Assembly (NCBI RefSeq): GCF_963921235.1
Contig: NC_086097.1
Coordinates: 101,620,001-101,684,000, forward strand
Origin: Mobula hypostoma
Lineage: Eukaryota
Reading direction: 5' to 3'
Length of the DNA stretch: 64,000 nt
Within the stretch, counting starts at the first letter, position 1. Each line of letters opens with the position of its first letter. Shown in pieces: positions 1-64,000 of the stretch. Both the position numbers and the translations under genes were made by a program. A model generated the notes under the pieces. That model did not search any database and was not told the origin of the DNA. It worked only from the letters and a program-made list of their open reading frames with translations.

Positions 1-300
1 TGAAAGTACATAGTCTCTTTCCCAGAAAGGGGTTGCTTAAAAATAAGAAGGCATAGGTTTAAGATCAGAGCAAGTGATGGTAAAAGGACACCTGCGCAAC
101 TTCTTCATGCAAAGGGTGGTGTGTATTTGGAATTATGGTTGAGGGGGGCACATTAGTAACATTTAAAACCTGTTTAGCTAAAAACCTGGACACAGGTTTA
201 AAGGGCTGTGGACCAAACACAGCCAGATGGTATTAGCTCACTTGGCATAGATGAGTTGAACCAATGGTCCAGTTTCTATGCTGTATGACTCTATGGCTAA
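1..300 (+). mobile_element. CR1-type LINE 3' end fragment
   Basis: gcataggtttaag...cttcttcatgcaaagggtggtgtgtatttggaa...gtttctatgctgtatgactctatg resembles the 3' ends of the larger CR1 copies in this window. Confidence 0.7.
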
Positions 301-529
301 GTGGTTTCACCTTAGAATAGCCTTAGCTAGGTGCTATCTTTATTAATGGCCAAATAACACAAAAGAAGGCTTTGTACCCAAGTTTGCTTATTGTCCTAAG
401 CTTTATTGTAGAATAGGTGAGGTAGATGGATGAACAGAATTATAAAAGCACAATGGAGGATTAACAGCGTGATTATTCTGCATGTAAATTATATCAATGT
501 GAGGGAGGAAATACATATTGAACCAAACA

Positions 530-1061
530 CAGCTAGATCCAAAGCAAAGAAAGAACTGCTGGAGAAACTCAGGGGTTCAGGCAACAGCATGGCATCACTA
601 AATTTTGGGTCAAGCATGTTGAGGGGAGATGGACCAGCAGCTGACAGATAGAACCAATAGAGGATGGGTTGATGGGCAGGTGGGGCCGGGGGGAAGGGTA
701 AAGTAAGCAACAGAGGCTGGGAGGTGATCGGTGGACGCAACAAAGGGCTACAGGTGATGGAATCTGATAAGAAACCAGATATGTGAGGCATGGTAGACAG
801 ATGGATACAGTGGGCAGACAGGGGTTTTAGTGGCTAGAGTGTGGGGGAAGAGGGGGAGAGACAAAAAAGCAGTAAGGAGGGGTCTGGGGGCTGAGAAGGG
901 AACAGTGGGGCATGCGGGTTAGCTGAAATGCCCATGCCATTGAGCTGGTAGATCCAGAAAAGTCATCAACCTAATCCTGCTTTCCTCTCTACAGATACTG
1001 CCTGACCCACTGAGTGTTTCCAGTATTTTCTGTTTTTATTCCAGACTTCCAGCATCTAGAA
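530..1061 (-). mobile_element. Degenerate Penelope-like 3'/pseudo-LTR remnant with inverted end
   Basis: ctgctggagaaactcagggg...cagcat plus a purine tract, and the inverted end gatactgcctgacccactgagtgtttccagtattttctg...cttccagcatct; similar to 4350-4440. Confidence 0.5.
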
Positions 1062-1144
1062 CAGTGGTTCCCAACCTTTTTTTTATGCCAGGATCCCCCT
1101 ACCATTAATTGAGGGGTCTATAGACCCCAAGTTGGCATCCCCTG
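1062..1144. mobile_element. hAT (Charlie-like) MITE, 83 bp
   Basis: Imperfect TIRs CAGTGGTTCCCAAC...GTTGGCATCCCCTG; 8-bp TSD ATCTAGAA/ATCTAGAG with the NTCTAGAN Charlie-type target; related copy at about 5232-5311. Confidence 0.75.
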
Positions 1145-1474
1145 ATCTAGAGAGCTTTGCTTTTCAACACACCAGATTATCTAGTTTGAGAATCAAAGTC
1201 CAGATGCTAGAAGTCTGAAATAAATACAGTAAACACAGGTAATGCCTGTGGAGAGGCAGAGTTGACACTTGTTAGATAAAGGGACTTCAACCTGAAATGT
1301 TTTCTCTTGTTTTGGCTTCTGCAGATTCCACCTGACTTGCTGGGTGTTTTGCTGTGTGTGACCTGCACACTGTCCCCACTCTCAGCACTGTGTTGGCTGG
1401 GGAAGGAGGTTGCAGTCTGCCTTGTAGTAATGGTGAGAGGGCCCTCCCCTCTGCCTGTGCTCTTTGTCTCTTAC

Positions 1475-1591
1475 CTGTCTGCCATCCCCTTGGTTGCACT
1501 GGTCCAGCACAACCTGTGAATCTGTGGAGAAGTTTGTAATCGCCACACACTTGTCCATCTGCTTAATCATGGATTCAGACAAAACCCATTC
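1475..1591 (-). CDS. GALNT16: GALNT16-like lectin-domain exon (117 nt, or 120 nt with the upstream AG): EWVLSESMIKQMDKCVAITNFSTDSQVVLDQCNQGDGRQ
   Basis: Overlaps ORF 1382..1582; ctcagcAG / GTaaga sites; Q-x-W across the junction plus paired cysteines. Confidence 0.9.
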
Positions 1592-2468
1592 CTGCTGAGA
1601 GTGAAACAGTCAAAAACCCAGTCAGAGCTCCAGCATAACCAAAGTTATATCAGCAGCTTCATATATCTATAAAACCATTCCCTTTCTCCAGGTTCCTTCT
1701 TATCTTGTCTTATCAGAACAAAGGAGTTGGTCATCTGGCCCACTGGCTCCAAGCAGCCTCCTAAAGGAGAACTCCCATCATCCCCTTCTGTGTAACCCTA
1801 CCACTTGTTCTTTCTCACACAAAGCTTCACAACTCTTCAGTGGTTCTTTTGACACTAAGGACAATTATCCTACCAACCCACACGTCTGGAATGCAGGAGG
1901 AAACTGGCTCAGCCGGGGGAAACTCATGTAGCCACAGGGATTATGTGCAAACCCCACACAGTCAGTACATGAGATCAGGATCGAATCTGTGTTGCTGGAA
2001 TTGTGAAACAACAACAACACTAACTGCTGTAGCACCTTGCCAGCTCCTCCTCTCTTCTGAAGGCGATGACCATTAAATAAATCACAAAAAATATTGGTCT
2101 CGCTATCATCGGAGATAATTTATCTTCCCTGCCTTCCCTGTTTATGATCTTCACTGCTGCAACACTAGGGCCACTGGCTCAGATCAGAGCTGGGCTCACC
2201 ACTGGGCTACATCCTCCACCTTGTCTCCAATGAAAGTTCAGGCCTGGGACACGACTGTGTAGTAACTGCACTTTCTGAGGAAGACTCCTCCCTCCTCTGA
2301 GGCTTCACATCTCACATCAACCATCACCGGGGTAGATTACCCAGACTCTCCCTGCTGTGCTTGGGATGCAGTGTGAAAGTTGAGCAGTTTCCTTTCCTGC
2401 TGAGCTGAATCAGGAGGGAGGGACAGTGCAAACTGGGATATACAGAGGTGCTTCAGAAAAGAAAGACT

Positions 2469-2714
2469 TTCCACAAGAGCTTTGTACCATTCCCAATCAT
2501 GCTGATTTATTCCACAAGAGCGTTCTACCATTCCCAATCATGCTGATTTATTCCACAAGAGCGTTCTACCATTCCCAATCATGCTGATTTATTCCACAAG
2601 AGCATTCTACCATTCCCAATCATGCTGATTTATTCCACAAGAGCATTCTACCATTCCCAATCATGCTGATTTATTCCACAAGAGCATTGTACCATTCCCA
2701 ATCATGCTGATTTA
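2469..2714. repeat. Minisatellite, 6 x 41 bp (TTCCACAAGAGCRTTCTACCATTCCCAATCATGCTGATTTA)
   Basis: Direct head-to-tail copies, near identical. Confidence 0.95.
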
Positions 2715-2799
2715 TTCAAGTTCTCAGACACAAAGAGCAGCCCCATCAGTGAGATACCAAAAATTGAAGTGAGTGGTTGCACTGTTGTAGGAAGGATTC

Positions 2800-3240
2800 T
2801 ATTAAGCTGGAAAGAGATTATGAGGATGTTGAGGTCCTCATTTACTGTATAGGGAGAGTTGGGCTGGCTAAGACGATATTCCTGTAAAGTAGGAGAGTGA
2901 GGGGTGACATATGGAGGTGTATAAAATCATGAAGGACATAGATAGGGTGAATAGGGCATAGTCTTTTTTCCCCAGAGAAAGCACGACAAAAACTAGAGGG
3001 CATCGGTTTAAGGTGAAAAGGGATCTATGGGGCTACTTCTTCACACAGAAGGCAGTCAGTATATGACCTGCCTGAGAAAGTAGTTGTGGGAGGTACAACA
3101 ACAACATTTAACAGCCATATAGGTAGGAAAGGTTTAGCGGGATCTGGGTCAAACGTGGGCAAATGGGATTAGATTAAGTGGGCACCTCAGCTGGAATGAG
3201 TGAAAGGCCTATTTCCATTCTGCATTACCCTCTGACTCTA
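2800..3240 (+). mobile_element. CR1 LINE 3' fragment
   Basis: Degenerate RGDxxEVYKIM and FFTQ coding remnants plus CR1-type 3' UTR. Confidence 0.7.
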
Positions 3241-3446
3241 TTCAACCCCAAGGCTCTGCCATCCCTATCCTAAATCATACCAGACCATGTGCTCCCTACC
3301 CACTAAAAATTCTTGCTCTTGGGTTGGGAATCCCTCCATGAGTTTGCCCCTTGGGATGTATTTCGAGACGGCACATCACAGAATCATTGCAACAAGGGAA
3401 GAGGCTGTTCAGCCCATTGAGTCTGTCCTGTCTCTACAATGAGTGA

Positions 3447-4445
3447 ACACGAGGTGGTAGGTGAGGTGGGATGGGTTCCCCTTGTCCTAACCTACCACCC
3501 CACCAGCCTCCGGGTCCAACATATTATTCTCCGTAACTTCCGCCACCTCCAATGGGATCCCACCACTAAGCACATCCTTCCCTACCCCCCCGCCTTGCTT
3601 TCCGCAGGGATCGCTCCCTACGCGATTCCCTTGTCCATTCATCCCCCCATCCCTCCCCACTGATCTCCCTCCTGGCACTTATCCTTTCTAAGTGCTACAC
3701 ATGCCCTCACCACCATTCAGGGCCCCAGACAGTCCTTCTAGGTGAGGCACACTTCACCTGTTGGCTGGGGTGATATACTGTGTCCGGTGCTCCCGATGTG
3801 GCCTTCTATATATTGGCGAGACCCGACACAGACTGGGAGATCGTTTCGCTGAGCACCTACGCTCTGTCCGTCGGAGAAAGCAGGATCTCCCAGTGGCCAC
3901 ACATTTTAATTCCACGTCCCATTCCCATTCTGATATGTCTATCCATGGCCTCCTCTACTGTAAAGATGAAGCCACACTCAGGTTGGAGGAACAACACCTT
4001 ATATTCTGTCTGGGTAGCCTCCAACCTGATGGCATGAACATTGACTTCTCTAACTTCCGCTAATGCCCCACCTCCCCCTTGTACCCCATCCGTTATTTAT
4101 TTATATACATTCTTTTTCTCTCTCTTCTTTTTCTCCCTCTGTCCCTTTCACTATACTCCTTGCCCATCCTCTGGGTTTTTCCCCCCTCCCCCTTTCTCCC
4201 TGGGCCTCCTGTCCCATGATCCTCTCATATCCCTTTTGCCAATCACCTGTCCAGCTCTTGGCTCCATCCCTCCCCCTCCTGTCTTCTCCTATCATTTCGG
4301 ATCTCCCCCTCCCCCTCCCACTTTCAAATCTCTTACTAGCTCTTCTTTCAGTTAGTCCTGATGAAGGGTCTTGGCTCAAACGTCAACTGTACCTCTTCTT
4401 AGAGGTGCTGCCTGGCCTGCTGCGTTCACCAGCAACTGTGATATT
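3447..4445 (+). mobile_element. 5'-truncated Penelope-like retroelement: GIY-YIG endonuclease region, pyrimidine tract and pseudo-LTR with a degenerate hammerhead
   Basis: ORF 3761..4063 GVIYCVRCSRCGLLYIGET...PDGMNIDFSNFR; PLVLTYHP motif upstream; ctgatgaagggtcttggctcaaacgtc near 4358-4384; flanked by the 14-bp direct repeat TCTACAATGAGTGA (3433-3446, 4446-4459). Confidence 0.88.
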
Positions 4446-4539
4446 TCTACAATGAGTGATCCAGTTTGTCCTATCCTTCTAGCCTTTTCTCCAAGTACAA
4501 CACAGTAAGCTGCTTGGAAACTTGGAGGCTGCCACTCAC

Positions 4540-4684
4540 CTGGCTGGAAGAAATTATGTTTTGAGTGTCTGAGCACTGGCCGAGTTTGATGATGGGGTTG
4601 GCTGTTCTATAAGGACTCTGAAGTTCTAAACATCTTCCTTTCTGTCGTATCACGACTGTTTCATGCACCTCCTTCTCTGGAATT
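4540..4684 (-). CDS. GALNT16: GALNT16-like exon (145 nt), start of ricin-B lectin domain: IPEKEVHETVVIRQKGRCLELQSPYRTANPIIKLGQCSDTQNIISSSQ
   Basis: gcttcAG / GTgagt sites; phase 2 to 0 fits; paired cysteines of a ricin-type subdomain. Confidence 0.88.
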
Positions 4685-5175
4685 CTGAAGCAAAAATTAA
4701 AGAATGAACCTTAGCCTTCAAGTTGACAAACTATAACGAAAGAATTACTGTAAAAATAATGTTATACAACAGGGCTGACACTAATCCATATCTACATAAT
4801 CCATATCTACAGCAAACAAGGAGGATTCCAGGAAAGCTGAGGGCCAATATTTCAATTATTCCTCATGCAGACCAAGGGAACAGAATGTTTTCGGGAAGAT
4901 ACCGACTCCAAATGTTACAGTGACTTTGTAAGAAGCTTCAAGCCCTGTAGTTGGTACAGGTGTGGGAGAGGGGAGAACAACAGGTACTAAGCAATGAGGG
5001 GTGTCCTACTGAGCTCAAGGTAACCCGCCTGGAGATCTGAGCCTAGTCCTGGGGTCCATTCTTTAGGAAGTTTAATGTGTAGCTTTGTAAAAAATTCACC
5101 AGAATTATTCCAGGGCTAAATTATTAAGATGAATTGCAAAACCAGAACCTCCAATCCCTTAGGTAAAATGAAAGT

Positions 5176-5830
5176 GGAGACACAAGAGACCGCAGGCACT
5201 GGAACCCAGAGCAACACACGAGATACTGCAGGTGGGGTTCCCAATCTTTTTTATGCCATGGACCCCTAGCATTAACCAAGGGGTCTGTGGACCCCAGGTT
5301 GGGAACCCCTCCCAGGAACTCAACAGCTTAGAGGGCATCTGTGGAGGGAAATGTTTCTGACTGAGAACCTCCATCAGGACTGAAAGACAGTGGGGAGAAG
5401 GCCGGTAAAAAAGGTGGAGCAGGTGATAGAGAAGAAAATGAATAGCAGATGAGGGAGGGGAGAGTGGAAACTGTGACAAAGTCTGGGAGGTGACAAAGGA
5501 CTGAAAATGTGGAGAGGAAGGTGGCGTGTTGAACCGAGAGAGGGAGGTGGAGAGGGCGGAGGGGCTCAGTAGGGTGTGAGGATGTGTGGATGATTGGTGG
5601 ATGGATTCAAAGCAGGAGGAAAAGGAAGGGGTGCAGGAGGAATGATAAGGTCAGGAAGAGAAAGAAAAAGCAGAGGAGTAGAGTAGGATATTGGGAATTG
5701 GAGAATTCAGTGTTCATGCCATCGGTTGTAGACTACCCAGATGGAACATGATGTACTGTTCCTCTGGTTTGTACCTCACCTCATCTTGGCAATGGAGGAG
5801 GCCGAGGGCAGAGTGCAAAATTAAAATGGC
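5176..5830 (-). mobile_element. Older Penelope-like 3' remnant carrying an inserted hAT MITE (about 5232-5311)
   Basis: Reverse-strand HLGSLQP/GMNTEF-like coding remnant at about 5700-5760; pseudo-LTR-like ends. Confidence 0.6.
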
Positions 5831-6516
5831 GAGCTGCTGAGAAGTGCATGTGGCGCTTAAGGTGATTCAAGATAGGAAAGAAGCATTTAAAAGATTATCA
5901 GGAAGATTCATGTTCTCATATAAACTAGTGCAGGTGGAATACTTTGTAAGCTGCTGAAAGTTGAGTGGGAGAGTTATAGGGGGCAAGTATGTCGGAAGTG
6001 CAAAGACTGCTGGGTAGATATAAAGAGGAACTCTAATGGCAACCACAGTTAAGACTGATATTTTACAATGTGTCCAGGATAATTTTCAAAGCTGTGTGTT
6101 TCTGCTCCATTGCTTTATCTGGTTGTGGGAATGAAGGTATTCAGCAGCACCAGGTTTTGATAGGGGACATGTAGGAGATAGCAGAAATACAGGATAGCTT
6201 AAAACAGCAGGAGCAATCCAAAATAAAAATAAATAGCACGTTTCAATAGGATGAGGGAGAATCTGACCCAAGTAGACTGGAGCCAAAAGTTGACTGGCAA
6301 AGCTGTAAAACGACCTTCGAGGACAGTACAGGGACTTTGAGGACCACTGGACATATTCAGCCCCCTGTGTCCGTGCTGGCTCTTGTCAGAACAACTCATC
6401 AGTCCTAGTCTCAGTAACCTCGGGCACTGCCGGTAATGGGAAGGGGAGTCATTGAGTATTGTAAGCACCCATGATGGGAGGAGAGGGAGGTGAAGGGAAA
6501 CTGATAGTAATCCTAC

Positions 6517-6600
6517 CGCAGTTCGGGATAGATGTTTTCGAGGTACCACTGGAAGGACTTGCACTGTAATCTCCTACGCAGCTCAACTCGATCAGCAACA
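6517..6600 (-). CDS. GALNT16: GALNT16-like exon (84 nt): [27 protein letters not shown](R)
   Basis: tgtttcAG / GTagga sites; CKSFxWYLENxYPEL ends the catalytic domain. Confidence 0.95.
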
Positions 6601-6699
6601 CTGAAACAGAGACAGAGACCACACAGTTGCAGTCAACTTGAGAACAGCCAGGGAAAAGTGGACCATATCCATTCGAGGGCTAGACATTCTGAGTGCCTT

Positions 6700-7210
6700 C
6701 TAAGTGATAGTCATGGATCAACAGAGCACGGAAACAGACCACTCGGCCCAACTGATTCGTGCTGACCAAAGCATCCGTCTAAACTATTCCCACTTGCCTG
6801 GGTTTGGCCCATGGGTGTGTAAATTATGCTTAATTTATATTAATTGGTTTGTGTTACTTGTTTTGTTCTCGTCTTCATAATGTACTGTGTTGCTACTGCA
6901 AAAAGCTATTTTGCCTGGTATTTATACCCTATGTAGGTATGCCCATGAAAATAATCATGAACTTGAACTACTTCTCTAAACTTTACCTCTTCAAGTACCT
7001 GTCCAACTGTCTTTCAAATTTCATCATTGTACTTGCCTCAACCATTTCCTTTGGCAGCTTGTTCTATACATGCACCACTGTCTATGTCCCTCACGTCTCA
7101 TTAAATCTTTCCCCTCTCATCCTAAACCTATGCTTCTAGTTCTTAATTCCCTGGGCATTCACCCCCTCTACACCCCTCATAATTTTATACATAAGGTCCT
7201 CTTGAGCTTT
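6700..7210 (-). mobile_element. CR1 3' fragment interrupted by a LINE tail
   Basis: Reverse-complement CR1 3' UTR motifs (acagagcacggaaacagacc, tcaagtacctgtccaac). Confidence 0.55.
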
Positions 7211-7578
7211 CACACAGCTCCAGATACAGGCAAGGCAGGTGATAGGGTGTGGGTTGTGCTTACACTATGGCCCACAAACTCTGCATCCTTGAATTTCGAG
7301 GGCCTCAGCCACCTGCCCTTGTCCACACACCTTATCACCCAGTGACGAGGATGTGTAGCACTTATGAAGTTAAAGGTTAGAAATTCAGTCCTTTAAAGAT
7401 CCCAGAAGATCAGGCACCAGGAAAGGATGTCTCATTGCTGTGGGTTCCCTCTGCAGGGCAGTCCTGTTGATGGTCTATACAGTGAAATGTCACCAGCTGC
7501 TGCACGGAAGTAGATTTTGATTACTGAGTGTAAAGAAAAAGGCAGACAGTATAACAGGAATGGAGTTTGCAAACTCAC

Positions 7579-7671
7579 TTTCCATAAGGCTTGCCAACAG
7601 CTGCAGGGCGGGCTTTGTAGTAGTACTGTTTGTAATCATCCATCCAAACCTCCACAGTGCGTTTGGTGTTC
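7579..7671 (-). CDS. GALNT16: GALNT16-like exon (93 nt): [30 protein letters not shown](N)
   Basis: cactgaAG / GTgagt sites; EVWMD motif. Confidence 0.94.
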
Positions 7672-7804
7672 CTTCAGTGAAGACATTCAATAAAGAAACT
7701 TGAAGCATCAAATAAGATTTTGGACTGACCAGTAACCACTCAAAGCAAGTGACATTTTGGTATCCCAGACTAATTAATTCTGTTAGATAATTGTAGTAGA
7801 GTAT

Positions 7805-8480
7805 ACCCCCTGTTTACATCAATAGTGTTTGTTAGAGACAGTTGAAAGCTTCATGTTCCTAGCTGCAAATATTATCAAAAGCCTGTCCTGGTCCAACTAT
7901 ACGGAATCTATGGCCAACAAAGTACACTATCATCCCTGCTTCCTCAGAAGACTAAGGAAATTCAACATATCCCCGATGACCTCTACCAATTTTAACAGAT
8001 ACATCACAGACAGAATCTTATCCGGATGCATCATGGCAGGGTATGGAAACTGCTCTGCCCAAGACCTCAAGAACTGCAGAGTTGTAAATGCAGGCAAGTC
8101 TATCACAAACACCAGCCTCCCACCATTGACCCTGTCTACACTTCCTGCTGCAACATCAAAAACAGCCAATATAACCAGAGAACCCTCCCACCCCAGTCAC
8201 CCCCCCTTCTCCCCCCTTCTATCGAGCAATCTTTTAAAGGATGTAGACGAGAGCCAGTAGGTTTGGAGACAGCTTCTATCCCACTGTTATAAGACCTCAT
8301 GTACAGTAAGAATTCCTAACCTCACAATGTCCCTCATTATGGGTTGTCTACTTGCACTACACTTCCCCTGCAGCTGCAGGACTTTATCCTGCATTATACC
8401 ATCTCAACCTACTTGCATATGGAATGACATATGTGTAGAGCATGCAAAACATTCTTCACTGTACCTTGGTACAATTAAAC
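7805..8480 (+). mobile_element. Rex1/Babar (L2-group) LINE 3' fragment
   Basis: ORF 7829..8260 FLRRLRKF...ILSGCIMAGYGNCS...PSHPSH, as in the other Rex-like copies. Confidence 0.7.
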
Positions 8481-10324
8481 AGTTCCAGAATAATCACAAA
8501 GTCCTTTACCCGCTCATTCTCTGCTTCCCACTATGACGGCTTCTGGTTGTGAAGTTGGTGCATTCTGTACTCAAGGAATAGATCACTGTGACTTGGACGC
8601 TGACCTCTCACAGTCCAGGCAGCCTGGTGTGCAGGGGACAGCACACAGGCCTGACCTTCCTCCAAAGCATGTGTGTCCCTGCACAGGGAGCCGTGTGACT
8701 CCTGAAGGACTTGGTAGGCAGCACTATCACTGACACCCACAACCCTGCTCCACTTTCATTGAATAGTTTCCTCTGTTTAAATAATAATATTACACTTTCT
8801 GCAACTTACAACGGCAATGTTTGCTACCTCTGCCTTACATTCATGGTTGGTTGACAAGATGAAGGAGGTGGTCCCTGGGAGCCAGGCTTTACTGCTGTCA
8901 GCACTTCAGCTTCACGCTGCCTGAGAAGGTTTCAGCTCTTTCCCCAGAGAGGGGTGGAACTCAGCCATTGTCACATCCTACACAGAGGACTCTACTGCCC
9001 CGGAGAGCTGGGTCTGTTTCAGCCTCTTGCCATAGGGACTGTGGTACACAATGCTCTCCACCACTAGAAGAGGGAAAGAGAGACACTTCCCTCCCAACCT
9101 CCATCAGCCCTGTTTTCCTTCCATTTTCCAGGACATCCCACGCTTCTCAGTGGTGTGGCCTGGATGTAACAGGGTGGGGAGACCTTAGGGTCTCCACCAG
9201 TCTCCCTTTGCTTGTATGGTTGGTGTTTTAAGGCCTGTGATACTGCTAGAAGAACTCAGAAGGTCAGAGAAATGGCCAACATGTCAGGTCAAGGCCCTGC
9301 ACTTGGATGCAGAGTGCCAAGGGGAAGTGGTAGAAGCAGGTGAGGAACAGGATGATGGACAGGTGGAACTAGGTGGCCCTCCATTTTGGCCCCAAGAAGG
9401 ATTTTGGATATGTACTATCCATTCACGGCATCTCCCAGTGGTTTTCCCTCCACGTCCCTACCTTCCACTCTCGCCTCGTCATCCCATCATCTGGTGCCAC
9501 CATTACCCACAACCCCGTTTCACTCTGTAAACCAGCTATCTCCCCTCTACCCTGATGCAGCGTCTCAGTCCCGAAATATCAACCATCTCTCTGCCTCCAT
9601 GGATTCTGCTTGACTCACTGAGTTCGTCCAGCAGTTTGTTGCTTCGGATTTCCAGCATCTGCAGTCTCCTGCGTCCGCATTGCTATCCTTGCCCAGAAAG
9701 CTTACTACGTTCCTGGAGTGTGTACACGTGTATACACACACACACACACACACACCTATTTAAACACAGATCCAGATGTTTCTATCAGTGATTCCCTGTT
9801 TCTCCACAGACTGGCTCCTTTTTTGCTTTATTATGTTAAAACCATGAATTGACTTACCTTTTCAAAGTCTATTCATGGCATTGCCTGTGTCCTGGTCTTG
9901 CCTCAATTGGTACAATACTTAAACAACATGGGTGTTGTACTTAAAGCAAAAAGCTGCAGGTGCCAGAAATCCAAAATGAGATGACTGGGCGTGTTCTGTA
10001 GTCAGGCAGCGGGTAGCAAGAGAAACAATTTATCATTGGATGTATAGTCCAATGGATGTACAGCCCATCACTGAAAGTGACTTCTCTCTGTCCTCAGAGT
10101 GCAGCTTTGAAACTTCTAGTTTCCCTTTAGTTTGCTAAGTTGGCACTACGAAAGCATTTTGTCCCATTGGGGGTGGACAGGTGCGGGATGTTAGGTAGGA
10201 ACACCATCTCGGCTTGTTGATTTCTGCAAACACACCCTACATGTTTGTTAATTTGCAAGTAGTTGGGAGGTGGGATCACCAGTTCAACCTGATCACCAGC
10301 TCCCTGCCTGACCCTCATTCCCCC

Positions 10325-10579
10325 AATACGCTGCACGTTCTAGGGGTTGTTCTAGTTTGGGGGCTGCACCCTCCATGAGAGCTGACCTGATGTAGGTGAG
10401 TGCGTTTCCCTTGGGAATACGTTGTTCTAGTTTGGGGGCTACACCCTCCGTGAGAGCTGACCTGTAGGTGAGTGCGTTTCCCTCAGGAATACGTTGCACG
10501 TTGTAGGAGTTGCTCTAGTTTGGGGGCTACACCCTCCATGAGGGCTGACCTGATGTAGGTGAGTGCGTTGCCCTCGGGG
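10325..10579 (-). repeat. Three tandem copies (about 72-92 bp) of the GALNT16 exon 3' end plus intron start
   Basis: Repeated GNALTY(I)R|GTCAGC...CCCCCAAACTAGA; GT donors at 10548-49, 10460-61 and 10385-86. Confidence 0.9.
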
Positions 10580-10676
10580 AAGTCGTACGGATGTCGCTTG
10601 CGGAAAACGTGCCCAACACGACTGCATGGAACAATTTCCAAACTTCCTCCGCACATCCAGACACGGAAAGACAGCT
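10550..10676 (-). CDS. GALNT16: GALNT16-like exon (127 nt): [42 protein letters not shown](R)
   Basis: Within ORF 10483..10749; cttccAG / GTcagc sites; [10 protein letters not shown] motif. Confidence 0.96.
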
Positions 10677-10889
10677 CTGGAAGTGAGCACAGGAACAGCA
10701 AGAGCGATGAACAGCAAGACCACAGGTGTGCACCTTCCACCTTCCTCACAGGTAGGGGCCTTTGGTCACCACGACCTCCCCCCTACTCAGGCAACGAGCA
10801 GGGGAAACCATGAATCACCCTCAGCCTTTGCCAAACCCCAAATTCCTGGCACACTGGATGGACCCAACATGCTGCTCACTAGGAAGGGC

Positions 10890-11430
10890 AGTTGTACAGG
10901 TTAGTGAGAACATACTTGGAGTGTTATGTACAAGTCTGGTTGCCCTGCTTGAGAAAGGATATCATGAAGCTGGAAAGGGTGTGGGAAAGATTCTAAGGAC
11001 ATTTACTGGGACTGGAGGGCTTGAATTATAGGGAGAGGCTGAAAGGGCTGTGAATATTTTCCCTGGAGTGGAGGAGGTATTAAAATCACGAAGGTCTAGG
11101 TAAGGTAAATATGGTCACCTACTTTTTCTCACTGCAGACAAGTCTAAAACTCGAGGACACAGGTTTAAGGTGTGAGAGAAGACTTAAAGGGAGTCCTGAG
11201 GGGCTATTTTCACATGGGGGTGGTGGGTATGTGGATTGAGAGTCAGAGAGGTGGTTGACGTGGGTGAAGTTACAATACAGTACTTAAAAGACATTTAGAG
11301 AGGTATATGGATAAGGAAGGTTTAGAGGAATATGGGCCAAATTCAGATAAATGGGTCTATCTCAGGGAGGCATGTTGGTCAGCACGAAGAAGATGGGCCA
11401 CAAGGCCTGTTTCCCTGCTGATTATCTCCA
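10890..11430 (+). mobile_element. CR1 LINE 3' fragment
   Basis: LECYVQVW / LERVW remnants and CR1 3' UTR. Confidence 0.7.
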
Positions 11431-13119
11431 TGGTTGTAAAGCACCTCTTTTGCATGGGAGTAAATCAGCTGACTGCCGGCACTCTCCCCTGCAGTAGCCT
11501 GGCCCTCAGATAGACCGCTCAGGAAGCCGCGCCACCTTCCGTGTCCATGGAGGCTGCTGACTGGCTGCGTGCTTGGTGCCAGTAGCCACACATGGCCAGG
11601 AGCACTGAGAACCCTGTGCTGGGACACCGTGGATGGCATCCCGGGAGAAAGTGGGATGAGGCAGATCCCAGTATCTTGGAAATGACTGGTAGCTCATTCA
11701 AGTCACACTCTCTGAGAAGGTTAGGGTAGGTTTAAAAGTCTAACCAGCGCATCAAACAACAGCTAGCTGCACTATCTGCATTAAAGAGTCTCCACTGTTT
11801 CTGCAGGCTGGTTCTATTCTTCCAGAGAAGGAATGCACCTTGTCACGGTCCAGCTCACCTGCAGACTGAGAGCAAGGGAACATGTCATAGAGTCATACAG
11901 CACACACACAGATCCTTTGGACCACCAGTTCAATGCCTGGTCCACTTCCCCCCGTATCCTGGCAATTAAAATGTTTGTCTACATACTTTTTAAATGCATA
12001 GTATCTGTCTCCTTCATCTCTTTATGCCATTGCGATAAAGTTCTTTCTCAGATTCCCCTTAGACTACTTACCCCTAACCCACTGCCCTCAGATAACTGCA
12101 TCACGGGGGAAAGTGTAGCAGTTTCTAGCTATTCGGTACAGCTTACAATTTTGTACCCCTCTGTCAGGTCTCCGTCAGCCTCCTCCATTCCTGGGAGAAT
12201 AGACACAGCTTCTACCGTGTCTCCTCTCAAATGAAGAACTCTATCCCAGGCAACATCTTGAAGACTCTCCTCCGCGTTCTCTGCAGTCCAGTTGCACCCT
12301 TCCTACAGGACAGATTGTGATCACTGGCAGTGACCAGAGCTACACGTACTGTGTAAAACTATTTGTTTTATTACAGATATTAATCTGACCTCACTAAAGT
12401 CAAAGTTTGAAGTGCATTTATTATCAAAGTATGTATACTATATACTGCAAAACCTTCGGTTTCGTCTCCTTACAGGCAGCCACAAAGCAAAGAAACCCAT
12501 TACAAACACCCAATGTGCAGAAAAAAAATATACTTAGCTTTCTTCGTTTTGTTTGCTAGGGGCAAGTAGTTGCTGTGCCTTCTTAAACCGGAAACTTCAA
12601 AACCAACAGATGACAACAAATAATTTTCCTGGAACACCATTGGGCTAAAGAATGGGTAAGAAATTTAGACAGGAGCTGAGGAAGAATTTCTTTCCCAGAG
12701 GGTGTTGGAATCTGGAGAGTGCTGCCTGAAGGGGTGGTGGAGGCAGAGACTCTCTCAACATTTAAGAAATATTGAAGTAAACTCTTGAACTGACAAGGTA
12801 TAAACTCTAGTGGACTAAATCCGAGTAAATGGGGTAGGTATGGATACTTGGGTATTTGATAGTTGGCATAGATTTGGTTGGCCAATGGGCCCATTTCTTT
12901 GCTGTAGATGACATTTCACCGTGATAGCTTAGGAAGTATCTACAAGAAGAGGCAAGAAATAATATTTTAGGGAGGCAAGTCTTGCTCTCAGGATCCTGGC
13001 TATTGAAGGCACAGGTGGAGTGAGTAACACCTTGGGCGCAAGGTGTGCAGAGCCCTCAAACGGGATCGGCCTTTACAGCCACCTGAGAACCCACCACCAA
13101 TAGACAATTCACTTAGTCA

Positions 13120-13930
13120 ACAGGCAATCATTGATAGCATTCATTTCAGGAAGATCAGAATATAAAAGCAAGAATGTACTGTCCAGGCTTTATAAAACAT
13201 TGGTCAAACTGCATTTGTGAGCAGGTTTGGGCCCTGTATATATGTGTTGGGCCCTGGAGAGGGTCCTGAGGAGGTTCACAGGAATGATTTACCATATGAG
13301 GAACATTTAATATCTCTGGGCCTGCACTGGCCGGAGTTCAGAGGGATAATCAGGGTCACTGAAAGCTAGCAGATACTGAAAGGCCTGGATAGCTTGGGCT
13401 TTCAGAGGATGGCTCGATTAGTCGTTATTTATTATTAATAATATTTCCTTTCTTTTTGCAACTTATTTAATTTTATTTTATTTCTATTATATACTTACTG
13501 TAATTTATAGTTTTTATTATTATGAATTGCAAGGTACTGCTGTCGCAAAACAACAAATTTCACAACGTGCCAAACATTTCTGATAAACTATTGATTAATT
13601 ATTATAATCAATACATAAATTAATGAACAAATAAATTAATGATGAATACTTAATATATTATTTATTCCATTAGTCTTCGGATCTGAGGGCACACTCAGAA
13701 TAGAGGGGTGTGCCTTTAAAAATGTGATGCAGAGGGTTTTCTCCAGCCACAGGATGGTGAATCTGTGGAAATTGTTGCCACAGACGGCTGTGGAGGCAAA
13801 GTCACTGAGTGTACTCTAGGCAGAGATTGCTAGGTCCTTAAATGATGAAGCGGGCTAAGCCAGGAGAATAGACTTGGAAAAAACCTGCCAAGAATGGCCT
13901 AATTCTGTTCCTGTATCTTATGGTGTCATG
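13120..13930 (+). mobile_element. CR1 LINE 3' fragment split by an AT-rich LINE-tail insertion (about 13424-13668)
   Basis: LYKTLVKL / LERVLRRFT remnants; ATTAGTC direct repeat at 13417-13423 and 13669-13675. Confidence 0.65.
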
Positions 13931-14625
13931 GCAAAATAAGGGAGGGGAGGCCTGAACAAGGAAGTGACTTAAAACAGACATGGAGCCACAGAATCCAATA
14001 TGTATTGGGGGCACAGTAGTAGTAAATTAATTAGGTAGCTTGTGTTACATTGTGGGCACAGAGATTTTAATGGGCTCTGGTCTGCGCTATTTGTCTGCAG
14101 TGGTGAGAACCTCATACTTTACTCCTCCCTCTTCACTGAATCTGAAGGTAACCCTTCCCTTACACCATTAACAGCCTGGGACATTGCAGACAACGTCACA
14201 GGACCATTAAGAGCTGAAGGAATCCTCATCCTCCAATACAGACTTTCACCAGAATATATACTTTTCCAATCGCAGCGCCATTGGTGGTTCACTGTTGACA
14301 GAGTAAAACTCGGAGCATGGGCTCTGATAACATCCAACCCAGTGCATGGCACTCTTGCCATCAGAGGTTTCAAATCCCACCCCAGGACTTGAGCACATAA
14401 CCCAGACCTCATGAGGAAGTGTGTGGGTGACAGAGGTGAAACAAACTATTGGTCTCTTCATTGGAAGCAAAGTACTCTATAGCCTCAGATGCAGAGCTGG
14501 TGAGGTCTTTTCTTCATAAAACTGCAAAAGTCACTCCCCGTCTAGGGACATCTCCTCTGTAACCCAATCTTCTGAATTAATCTTGTACCGAAAGAAACCC
14601 AAGATCAGCAAGAGAACAGCCTCAC

Positions 14626-14729
14626 CAAAGTTCTCACCACCCCAGATGTCCATTTGTGTGTCGTATCTTCCAAGGTGGTTAAACCAGGATTTATTTATGA
14701 CAAAGATCCCTCCAGCGATAACAGGGGTC
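14626..14729 (-). CDS. GALNT16: GALNT16-like exon (104 nt): [34 protein letters not shown](E)
   Basis: Within ORF 14531..14815; ttccatAG / GTgagg sites; Gal/GalNAc-T motif WGGEN. Confidence 0.96.
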
Positions 14730-15149
14730 CTATGGAAATAAAGCAGAGGCGTCAGCCACAGCTCGTTGGAGCCTGAAGACGATGGGTTCAAAGCCCACAC
14801 CAGATGGCCGAGCATGATAATTACACCACATTAGGAGATTTAAACTTCAAATGAGTGTAAAGAGGAGAAAGACAACTGCACTTCGTAATGGAAAATGAAA
14901 TAGATAGGATTGCACTGAGAGCAGGCATAAAGCTGATGATTGAGCTTGCTACAAAGATACAAGCTTGTAAGGACTTAACAAAAAAAGGAAATCAACCGAA
15001 ACAATTTACTTAGAACAAAAAAAAGAGCAACAACAGAAAACCATGAAAACGATGATCAAATGGAAATCTATCAAACCAAGAGCAAGAATATATCACCACG
15101 ATTGGCACGTCATGGATCAATAAAGAAAATAACAGCAATGTTCAAACTG

Positions 15150-15635
15150 ACAAGGTGCAGGAGTGATTTACCAGGATGATGCCTAGATTAGAGGTCATGT
15201 GTTAAAAAGAGAGACTGGATATACTTGGGTTGTTTTTTCTGGAGAAGTGGAGGCTGAGGGGAGATCTGATAGAGGTTCATAAGATTATGAGAGGCAGTGA
15301 TAGAGAGGTTATGAGAAGCATATAGCTGGTATATTTTTCCCAGGGTCAAAATGTTTAATACTAGGGGGCATCCATTTAAGGTGTGAAGGGGATGTACAAG
15401 GCAAATTGGTGAATGCCTGGAATACACTCTCAGAGGTAATACTGGAGGCAAATATGATAGAAGCATTTAAGAAGCTCTTAGAGAGGCACATGATATGCAG
15501 AGATTGGAAGAGTGCAAACTTTTGTAGGCCAAAGGGGAGTTGTTTATTAGGCTTCAATTCACTAGTTTAAATTAGTTCAGCACATCATCATGGGCTAAAG
15601 TGCCTGTTCCTGTGTTGTGTTGTTCTATGTTCTAT
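15150..15635 (+). mobile_element. CR1 LINE 3' fragment
   Basis: RLRGDLIEVHKIMRG remnant and a ttctatgttctat tail. Confidence 0.7.
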
Positions 15636-16097
15636 CAAGTTAAAGGCACAAAATACACAAAGACTACAATGTAAGGATAAACATTACAATACTAAGGAAT
15701 TAATTTGGTGAGCACAACAACCTTCACCATCATCCAGCAGCGGACAGTATGGACAAGTATTTAATTGGGGGAGGGTGAATTTTAATGCTATTGGGCAGGA
15801 ACTTGGGATCATAAATTGGGAACAGATGTACTCAGGGAGATGCACAAAGGGAATGTGGAGGGTGTTGGGGGAGCACTTGCATGGGGTTCTGGATAGGGTG
15901 AAAGAAACGAAATGTGAAACATCAAGTCAAGACGAAGAAGGAAACTTATTTAAAGTTTGGGAAATACAGATCAGTCAGGAGGAGTTCAGGAAGAGACTCT
16001 GGAGAGTTGGGTGGGTGGGGGAGATGGGCATAAGAAGGTTTTGGTGAGGAAAACCCCAAAGCATTCTACACATACAAGAAGTACGGGAGGATGGCTC

Positions 16098-17686
<1,589 letters not shown>

Positions 17687-18903
17687 TAGATCCATTTAGG
17701 GATAAAAGAGAAATCAAGTGTCTGTGGTCAAGGGGGCGAGGGAAGGTCCTGAATGAATACTGTGCTTTAGTATTCACCAGTGAGAGGGACCTTACCCAAT
17801 GCCAGAACAGAGAAGAAAAGCCTAGTATGCTGGAGCACGTCGATTTTAAGAAAGAGGATGTGCTGGACTTTTTAAAAAAAACATTTGGATAAGTAAGTCC
17901 CCCATGCCAGACAGGATACAATCCTAGGTTACTATGGGAAGTGAGGGAGGAGTTTGCTGTACCTTTGGTGATGATCTTAGTGTCCTCACTGGCCATAGGA
18001 GTAGTACCAGAAGAATGGAGGGTTTCAAGTGTATTTCTTTATTCAGGGTAATAGAGATAATTCTGGGAATTATAGGCCAGTGAATCTTATATCAGTGGTG
18101 GGCCAACTATTGGAGAGGATTCTGAGGGATGGGATTTATTAGTATTTTCAGAAGCATAGACTGATGAGCGATTGTTAGCAGGGCTTTGTGAGGGGCAGGC
18201 CATGACTCATAAACCAGATTGAATTTGAGGAAGCCACAAAACAAACTAAAGCAGTGGATGTGGCGTACGTGAATTTTAGTATGGCATTCGGACATTCAAT
18301 AGCGTTCCCCATTCAGAGAGTCACGAGAATGGAATGCAGACAAACATGGTTACGTGGATACAGAATTGACCTGACTGAAGGTCAGTGACCAGTTGTGTTC
18401 TGCAGGGCTGAGTTCTGGGACCCCTGCTCTTAGTGATTTTTATAAAAGACTTGAGGAGTTGGAAGGATGGATTAGTAAGTTTGCAGATAACATGAACGTT
18501 GGTGGAGTTGTGAACAGTGTAGAAAGTTGTCATGTGTTACAACGCGACATCGATAGGATGGGCCGAGAATTTGCAGATAGAGTTCAATCCAGAAAAGTGT
18601 GAAGTGATTCACTTTGGAAATTTGAAATTGAAGACAGAAATCAGGGTTAATGGTAGGATTCTTAACAGTCTAGAGGATCAGAGGGATCTGGAGTCCACAC
18701 CCATAGAGTCCTCAAAGTTGCTGCACAAGTTGATAGGGTGGTTAGCCTTAATTAGTTGGGGGATTTTGTTCAAGAGCCATGTGGTAATGTTGCAGCTCTA
18801 TAAAACCCTAGTTAGACCACACTTGGAGTATTGTGTTCAGTTCTGGTCACCCTATTGGAAGGACGTAGAAGGTTTGGAGAGGGTGCAGAGAGATTTATCA
18901 GGA

Positions 18904-19107
18904 CAACACACAGAAAATGCTGGAGGAACTCTGCAAATCAGGCAGCATCTATGGAGAGGAGAAAACAATTGACATTTCAGGTTGAAACTCTTTATCAGGA
19001 CAAGATGGTTACTCCTTTCCATAGACGCTGCCTGACCTGCTGAGTTCCTCCTGCATTTTGTGTGTGTTACTCTGGATTTCCAGCATTTGCTGAACTTCTT
19101 GTGTTTA
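18904..19107 (-). mobile_element. Older palindromic Penelope pseudo-LTR-derived element inserted in CR1
   Basis: Inverted arms caacacacagaaaatgctggaggaactc.../...gagttcctcctgcattttgtgtgtgtt; imperfect TSD AGATTTATCAGGA/AGATTTACCAGAA. Confidence 0.75.
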
Positions 19108-20221
19108 AGATTTACCAGAATGCTGCCTGGATTAGAGAACAGAGAGAGGACAGTTAGTGCCTTTGTCCCAGGGTGGAAATGGCTAATATGAGAGGGCATA
19201 ACTTTAAGGACTTTGCAGGAAAGTACTGTATAGGGGGATTCTTACACAAAGTGATAGATGGATGGGATGTCCTGCCTGGGGTGGTGGTAGAAGCAGATAC
19301 ATTAGGGACATTTAAAGACACTTAGTTAGGGACATGGATGAAATAAAACTGGAGTGCTATGTAGGATGGAAGGGTTAAATCTTAGAGTAGGTTAAAGGGT
19401 AGGAACAGCATCGTGGATCAAAGGGTTTACACTGTGCTGTAATTTTCTATGTTCTGTGTTAAAAAAAGGTGAAAAATGTAATGAAAGCAATTAAAATTTA
19501 CCAGGTTTTATGATGCTGGAACAAAATCTACAGATGCTGGAAATCAGAAACAACCAGAAAATGCTGGAAACTTCAGCACCCACGCATCATCCACAGGGAG
19601 GGAAGGAGTGAACACTTTCAGTTAAAGACCCCTCACCAGAACTGGAAAAGGGAGGAGACAAATGTGTTTTAAATTTCACAGAAGGCTCAAGCCGATTCTT
19701 CTTCCTGTGTAGAAATGTCAGATACTAGAAGGCATAGGTTTAAAGTGACAGCAGTAAAGTTTCAAAGGAATGTATAGGACTGTTTTCTTTTAACAGAGGG
19801 TGTGGTAGGGCCTCAGACACACTAGCAGGGAAGTGGGAGTAGCAGATACAACGGTGGTGTTTAAGAGGCTGTCAGACACATAAATAGCTAACAGTGGAGG
19901 AATATGGAGAGCCATGGTCCCAGTGCAGGTCGATGGACAGAAGCAATTTAAATGGTTCGGCATGGACTCGGTGGAACGAAGGGCCTGTTTCTGTGCTGTA
20001 CTTTTCTGTGACTCTCTGATGTGCAGGGAGAGGCGATTAGTTTAATTGGGCATCATGATTGCAGAGACATCAAAGGGCTCGTTCCTGTGCTGTACTGTTC
20101 TATGTTCTCCCCATGTGTGGGGGAACCAGAGAAAGCAGTTCATTCAACGACAGCAGCTGCTGTGGCAGTCAGTCAGGCAACTAACACTGGAGTGAATGCC
20201 AGCAGTTCGCCCACCACTCAC

Positions 20222-20306
20222 CGGATTGATTGGGTTGGATCTGGCCTTGCCATCCTCTGCTCAAAGGATATCTGTTCCCATTTAAAGTGCAAACTCCAGT
20301 CAAAGC
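20222..20306 (-). CDS. GALNT16: GALNT16-like exon (85 nt): (G)[27 protein letters not shown](R)
   Basis: ttcctgtAG / GTgagt sites; [10 protein letters not shown] motif. Confidence 0.95.
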
Positions 20307-20786
20307 CTACAGGAAGAGGGAGGGAAAAACAGCAGGATGAACTGAGGGGAATCATACTGGGAACCTGCCAGTAAAATGCAGTTGAGGGGAACACCAATAT
20401 TGTGGCTCACACATTCAGCTCTTGCCTGTACTTCTAACCTCATATTCTCTGCATGTATAGACACGGGATCTGGCTACGACAGGCAGCTTAGCCGAGAAGC
20501 TGGGGGTGATCTGCCTTCTTGAACTACTGCCATCCTTCAGGTGAAGGAGTTTCTAACAGTGCTGAAAGACAGGAACTCAGGATGTAGACCAATATCAGCA
20601 GGCTAAGGCTCTTGTAAGCAGAAGCTGCAGAGGGAGGGGTGGGGGTCCCTGCACCCACTGCCCTAGATCTCGGCTGGGTACTCCAAGTTAATCCAAAATT
20701 AAGCAACTGCAAGAGGCAGAGAGATCAAGATACATACACCCATTTTAATTCCAAATCAGAAAGAAAATAATTTATAAAGTTTACTG

Positions 20787-21001
20787 CAAACAACAGGAAT
20801 TCTGCAGATGCTGGAAATTCAAGCAACATACATCAAAGTTGCTGGTGAACGCAGCAGGCCAAGCAGCATCTATAGGAAGAGGTGCAGTCGACGTTTCAGG
20901 CCGAGTCCTGACGAAGGGTCTCGGCCTGAAACGTCGACTGCACCTCTTCCTATAGATGCTGCTTGGCCTGCTGCGTTCACCAGCAACTTTGATGTATGTT
21001 G
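20787..21001 (+). mobile_element. 215-bp palindromic non-autonomous Penelope-derived element, copy 1
   Basis: Perfect 82-bp inverted arms (20824-20905, 20920-21001) around a 14-nt loop; 15-bp TSD TTATAAAGTTTACTG (20772-20786, 21002-21016); right arm homologous to the pseudo-LTR at about 4354-4440. Confidence 0.92.
20904..20939 (+). ncRNA. Minimal type I hammerhead ribozyme motif (Penelope type)
   Basis: AGTC-CTGACGA-AGG(gtctcgg)CCT-GAAA-CG-TC-GACT: stem I AGTC/GACT, core CUGANGA and GAAA, GUC cleavage triplet, palindromic ACGU in place of stem III. Confidence 0.8.
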
Positions 21002-21119
21002 TTATAAAGTTTACTGATTAGATTTGGGTCTTTAGACTCTTGCGGCTTACAGAAATACATAAAAACTTAAAGAGTGCTTTGGACAGAGTAGTGAGGCAGT
21101 TGCCGTGGACCGTCTGGAC

Positions 21120-21340
21120 CTCCCAAGTCCTGATGAAGGGTCTCGGAACAAAACGTCAACTGTTTATTCCTCTGCATTGATGCTGCCTGACCTACTGAGT
21201 TCCTCCAGCATTTTGTGTGCGTTACTCTGAATTTCCTGACTGCCAGCCATCTTAAGTCTCCTCTTCATTCCCACAATGACGTCTGTCTCCGCTGCCAGGG
21301 TAAGGCGAGACACACACTAGAGGAACAACACCCTAGAATG
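21120..21340 (+). mobile_element. Degenerate Penelope pseudo-LTR with decayed hammerhead and GIY-YIG C-terminal remnant
   Basis: agtcctgatgaagggtctcggaacaaaacgtcaact...gatgctgcctgacctactgagttcctccagcattttg; later ctagaggaacaacac (LEEQH). Confidence 0.6.
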
Positions 21341-21827
21341 GATGTGCACTGTGCCCCATGTACCTCCGACTGATGGGAGAACATCCTGTTGACTCAGGAC
21401 GGCGCTGGGGAGCGGCCCAGTGCCAAGGAGGCACAGACCAGCCACCGTCAAATGCTAAGCCTGCTACTTCAGAGCTCCTCAACCTTGCTTGTCAGAGAAG
21501 AGAAAGGGTAGGGTGGGGAGGAGAGTGGAACTCAGTTGGGCTCAGGGTATGGTGGGCAGACTTCCTCAATCAAGAGGGTGTTCCAGGGTCAGCCCTGAAC
21601 ATAAAGCACTGGAGATGTTACCAAGGATGGGCTATTCATAGAAGATATAATCAGCAGCACGTCACAATGGGCCTCCAGGATGGGCAAGTTAAAATTAACT
21701 TTTCAGAATATATGAGGGGTTAAAGGTCATTCTGATCAGCCAAAACCCACAATTGAGCTATATGCTTGGTCGTTCTAGCCTTGTTTTCTTTGAAAGGAAA
21801 TAGCAATGAAGGAAACACACTCTGTAC

Positions 21828-21915
21828 CTCCCCTCAGATCTGCAGATGCGGCCAAGTAAGCGAAGGTGTCCAGGCTTATGACGTCAATGATGGGGCTCAC
21901 CACCCGAGTATGATC
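21828..21915 (-). CDS. GALNT16: GALNT16-like exon (88 nt): [29 protein letters not shown](G)
   Basis: Within ORF 21775..21975; cccgcAG / GTacag sites; [13 protein letters not shown] matches GALNT16 as I recall it better than GALNT2 or GALNT14. Confidence 0.95.
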
Positions 21916-22199
21916 CTGCGGGGTTGGGAAGAGAACAGTCAGCGTCATTAGCACGGAAAATGGAAACATTCTCAATGCAGGAGAGAATTGTCACTGGTTG
22001 AGCGTATCCTTGAATCCATGAAGTTTGTGCTGCTCGTGTCAAAGGCAGTTTCTACATGCAGGATCCCACAAAGAACAACTGGAAAAAGGATCAGGAAGCC
22101 TTTGCTGGTTTGTCTGCTATTGCAGGGGACCTCTCGCTCCCTCCAGTCACTCTGCTCTCTGAGCAGACAGGCTGCACAGTCTATAGCACTCCACCTCAT

Positions 22200-22480
22200 G
22201 TCAGAAAGGCCTGAGGATAGTGCAGTCCTGAGACCGAATGCAAATCTCAGTTCCGTGACCCTGACGCCCTTCTGAGGGAGTGCCACTTTGTTAGAGCAGC
22301 ACCTTTCAGGTGCCATCACAGGCTACTGACCTCCTTCACACAGATGAACTGGGGAGCTCTCCCCACTTCGTTAGACAATATTTATTCCCCAACCAAAAAC
22401 CAGAAAATCTGTTTTTGTAATATCACATTAGCTATGCATGAGATTTTGCAGTGTACAACCCAGCTGCTACATTTTCATCG
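22200..22480 (+). mobile_element. Possible ancient Deu-domain SINE remnant (AmnSINE1/SacSINE1-like)
   Basis: ctgagggagtgccact...ggggagctctcccc...caatatttattccccaaccaa...atcacatt resembles the Deu core from memory. Confidence 0.4.
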
Positions 22481-23769
22481 TCACACCCAAAAGAAATTCT
22501 GAAACTGATGGAGATCATGGAATAGAAAGTCCTTCTTTCCTCTAGGCTGGACTTCATGAAGGGTTGGAGACACAAAAGGCTGCAGATGCTAGAATCTGAA
22601 GCGACGAACAATCTGCAAGAGGAAATCAGCAGGTCTGTGTGACAAAAGGAATTTTCAACGTTATGGCTCAGGACTGATGCAGGTTTCAATCTGCTTTAAT
22701 CCTGACCCAAATTTCCTCAGCAGCTTGTCTGTTGCTCACGAGATATTGTGCTTACAATGTGCCCATCTACAAGGAATCCAGAGAAGTAATTCAATGGTGG
22801 GGGAGAATTGAAGAGAGTAAAGGATCTGACTTATGAACCACCAAAGACTCCTTTGGTTTATGGTTGCCCGTTTCAGCCTACCACACTTCCCCAGATCATC
22901 CTTACTTGCACAAAGCCAGTAACAGTGGCATTGAAGTAACTTCACTTCTGTTGTCTGCTCCTATTTTGACCAATGCAGCTTAAAAACATTTCCACAAGTA
23001 GGTAGACCTGAGCAAATTTATTAAAGAGCGATAGACCAGATTTAATTTTATCTAACAGCTCTTAAAATAGTGTAAAGGAAAAACACAAATTAACAACTGG
23101 GACATTAGATTGGGTGAGACATATCCCCATACCTTGAGATAGAAAGTGGGCAGAACAATAATCGATCAGCAAGAGGTGTTTCAGAAAGAAGTTAATGTGA
23201 GGGCCAGGTGTTCTGTTTGCCAGCAAATATAACTGTGGTTAGATAGAGGCAAGGAGCAGCAAGGCAAGAAACTCCAGCATTGGGAAGTTATACAGAGGGG
23301 CAGTTAGGCCACAAAATACTGCGAGCCATTGTCTGCAAGTAAGAAAAGAAACTTGCAAAAGATGTCAGAATTAATGTTTACTATTATACTGGTTAAAGAA
23401 GCTACTACTCAGAAGCATTCTGGGCCTCTTCAAAATGGATAACAGTGGTGGAAAGTAAACCATGGCTATGTTGAATGAGTACTTTACAATGGCAGGAGAG
23501 GTTATATTTAAAATAGCCCATGATGAAATTAGGGACAAGGACTTAGAAGATAGAACAGGAGAGTAAACAAACAGGCCTTTCAGCCCACAATGCCTGCCAA
23601 AACTACAATCAATAACCAATTAGTGTCACGAGAGCGATAAGTACATGGGACTAGATGGCTCTTGTCCCAGGTTTTCACTGAGGTAGGTGAGAATACCACG
23701 GACATCCTTGTGATCTTATCCAAAGTCCATCCCTTAGTCTGGAAGACTGCACACGTCATACTGCTGTTT

Positions 23770-26700
23770 CAGATAGATGGGGGAAAGACATCATCAAATG
23801 ATCTCTGGCACTGAGTTTGGTTCTGCAGTGCAGAAGGGAGGGTGGAAAAAGAGGAGAGCGGTAGTGATAGGGGACTCAATAGTCAGAGGTGCAGATAGGA
23901 GGTTCTATGGTCATGACAGAGAATCCAGGATGGTTTGTTGCCTCCTGGGTGCCAGGGTCAAGGATGTCTCTGATCGATTGCATGACATTCTGAAGTGGGA
24001 GGGTGATCAGCCAGATGTCGTGGTGCACATCGGTACCAATGACATAGCAAGGAAGAGTGAGGAGGTCCTGGAGAGTGAGTATAGAGAGCTTGGTAGGAAG
24101 TTGAAAAGCAGGACCTTAAGGGTGGTAATCTCAGGATTGCTACCTGTGCTACGTGCCAGTGAGGCTAAGAATAGGATGCTCTGGAGGATGAACAAGTGGC
24201 TGAGGAACTGGTGTAGGGGGCAGGGTTTCAGATTTCAGGATCATTGGGACCTCTTCTGGGGCAGGTGAGACCTGTACAAGGGAGACGGGTTACACTTGAA
24301 CTACAAGGGGACCAATATCCTTTCAGGGAGGTTTGTTAGTGCTGTTGGGGAGGCTTTAAACTAGATTTGCAGGGGGATGGGAACCAGAGTGCCAGAGCTG
24401 ACAGTGTGGCTGGGGTGAAAATAAATGATGTTAAAAGTTCAAGCAAATCCGCTAATAGAAAGGTTGTGAGTGGTGGTAAAAATCTTCTGAGGTGTATATA
24501 TTTCAATGCTAGGAGTATTGCGGGGAAGGCAGACGAGTTGAGAGTGTGGATTGACACGTGGAATTATGACGTTATAGCAATTAGTGAAACTTGGCTACAG
24601 GAGGGGCAGGACTGGCAGCTTAATATTCCAGGGTTCCGATGTTTCAGATGTGATAGAGGCAGAGGAATGAAAGATGGGGAGGGGGGTAGCATTGCTTGTC
24701 AGGGAAAATGTTACAGCAGTGCTCAGGCAGGACAGATTAGAGGGCTTGTCTACTGAGTCCTTATGGGTGGAGCTGAGAAACAGGAAAGGTATGGCCACAT
24801 TATTGGGGTTGTATTATAGACCACCCAATAGTCAGCGAGAATTGGAGGAGCAAATCTGCAGAGAGATAGCAGGCAACTGCAGGAAACATAAAGTTGTGGT
24901 GGTAGGGGATTTTAATTTTCCACATATTGATTGGCACTCCCATACTGTTAGGGGTCTAGATAGGTTAGAGTTTGTAAAATGTGTTCAGGAAAGTTTTCTA
25001 AATCAATATATAGAGGTACCAACTAGAGGGGATGCGATATTAGATCTCCTATTAGGAAATGAGTTAGGACAAGTGACGGAAGTGTGTGTAGGGGAGCACT
25101 TTGGTTCCAATGATCATAACACCATTAGTTTCAACTTGATCATGGACAAAGATAGATCTGGTCCTAGGGTTGAGGTTCTAAACTGGAAGAAGGCCAAATT
25201 TGAAGAAATGAGAAAGGATCTAAAAAGCGTGGATTGGGACAGGTTGTTCTCTGGCAAGGATGTGATCGGTAAGTGGGAGGCCCTCAAAGGAGAAATTTTG
25301 AGAGTGCAGAGATTGTATGTTCCCTGTCAGGATTAAAGGCAAAGTGAATAGAAATAAGGAACCTTGGTTCTCAAGGGATATTGCAACTCTGATAAAGAAG
25401 AAGAGAGAGCTGTATGGTATGTATAGGAAACAGGGAGTAAATAAGGTGCTTGAGGAGTATAAAAAGTGCAAGAAAATACTTAAGAAGGAAATCAGGAGGG
25501 CTAAAAGAAGACATGAGGTTGCCTTGGCAGTCAAAGTGAAGGATAATCCAAAGAGCTTTTATAGGTATATTGAGAGTAAAAGGATTGTAAGGGATAAAAT
25601 TGGTCCTCTTGAAGATCAAAGTGGTGGGCTATGTGCGGAACCAAAAGAAATGGGGGAGATCTTAAATGGGTTTTTTGCGTCTGTATTTACTAAGGAAACT
25701 GGCATGAAGTCTATGGAATTAAGGGAAACAAGTAGTGAGATCATGGAAACCGTACAGATTGAAAAGGAGGAGGTGCTTGCTATCTTGAGGTAAATTAAAG
25801 TGGATAAATCTCCAGGACCTGACAGGGTATTCCCTTGGACCTTGAAGGAAACTAGTGTTGAAATTGCAGGGGCCCTGGCAGATATATTTAAAATGTTGGT
25901 GTCTACGGGTGAGGTGCCGGAGGATTGGAGAATGGCTCATGTTGTTCCGTTGTTTAAAAAAGGATCAAAAAGTAATCCAGGAAATTATAGGCCGGTAAGT
26001 TTGACGTCGGTAGTGGGTAAGTTATTGGAGGGAATACTAAGAGACAGAATCTACAAGCATTTGGATAGACAGGGACTTATTAGGGAGAGTCAACATGGCT
26101 TTGTGCGTGGTAGGTCATGTTTGACCAATCTATTGGGAGTTTTTCGAGGAGGTTACCAGGAAAGTGGATGAAGGGAAGGCAGTGGATGTTGTCTACATGG
26201 ACTTCAGTAAGGCCTTCGACAAGGTCCCGCATGGGAGGTTAGTTAGGAAAATTCAGTAGCTAGGTATACACGGAGAGGCGGTAAATTGGATTAGACATTG
26301 GCTCGATGGAAGAAGCCAAAGAGTGGTAGTAGAGGATTGCTTCTCAGAGTGAAGGCCTGTGACTAGTGGTGTGCCACAGGGATCAGTGCTGGGTGCATTG
26401 TTATTTGTCATCTATATCAATGATCTGGATGATAATGTGGTAAATTGGATCAGCAAATTTGCTGATGATACAAAGATTGGAGGTGTAGTGGACAGTGAGG
26501 AGGGTTTTCAAAGCCTGCAGAGGAATTTGGACCAGCTGGAAAAATGGGCTGAAAAATAGCAGATGGAATTTAATACAGACAAGTGTGAGGTATTGCACTT
26601 TGGAAGGACAAACCAAGGTAGAACATACAGGGTAAATGGTAAGGCACTGAGGAGTGCAGTAGAACAGAGGGATCTGGGAATACAGGTACAAAATTCCCTA

Positions 26701-27373
26701 AAAGTGGCATCACAGGTAGATAGGGTCGTAAAGAGAGCTTTTGGTACATTGGCCTTTATTAATCAAAGTATTGAGTATAAGAGCTGGAATGTTATGATGA
26801 GGTTGTATAAGGCATTGGTGAGGCCGAATCTGGAGTATTGTATTCAGTTTTGGTCACCAAATTACAGGAAGGATATTAATAAGGTTGAAAGAGTGCAGAG
26901 AAGGTTTACAAGGATGTTGCCGGGACTTGAAAAATTCAGTTACAGAAAAAGGTTGAATAGGTTAGGATTTTATTCCCTGGAGCGTAGAAGAATGAGGGGA
27001 GATTTGATAGAGGTGTATAAAATTATGATGGGTATAGATAGAGTGAAGGCAAGCAGGCTTTTTCCACTGAGGCAAGGGGAGAAAAAAAACAGAGGACATG
27101 GGTTAAGGGTGAAGGGGGAAAAGTTTAAAGGGAACATTGGGGGGGCTTCTTCACACAGAGAGTGGTGGGAGTGTGGAATGAGCTGCCAGACGAGGTGGTA
27201 AATGTGGGTTCTTTTTTAACATTTAAGAATAAATTGGACAGATACATGGATGGGAGGTGTATGGAGGGATATGGTCCATGTGCAGGTCAGTGGGACGAGG
27301 CAGAAAATGGTTCGGCACAGCCAAGAAGGGCCAAAAGGCCTGTTTCTGTGCTGTAGTTTTTCTATGGTTTCTA
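23770..27373 (+). mobile_element. Young CR1 LINE: ORF1 esterase (SGNH-like) part, ORF2 APE endonuclease and RT with a few stops/frameshifts, 3' tail; nested in an older CR1
   Basis: VIGDSIVR and [44 protein letters not shown]; tail ttttctatggtttcta. Confidence 0.95.
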
Positions 27374-27739
27374 TTACACGGTTTACTGACCACTCACCAC
27401 AACATTCACTGTCAGTAACTTAAAGGCAATAAACAAAAGAAAGTGAACAAAGACTTGCATGTAGTTTTACAAGAGGCAAGTATTTATATGGATTTAGAGA
27501 AAACATTTGATAAAAATCACCCATAAGAGCCTGGACCAAAGTTGAAGCTTAGGAAATTGAGGGTAAATTATTGATCTGATTGTGAATTTGTGAAATGCAG
27601 ACCACAAACCATGGCTACACTACTGAAAGTGGGGTGAAGGAACAGCCACATATAAAACTGGCAGCAAATAAATACTGGCAGTGGAAAATAAATACTTGCA
27701 GGAGAAAATGGGATTGCTGACAAGAGAATTACTGGCCTC

Positions 27740-28280
27740 ACTTTGAATTACTGTGAGCAGTTTTGGTCTCCTTATCTAAGTGCTGACGTTGGAGAGGGTT
27801 CAAAGGAAGTTCAAGAAAATGATTCCAGGATTGAAAGGCTTGTCATATGAAGAGTGTTTGATGGCTCTGGGCCTGCACTCTCCGGAATTCAATGAGGGGT
27901 GACCTCATTGAAATCTATCCAATATAGAAAGACCTCGGCATTGTGGATGTGGAAAGGATGTTTCCTGTATTGAGGAAGTCTGAGACCACACAGAGGACAC
28001 AGCCTCAGAATAGAGGGGTGTCCATTTACTATGGAGATGAGGAGGAATTTCCTTAGCCAGAATGGTGGATCTATAGAATTTGTTGCCACAGGCCAAGTTT
28101 TTATGTATATTTAAGGCAGAGGTTGATAGTTTCTTAATTGGTCAGGGCATGAAGAGATACAGAGAGAAGGCAGTAGACTGGGACTGAGAGAGAAAAGGAA
28201 TCAGCTATGATGAAATAGCAAAGCAGATTCAATGGACGAAATGGCCTAATCCTGCTCCTATATCTTATGGTCTTATGGAT
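27740..28280 (+). mobile_element. CR1 3' fragment
   Basis: EQFWSPYL and LERVQRKF remnants; tcttatggtcttatgg tail. Confidence 0.7.
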
Positions 28281-28772
28281 TAATTGGGCAGCACATCAGA
28301 GAGCAGAGACAGTTAGCATCTGCCCTTAGTTTACTGAGATAGGAATGGGTTTGCAGTCAATTTTGGTTACATTGGGCCTGCCATTGTCCAAGAAAACACA
28401 GTTTTGCAACGCAAACACAATTTGATGGAGGGGACTCCAAGACCCATCCTTGCAGTCACCCTGCCTTCTACCACATTGTCAAATGCACAAAATAGCACAT
28501 TGGAGTTACTGAGCAATCTCAGGAATCAGTCCTTGTGACTTAGTCAGGGAAGAGTAGGGAAGTCTTAAGGTGGGAGGGGAAAGATTTGAAGGGGATCTGA
28601 GGGGAAATCTTTTCACACAGAGGGTGATGGGTAAGTGGAATGAGCTGCCAGAGGAAGTGGTAGAGGCAGACACAATAACAAAGTTGAAAATACATTTGGA
28701 CAGGTGCACGGATATGAAAGGCTTAGAGGGATAAGGGCGAAACATGGACAAATGGAACTAGATTAGTAAGCC

Positions 28773-28987
28773 TAAACAACAGGAATTCTGCAGATGCTGG
28801 AAATTCAAGCAACATACATCAAAGTTGCTGGTGAACGCAGCAGGCCAAGCAGCATCTATAGGAAGAGGCGCAGTCGACGTTTCAGGCCGAGTCCTGACGA
28901 AGGGTCTCGGCCTGAAACGTCGACTGCGCCTCTTCCTATAGATGCTGCTTGGCCTGCTGCGTTCACCAGCAACTTTGATGTATGTTG
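28773..28987 (+). mobile_element. 215-bp palindromic non-autonomous Penelope-derived element, copy 2, inserted in a CR1 3' UTR
   Basis: Identical to copy 1 at all but 3 positions; 15-bp TSD CTAGATTAGTAAGCC (28758-28772, 28988-29002). Confidence 0.92.
28890..28925 (+). ncRNA. Minimal type I hammerhead ribozyme motif, second copy
   Basis: Sequence identical to 20904-20939. Confidence 0.8.
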
Positions 28988-29624
28988 CTAGATTAGTAAG
29001 CCACCTTGGCTGGCATGGACAAGTTGGGTTGAACACCTGTTTCCCTGCTGTCTGACTCTGTACAGTTCTGGGCACCAGGCCACAGGCACAATTCCTCCAT
29101 GTGTGATTGTATCTTTGATTAAAGGAGGACAACTGGAGTTTTCAAGGTACAAAGGAAAAATAATAGAATAGGCAGAGAGCAATTATTTCTGCTCTCAGTG
29201 AACTAAAAACTCAGGGGCCTTCCAGGGGAGAAGAACAAAATTCTCAGAATCTTTGGAAGTAGCTTCTTCACAGGAACTTGGAACTCTCTCCTCAGTAACG
29301 GGGACGGGATTGTGCAGGCGGAGAAGCAACAGGAATCGTTTCTACTTCTAAGTGTGTTTAGACAGTCTTCTCAGTGTGCATTAACTGCTTGGAATCCAAA
29401 ACAAAAGAGTCAAACTGAATTGGCAACTCACTCTCGAGGATGTGTGTGGACAGGAATGGGAAAAAAGTAATGTCCTATTGTGAGAGCAAAGGAACAAGGG
29501 GCACTGGATGGTCAGCATGGACATGCTGGGTTGAGCAGCCTGTTTCTGCACTGTATGATTGCATGACTAAATACAAAAGGTACCAGTCCTATGGGAACAC
29601 TACCTCCTCGCTCCACTCCACGTC

Positions 29625-30110
29625 ATAGAATCATAGAGGATAGAAACAGACCCTGAGGATAAGATGCCTATCTGAGCTAATTCCCTTTGCCTGCATTTGT
29701 CTCCTATCCCTCCAAACCTTTAATTTCCATGAAACTATCTCTTACACATTGTAATTGTACTCACCTTCCTCTAGCAGCTCATCACCAGCTTCAAACTCCC
29801 CTTAAACCTTTGCCCTCTCACCATAAATCTACACGCACTAGTTTTAGACTCCCCTACCCTGGGGAAAGAGTGTGACCACCTCCTCATGATCTTATAACTT
29901 TCTCTGAGATCACTCAATCTCCTATGCTCCAGAGAAAATGATCGCAGCCTGTCCAGCACGTCTGTATAAGTCAAGCCCTGCAATCTTAATAATGTCCTTG
30001 TGGATGTTGGTAACGTCCTTCCTCTTTCCGGTAACCAGATTGTGCATATTACTCCAGGTGAGGTCTCTACAATGACTTGTATAGCTACAACATGACATCC
30101 CAACTCTGAA
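29625..30110 (-). mobile_element. CR1 3' fragment
   Basis: ORF 29771..30277 includes LDRLRSFSLEHRRL...YKIMR...FPRVGESKT. Confidence 0.7.
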
Positions 30111-30224
30111 ACTGTATCCTGAAGATCAGATATTATTCTGATTAGAAATACTGTATTTTGCCATTCATTCATTGCTTCTGGGTCCCTGCATAACTGCATG
30201 GTGGGAGTACCTTCACTATAAGAA

Positions 30225-30975
30225 GCCATCACCCTGACACAGTGGTGCCAAGAAAACAGCCTCTCCCTCAATGTCACAAAAACAAAGAGGCTGGTTGTGG
30301 ACTACAGGAGGAATGGAGACGGGCTAACCCCTATTGACATCAATGGATCTGGGGTTGAGAGGGTGAACAGCTTTAAGTTCCTCGGCATCCACATCACCAA
30401 GGATCTCACGTGGTCTGTACATACCGGAGGTGTGGTGAAAAAAGCACACCAGCAAGAAGTTTTTTATGGGTCCCCAAATCCTAAGAACTTTCTACAGGGG
30501 CACAATTGAGAGCATCCTGACTGGCTGTATCAATGGCTGGTATGGGAATTGTACCTCCCTCAATCGCAGGACTCTGCAGAGAGTGGTGCGGACAGCCCAG
30601 CGCATCTGTAGATGTGAACTTCCCACTATTCAGGACACTTACAAAGACAGTTGTGTAAAAAGGGCCCGGAGGATCAGTCAGGACCCGAGTCACCCCAACC
30701 ACAAACTGTTCCAGCTGCTACCATCTGGGAAACAGTACAGCAGCATAAAAGCCAGGACCAACAGGCTCTAGAATACCTTCTTCCACCAGGCCATCAGACT
30801 GCTTAATTCATGTTGACACAACTGTATTTCTATGTTATATTGACTATCCTGTTGTACATACTATTTATGAAATATTACTATAACTGCACATTGCACATTT
30901 AGATGGAGACATAACGTAAAGATTTTTACTCCTCATGTATATGAAGTAATAAAGTCAATTCAATTCGGTTCGGTT
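30225..30975 (+). mobile_element. Rex1/Babar-type LINE 3' portion
   Basis: WCQENSLSLNV, FKFLGIHIT, FYRGTIESILTGCI, DPSHPNHKLFQLLPSG; AATAAA followed by an (AATTC)n-like tail. Confidence 0.85.
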
Positions 30976-31049
30976 CAATATCTGTAGCATAGGAGTTAGC
31001 GACACCTTCTCAGGGACCCTGATAGGGTACATGCATAGTTTATCACTAT

Positions 31050-31235
31050 CATGAGAAAAATCTGCAGATGCTGGAAATCCAAAGCAACACACACAAAATG
31101 CTGGAGGAACTCAGCAGGTCAGGCAGTGTCTGTGGAAAAGAGTAAACAGTCGATGTTTTGGGCCGAGACCCTTCTTCAAGACGGGTGAAAGGTCTCGGCC
31201 CAAAAAGTTCACTGTTTACTCTTTTCCATATGGAT
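31050..31235. mobile_element. Older palindromic Penelope pseudo-LTR-derived element
   Basis: tggaaaagagtaaacagtcgatgttttgggccgagacc...ggtctcggcccaaaaagttcactgtttactcttttcca inverted pair; same leader as the 215-bp element. Confidence 0.7.
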
Positions 31236-31346
31236 GGTCTATTCCCAGGAATTATAACACTAATCTTAAAATGGGGCACATATATTCACTCAACCCTGCT
31301 CCCTGCCTTACTGCTTAGCCACTGAGAACCACACACTCAGACTCAC

Positions 31347-31468
31347 CTCCTTAACTCTTTGCAAGAGGGGTTGTAGCCAGTCCTTGTTTACCTCACAGTG
31401 GCTATCCAGGAAGGTTAGGACCTCCGCAGTAGCAGCATCAGCTCCCTTCACTCGTGATCGAATCAGCC
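31347..31468 (-). CDS. GALNT16: GALNT16-like exon (122 nt): [41 protein letters not shown], with the metal-binding DxH motif
   Basis: ttcaacAG / GTgagt splice sites; LTFLDSHCE motif. Confidence 0.96.
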
Positions 31469-31690
31469 CTGTTGAAGGAGAAGTGCTTTACAATGGGTCC
31501 AGGAAAACAATTTGTCATTAACCAAGCAAACCTTCAAGGCAAGATTGGGTCATGAGACAGAATCTAATACCAATCTAAGAGGGAAAATGGTGCATATTAC
31601 AGGGTGAAGAACTCATGACTGGGAAGTTCATCCTGTTCTCTGCTACTGTCCTATTTAAACATTTCCCATGTCGCATTCCTAGTTTATGTA

Positions 31691-31711
31691 CAGTAATGTG
31701 CAAAATTCTTA

Positions 31712-31749
<38 letters not shown>

Positions 31750-32129
31750 CGGGGTGATTGATAAGTTTGTGGCCTAAGGTAGAAGGAGATGAGTTATTAA
31801 CTTCAAACTTTCTGCATTTTCACTCAGAGTTGAACTGCACGTGCACGTAACAAAAGCTGTATAACTCATCTCCTTCGACCTAAGGCCATGAACTTATCAA
31901 TCACCCCTGCTGTGGACCACTTCTACAAAGTATGCTCCACGACCGCTGGACTAAGTGTGTATGTGTAGGAGGGGACTATGTTGAAAAATAAATGTGCTAA
32001 GTTTTCTAAAATTGACTCATTCTACCTTAGGCCACGAACTTATCAATCACCCCGTGGTGTGTGTGTGTGTGTGTGTGTGTATGTATATATATATATATAT
32101 ATAGTGCATAAGACTTTTGCACAGTACTG
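31691..32129. mobile_element. Tc1-like mini-MITE (CAGTAxTGTGCAAAA TIR, TA-flanked) containing a mariner-derived MITE (31748-32056) bounded by (CA)n and (TG)n(TA)n
   Basis: Outer TIRs; inner TIR GGGGTGATTGATAAGTTxGTGGCCTAAGGTAGAA; transposase C-terminus LHDRWTKCVCVGGDYVEK* at about 31935-31991. Confidence 0.8.
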
Positions 32130-33139
32130 TATTTGTCAATGTGGAGCAGAGTGAGTTTGTAAATCTGCTGGAGCAAAGCATGTTGAGAATAGTGAGGGTG
32201 AAGCTTTGTGGAGGGGTGTGGGACGGGTGGCAGAGACGGAGTGCCAGGGGTGGAGAGTGGTGCGGATACAGACACACCCAGCCCTGAGACACCAGACAAG
32301 GTCATTTGATTCCAAACAACTGGTGTATTGATCATTGCAGAATGTCTCTCCGGTGCTTCCTGTTCCCTCCCCTCTCCCTCCCTTTTCCCAACCATGATTC
32401 CCATCTCCCTGCCCCCTTCCCACTCTCAGTCCACAATAAGACCCATTTCAGAATTAGATTCATCTTCACTCATGTATACCATGAAATTTGTTTTTTTTTG
32501 CAGCAATACCAATAAAATGACTACAGCAATACAATGATTACAGGATAAAGTCTTAGGCACCGTAGCTATATATATGTGCCAATGTGCTTAAGACTTTGCA
32601 CAGTAATGTACTGGGGTCTACAAATTCATCCCCGGCTGGTCACACTGAACATGCTACCAGGTGACAAGAAGACCTCATGCACGCCCTTTGGGATTCATTC
32701 CGTTAACTCCAATGGACTGAATTCTGAAGGTAGAGTTTGCTGTGCTCAAAGTAATTGAATGTTTTGAGCTAAGAAGACAGACTGGATCAGCTGGGAGATT
32801 TTTTTTCAGAATCAGAATCAGATTCAGAATTAGAATCTGATTTATTCTCACAGGTGATGTGGATTTTGTTGTTTTGCACCAGCATTAGAGTGCAAAGACA
32901 AAACACTTTATAAATTACAAAACGAATAGGTAGTTCCAAACAAAGGAATAACAAGGTAGTGTTGATGGGTTTGCTGTCCGTATGACGAAGGAGGGAGGAA
33001 GCTGTTTCTGAATCTCTTCACGCCTTGATAGTAGAAATGGAAAAAGGCTCCTCAGTGATGGTGCCACCTTCCTGAGGTACCGCTTCAGAAAACGTCCCTG
33101 ATGTGGGAAGGGTTGTGACCGTGATGGAGCTGAAACATA

Positions 33140-33555
33140 AGATGCTAAGGGGTGACCACATGGAGGTTCATAAAGTCGTGAAGGAAGTTGACAAGGTGGA
33201 TGGTCTGGTCTTTTTCCCAGTCTAGTGGAGTCCAAAAGTAGTGGACACAGATTTATGGTGAGAGGTGGAAGACTTAAAAGGGATCAATCTGAAAGGCATC
33301 TTTGTCACACAGTGATGTGTATGTGGGTTGAGCTGTCAGAAGAAGTGGTGGTGATGGGTAAAATTAAAATGTTTAAAAGACACTTGGACAAGTACAGTTC
33401 ATGAATAGGAAAGGTTTAGAGCAGAAATCTGGGGTGCCTGGACCCCCTCGGTTAATGGTAGGGCAAATGGGACTAGCTCAAAAAGGCACAGTGGTCAGCA
33501 CGGACAAGCTGGGCTGAAGTGACTGCTTGCTTCCCTGCTGTATAATTTAGACTCT
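33140..33555 (+). mobile_element. CR1 3' fragment
   Basis: LRGDHMEVHKV and RGHRF-like remnants plus 3' UTR. Confidence 0.65.
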
Positions 33556-33904
33556 AAAACATTGCCAGCACAGGATTACCCGTGTGGGAGTGTATCTTAG
33601 ATTAAAAGACATTGGAGTGTTCAAGGTACAAAGGAAAGTTAATAAAATGGCAGGAGAAACTCCTTCTGCTCTTAGGGAATCTAAGACTCAAGGGCAGAAT
33701 CTAAATGTGAGGGCCAGACCTTCTCTTTCTAGGAGAGAATAACAAAACTGCAGAAGCTCCCATGGGGGTTAGAGTTAGTAGGTCATGTGGGCGCCGGAAA
33801 CGTGGCGACATTGGCATGCTGCCCCCAGCACATATTTCAGACTGTGCTGGTCACTGTATGCTTCGATATACATGTGACAAATAAAGCTAATGCTTAATAG
33901 TTAA

Positions 33905-34280
33905 AGCAACACATAGAAAATGCTGGAGGAACTCAGCATCTGTGGAAATGAATAAAAGTCGATGTTTTGGTCCATGACTCTTCATCAGGACTGGAAAGGA
34001 AGTGAGATGACACCAGAATAGAAAGGTGGGAAGAGGGGAAGGAGGACAGTTAGAAGGTGATAGGTGAAGCGAGGTGGGTAGGAAAGGTAAAGGGCTGGAG
34101 AAGGAGTCTGACAGGAGAGGAGAGTGGACCAGAGGAAAAAGGGAGGAGGGGACCCAGGGGGAGAATGATAGGCAGGTGAGAAGACGCAGAAGCCAGAGTG
34201 GAGATTAGAAGCGGGGGGGAGGGGGAGGGAAAACATTTTTCATCAGAAGGAGGAATTGATATTTATGCCAACAGGTGGAA
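33905..34280 (-). mobile_element. Penelope-like pseudo-LTR and pyrimidine-tract remnant
   Basis: Reverse strand tccagtcctgatgaagagtcatggaccaaaacatcgact is a decayed hammerhead; purine tract on the + strand. Confidence 0.6.
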
Positions 34281-34892
34281 ATCTTTCTTTTGAAACTGTT
34301 TTCTGCAGAAACTTTGGAAGAGATATTAGAATGCAACTTGTGTGGCTCTCCATTAAAGTTCTCTACTTTTTGTACCATTTCTGACTATTGATCAGCCCTA
34401 TAATTATTGATACTTCTTTTTCCATCTGCCCAACCAACGGAGCTGTCTGTCCCAATGAGCATTCCATTCAGAACAGAGGTTCAGACAGGGCCATCTTCCC
34501 ACACTTCTCCTTTAGCCGCCTGTCAACTTGGCTGCAGGCCGTATTCTAAGTTCCCTTACGCACAGAAGAAAGCCACTTGCCCATTGAGTCTGTACCAGTT
34601 AACAGAGCAAACTTATTGCCCCATTAATTTCCTCTGTAATCTATTCTCCCCACATTCCCATCAATTGATCCCAGACCTACCATTTCCCTACTCGGTTACG
34701 GCAGCCCACCATTTGGGGATGTAGGAGGAACCGGGAGCACCCCAGGGAGCCCATGCAGTCAAGGATCCATCTGTTGTCAGGGTGCAGATATCAGCATGCT
34801 ACTTTGGAGACTGCATCCCAACCAACTGATCTTGTGACTCTATCATTGGAAAAATAAACAAGGACATGGGAAAACTTTGGAACCTGGCTCAC

Positions 34893-34958
34893 CTTCACGC
34901 TTAGTGGTCCTCAAACATCTGATCTTGGGAATCTTGATTAAGAGCTCACAGTCCTCAG
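34893..34958 (-). CDS. GALNT16: GALNT16-like exon (66 nt): (P)EDCELLIKIPKIRCLRTTKRE(G)
   Basis: ctctttcAG acceptor, GTgagc donor; in frame with both neighbouring exons. Confidence 0.92.
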
Positions 34959-35334
34959 CTGAAAGAGAGACAACAATGGATTGATATTGGAAAGGATCCT
35001 TGATACCTCAAGAACACGCACATCAGATCCACACTGACTCTCTCTCTCACGATGCCTGCACACCTATACATATGAGAGGTGAAACACATTCACATTGTTG
35101 CTACCTGATCATCCGACAACCAACTCTCAGCATTGTTATCCTTTTATCAGCTCACTCCGTCGTCTTCTGTTCATGGTGAGTAATTAAAATTGGACTTGCG
35201 GACACCCCAGACATAACAGTGAGTGTGGGATAGATTTACCAGCTACTGCGAGGCTGCAGGCATCTTCTGCCAGATGGAAACTCAGTTCACAGCTCTGGTG
35301 CAAGGTTAAGATGTCAGGAGACATCCTACCAAAG

Positions 35335-36150
35335 TTCCAAGTAAATTTTATTATCAAAGTACATATATGTCACCATATACCACCCTGAGATTCATTTATC
35401 CTGTGGGCATAATCAGCAAATCTATAGAATAGTAACTATAACAGGATCAATGACCGACCAACCAGAGTGCAGAAGACAACAAACAGTGCAAATAAATAAA
35501 TCACAATAAATAATGAGAACATGAGACAATGAGATAAAGAGTCCTTAAAGTGAGATCATTGGCTGTGAGAACATTTTAATGATGGGGCGAGTGAGTGTAG
35601 TTATCCCCTTTTGTTCAAGGCCCAATGGTTGAGGGGTAGTAACTGTTCTTGAACCTGGTGGTGTGAGCCCTGAGGCTCTTGTACCTTCTACCTGAAGGCA
35701 GCAGTGAGAAAATAGCATGGCCTGGGTGGTGGGGATCTCTGATGAAGGATGCTGCTTTCTGATGACAGCATTTCATGTCGATGTGCTCAATGGTTGGGAG
35801 GGCTTTACCCCAATGTACTGGGTCAAATCCATTACCTTCTGAAGGATTTTCCATTCAAAGGTATTGATGTTCCCATACTAGGCCGTAACGCAGCTGGTCA
35901 ATATACTCTGCACTACATATCTATATAAGTTTGTCAAAGTTTTAAACACCATGCCAGATCTCTGCAAACTCATAAGGAAATGCTGCCCTGCTTTCTTCAC
36001 AATTGCACTTAAATGCTGGCTCCAGGACGGCTCATCGGAAATGGTAACACCTAGAAATTTAAAGTTGCTAATCCTCTCCGCCTCCAATGATCCTGAAGTC
36101 TACACCAGCTCCTTCGTCTTGCTGACATTGAGTGATGTGGAGCATCAATG
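35335..36150 (-). mobile_element. Rex1/Babar-type LINE 3' fragment
   Basis: ORFs 35615..35854 (DPHHPGHAIFSLLPSGRRY) and 35878..36087 (FKFLGVTIS). Confidence 0.8.
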
Positions 36151-36624
36151 AAAACAGCCAGTCCTTTATTGCACACAGAGCTCATGACTGAGTGTGGATA
36201 ACAGTTTTCCTACAGCAACAATATCATTGTATGTCACAGAGAAAGCTGAATGGTTCAGCCAAACACCCTGGTTTGAGTGAACGTTGCCCTTGGCTGGCCT
36301 GTGCTTTTGACTGAATATATGCTGAGCAGCTGCACTTCTGACTTACAAATTGTTCAGCCCACCCCCGCCTCACTTCCCCACTTCTTTTTCTGCAGCCAGA
36401 GGGAGTCAATGTTTCATGTATATGTGGAGTGTGAGAGGTTGCTCTCTGCTCAATGCCTGTGATCTTTGGTCATCCAGTGTGAAGGGGGTTAGGTTGATCA
36501 GAGTTTACCCCGGGGCCTGCCCCTCTTCCAGGATTACATCCATGCCCATGTGTCCCTGGAGAAGGAGCATGTGGTATCTAGTGTATTTAATATTTCAGTA
36601 ATAGTTGAGTGACATTGTAAATAT

Positions 36625-37840
36625 CCACGGCACTTCACTCTGCCCTGACCCACCTGGACAGCCCCAACTCTTACGTCAGAATGCTGTTCATTAACTTTAG
36701 TTCGGCATTCAATATTGTGATCCCCTCCAAGCTGATCGCCAAACTTCGCCAGCTTGGTATCAGCTCATCCCTCTGCAATTGGACCTTGGACTTTCTGAGT
36801 AACAGACCCCAATCAGTTAAGTTAGACAACCTGTCCTTCTCCACTCTCACCCTGAACACCAGTGTGTCTCAAGGCTGTGTGCTGAGCCCTCTTCTGTACT
36901 CCCTTTTCACCTATGACTGCGTTCCTGTACACGGTTCTAACTCCATAATCAAGTTTGCAGACGACACTATGTTGGTTGGCCTGATCAGAGGGGATGACGA
37001 GGTGGTCTACAGGGATGAGGTCCAGCACCTGGCTGCGTGGTGTGCCAACAACAACCTGGCCCTTAACACCCAGAAGACCAAGGAGATCATTGTGGACTTC
37101 AGGCATGCCAGGAGCCACACTCACGTCCCCATCTACATCAACGGAGCTGTAGTGGAGTGTGCATCAAGCTTTAATTCCTTGGTGTCCACATTTCTGAGGA
37201 TCTCACCTGGTCCCTGAACTCCTCCATCCTGATCAAAAAGGTGCAACAGCACCTTTATTTCCTGTGGAGCATCAAGAAAGCTCACCTCTGTCCCAGGATA
37301 CTGACAGACTTTTACCGCTGTACCATTGAGAGCATACTCACCAACTGCATCTCAGTGTGGTATGGCAATTGTCCCGTACTGGACCGCAAAGCACTCCAGT
37401 GTGTGGTGAAAACTGCCCAGCAGATTATCGGCACCCAATTGTCCACCATTGAGAACATCTACCATAAACACTGCCTGGGCAGGGTGAAAAGCATTATCAA
37501 GGATGCATCTCACCCTAACCATGGACTTTTTACTCTCCTCCCATCCGGTAGGCGCTACAGGAGCCTCCGCTCCTGCACCAGCAGGCACAGGAAGAGCTTC
37601 TTCCCTGAGGCTGTGACACTGCTGAACCTCACATCACAGTGCTAAGTGGTAATGCACCCATACTGTACTGTCTCAGTACTTTTATATTTGTGTGTTGTAG
37701 CACTTACTTTTTAATCGCAGTTATTTTGTAAATAACACTATTCTTTTGCACTTCTGGTCAGACGCTAATTGTATTTCATTGGCTTTGTATCTGTACTCAG
37801 CACAATAACAATAAAGTAGAATCTAATCTAATCTAATCTA
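36625..37840 (+). mobile_element. Young Rex1/Babar LINE (RT and 3' end), inserted in an LTR-like sequence (about 36578-38037)
   Basis: [18 protein letters not shown] and IKFADDT motifs; (AATCT)n tail; TAAATAT repeated at both junctions. Confidence 0.88.
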
Positions 37841-38397
37841 AATATATTGTTTGATTAAGTATTCTTTGTTGTTTACATAATCATTCTGGGTTATATGTAA
37901 AAGTATGTGAATGGCATATGTCATCACACCACCACATCTTAAATGAGCTCCTGACTAAATTAAAACAAAGTAGGCACGTTTATCCCGGGCTCCCGTGTTT
38001 TACTTTCAATTAATTTCTGGAGTTATAAAACATAACAGTATTCATGGGTACAATAGGGGATTTCCAGATCAAATGCGTACTGCAGGAACTCGAATGTGTT
38101 CTTGATAGAGATGATTGTGTCATATCTACTGACAGTAAATAGTGAGTCATGGATTACTGCAGTATTGTAATTTTGCAATACTATCATCACTAAATAAACC
38201 TGCTTTTGGAAAAGGGATGAGAGAAGAGCTGAATGCTTGCCCCTGTTCTGGGGTTATGTCTGTGCCCTTATGCCCTTGGAGAAGGAGCACACAGCACTCA
38301 CAGGCACATTGAGAGCCTTCTGCGACCAATGGGGTTGCAGGGGCTCGAGTGGATTCTAGACAGAAATGACTGGCTTCATTTGAAGCTATTGACTGCT

Positions 38398-41300
38398 TTT
38401 CTTTCTTTTTAAATCTTTTTATTGAGTAAGTATACAAAAAAGGTAAGCCATATAAACATTAATACAATGTTAAAGTATAATAAAATTCCCAAAGATAACA
38501 ATACCAAAAAGAAAATACTACAAACAATGTAATTTAAGCATAAGAAACCAAGATAACATAATAGTATACTAAATTTTATATATATCAATGGAAAAAAAGA
38601 AAAAAAAAACCCCAAAAAAAAACCCACCGTGCAGCTAACTAAAAGCAAAGCAAAGCAATGGGCTAACTTGAAACCAAACAGAGTTAAACTTAAAATCACG
38701 TCCTCAATCCCGACCTCCATTAAAACAGTGAAAAAAAAAACAAGAAGGGTAAATATTACATTAAATGAAAATATCGAATAAAAGGTCCCCAAATCTGTTC
38801 AAATTTAAATGAAGAATCATAAAGGTTACTTCTAATTTTCTCCAAATTCAAACATAAAATCGTCTGAGAAAACCAAAAAAAGGTAGTTGGAGCATTAAGC
38901 TCTTTCCAATGTTGTAAAATACATCTTTTCGCCATTAAAGTAAGAAATGCAATCATTCTACGGGCTGAAGGGGAAAGATTACTAGAAATTTTAGGTAGTC
39001 CAAAGATAGCAGTAATAGGGTGAGGAGAGATATCTATATTTAATACCTTAGAAATAATATTGAAAATATCTCTCCAAAAAGTTTCCAAAGTAGGGCAAGA
39101 CCAAAACATATGAGTTAAAGAGGCTATCTGCCCCGAACATCTATCACAGAAAGGATTAATATGCGAGTAAAAACGCGCTAACTTATCTTTGGACATATGT
39201 GCTCTATGAACCACTTTAAATTGAATTAGGGAATGTTTAGCACAAATAGAGGAAGTATTAACTAATTGTAAAATCTGCCCCCAATCATCCACAGAAATGG
39301 TAAGCCCCAATTCCTGTTCCCAATCTACCCTAATCTTATCAAATGGAGCTTTCCTAAGTTTCATAATAATATTATAAATCATAGCCGATGCACCTTTCTG
39401 ACATGGATTAAGGTTAATTATCGAATCTAAAATATATATAGGAGGAAGCATTGGAAAGGAAGAAAGTATAGTACTTAGGAAATTTCTAACTTGTAAATAT
39501 CTAAAAAAATGTATTCTTGATAAGTTATATTTATTAGATAATTGTTCAAAAGACATAAGGGAACCATCTAAAAATAAATCCAAAAACCGTAAAATACCCT
39601 TAGTCTTCCAAGTTTGAAAAGCGCGATCCGTAAAAGAGGGAGGAAAAAATATGTTACCTAAAATAGGAATCGCTAACCCGAATTGATTAAGATCAAAAAA
39701 TTTTCTGAATTGAAACCAAATACGCAAAGCATATTTAACTATCGGGTTAGAGACCTGCTTAAGGCGTTTCGAATCAAAAGGAAGAGAGGAACCTAAAATA
39801 GAACCAAGTGTATAACCCTGAACAGATTGTAATTCCAATGCTACCCATTTAGGAATAGATAGTATGTCCCGGTCAAGTAACCAAAATTTCATATGTCGAA
39901 TATTAATAGCCCAATAATAAAATCTAAAGTTAGGTAATGCTAAACCTCCATCTCTCTTAGCTTTCTGTAAATGTATTTTACCCAGTCTCGGATTCTTATT
40001 CTGCCAAATAAATGAAGAAATTTTAGAGTCAACTTTATCAAAAAAAGATTTAGGAACGAAAATTGGTAATGCCTGAAACACATATAAAAATTTTGGCAAA
40101 AAAAACATCTTAACTGCATTAATACGACCAATCAAAGTTAAATATAAGGGAAACCATTTAGATGAAAGTTGAGTAATATGGTCTATTAATGGTAAAAAGT
40201 TAGTCTTAAATAAATCTTTATGTTTACAAGTAATTTTAATCCCAAGATATGAAAAGTAATTATTAATCAATTTAAATGGAAATTTATAATATAAGGGAAG
40301 ATGTTTATTAATCGGAAAAAGTTCACTCTTACTAAGATTTAATTTATAACCTGAGAAAAGACCAAATTGTGCTAATAACTCTAAAACAGCAGGAATGGAT
40401 CTCTCAGGATTAGAAATATATAAAAGTAAATCATCAGCATAGAGTGATAATTTATGGGACTTTAATCCCCGAGTTATCCCAGTAATATTTGAAGATTCTC
40501 GAATAGCAATTGCAAGAGGTTCTAATGCAATATCAAATAATAGGGGACTAAGAGGACAGCCTTGTCGAGTACCACGAAAGAGAGGAAAAAAAGGTGAGTT
40601 TAAAGAGTTAGTACGAACCGAGGCTACAGGGGAGTGATATAACAGTTTAATCCAGGATATAAATTTCAAGCTAAAATTAAACATTTCAAGCACCTTAAAT
40701 AAATAAGGCCATTCTACTCTATCAAAAGCTTTCTCGGCATCTAAAGAAATAACACACTCAGGAACATTTTGTGAGGGAGTATAAACGATATTTAACAATG
40801 TACGAATATTATAAAAAGAGTAACGACCTTTAATAAAACCCGTTTGGTCTTCCAAAATAATAGAAGGAAGTACTTTTTCTAGTCTATTTGCTAATAACTT
40901 AGAAAAAACTTTAGAATCAACATTTAATAAAGATATTGGTCTATAAGATGCACATTGAGCAGGGTCTTTATCCTTCTTTAGTATTAAAGAAATTGATGCT
41001 CTATTAAAAGATTCCGGAAGTTTACCAAGTTTCAAAGAAGCCTCAAAAACCTTATAGAGCCAAGGAATCAATAAAGAAGCAAAACATTTATAAAATTCAA
41101 CGGTAAACCCATCAGGGCCAGGAGCTTTCCCCAGATTCATAGAAAAAATAACATTCTTAATCTCATCCATTGTAATGGAAGTATCTAATAAAGAAGACAT
41201 ATCCTGTGAAATCTGAGGGAAGTCTAACTTATCTAAAAAATCATTCATATATTTAGAATCTCGAGGAGACTCTGATTGATATAAAGAAGAATAAAAATCA

Positions 41301-42454
41301 CAAAAGGTTTGATTAATCCCCACATGATCCAATATCAATCGATCATTTTGGTTATAAATCTGATTGATTTGAGATTTAACATAATTAGATTTCAATTGAT
41401 TAGCCAGCAGCTTGCCAATTTTATCACTGTGAACATAAAAATCACTTCTTGTTTTCTTTAATTGGTTTACAATCGAGGACGAGAGTAGTAAACTGTGTTC
41501 CATTTGAAGTTCAGTTCTTTGTTTCTATAGCTCCTCAGAAGGAGCCATAACATATTTCTTATCAATTTCTTTAATCTTGTCCACAATTGCCATCTCCTCC
41601 TGCTTCTGTTTCTTCCTCAAAGCAACGGAATACGAAATAATCTGACCCCGAATATAGGCTTTAAAAGTGTCCCAAAGAGTGTTAACCGAAATATCTTCTG
41701 TATGGTTAATTGTAAAAAAAAGCTCAATCTGTTCATTCATAAAATTAACAAAGTCCGAGTCCTGAAGCAACAGCGAATTAAAACGCCATTGTCTATTGTT
41801 TGGTATATTGGCCATAATTTTAATAGAAAGCTTAAGTGGAGCATGATCCGAAATGGTTATAGAATCATAATCACATTTAATCACTGAAGGAATGAGACGA
41901 GAATCAATGAAAAAATAATCAATTCTTGAATAGGAATGATGAACATGTGAAAAGAAGGAAAAATCTTTTTCCTGAGGATGCAGAAAACGCCAAATGTCCG
42001 TCGACCCAGAATCAGAAAGGAAAAAATTAATCAAATTTGCAGATTTATTAGGTAAAGTCCGTAAAGGAGCCGAACGGTCCAAAGCTGGAGATAAACAGGT
42101 ATTAAGATCTCCGCCCCAAATCAATGAAAACTCGTTCAAATTCGGAAACTGATCAAACAATGATTTATAAAATTCCGGACAATCCATATTAGGAGCATAA
42201 ACATTAACCAAAACTACTTTTTTATTAAATAGTAAACCACTAACCAATAAAAATCTACCATTCGGATCAGAGATAATATCCTGTTGTATAAAAGTAACTG
42301 AGGAATCTATAAAAATAGAGACGCCTCGAATCTTAGCATTGGAGTTCGAATGAAATTGTTGTCCCTTCCAGAATTTGAAAAAACGTAGTCTGTCCCCCCT
42401 CCGTACATGGGTCTCTTGTAAAAATAAAATTTGTGCTTTAAGTCTCCGGAACAA
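38398..42454 (-). mobile_element. L1-clade LINE, 5'-truncated, nearly complete ORF2 (APE, RT, CCHC) with one in-frame stop
   Basis: ORFs 41525..42454 and 38756..41503 share a frame and are separated by one TAG; LQETH, GGDLN, SDH, YADD, C-x2-C...H-x4-C; A-rich tail; 11-bp TSD TATTGACTGCT (38387-38397, 42455-42465). Confidence 0.96.
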
Positions 42455-42614
42455 TATTGACTGCTAATAGCGTGAATTGTGTAGTATTGTTGTATTTTAA
42501 TGATGTGATACTATTATCACTGAATAAACCTTCTCTGTAAAAGGAACAAAGGACTCTTTATGTTGCAAGCAAGTCTCAGAACGAAACCTTGGAGACTACC
42601 TGTGTTAAATTTAA

Positions 42615-43597
42615 GGCTACGTCCACACTACGCCGGATAATTTTGAAAACAAAGCTTTTTCTCTTTGTTTTGACCTTCCGTTCACACTGAAAAGGCTTTT
42701 TCAGCCCCCGAAAATGGAGATTTTCAGAAATGGTCTCCAGAGTGAATAAACCTGAAAACGCCTAATATCCGTCGCAGTGTGTACGGGGTAACCAGAGCTT
42801 TTTAAAACCGCTGTCATGACGTGCCGGAACAGATGGCGACAGCGCGGCATTTCATTGTTTTCTTCTTATTATTCTTATTATTATTACTACTTTATTGTCG
42901 CCAAACAATTGATACTAGAGCGTACAATCATCACAGCGATATTTGATTCTGCGCTTCGCAGAACCTAACAATTTCAGAACAGATGGCAACGAGACTGAAG
43001 CCAGAAGAGGTAAAAATGTACTCACCAAATACTTTGACCCATAGCTTACTGAAGAAACAAGTATACTCACTTTGCCCTGTTTTCTGTCCTTGCTCGTATG
43101 AAGGTGCTTTACCTATTTATGCAAGTACTTCTCTGACAATAGATGTGTAACAGCCTAATGTAACATTGTATGGAAATACAAGATAACACTGATGCAGACA
43201 TGTTTTATACATTTAACAAGGTGCCTTATTAATGCAACAGAGTTAGTCAGTTTTCCAGTGTTTGTCATCAGCCGGGTCATACTGTCCGTGAATTCCCTGT
43301 CGGTCACCTCCATATGGTCCAGTATTTGTTTTTTTTAGTTTTAAGTCCTCCTGCGCGAGAGCCAAGAGCAATTCCTTTTAAGTTTTTCTACTTTGTAACT
43401 GGACAAACACGCACTAAGTATACCATTTCCTCTTCACTTGTTGTCTGTGTGTCCTGCACATGCCCATAGGAGGAGATTAGCCCGAATATCCGTCTAATGT
43501 GGACAGAGATATTTTGAAAAACGCTTAGTGTGGATGCCTATCGTTTTTACTCGAAACCGGCGTTTTCAAAATTATCCAGCGTAGTGTAGACATAGCC
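42615..43597. mobile_element. Non-autonomous PIF/Harbinger-like DNA transposon, 983 bp
   Basis: TIRs GGCTACGTCCACACTACGCCGGATAATTTTGAAAAC / GTTTTCAAAATTATCCAGCGTAGTGTAGACATAGCC; TAA TSD on both sides; sits in a CR1 fragment. Confidence 0.85.
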
Positions 43598-44304
43598 TAA
43601 GAGGAAAGACTGCATACACTGTGGTTGTTTCCTCTGTAACAAAGATGGCTATTGGCAAACTTGGTTGAGGTGTATAAAATGATGAGGGATTTGGGAAATA
43701 AAGCTAAATTCAACATTAATATCCAATGTTACATTAAACAACATGAGCTTGGGCCCCTTCTCCCAAAACTGACTGTAGCCCATTTTTTGGACCTAAAGCA
43801 TTGTGGGCCCCTTCCACATTTAAAGCAACCTTCTATTTGATGAAAATGGATGACCAAGTTTAGCCCCATCTGCAATATCAGGATATCCCAAAATATTTTG
43901 CAGCCAATGGACAACAGGCACCTCTGAGGCAACCTTAGTGAGATTAGTTCGTGGGCAAATATTCAGCAGGGCACCAAGGTGTGGGCTTCATTATGTCATC
44001 GTGAAACCAGGTCCTTCAGCCCAACTCATCCGTGCTGACCACCAAGTCAGTCCCATTTGCACAGGTCTGGCCCACATCTCTTTCAACCTCTCATTCATGT
44101 ACCTATCCAAATGTCTTTGAAATGTTGCTAATCTACCACTTCTTCCAGCTGCCCCTTCCATGCAGCACCCTCTGTGTGAAGACGTTTCTCTGTCACTTTA
44201 AATTTATGCCCCCTAGTTTATAGTTCCCTTCCATGGGAACAGAAATCTATCTAATGTGTGTTTACACTATCTGTACCCCTCATTATTTTATACACCATAA
44301 AGTG

Positions 44305-47300
44305 CAATAATAATAATAAGTATTTCATTGATCCCGAGTGGGAAATTCTTTCACTACAGCAGTAATATTTAAAAACACACTTAGCAGTGTGCAGACTTAA
44401 CTAATAATAAAATATAGAACAATAATACACATAATAATAATGTACTAATGTGCAATAATAATGAATGAAATTTTAAAAAGAGACTATTGTACTATGATGT
44501 GTGTTCTCCTGTCACATGCAGATGAACTGTTGTATATGCTTATTGCATTTGGTAGGGCAGATTTTCTGTAACGATCCCTGTGACAGTGGAGATGAAAGAG
44601 CCTGTTCAAAAGGGTGCTTCTGCTGCTTATTCAGTACGTCATGGAGAGGAGATGCCAGATTGTCCATAATGGATAACAGTTTAGTGACCTCCTCTCCACC
44701 ACTAATTCAAAAAAGTCCAGTTTGTAGCCAAGGAGAGATCCAGTAGTTTCCATGAGTTTATTTAGAATTTTTGCATCGGATCATAGCCCAGTCTCTACGT
44801 CTCTAATCCTGGAAAGGAAAATGAGGAAAACACTATGGAGGCTAAACTCACATATACTCAATAACCTGAAAGTAATGGAGAGATTAAAGGGAGAAATCAA
44901 AGAATATCTAGACCTTAATGACACGGGAGAAACATCACTAGTGATTTTATGGGATACATTGAAAGCTGTACTGAGAGGGAAAATTATTTCCATTACTACT
45001 CACATGAAAAAAATCAATGCACAAAAATTAGCAGACCTTCAAGGAAAATTAAAACAACTTCAAGTTGTAGATAGCAACAAAAGTAATTCAAATCGAAAAC
45101 AGGAAATTAGGAAATTGCAAAGTGAAATTGATGATATTTATACGTTGGAAACTCAAAGAAATTTTCTTTACCTGAGACAAAAGAATTATGAAGTAGGAGG
45201 TAAATCAGCTAGATTATTAGCATATAAATTACGAAAACAACAAGCAGACAATACAATTCATAAAATAAAGAATCCAAAGACAAAGCTTGTGGAGAGTACA
45301 ATAGGGAAAATTCAAGAGAGTTTTGAAACATATTATTGAGAGCTGTACTCCCAACCCCGGGCCCCCAATGAGCCCTATATAGACAGTGTATTGAATTTTT
45401 TAGATCTACCTAAACTTACAGATTTACAAAATGAAAGTTTATTAGAACCAGTAACTGTCAAAGAACTGAACGTGGCCATCTCTAGGTTAAAGGCTGGAAA
45501 GTCCCCGGGCTCTGATGGGTTTACCTCAGAGTGGTACAAATCCCTGAAGACACAGTTAGCCCCATTACTACTTAACACCTTTAATTGGATCTTGCAGAGA
45601 GGAGAAACTCCACCTTCCTGGAGAGAAGCGATTATTTCAGTTATTCCTAAAGAGGGTAAAGATAAACTAGAATGTGGCAATTATCGGCCAATTAGTGTTC
45701 TTAATTTAGATTACAAACTATTTACATCTATATTAGCGTGCAGATTGGAAAAGCTTTTACCTGGCCTAATCCATTTAGACCAGACTGGATTTATTCAACA
45801 AAGACAAACACAGGACAACATAAGGAGAACTCTGCACATATTAGAACAGGTTAATAAGAACGAGACAGAGACAATGGTAGTAGGATTGGACGCTGAGAAA
45901 GCTTTTGATTCCGTTAGTTGGGCATTCCTATACAGAGTGTTAGGAAGATTCGGCTTTCAAGAAAGGTTTATTAAAGTAATTCAGACTCTATATGACAGCC
46001 CGACAGCCCGAATTAAGATAAATGGGGACCTCTCTGACTCCTTCATTTTAGAGAGAGGCACTAGACAGGGATGCCCAATTTCTCCTCTCCTTTTTGCGCT
46101 ATATATTGAACCACTTGCCCAACTAATAAGACAGAGTGAAATCGTAAAAGGTATCAAGGTGGCAGGGATTGAACAGAAAGTGGCGTTATTCGCAGATGAT
46201 GTTTTGGTCTATCTGAGTGAACCAGAAAAATCATTTATAGGATTGTTTACACTGTTGGATGACTTTGGGAAAATATCAGGTTATAAAATAAATGTAAAGA
46301 AAACGCAGGTTATGTCCCTAAATTATACACCATCCAAAAAATTGCAGGATACATACGATCTTAAGTGGGAAGCTAAATCATTAAAATATTTAGGAATAAC
46401 CCTGCCGAAGGATCTTTCAACACTGTCACAGGTAAATTATGGGCCATTAATCTCAGAGATAAAAGCAGATATGCATAGATGGAATCTTATCCCCTTTTTA
46501 AGTTTAAATTCAAGGATAAATGCTATAAAAATGAATATTCTTCCTCGGTTATTGTATCTTTTCCGTACTTTACCAGTGGAGGTGGATGATAATCAATTCA
46601 GGGAATGGGACAAATGGATTTCCCGCTTCATTTGGCAAGGAAGGAAACCTAGAATTCGATATAACACCAGTTAGGGAAGGAAGGAGGAGGTATGGTTCTT
46701 CCTTGCCTGAGAAATTATTTTTATGCCTCACAGATAACCCCTCTGTTATATTGGTGTAATAGGGAATATAAGGCTAGATGGAAGGAAATAGAATTTGGAT
46801 TAGTTGACAGTTTTCCTCTTCAGGCCTCAATAGCTGACAAAGGATTGATGGCCCAGTTGGAAAAATTTAATAATGCTTGGATAAATCTTACATTAAAAGT
46901 ATGGCAGAAGGTGGTTAATTCATGTGGAATTAATAACATGTTAAAACTCTTTAGATGGTGTGCATATGATACCGAATTCCTTCCCAACAGAGGAGATAAA
47001 AGATTTGAGCTATGGATAAAGAAAGGTCTTACAACCTACCTCTCATTTATAGATAAAAGAGTATTACAAAGTTTCCAAATCCTGCAGGACAAACATGGCC
47101 TAGAACATAACGACTTTTTTAGGTACCTTCAAATACGAAACTATGTTAACCAGAGTTGTAGATATACAGACCTATCAACAGTAGAATTAGAATTTTTCAA
47201 GATTCTGAATTCGGCTTGCAGTTCAATACCTAGTAAATCAGTTTCTCGCCTATATAATGCACTCTCCCATGCTAAAAATGTAAATACACTGTATATTAAA

Positions 47301-48870
47301 GAGAAGTGGGAGAAAGAAGCGGGGTTGGTACTTTCAGAGGAGGCTTGGGGGAAAATCTGCTGCTTTCAATGGTCCTCGACTAATTCTTTGACTTGGAGAG
47401 AACATTGTTGGAAAAACATTGTAAGATACTTCAAGACCCCATATCAAGAAAAATATAAAGATACAAATGTGATGTGTTGGAGAAGGTGCGGCTCCAAGGA
47501 GGCAAATCATTTTCATATTTTCTGGGATTGCCCTAAATTAAGTCTATTTTGGGAAGGTATTCATAGAACATTAGTTAAGGTACTTAGGTCCCAGATACCT
47601 CTGAACTTTGAGACGCTCTATTTGGGGCATGTATTGTTCCTTGAACAGAAGGAAGATATAAAGTTGCTGCAGGCCCTCTTAGCGGCAAGTAAGAAATCAA
47701 TCACTAGAAAATAGCTAAATCCAATACCACCTACATTAGAAGATTGGTACGAAATTATCTTGGAAATATTTAAAATGGAAAAGATGACTTACTCCCTGAG
47801 AACTCAAAAAGAAACATTTTATCAAATCTGGAATAAATGGATTGAATATATAACCCCAATGCGAGCAGACTTTAGATGACTCTCCTAATGATTTATATTG
47901 CTCTTCTCATCAACACAGTAATATTGCTAACGTAAGCACCCCTAGTCTAAATGTTTGTTTTTTTTTGGAAGATAGAGAATTAACACAAGTAAAGGGAAAG
48001 ATTTGGGAAAGGGATAAAAAAAAATGAAAAAATTAAGTAAATAAGTACATAGGGATTGGATAATTATGTCTGCGGGCAGGAACAAGCACGAACAAATTGG
48101 GATATAAACACCTACAATGGTTGGTATATAGGCTTGTATGCAACATTTTGGACCAGTGGAAATGGTCCAGAAGGGTTGTATGGAAACTATTATTACCATT
48201 TTTCTTAACAACTAATTTCATTACTTAGCCTAATAGGTTAGATTTACCACAGTACATAATTATCTATTTAAATGTTTATTTTGCTTTTATATCATCTCAA
48301 TGTGTACTTAAGAATGTATAAATAATTGTAGTTTTATACATATAAAAAAATGGAAAAGGTTATATGTGTGAAAAAAGTACATGATAATTGTGAATTCCTT
48401 ATCCAAAAAAAAATAAAATTAAAAAAAAAAGAATTTTTGCATCACCAGCATAAAGCTGCAAAGAAGACTACACTGGCTACAACAGACTGGTAAAAGACCT
48501 CCAACATCCTGCTGCACACATTGGAGGGTCTCAGCTTCCTTAGAAAATATTCTTTGCTCATTCCCTTCTTGTAAACAGACTTGGTGTTGGTTTTCCATTC
48601 AAGTCTATTCTCAAGGTGAACTTCCAAGTATTTGTACTCCTCCATGATTGCAACTTCTTCTCCCAGAGTGTATACAGGACTCATCACAGTCCTCTTCCTC
48701 CTAAAATCAATCACCAACTGCCTGGTTTTGGCCTCACTCAGGAGCAGGTGGATTCTTCCCACACCACACCACAAACTTGTCCACCACTCCTCTGTACTCT
48801 GACTCCTGCCCATCTCTAATACACACAACCACCACAGAGTCATCAGAAAAGAACTTCTGCAAGTGGCCCC
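44305..48870 (-). mobile_element. Rex/L2-type LINE 3' fragment (44305-44763 and 48444-48870) split by an L1 insertion
   Basis: ORF 48442..48843 YKYLEVHLENRLEW...FLRKLR...FYQSVVASVVFFA; continues left of 44764 to an (ATT)n tail. Confidence 0.75.
44778..48429 (+). mobile_element. Second L1-clade LINE family, 5'-truncated ORF2 with 2 stops and 1 frameshift, poly(A) tail
   Basis: SDH, KSPGSDGF, YRPISVLN, LDAEKAFD, FADD, CWRRCG...HIFWDC; AATAAA and poly(A); 14-bp TSD AGAATTTTTGCATC (44764-44777, 48430-48443). Confidence 0.95.
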
Positions 48871-48976
48871 AAGGACTACAATCCCAGCCTGCTCAATCTC
48901 TCCCTATAACTCTGGCCCACAAGTCCTGGCCGCATTCTCCTAAATCCTCTCTGCCTTCTTTCCAGTTCAATATAAT

Positions 48977-51900
48977 TGTAGGGTAATATAATGGGAGAAA
49001 TGTACATAATTCACAACCACCAACATTGACTTGGGGTTTCACTTTAAGAAGCTGCTCTGACATGACCACATTTTTAGGTAAAGAGTTTTGGCATGCTTCT
49101 GTGTGTAGGTTTTGGAGTTCGAAAAAATGTCTTACCAGTTTCATTATGTCTCATTTCATTTTATTTGCGAAAATCTCCATTGGTGACCACAATGCTCCAG
49201 GAAGATTCCTGAGTTATTGAACATGTCGACCTACACAGTCGCTTTGAAATTGCTGGGGGTTTGAGAACAAATTGCCATCACTTGGTTTGTACAAGCTGAG
49301 GCCCCGTCTGCTCTGTGAGAAATCACCATCGACTACACCAAATTTTACTACTTGGTAGTGTGTTACGAGAATACACATAAAATTAAGATGTTTGCTGGCC
49401 TGGGCTAGCATCAGTGGCATCAGCAGTTGGTCTGCCACCTGCCCTCAGGGGAAGGAGAGATAAGGAACAATGGAGCAGCGTCTGGAGATGTGTAATGAAG
49501 GGATGTGGGAGAGAGAGCTGTCTGGAGCGGCTCCCCCCTTTGAACCCTGAACTGTTTGAAGTGATGGACAGGCGATACCCCAGCAGGGGGATAAAAAGGG
49601 ACAGGTTCGCTAAGGCGACACACGCCACCCGAGGTAACGAGACCCTGGAAGCGGTGCGCCTCTCACGAGTGGGTGAGAAGTGCCAGACAACGACAAGGGT
49701 GGAAAGGTACGATCAGCGGGAACCCAGTGTGTGTCCGCCCTTGCCTGGGTGCCGGGTTCACTGCAGAGGATCGACCGCATCTGGAGGAGGGGTCACAGTC
49801 GGTGACCTCAGGTGACATCACCAAGGACCCGCCCAAATGCTGTTTGTGAGCCATCTCGCTGGTCTGTGAGTGAAGCCGTTCTGAATGATCAGTTGTTCCT
49901 GTTCTCTCTGTCTCTTCCCCCACCTTGTCCATCGCCATGGCAACGATTACTGCGAACTGAACTACTAACTGGACTGAACTTTGAGTCATTTTGAAATTGG
50001 TCATTTACCCCTAGACAACGATAGAGCTTGATTGATGCTGTTATCTTAATTCTGTGCACATGTGTGGTTATCATTGTTGAATTGTTGCATTTATTATCCT
50101 TTCGATTACTGTGTTGCTTGTTTCTTTAATAAAACTTTCTTAGTTCTAGTACTCCAGACTCCAACTGAGTGATCCATTTCTGCTGGTTTGGCAACCCAGT
50201 TACGGGGTACGTAACAAGTGTCTCTCAGCAATTCCACAGCCTGCGACAGTAGTGAGTCTACTTGAACAGCTACCTGAACAGGATAAATGCCAATCACTGA
50301 AAGCTCACCTTTTGTACTAACAGAATCCAAGCACGCTAAACAGTTGCTCTTCCTACCCAGTCTAGGAGACGCTAGGCCTTCGGAGCAAATGGACTACATG
50401 CCACCTCTCCTGGGAAATCATCGTCCTTGTTTTAGTTTTAAAGAACTCTTCATGCAGCAAGTGCCTGACCAAGTTTGCATAGCCCTCACTAATGCACCCG
50501 TGATGGACTATAGGGAGCTTGCTAAGATGGCTGATGGTCTGCACTCAGCCAGGCAGTGGTGCATCATTCCTCCTCCTTTCTCTCCCTCAATAAGCCCGGT
50601 CAGCAAGGCTCCCAACATAAGGATGCCGTGTCTGAGAGACAGACCATGCCAAGCCTGTGTTTTTACCACACTTGGTTTGGTACAAATGCTAGAAAGTGCC
50701 GAGCTCCTTGCAGCTTTGACAGTGCTACTGCATCAGGCCATCAGAGGTCTGTGAACACTGTGGGTTCCAGCTGGCAGGGTCGTCTACTGTTCATTACAGA
50801 CACCCTTTCAGGGTGATGCTTCCTGTGTAACACGGGTGCTGAAGTGATTGTGCTGTCGGCATCATCTATTGATGAGAAGACAAAGAGCGACGAAACCTCG
50901 CTGGAGACCTCCAACAGCAGCAGGATCCAGACTTACAGGACACGATGGGTGACGCTCTGCTTCAGTAGGTAACGTTACACATGGGACTTCATCCTCGCTG
51001 AACTGACTAGACCTCTGCTCGGTGCAGATTTCCTGTGTGCCCAAGGACTGTTGTTCGATCTGAAGAACTGCCGGCTTGTGGATGTCAAGGACTTTGTGTC
51101 GTTACCCGGCTCCCCCAGTAAGTTCCCCACAACGACCCTGTCAAGCACATGCACCACTGCATGTGAGTTTACTCGACTGCTGAGTGAACTCCCAGACCTC
51201 AGCAAGCCCACATTCTCCACTACAGTCACAAAACATGGGGTCATGCCCATTCCCACAACTGGCTCACCAGTCCTTGCTGTGCGCATAGACTGGACCCAGA
51301 AAAGCTGGCAACCACGAAGGCTGAGTTTGTCAACATGGAGAGACTTGGCATTGTACACCGGTCGAATAGCCCCTGGGGTTCACCCCTCTGCACGGTCCCC
51401 AAGTCCAATGGTGGTTGCAGGGCACGTGGTGATCACCGATGCTTTAACGAGTCCACCACCCCCGATTGTCACCCAGTCCCACACATCTAAGACTTTACTC
51501 CATGTTTAATCAGAAAGTTAATTTTTTCCAAAGTCGATCTAGTTAGGGGTTACCCTCAGGTGCCGGTGTGCTTGGAGGACATTCCCAAAACAACTATGAT
51601 AACCCCGTTTGGCCTTGTTCAGTTTCTGTGCGTGCCATTTGGACTGAAAAATGCAGCACAGACTTTCCAATGGCTGATGGACTCCAAGACTTAGATGTTC
51701 TTTTTGTTTACCCACATGACATACTTGCCCCAGTGCATCCAAATCTGAACACGTATCTCATCTCCGTACTTTTCCAGTCCTTAAGCCAGCACGGGTTGAT
51801 TATTAACCCTGCTAAATTCCAGTCTGGGTTGCAACCATTGATTTTCTCAGCCATCACATCTCCGCAGAAGGTGTGAAACACCTTTCAAAGGTAGACATTA

Positions 51901-53892
51901 TTATAAATTTCCCACCACCCTGCACTACTAAAAAATGACAGGAGTTTTTAGGCACGGTGGATATCTATCACCGCTTCATTCTGCGAGATGCTGAACTTAT
52001 GCTCCCCCTGTAGAGTGCGCTTAAAGGTAATACCCCCAATCACGTGCTTGACTGGTCAGTGGACGTGACCAGGGCATTTGGTGACACCAAACGAGCTGTT
52101 TCCAATGAGACCCTATGGCCGCTCCCACTCCCCAACACACCATTACTATTGATGTCTCAGACTGTGCCGTGGGTGCTGTGCATGAACAGTTGTTTGGAGA
52201 CGTGAGGCAGCCGCTCGCCTTCTTCAGCCGGCAGCTCCATCCCCCCGAAAATGAAGTACAGCATGTTTGACTGTGAGCTTCTCAATCTGTAGCTGCCTGT
52301 CCGCCAGTTTCATTATCTTCCAGAGGGTCACCATTCCAGAGCAGTCATTGACCACATACCCCTCGTGCACATGTGGCCAAAACATCAGACTGTCAGTCTT
52401 CATGGCAGCAATGCCTCCTGGCCTATGTACCAGAGTTCACAACTGATATACAACATATCACGGGAAACAATAATGCTGCGGCTGATTGCCTCTCACGGCC
52501 AGCCACTGAGGCCGTACAGCTAGAGGATGACGATGCCAGCATGGCAGCCGACCAAGCTACTGACCCAGAGGTCCAAGCTTACTGAACAGCAGTCACGGGC
52601 CTGCAGTTGGCTGACATCAAGTTCGGGGAAGCTGCGGTTTCTCTCCTGTGCAATGTCCAGGCTGGTCGCCCTCGCCCCATTGTGCCTGCAAAATGGAGAA
52701 GGACTGTTTTTGCCTCTCACATCCAGGCCAGAAGGCCTCACAGAAACCGAATGCACTGACATTTGTTTGACACTGCCTCAGGAAGATGTGCACAATTGGA
52801 CTGCAGCCTGTGTGGAGTGTCAGCGGGCAAAAATTAACCGTTGTGTTCAGGCACCTTTTGAGGTTCCTGAGCAATGGTTTGACCATGTCAATGTGGATCT
52901 AGTTGGTCCTTTTCTCCCCTCCCGTGGTTTCACACACCTCCTTACCACGATGGACCACACCACCAGGTGCCAGAGGTTGTGCCTCCAGCATCGACAATGG
53001 CGACAGACATGGCTTGACATTCATTAGCACCTGGGTTGCTCGGTTTGGTGCCCCATTTGATATTTCCTCTGACCATGGTCCCCAATTCATTTCAGACCTC
53101 TGGGTTGTGATGGCCCAGAACTTTGGTGTTAGGCTACATCACAACACGGTGAATCACCCGCAGTCCAATGGCCTATGCGAGCAGTTTCACTGCTCCTTAA
53201 AGGCTGCTCTGAGGGCTTCCCTGACCGATGAGTGTTTGCATGATCGTCTCCCGTGGGTCCTGCTGGGGCTCAGAACAGCTCTGAAAGAGGACCTGCAGTC
53301 ATCTGTGGCTGAGTTGGTATATGGACAACTGTCATGAGTGCCAAGTGATTTCATTCCTGACACCTCGACCGCCTGGTCGTCCTCTCAACAGTGTTCCACC
53401 CTCCTCAGTAAATTCAATTCCTTTGCACTTATTCCTACCTCCCATCGTGGCGCACAGCACCCTTGGGTTCCTGTTGACCTACATTCCACCTTGTTTGTTT
53501 TCATCTGCCATGACGCACAGCAGCGTTCCCTTAGGCCTCATTTCGATAGCCCGTTCCACGGAATGGGGAGAAAATAATTTTTTCATAGATAAGAGGGTAA
53601 ACCTGAACGTATTTCAGTAGATCACCTTAAACTGGCCCGCCAAGATTGGGAGTATTCTGCTGCCAAGCCCCTGCCGTTACAACATGACCATGAGCATGTC
53701 AACACCCCCCGGACAAGCCAGAGACACCTGCGGTTCCTCCACCCAGGGAACACAGGACCCCAGCTGGGCAGCTCATCTGAGCTCCAGGCTGGCCCACAAT
53801 CCCACAATACCGGTTTTAGTGAATTCTGAGGTGAGGTGGGGGGGGTAACGTAATTGGGAGAAATAAACATAATGTCACTTCACTCTTTAAGA
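48977..53892 (+). mobile_element. Degenerate Ty3/Gypsy LTR retrotransposon (5' LTR about 48977-49179, PBS, gag, PR, RT, RNase H, IN, PPT, truncated 3' LTR)
   Basis: TG...CA LTR then TGGTGACC PBS; gag remnant WFVQAEA; FSKVDLVRGY, PFGLKNAAQTFQ, ADCLSR, SDHGPQF, HPQSNGLCEQFH; G-rich PPT near 53833-53846 then gggagaaat.aacataat matching the 5' LTR. Confidence 0.88.
49361..50216 (+). mobile_element. Solo LTR (856 bp) of a different retroelement, inserted in the Gypsy gag
   Basis: Ends TGTTACG...CGTAACA (7-bp inverted); 4-bp TSD AGTG; GATAAAAA TATA-like box near 49590 and AATAAA near 50128. Confidence 0.9.
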
Positions 53893-54747
53893 ATGGAAGA
53901 AGGCAAAAGAAAGGAAATTATAGACCAGTTGGGAAAGTGTTGGAGTTCATTATTAAGGATGAGCTTTTGAGGTACCAGGGTGGACAAAGGAGAGGCAGTG
54001 GATGTTACTTACTTGTATTTTTAAGATGGTAGATGGCTGACTTTGAAATTGTCTTAATGTAGCAGTTAAAGTTAATTCAAAGTCCACCACAACACCAAGG
54101 TTGCTGGCTTGGTTTGTGTATTGTAACAACAGGGATTCAAAGTGAGTACTGACTTTTAATCACTCTTTTTTAGCACCAAAAGCAATTATCTCAGTTTTCT
54201 CTTTGTTTAACTAGAGGAAATTTTGACTCAGTCAAACAGTGATTTGTTCAATACAGAGTAAAAAGTTCCTCGAAAATGGAGACGCAGGGGCATAAGAAAA
54301 GGCATTTGGACCATTTGCTTTCATCGGCCATCAAGTACAAGAGCTGGGACGTTAAGTTACAACTTTACAAGGTGCAGATGAGACACAGTTGGAGGAGTGC
54401 ACGCAGTTCCGGGCACACAGTTCTGGCAAGGATATCAGGAAAGTTTCTGGATCGGGGGGCTTGGGTTACATGAAGAAGCTGGACAGGTTGGGCCTCTTTT
54501 CTCAGGGTAAAGGGGTCTGAGGGATGACTTTATAAAACCCCAACAGGCATAGATAAGATGAATGGTCACAGTCTTTTCCCCAGGGTAGGGCTATCTAAAA
54601 CTAGAGGGCATAGATTTAAGTTGAGAACCCCTGGTATTAGAAGTCCTCTGCTGTGGCCTGCACCAGAGTTTCTGGTGTGGACAGGAACCCAGAGTATCCG
54701 GAGCTGAAAGAGCTGCCCACCAAAGGATAGAGCAGAAGTGTGGCGGT

Positions 54748-55649
54748 GCTGTCCCGATCCCATTCACTCACGATCCGGCGCTATCTGGGTCCCATCCACT
54801 CGCGATCCGGCGCTATCTGGGTCCCATCCACTCGCGGTCGGGCGCTGTCCCGGTCCCGTTCACTCGCGATCCAGCGCTGTCCCAGTCCCGTTCACTCGCG
54901 ATCCGGCGCTATCTGGGTCCCATCCACTCGCGGTCGGGCGCTGTCCCGGTCCCATTCACTCGCGATCTGGTGCTGTCCCGGTCCCATTCCCTTGCGATCC
55001 AGCGCTGTCCCGGTCCCATTCCCTCGTGATCCAGCGCTGTCCCGGTCCCGTTCACTCGCGATCCAGCGCTGTCCCGGTCCCATTCCCTTGCGATCCAGCG
55101 CTGTCCCGGTCCCATTCCCTCGTGATCCAGCGCTGTCCCGGTCCCGTTCACTCGCGATCCAGCGCTGTCCCAGTCCCGTTCACTCACGATCCGGCGCTGT
55201 CCCGGTCCCGTTCACTCGCGATCCAGCGCTGTCCCAGTCCCGTTCACTCGCGATCCGGCGCTATCTGGGTCCCATCCACTCGCGGTCGGGCGCTGTCCCG
55301 GTCCCGTTCACTCGCGATCCGGTGCTGTCCCGGTCCCATTCCCTTGCGATCCAGCGCTGTCCCGGTCCCGTTCACTCGTGATCCAGCGCTGTCCCAGTCC
55401 CGTTCACTCGCGATCCGGCGCTATCTGGGTCCCATCCACTCGCGGTCGGGCGCTGTCCCGGTCCCGTTCACTCGCGATCCGGTGCTGTCCCGGTCCCATT
55501 CCCTTGCGATCCAGCGCTGTCCCGGTCCCGTTCACTCGTGATCCAGCGCTGTCCCAGTCCCGTTCACTCGCGATCCGGCGCTGTCCTGGTCCCGTTCACT
55601 CGCGATCAGGCGCTGTCCTGCTCCCGTTCACTCGCGATCAGGCGCTGTC
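54748..55649. repeat. CpG-rich minisatellite, about 28 x 32 bp (GCTGTCCCGGTCCCGTTCACTCGCGATCCRGC)
   Basis: Direct tandem copies; variant units recur at 96-bp and 160-bp spacing. Confidence 0.95.
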
Positions 55650-56461
55650 CATTTTACCTGCCACGGGAGACTTTACCAATCTTTTTGCTAGTGGTGTATA
55701 TTCCACCTCAGGGTAATGTCAAACAGGCTTTAGATGAACTGAGCGATGTAACCAAGAGGAATGAAACAGCACACCCTGATGTATTCCCCATCATTAACTA
55801 GGCCAGCTTGATAAGGTCACTAATAATTATTACCAACAATTCACCTATAGTACCAGAGGAGGTAACACATTGAACCACTATTACACTAAGACCAAGAGTG
55901 CCTACTGTGCTATCCCACGTCCACACCTTGGAAAGTCTGATCACCTGGCTGTACTTCTGCTCCCTGAGTATAGGCAGAGACTGAAGACTGCAGCACTGGT
56001 AGTGAGGACCAAGAATGTATGGACAAGGGAAGCACAGGAGCATCTACAGGACTGCTTTGAATCAGTGGACTGGATTATGTTCAGGGAGTCATCTTGGAAT
56101 CTGGATGAGTATGCCACAGTTGTCACGGACTTCATTAAAACCTATGTGAATGAGTGTGTGCCTATGAAAACTTGCTGTACATTCCCAAACCAAAAGACAT
56201 GGATGAACCAGAAACTTCCAGCTTGCTAAGGGCTAGATCTGTGGCATTTAAGCCTGGTGATCTAGGTCTGTAAAGAAAGCTAGGTATGATTTGCGGAGGG
56301 CTACTTCAGGAGTGAAGAGACAATTTTGAATGAGGTTGGAGGCGACATTGGATGTACGGCACCTCTGGCAGGGTTTGCAAGACATTACTTCCGACAAAGC
56401 AAAACCCAATAGCATGAATGGCAGTGATGTTTCACTACCAGATGAACTCAACACCTTCTAA

Positions 56462-56720
56462 GGTGCTTTGCTTTTAGTTAGTTGCACGGTGGGTTTTTTT
56501 TTGGGGGTTTTTTTTTCTTTTTTTTCCATTGATATATATATAAAATTTAGTATACTATTATGTTATCTTGGTTTTTTATGTTTAAATTACATTGTAGTAT
56601 TTTTTTTGGTATTGATACCTTCTGGAATTTTATTATATTTTAACATTGTATTAATGTTTATATGCTTTACCTTTTTGTATACTTATTCAATAAAAAGATT
56701 TAAAAAGAAAGAAAGAAAGG
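56462..56720 (+). mobile_element. 3' UTR fragment of the same L1 family as 38398-42454
   Basis: Near-identical reverse complement of about 38400-38655; ends AATAAAAAGATTTAAAAAG(AAAG)n. Confidence 0.88.
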
Positions 56721-57951
56721 AAGAATAAAATTACAACTGTGAGGATCCCTGCTGCACCCGGTGACCCTGTGATCTCTGCCTCGGAGGCCGATGTTAGGCT
56801 GTCAGGAGGGTGACCCTTGCAAGGTGGCAGGCCCCAACGGAGTACCTGGTAAGGCCCTGAAAACCTGTGCCAACCAACTGGCAGGAGTATTTAAGGACAT
56901 TTTCAACCTCTCACTGCTATGGTCAGAAGTATCCATTTGCTCCAAAAGGGTGACAATTATACCAGTTCCCACGATGAGTAGTGTGAGCTGCCTTAATGAC
57001 TATCGCCCAGTAGCACTCACATCGACAGTGATGAAATGCTTTGAGAGGTCGGTCATGGCTAGAATGAACTCCTGCCTCAGCAAGGAACTGGACCCATTGC
57101 AATTTGCCTATCGCCACAATAGGTCACATGGCCTTCAACTATCTGGACAATAGAAACACCTATGTCAGGATGCTGTTCATTGACATAAACAGTTCGGCGT
57201 TTAACACCATCATTCCAAGGGTCCTGATTGATAAGCTACAGAACCTGGGCCTCTGTACCTCCCTCCAACTGGATCCTCGACTTCCTAACTGGAAGACCAC
57301 AATCTGTGTGGATTGGTGATGACATCTCCACCTCGCTGGCAATTAACACTGGTGCACCTCAGGGGAGTGTGCTTAGCCCACTGTTCTACTCTCTGTATAC
57401 ACATGACTGTGTGGCTCAAATACCATCTATAAATTTGCTGACGATACAACCATTGTTGGTAGAGTCTCAGGTGGTGACGAAAGGGCATACAGGGGTGAGA
57501 TATGCCAACTTGTGGAATGGTGCCACAGCAACAACCTGGCACTCAACGTCAGTAAGACAAAAGAGCTGATTACACTGCTTCAGAAAGGGTAAGATGAGGA
57601 AACAAACCAACCCTCATAAGGGGAATCAGAAGTGGAGAGAGTGAGCAACTTCAAGTTCCTGGGTGTCAAGATCTCTGAGGACCTAACATGGTCCCAACAT
57701 ATCAATGCAGCTGTAAAGAAGGCAAGACAGCGACTATACTTCATTAGGAGTCTGAGGAGATTTGGTTTGTCACCTAGGCCACTCAAAAACTTCTATAGAT
57801 GTACCGTGGAGAGAATTCTGGCAGGGTGGACCACTGTCTGGTATGGGGGGGGGGGGTGCGGCTACTGCACAAGATTGAAGTAGGTTGCAGAAAGTGTAGT
57901 ATCCAAGACAACTTCAAGGAGCAGTGCCTCAGAAAGGCGGCTTTCATTAAA

Positions 57952-60900
57952 CAGATCCCTCCTAAACAGATATACTGTTTTGGATATTGCTGGGGGAGAT
58001 GTCTCATCCGGGGAAGGCAGCAGTAGCCGAGTTCATGGCACCATGGGTGGCTATGTGGCACAGGAGGAAAGGAAAAGGAGTGGGAGAGCTATAGCGATAG
58101 GGGATTCGATTGTAAGGGGAATAGATAGGCGTTTCTGCGGCCGCAAACGAGACTCCAGGAGGGTATGTTGCCTCCTTGGTGCAAGGGTCAAGGATGTCTC
58201 TGAGCGGCTGCAGGACATTCTGGAGTGGGAGGGTGCACATAGGCAACAACGATATAGGTAAAAAACGGGATGAGGTCCTACAAGGTGAATTTAGGGAGTT
58301 AGGAGATAAACTAAAAAGTAGAACCACAAAGGAAATAATCTCTGGATTACTACCAGTGCCATGTGCTAGTCAGAGTAGAAACAGGAGGATATATCAGATG
58401 AATACGTGGCTTGAAAAATGGTGCAAGGGGGAGGGATTCAAATTTCTGGGGCATTGGAACCAGTTCTGGAGGAGGTGGGACCGGTACAAACAGGACGGTC
58501 TACACCTGGGCTGGACTGGAACCAATGTCCTAGGGGGAGCGTTTGCTACTGTTGTTCAGGAGGATTTAAACTAATGTGGCAGGGGGATGGGAACAAGTGC
58601 AGAGAGACAGAGGGGTGTAAAATGAGGGTAGAAGCAAAAAGTAGTAAGGTGAAAAGTAAAAGTGGCAGGCAGGCAAATCCAGGGCAAAAATCAAAAAGGG
58701 CCACTTTTCAACATAATTGTATAAGGGCTAAGAGTGTCGTAAAAACAAGCCTGAAGGCTTTGTGTGTCAATGCAAGGAGCATTCGTAACAAGGTGGATGA
58801 ATTGAATGTGCTGATAGTTATTAATGAATATGATATAGTTGGGATCACAGAGACATGGCTCCAGGGTGACCAAGGATGGGAGTTCAACATTCAGGGATAT
58901 TCAACATTCAGGAGGGATAGACATGAAAGAAAAGGAGGTGGGGTAGCGTTGCTGGTTAGAGAGGAGATTAACGCAATAGAAAGGAAGGACATTAGCCGGG
59001 AGGATGTGGAAGCGATATGGGTAGAGCTGCATAACACTAAGGGGCAGAAAACGCTGGTGGGAGTTGTGTACAGGCCACCTAACAGTAGTAGTGAGGTTGG
59101 AGATGGTATTAAACAGGAAATTAGAAATGTGTGCAATAAAGGAACAGCAGTTATAATGGGTGACTTCAATCTACATATAGATTGGGTGAACCAAATTGGT
59201 AAGGGTGCTGAGGAAGAGGATTTCTTGGAATGTATGCGGGATGATTTTCTGAACCAACATGTCGAGGAACCAACTAGAGAGCAGGCTATTCTAGACTGGA
59301 TATTGAGCAATGAGGAAGGGTTAGTTAGCAATCTTGTCGAGCGAGGCCCCTTGGGTAAGAGTGACCATAATATGGTGGAATTCTTCATTAAGATGGAGAG
59401 TGACATAGTTAATTCAGAAACAAAGGTTCTGAACTTAAAGAAGGCTAACTTTGAAGGTATGAGACGTGAATTAGCTAAGAGAGACTGGCAAATAATACTT
59501 AAAGGGTTGACAGTGGATATGCAATGGCAAGCATTTAAAGATCGCATGGATGAACTACAACAATTGTTCATCCCAGTTTGGCAAAAGAATAAACCAGGGA
59601 AGGTAGTGCACCCGTGGCTGACAAGGGAAATTAGGGATAGTATCAATTCCAAAGGTGAAGCATACAAATTAGCCAGAAAAAGCGGCACACCTGAGGACTG
59701 GGAGAAATTCAGAGTCCAGCAGAGGAGGACAAAGGGCTTAATTAGGAAAGAGAAGAAAGATTATGAGAGAAAACTGGCAGGGAACATAAAAACTGACTGT
59801 AAAAGCTTTTATAGATACGTGAAAAGAAAAAGATTGGTTAAGACAAATGTAGGTCCCTTACAGTCAGAAACAGGTGAATTGATTATGGGGAACAAGGACA
59901 TGGCAGACCAATTGAATAACTACTTTGGTTCTGTCTTCATGAAGGAGGACATAAATAATCTTCCAGAAATAGTAGGGGACAGAGGGTCCAGTGAGATGGA
60001 GGAACTGAGGGAAATGCATGTTCGTAGGGAAGTGGTGTTAGGTAAATTGAAGGGATTAAAGGCAGATAAATCCCCAGGGCCAGATGGTCTGTATCCCAGA
60101 GTGCTTAAGGAAGTAGCCCAAGAAATAGTGAATGCATTAGTGATAATTTTTCAAAACTCTTTAGATTTTGGAGGATTGGAGGGTGGCTAATGTAACCCCG
60201 CTTTTTAAAAAAGGAGGGAGAGAGAAACCAGCGAATTATAGACCGGGTAGCCTAACATCGGTGGTGGGGAAAATGCTAGAGTTAGTTATCAAAGATGTGA
60301 TAACAGCACATTTGAAAAGCAGTGAAATGATCGGACAAAGTCAGCATGGATTTGTGAAAGAAAAATCATGTCTGATAAATCTCATAGAATTTTTTGAGGA
60401 TGTAACCAGTAGAGTGGATAGGGGAGAACCAGTGGATGTGGTATATTTGGATTTTCAAAAGGCTTTTGACAAGGTCCCACACAGGAGATTAGTGTGCAAA
60501 TTTAAAGCACACGGTATTGGGGGTAAGATATTGGTGTGGATAGAGAATTGGCTGGCAGACAGGAAGAAAAGAGTGGGAATAAATGGGACTTTTTTAGAAT
60601 GGCAGGCGGTGACTAGTGGGGTACCACAAGGCTCAGTGCTGGGACCCCAGTTGTTTAAAGGCATCCATTAGTCTTGCAAGACCATGGATCTGCGCCTGGA
60701 AAGTCTTCGCCCTCCAGGGCGCGGGCCTGGGCAAGGTTGTATGGAAGACAGGCAGTTGCCCATGCTGCAAGTCTCCCCTCTCCACGACACTGATGTTGTC
60801 CAAGGGCATTAGGACCCATACAGCTTGGCACCAGTGTCGTCACAGAGCAATGTGTGATTAAGTGCCTTGCTCAAAGACACAATACGTTGCCTCGGCTGGG

Positions 60901-61955
60901 GCTCGAACTCATTACCTTCAGATCACTAGTCGAATGCCTTAACCACTTGGCCACGTGCCTAATTGTTTACAATATATATTAATGACTTAGGTGAGGGAAT
61001 TAAATGCAGCATCTCCAAGTCTGCGGATGACACGAAGCTGGGCGGCAGTGTTAGCAGTGAGGAGGATGCAAAGAGGATGCAGGGTGACTTGGATAGGTTG
61101 GGTGAGTGGGCAAATTCATGGCAGATGCAATTTAATGTGGATAAATGTGAGGTTATCCACTTTGGTGGCAAGAACAGGAAAACAGATTATTATCTGAATG
61201 GTGGCCGATTAGGAAAAGGGGAGGTGCAACGAGACCTGGGTGTCATTATACACCAGTCATTGAAAGTGGGCATGCAGATACAGCAGGCGGTGAAAAAGGT
61301 GAATGATATGCTGGCATTTATAGCAAGAGGATTCGAGTACAGGAGCAAGGAGGTTCTACTGCAGTTGTACAAGGCCTTGGTGAGATCACACCTGGAGTAT
61401 TGTGTGCAGTTTTGGTTCCCTAATCTGAGGAAAGACATTCTTGCCACAGAGGGAGTACAAAGAAGGTTCACCAGATTGATTCCTGGGCTGGCAGGACTTT
61501 CGTATGAAGAAAGACTGGATCGACTAGGCTTATACTCACTGGAATTTAGAAGATTGAGGGGGGATCTTACTGAAACGTATAAAATTCTAAAGGGATTGGA
61601 CAGGCTAGATGCAGGAAGATTGTTCCCGATGTTGGGGAAGTCCAGAATGAAGGGTCACAGTTTAAGGATAAAGGGGAAGAATTTTAGGACCGAGATGAGG
61701 AAAAACTTCTTCACACAGAGAGTGGTGAATCTGTGGAATTCTCTACCACAGGAAACAGTTGAGGCCAGTTCATTGGCTATATTTAAGAGGGAGTTAGATA
61801 TGGCCCTTGTGGCTAAAGGGATCAGGGGGTATGGAGAGAAGGCAGGTACAGGGTTCTGAGTTGGATGATCAGCCATGATCATACTGAATGGCGGCGCAGG
61901 CTCGAAGGGCCGAATGGCCTACTCCTGCACCTATTTTCTATGTTTCTATTTTTCT
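57952..61955 (+). mobile_element. Young CR1 LINE (ORF1 esterase part, ORF2, 3' tail) inserted into the Rex1 element
   Basis: [47 protein letters not shown]; (TTTCTA)-type tail; ATTAAA repeated at 57946-57951 and 61956-61961. Confidence 0.95.
60658..60962 (-). mobile_element. tRNA-derived SINE inserted in the CR1 RT
   Basis: Minus strand A box TGGCCAAGTGG and B box GAGTTCGAGCC, then a GTGTCTTTGAGCAAGGCACTTAA core; 7-bp TSD TTGTTTA (60651-60657, 60963-60969). Confidence 0.88.
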
Positions 61956-62458
61956 ATTAAAGACCCCCACCACCCAGGACATGCCCTCTTCTCATTGTTA
62001 CCATCAGGGAGGAGGGACAGAAGCCTGAAGGTTTCGGAAGCGATTCAGGAACAGCTTCTTCCCCTCTGCCATTCGATTCCTAAATGGACATTGAACCCAT
62101 GAACACTACCTCACTTTATTTTAAATTTCTGTTTTTGCACTACTTATCAAAATTTAACATACATATCTATGCCATGCGCAATTCAGTTCTTTTTCTATAT
62201 GTATCATGTACAACATTGTACTGCTGCCACAAGGTTAACAAATTTCACAACACATGCCGTGACATTAACCTGATTAAAATCTCAGGCCACATGTTCCACT
62301 TAACACCAGTTCTCAGCCTTGTTTCATTGTAGGGGTTCTGCTGAAGTTCCTAGCTGCAGCCAGACTCTTGAATATTGGACAAAAATGGATTTACCCCTCT
62401 GATCTTTATCATCACCCCCTGCCACGTGCTCCCCAGTGACAACACAACTGCTACTCAC

Positions 62459-62526
62459 GGTCACGGCTGTAGTCATCCACCAGGATGATTTCCTGGATGA
62501 GCCTGGGAGGACTGCGATTTAGGATG
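62459..62526 (-). CDS. GALNT16: GALNT16-like exon (68 nt): (S)[22 protein letters not shown](P)
   Basis: Minus strand ttccacAG acceptor and GTgagt donor; EIILVDD motif of GalNAc-transferases; phase joins the next exon. Confidence 0.93.
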
Positions 62527-62827
62527 CTGTGGAAAGCAGTGAGAAGTGTAAATCGTTACCAAGTAAGTGTCAAACATGCAAACCACATCCACCCCCAACT
62601 CCCCACCCACTGTTGTCCCCCAAACACATGGCTATAAACTTAACCGAGAGCATCAGCACCAGATTGGACCCGTGAACCCACTGAATCATCAAGCATTCGT
62701 GCGACCTTGGCCAGACACCCTTCTTGTTTCGATCTCTTAGGAGAAGATACAGCAGCTTGGAAGACCATATGATCAGAAGTCCACCCGGCTGCTAACAGAC
62801 TTCTGAAATAATCATTACTTTCTAATC

Positions 62828-64000
62828 CCGCACTACACTACAGTCACCGTACCATACATCACACCGCACTACAGTCTCCGTACCGTACGTCACACCACAC
62901 TATGAGACTGTACGTCACACCACACTACAGTCACTGTACCGTACATCACACCGCACTACAGTCTCCGTACTGTACGTCACACCACACTACAGTCACTGTA
63001 CCGTACGTCACACCGCACTACAGTCTCCGTACCATACGTCACACCACACTGAGACTGTACATCACACCACACTACAGTCACTGTACCGTACATCACACCG
63101 CACTACAGTCTCCGTACTGTACATCACACCACACTACAGTCACTGTACCGTACGTCACACCGCACTACAGTCTCCGTACTGTACGTCACACCGCACTACA
63201 GTCTCCGTACCGTACATCACACCGCACTACAGTCTCCGTACCGTACGTCACACCACACTACAGTCTCCGTACCGTACATCACACCGCACTACAGTCTCCG
63301 TACCGTACGTCACACCACACTACGAGACTGTACGTCACACCACACTACAGTCACTGTACCGTACATCACACCGCACTACAGTCTCCGTACTGTACATCAC
63401 ACCACACTACAGTCACTGTACCGTACGTCACACCGCACTACAGTCTCCGTACTGTACGTCACACCGCACTACAGTCTCCGTACCGTACATCACACCGCAC
63501 TACAGTCTCCGTACCGTACGTCACACCACACTACAGTCTCCGTACCGTACATCACACCGCACTACAGTCTCCGTACCGTACGTCACACCACACTATGAGA
63601 CTGTACGTCACACCACACTACAGTCACTGTACCGTACATCACACCGCACTACAGTCTCCGTACTGTACGTCACACCACACTACAGTCACTGTACCGTACG
63701 TCACACCGCACTACAGTCTCCGTACCATACGTCACACCACACTGAGACTGTACGTCACACCACACTACAGTCACTGTACCGTACATCACACCGCACTACA
63801 GTCTCCGTACTGTACATCACACCACACTACAGTCACTGTACCGTACGTCACACCGCACTACAGTCACTGTACCGTACGTCACACCGCACTACAGTCTCCG
63901 TACTGTACGTCACACCGCACTACAGTCTCCGTACCGTACATCACACCGCACTACAGTCTCCGTACCGTACGTCACACCACACTACAGTCTCCGTACCGTA
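62828..64000. repeat. Minisatellite, about 31-bp unit (CACACCRCACTACAGTCWCYGTACYGTACRT) with shorter GAGAC variants; runs off the window
   Basis: Direct tandem copies over more than 1.1 kb. Confidence 0.95.

Follow-up and report, generated by a model that had tools for sequence, protein, structure and literature searches.

Short hammerhead-bearing palindromes in Mobula hypostoma are probably doubly truncated, head-to-head Penelope-like insertions

The window, a stretch of 64,000 nt from the genome of Mobula hypostoma, contains two insertions of 215 bp (copies 1 and 2, Table 1), both with a perfect 82-bp inverted repeat around the same 14-nt loop. The sequence agrees with the original prediction of two such units, arms and loop included, each flanked by a 15-bp target site duplication (TSD), and also with their independent insertion, since each copy has an exact TSD of its own. 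The copies differ at their first base and at both positions of a mirrored pair (20883/20942 in copy 1), three sites in all; this pair is a subfamily site (28869/28928 in copy 2) that is polymorphic among ordinary fold-backs, with 49 C, 73 T and 2 A in 124 arms. The predicted hairpin of the 215-mer reaches -182.9 kcal/mol (z of -28.9). Each unit consists of a left arm of 119 nt, antisense to the element, and a right arm of 98 nt in sense, with a 2-nt overlap. Expressed in d, which counts bases starting at the end with the tail, the left arm covers d1-117 in antisense and the right arm d133-36 in sense, overlapping by AG; hammerhead helix I begins at d133, and the predicted hammerhead cut is at d101/102. 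Microhomology at the junction is limited to these 2 nt, or to 4 of 5 positions if one mismatch is allowed. The window also contains minisatellite arrays at 54648-55747, 62800-64000 and 2428-2755, with units of 32, 31 and 41 bp, respectively, and an A/T-rich repeat of about 250 bp present as an inverted pair 18 kb apart (38398-38652 and 56464-56714, 90-97% alike).

Table 1. Coordinates of the fold-back insertions and related Penelope-like features; positions refer to the window except for the last two rows.
Feature	Position	Strand	Length	Remarks
Longer 5'-truncated, tail-less related Penelope-like copy	3447-4445	+		Broken GIY-YIG end and pLTR with hammerhead
TSD of the 3447-4445 copy	3433-3446/4446-4459		14 bp	
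Copy 1	20787-21001		215 bp	With its own exact 15-bp TSD
Left TSD, copy 1	20772-20786		15 bp	Identical to 21002-21016
Right TSD, copy 1	21002-21016		15 bp	
Penelope 'tail' in reverse complement	20787-20823	-	37 nt	Likely spans the interval separating two RT start sites
Left arm, copy 1	20824-20905	-		Antisense 5'-truncated pLTR, continuous with tail; ends within hammerhead loop II
Right arm, copy 1	20904-21001	+		Sense pLTR, from first base of hammerhead helix I to tail-less end
Arm-arm overlap, copy 1	20904-20905		2 nt	AG
Minimal type I hammerhead motif	20904-20939	+		Cut predicted after 20935; hairpin predicted to sequester the motif
Copy 2	28773-28987	+	215 bp	Same junction as copy 1; other mirrored subfamily variant at 28869/28928
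Left TSD, copy 2	28758-28772		15 bp	Identical to 28988-29002
Right TSD, copy 2	28988-29002		15 bp	
Long fold-back L061	G000:C1:397077-400761			Tails at both ends, no evident TSD
Long fold-back L062	G000:C1:1823809-1827430			Differs from L061 at mirrored subfamily sites

The arm of the 215-bp unit is 88% identical to positions 4375-4442, at the end of the GIY-YIG copy in the window, which confirms the Penelope origin originally proposed from its likeness to the pLTR of that copy. The GIY-YIG domain of this fragment was recognised by Pfam above the curated cut-off (E of 2.7e-5), and an open frame of 679 aa in L062 gave matches, both below the Pfam curated cut-off, to RVT_1 (E of 2.5e-5) and GIY-YIG (E of 6e-4). 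The parental ORF comprises a reverse transcriptase (RT) and, at its C terminus, a GIY-YIG endonuclease (EN), the arrangement of EN+ Penelope-like elements (PLEs), with a three-Cys motif in the linker between both domains. The available text of PMC8557442 describes a Zn-finger-like or Cys motif separating RT and EN in Neptune and also in Nematis, and the linker motif would tentatively place the parent in one of these clades rather than in Poseidon. Natural full-length copies show, in this order, the hammerhead, 66 nt, the 37-nt tail and the ORF region, and in full-length copies L197 and L200 the 37-nt stretch lies in sense directly 3' of the pLTR. The stretch that the original prediction described as a 37-nt leader is thus present, but it reads as the 3' tail of Penelope in reverse complement and is no leader. 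Full-length copy L200 begins at about d134, and a partial-tandem pLTR, in which the tailed pLTR continues in sense some 765 nt upstream of the ORF query, was found at 8 of 24 loci. Exact matches to a 38-mer taken at the tailed end number 31,738 in the 3.48-Gb genome.

We compared the apex of the hairpin by eye with the definition of the metazoan PLE minimal type I hammerheads, described in the available text of PMC4209133 as having a CUGANGA plus GAAA core, no real helix III and a palindromic ACGU for dimers. The conserved core, helices I and II and a palindromic helix III region are all present, so that the complete minimal hammerhead claimed for the apex exists as a motif, its cleavage after C20935 being a prediction. 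The core is thus recognisable by eye, but a search of the 215-mer against Rfam at E<=1 gave no match to any hammerhead model; its matches to mir-3926 and mir-2007 are far under the gathering scores and reflect the hairpin alone. The core and the palindromic ACGU are shared with the minimal hammerheads of PMC4209133, unlike pair 10.1-11.1, which in young copies contains a U where the conserved G10.1-C11.1 pair wants a C that older copies do contain; besides, the motif is here predicted to be buried. Indeed, the long hairpin and the ribozyme fold are mutually exclusive, as had been noted, and this had led to the proposal of a built-in switch. In a nearest-neighbour model of the monomer fold, forcing helices I and II raised the predicted ensemble energy 45.3 kcal/mol above the free fold in the full RNA, and 36.1 kcal/mol in a transcript ending just past helix I, against a predicted cost of only 5.6-8.2 kcal/mol without the left arm. 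Because the left arm is transcribed first, the model predicts an inactive ribozyme at every stage on that strand, even in the nascent transcript, and the opposite strand of the 215-mer does not contain a complete sense hammerhead. A switch was rejected on these predicted energies. In our reading the hammerhead is carried along with the pLTR, and the prediction is that it does not act in the fold-back. Older hammerhead-bearing ends from another Penelope-like family are situated at 21126-21236 and 31061-31214 of the window, the first of them starting at helix I and only 222 bp from copy 1.

The original prediction took the 215-bp unit for a discrete non-autonomous family, retrozyme-like, whose hairpin transcript would be mobilised in trans. 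In its favour, the 24-mer spanning the exact junction has 145 matches in the genome, the best 40 of 961 blast candidates obtained with the 215-mer are full-length at 93-100% identity, and the window itself contains two copies 8 kb apart, when arithmetic from the 145 matches gives 0.05 expected same-junction pairs within 8 kb for the 215 class alone, and more over many classes. Nevertheless, the best blast matches, of which the 30 that were fetched showed TSDs and uniform polarity, had been chosen by likeness to the query, and the appearance of a uniform family vanished in samples chosen by junction or by position. A pattern search that accepted all fold-backs whose arm anchors are no more than 110 nt apart found 13,728 short fold-backs genome-wide, and only 2 with the reversed-pattern control; the 215 junction amounts to about 1% of them, it is outnumbered by another junction with 447 matches and it is absent among the 50 fold-back matches listed, which contain many junctions. 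For the junction-chosen sample, 29 of the 145 loci were picked by junction alone, excluding loci already fetched. The tail was at the left in 12 and at the right in 14 of them, one was complex, and in two (L133 and L135) the arms belonged to other Penelope-like families, so that more than one family contains this junction. The arms of same-junction copies carry several subfamily haplotypes, mirrored across both arms, and the one-sided variants shared among 55 such copies lie for the most part at CpG, as do 16 of 22 entries, or at positions already known to be polymorphic.

To sample the insertions by position, we took tailed ends in positional order, 90 of 100 listed places from each of two lists, which left 171 ends after removing overlaps and places too near the locus edge; this sample covers the initial 71 Mb of a single contig and is biased towards young copies, being picked by the exact young tail motif. 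An inverted, truncated head-to-head copy was found at 91 of the 171 ends, the remainder being single copies (65) or running off the fetched stretch (15); some six of the single copies look as if they were inverted, complex or shortened in the reference, but their classification was kept. The 91 inverted insertions have 88 distinct junctions, none of them the d117/d133 junction of the 215-bp unit, which is the variability in junction and length that the original prediction itself had named as contrary to a family. Fixed length, junction and polarity, as expected of copies from one master, are thus missing, with the tail on either side and a junction shared by 145 of 13,728 fold-backs. These observations largely refute a discrete 215-bp family, which we regard as extremely unlikely, and a retrozyme-like family with a ribozyme switch is not supported.

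The inverted insertions share a series of regularities. TSDs flank 80 of the 85 complete inverted events, and the 117 TSDs found in all have a median of 14 bp, most of them being of 13-16 bp. The second arm never reaches the tail (0 of 85 complete inverted events) and, in 69 of the 80 events with TSD, ends 32-46 nt from the tail end (d32-46). Exactly one tail was found at 26 of the 29 junction-chosen loci, the other three being complex or from other families; that is, at all 26 simple loci, when an independent choice of start sites would give one tail in half of them. This argues that the two start sites are not chosen independently. Both arms of an insertion agreed at 432 of 475 comparisons of variable sites (91%; 62 fold-backs), versus 62% after shuffling, a value that none of 2000 shuffles reached, and in the same-junction class at 167 of 194, versus 66% shuffled. 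Arms disagreed at the other 43 of the 475 sites, and a few copies (L017 and L132) have arms from different subfamilies, so a single RNA is not always the template. In the 91 inverted events, the tail-less arm reached further inward in 53 and the tailed arm in 30, with both level in 8, and the overlap at the junction was mostly of -3 to +4 nt.

The cDNA ends (n = 247) are not distributed evenly. As many as 41 are concentrated in the 6 nt of d131-136, the 5' edge of the hammerhead (6.8 per nt), with 21 more at d126-130 and 12 at d144-148; there is 1.0 end per nt at d149-165 and only 0.15 per nt at d166-250. Since cDNAs stop at the hammerhead edge, the occurrence of a hammerhead at the apex does not require selection for a switch. 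Cleaved RNA was discarded as the usual template, because the cut site, a palindromic spot at d101-103, accounts for only 7 of the 247 ends, compared with 62 at d126-136. In three copies (L059, L083 and L104) the arms start at the predicted hammerhead cut site, two of them without microhomology; these few could record cleaved templates. Two further short copies, L035 and L074, have the same end point followed by the same flank, as if they were inside another repeat.

The feature is therefore real and of a known kind, the Penelope-like pattern of an inverted truncated pLTR with one tail and a TSD. Each 215-bp unit probably represents a doubly 5'-truncated, head-to-head insertion of a very abundant Penelope-like retrotransposon, likely generated afresh each time by two-sided (twin) priming on one element RNA and not copied from a 215-nt master. 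Reading the mechanism from the genomic products alone, we propose that the RT/GIY-YIG protein would cut both target strands around 14-15 bp apart, which would give the TSD. One target end would prime cDNA synthesis at the outer start site of the RNA, producing the tailed arm, and the other would prime at the inner site, 37 nt upstream, producing the tail-less arm. At least one of the cDNAs would run off at a likely 5' end of the RNA, in most cases the hammerhead's 5' edge; transcripts would start there, approximately 130 nt from the RT start sites, and short cDNAs would run off at that point. The available text of PMC2377424 describes an internal promoter in Penelope. Both cDNA 3' ends would then be joined by microhomology of 0-4 nt or by a few added bases, and in the 215-bp unit one cDNA would have stopped on the base that opens helix I, pairing within loop II of the other. 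As for the protein, we lean towards a dimer that primes both target ends on one RNA, obligately one per start site, with cDNAs running off at transcript starts at the hammerhead edge and being joined afterwards. For PAc, a Poseidon element from Anolis carolinensis, the available text of PMC11167929 reports that RT starts at two internal sites, which delimit the tail, and that both target strands are cut and extended, and predicts a dimer; it also reports that hammerhead cleavage is dispensable for insertion and that, in vitro, extension by RT from both target strands takes sense RNA as its template.

This last result speaks against self-priming, in which the second arm would come from one cDNA or antisense template that folds back and is extended, as for rotifer Penelope, and which the available text of PMC3846280 proposes, on an antisense template, for such junctions. 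A snap-back would account for the mirrored arms as well, and it would allow both the 8 nearly symmetric junctions and the 30 whose tailed arm is longer inward. However, in the other 53 of 91 events, as in both window copies, the tail is on the arm that is shorter inward, and a single self-folding cDNA cannot supply both arms; moreover, the second arm halts at the inner start site and not just anywhere. We thus consider self-priming quite improbable. A different question is whether, with junctions formed afresh, a minority of the fold-backs, perhaps including some 215-mers, are re-copied as units and give rise to small clonal subgroups. A minus-strand transcript of the 215-mer would carry both RT start sites, even though the 82-bp hairpin is predicted to bury the inner one. 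The long fold-backs L061 and L062, 1.4 Mb apart and with different flanks, share a junction that was found only twice genome-wide; however, no private variant is common to their four arms, a single shared state is frequent (33%), and they share only two private variants in the ORF part, against seven comparison copies. No clonal subgroup is evident among 55 same-junction copies either. We consider occasional re-copying of a fold-back less likely than not.

The accumulation of ends at the 5' edge of the hammerhead could also result from RNA processing, that is, a 3' splice site or stalling of RT, instead of from transcription starts; this would alter one step of the scheme and not the verdict. 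A branch-site-like motif, a pyrimidine tract and an AG lie directly upstream of helix I (in L197, and at 4330-4356 of the window), the 12 ends at d144-148 coincide with the putative branch A, and in D. virilis the Penelope intron extends as far as the 5' end of helix I according to the available text of PMC4209133. Against processing, 11 of the 14 single copies ending at d129-137 have a TSD within 4 nt, with no upstream exon, and 16 of the 49 unambiguous ends at 120-165 nt fall exactly on pyrimidine-purine steps, as expected for Pol II starts, compared with 7 of the 46 positions, a post hoc comparison. Processing is on these grounds a tenable reading, if not a probable one. The same stretch upstream of helix I contains initiator-like steps where cDNA ends cluster.

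The value of these insertions lies in the counts: one tail only, mirrored arms, asymmetry of the inner ends, and ends at the hammerhead edge. They bear on how inverted pLTRs form, an open step of Penelope retrotransposition, and yield predictions for the in vitro system. If twin priming on one element RNA is correct, the fold-backs, in tens of thousands, would preserve in fossil form those steps of Penelope integration that are still missing, and priming by a dimer on one RNA would replace the published idea of antisense self-priming for inverted pLTRs. In practical terms, annotation would mistake such hairpins for MITEs, miRNA precursors or new families, and at least 13,728 near-perfect palindromes may feed double-stranded RNA silencing.

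In the twin priming of LINE-1, two target ends prime on one RNA, leaving an inversion joined by microhomology and a TSD; L1 primes on the poly(A) and on an internal site that matches the target, and its arms do not overlap. By contrast, both primings would occur here at fixed sites of the element, 37 nt apart, so that two copies of one sequence would form a palindrome. Among the main texts of openly available papers that were searched, we found no statement of twin priming for Penelope inversions, a model that may already be in print elsewhere. Likewise, searching by title or the start of the abstract, we found no short fold-backs of this kind in cartilaginous fish.

Among Penelope-like systems, EN+ insertions are described in the available text of PMC8557442 and PMC3846280 as having an inverted, 5'-truncated pLTR, an optional tail of 30-40 bp and a TSD. 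The fold-backs share with these canonical EN+ PLEs the head-to-head inverted pLTR, the tail at one end, the TSD and the short overlap at the junction, together with a parent containing RT plus a GIY-YIG domain at the C terminus and a hammerhead in the pLTR. They differ in that both arms are cut to about 100-120 nt and the ORF is gone, the unit resembling a MITE-sized hairpin, in a copy number in the tens of thousands, and in TSDs mostly of 13-16 bp instead of the 8-10 bp of rotifer PLEs. The non-LTR retrozymes described in the available text of bioRxiv 10.64898/2026.07.22.740005 are also short, non-coding, PLE-derived and hammerhead-bearing, but they are head-to-tail tandems with a hammerhead per unit. 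No head-to-tail tandem units were found here, where the insertions are single and head-to-head, with TSDs and no fixed unit. As far as the available text of PMC11167929 allows the comparison, the similarity to PAc includes two start sites bounding the tail, the cutting and extension of both strands, and a hammerhead located upstream of these sites by about 70-110 nt, whose cleavage is dispensable in PAc; the parent found here differs in its RT-EN Cys motif, a tentative indication of Neptune or Nematis rather than Poseidon. That text leaves open the steps following priming, on which the counts from the fold-backs bear.
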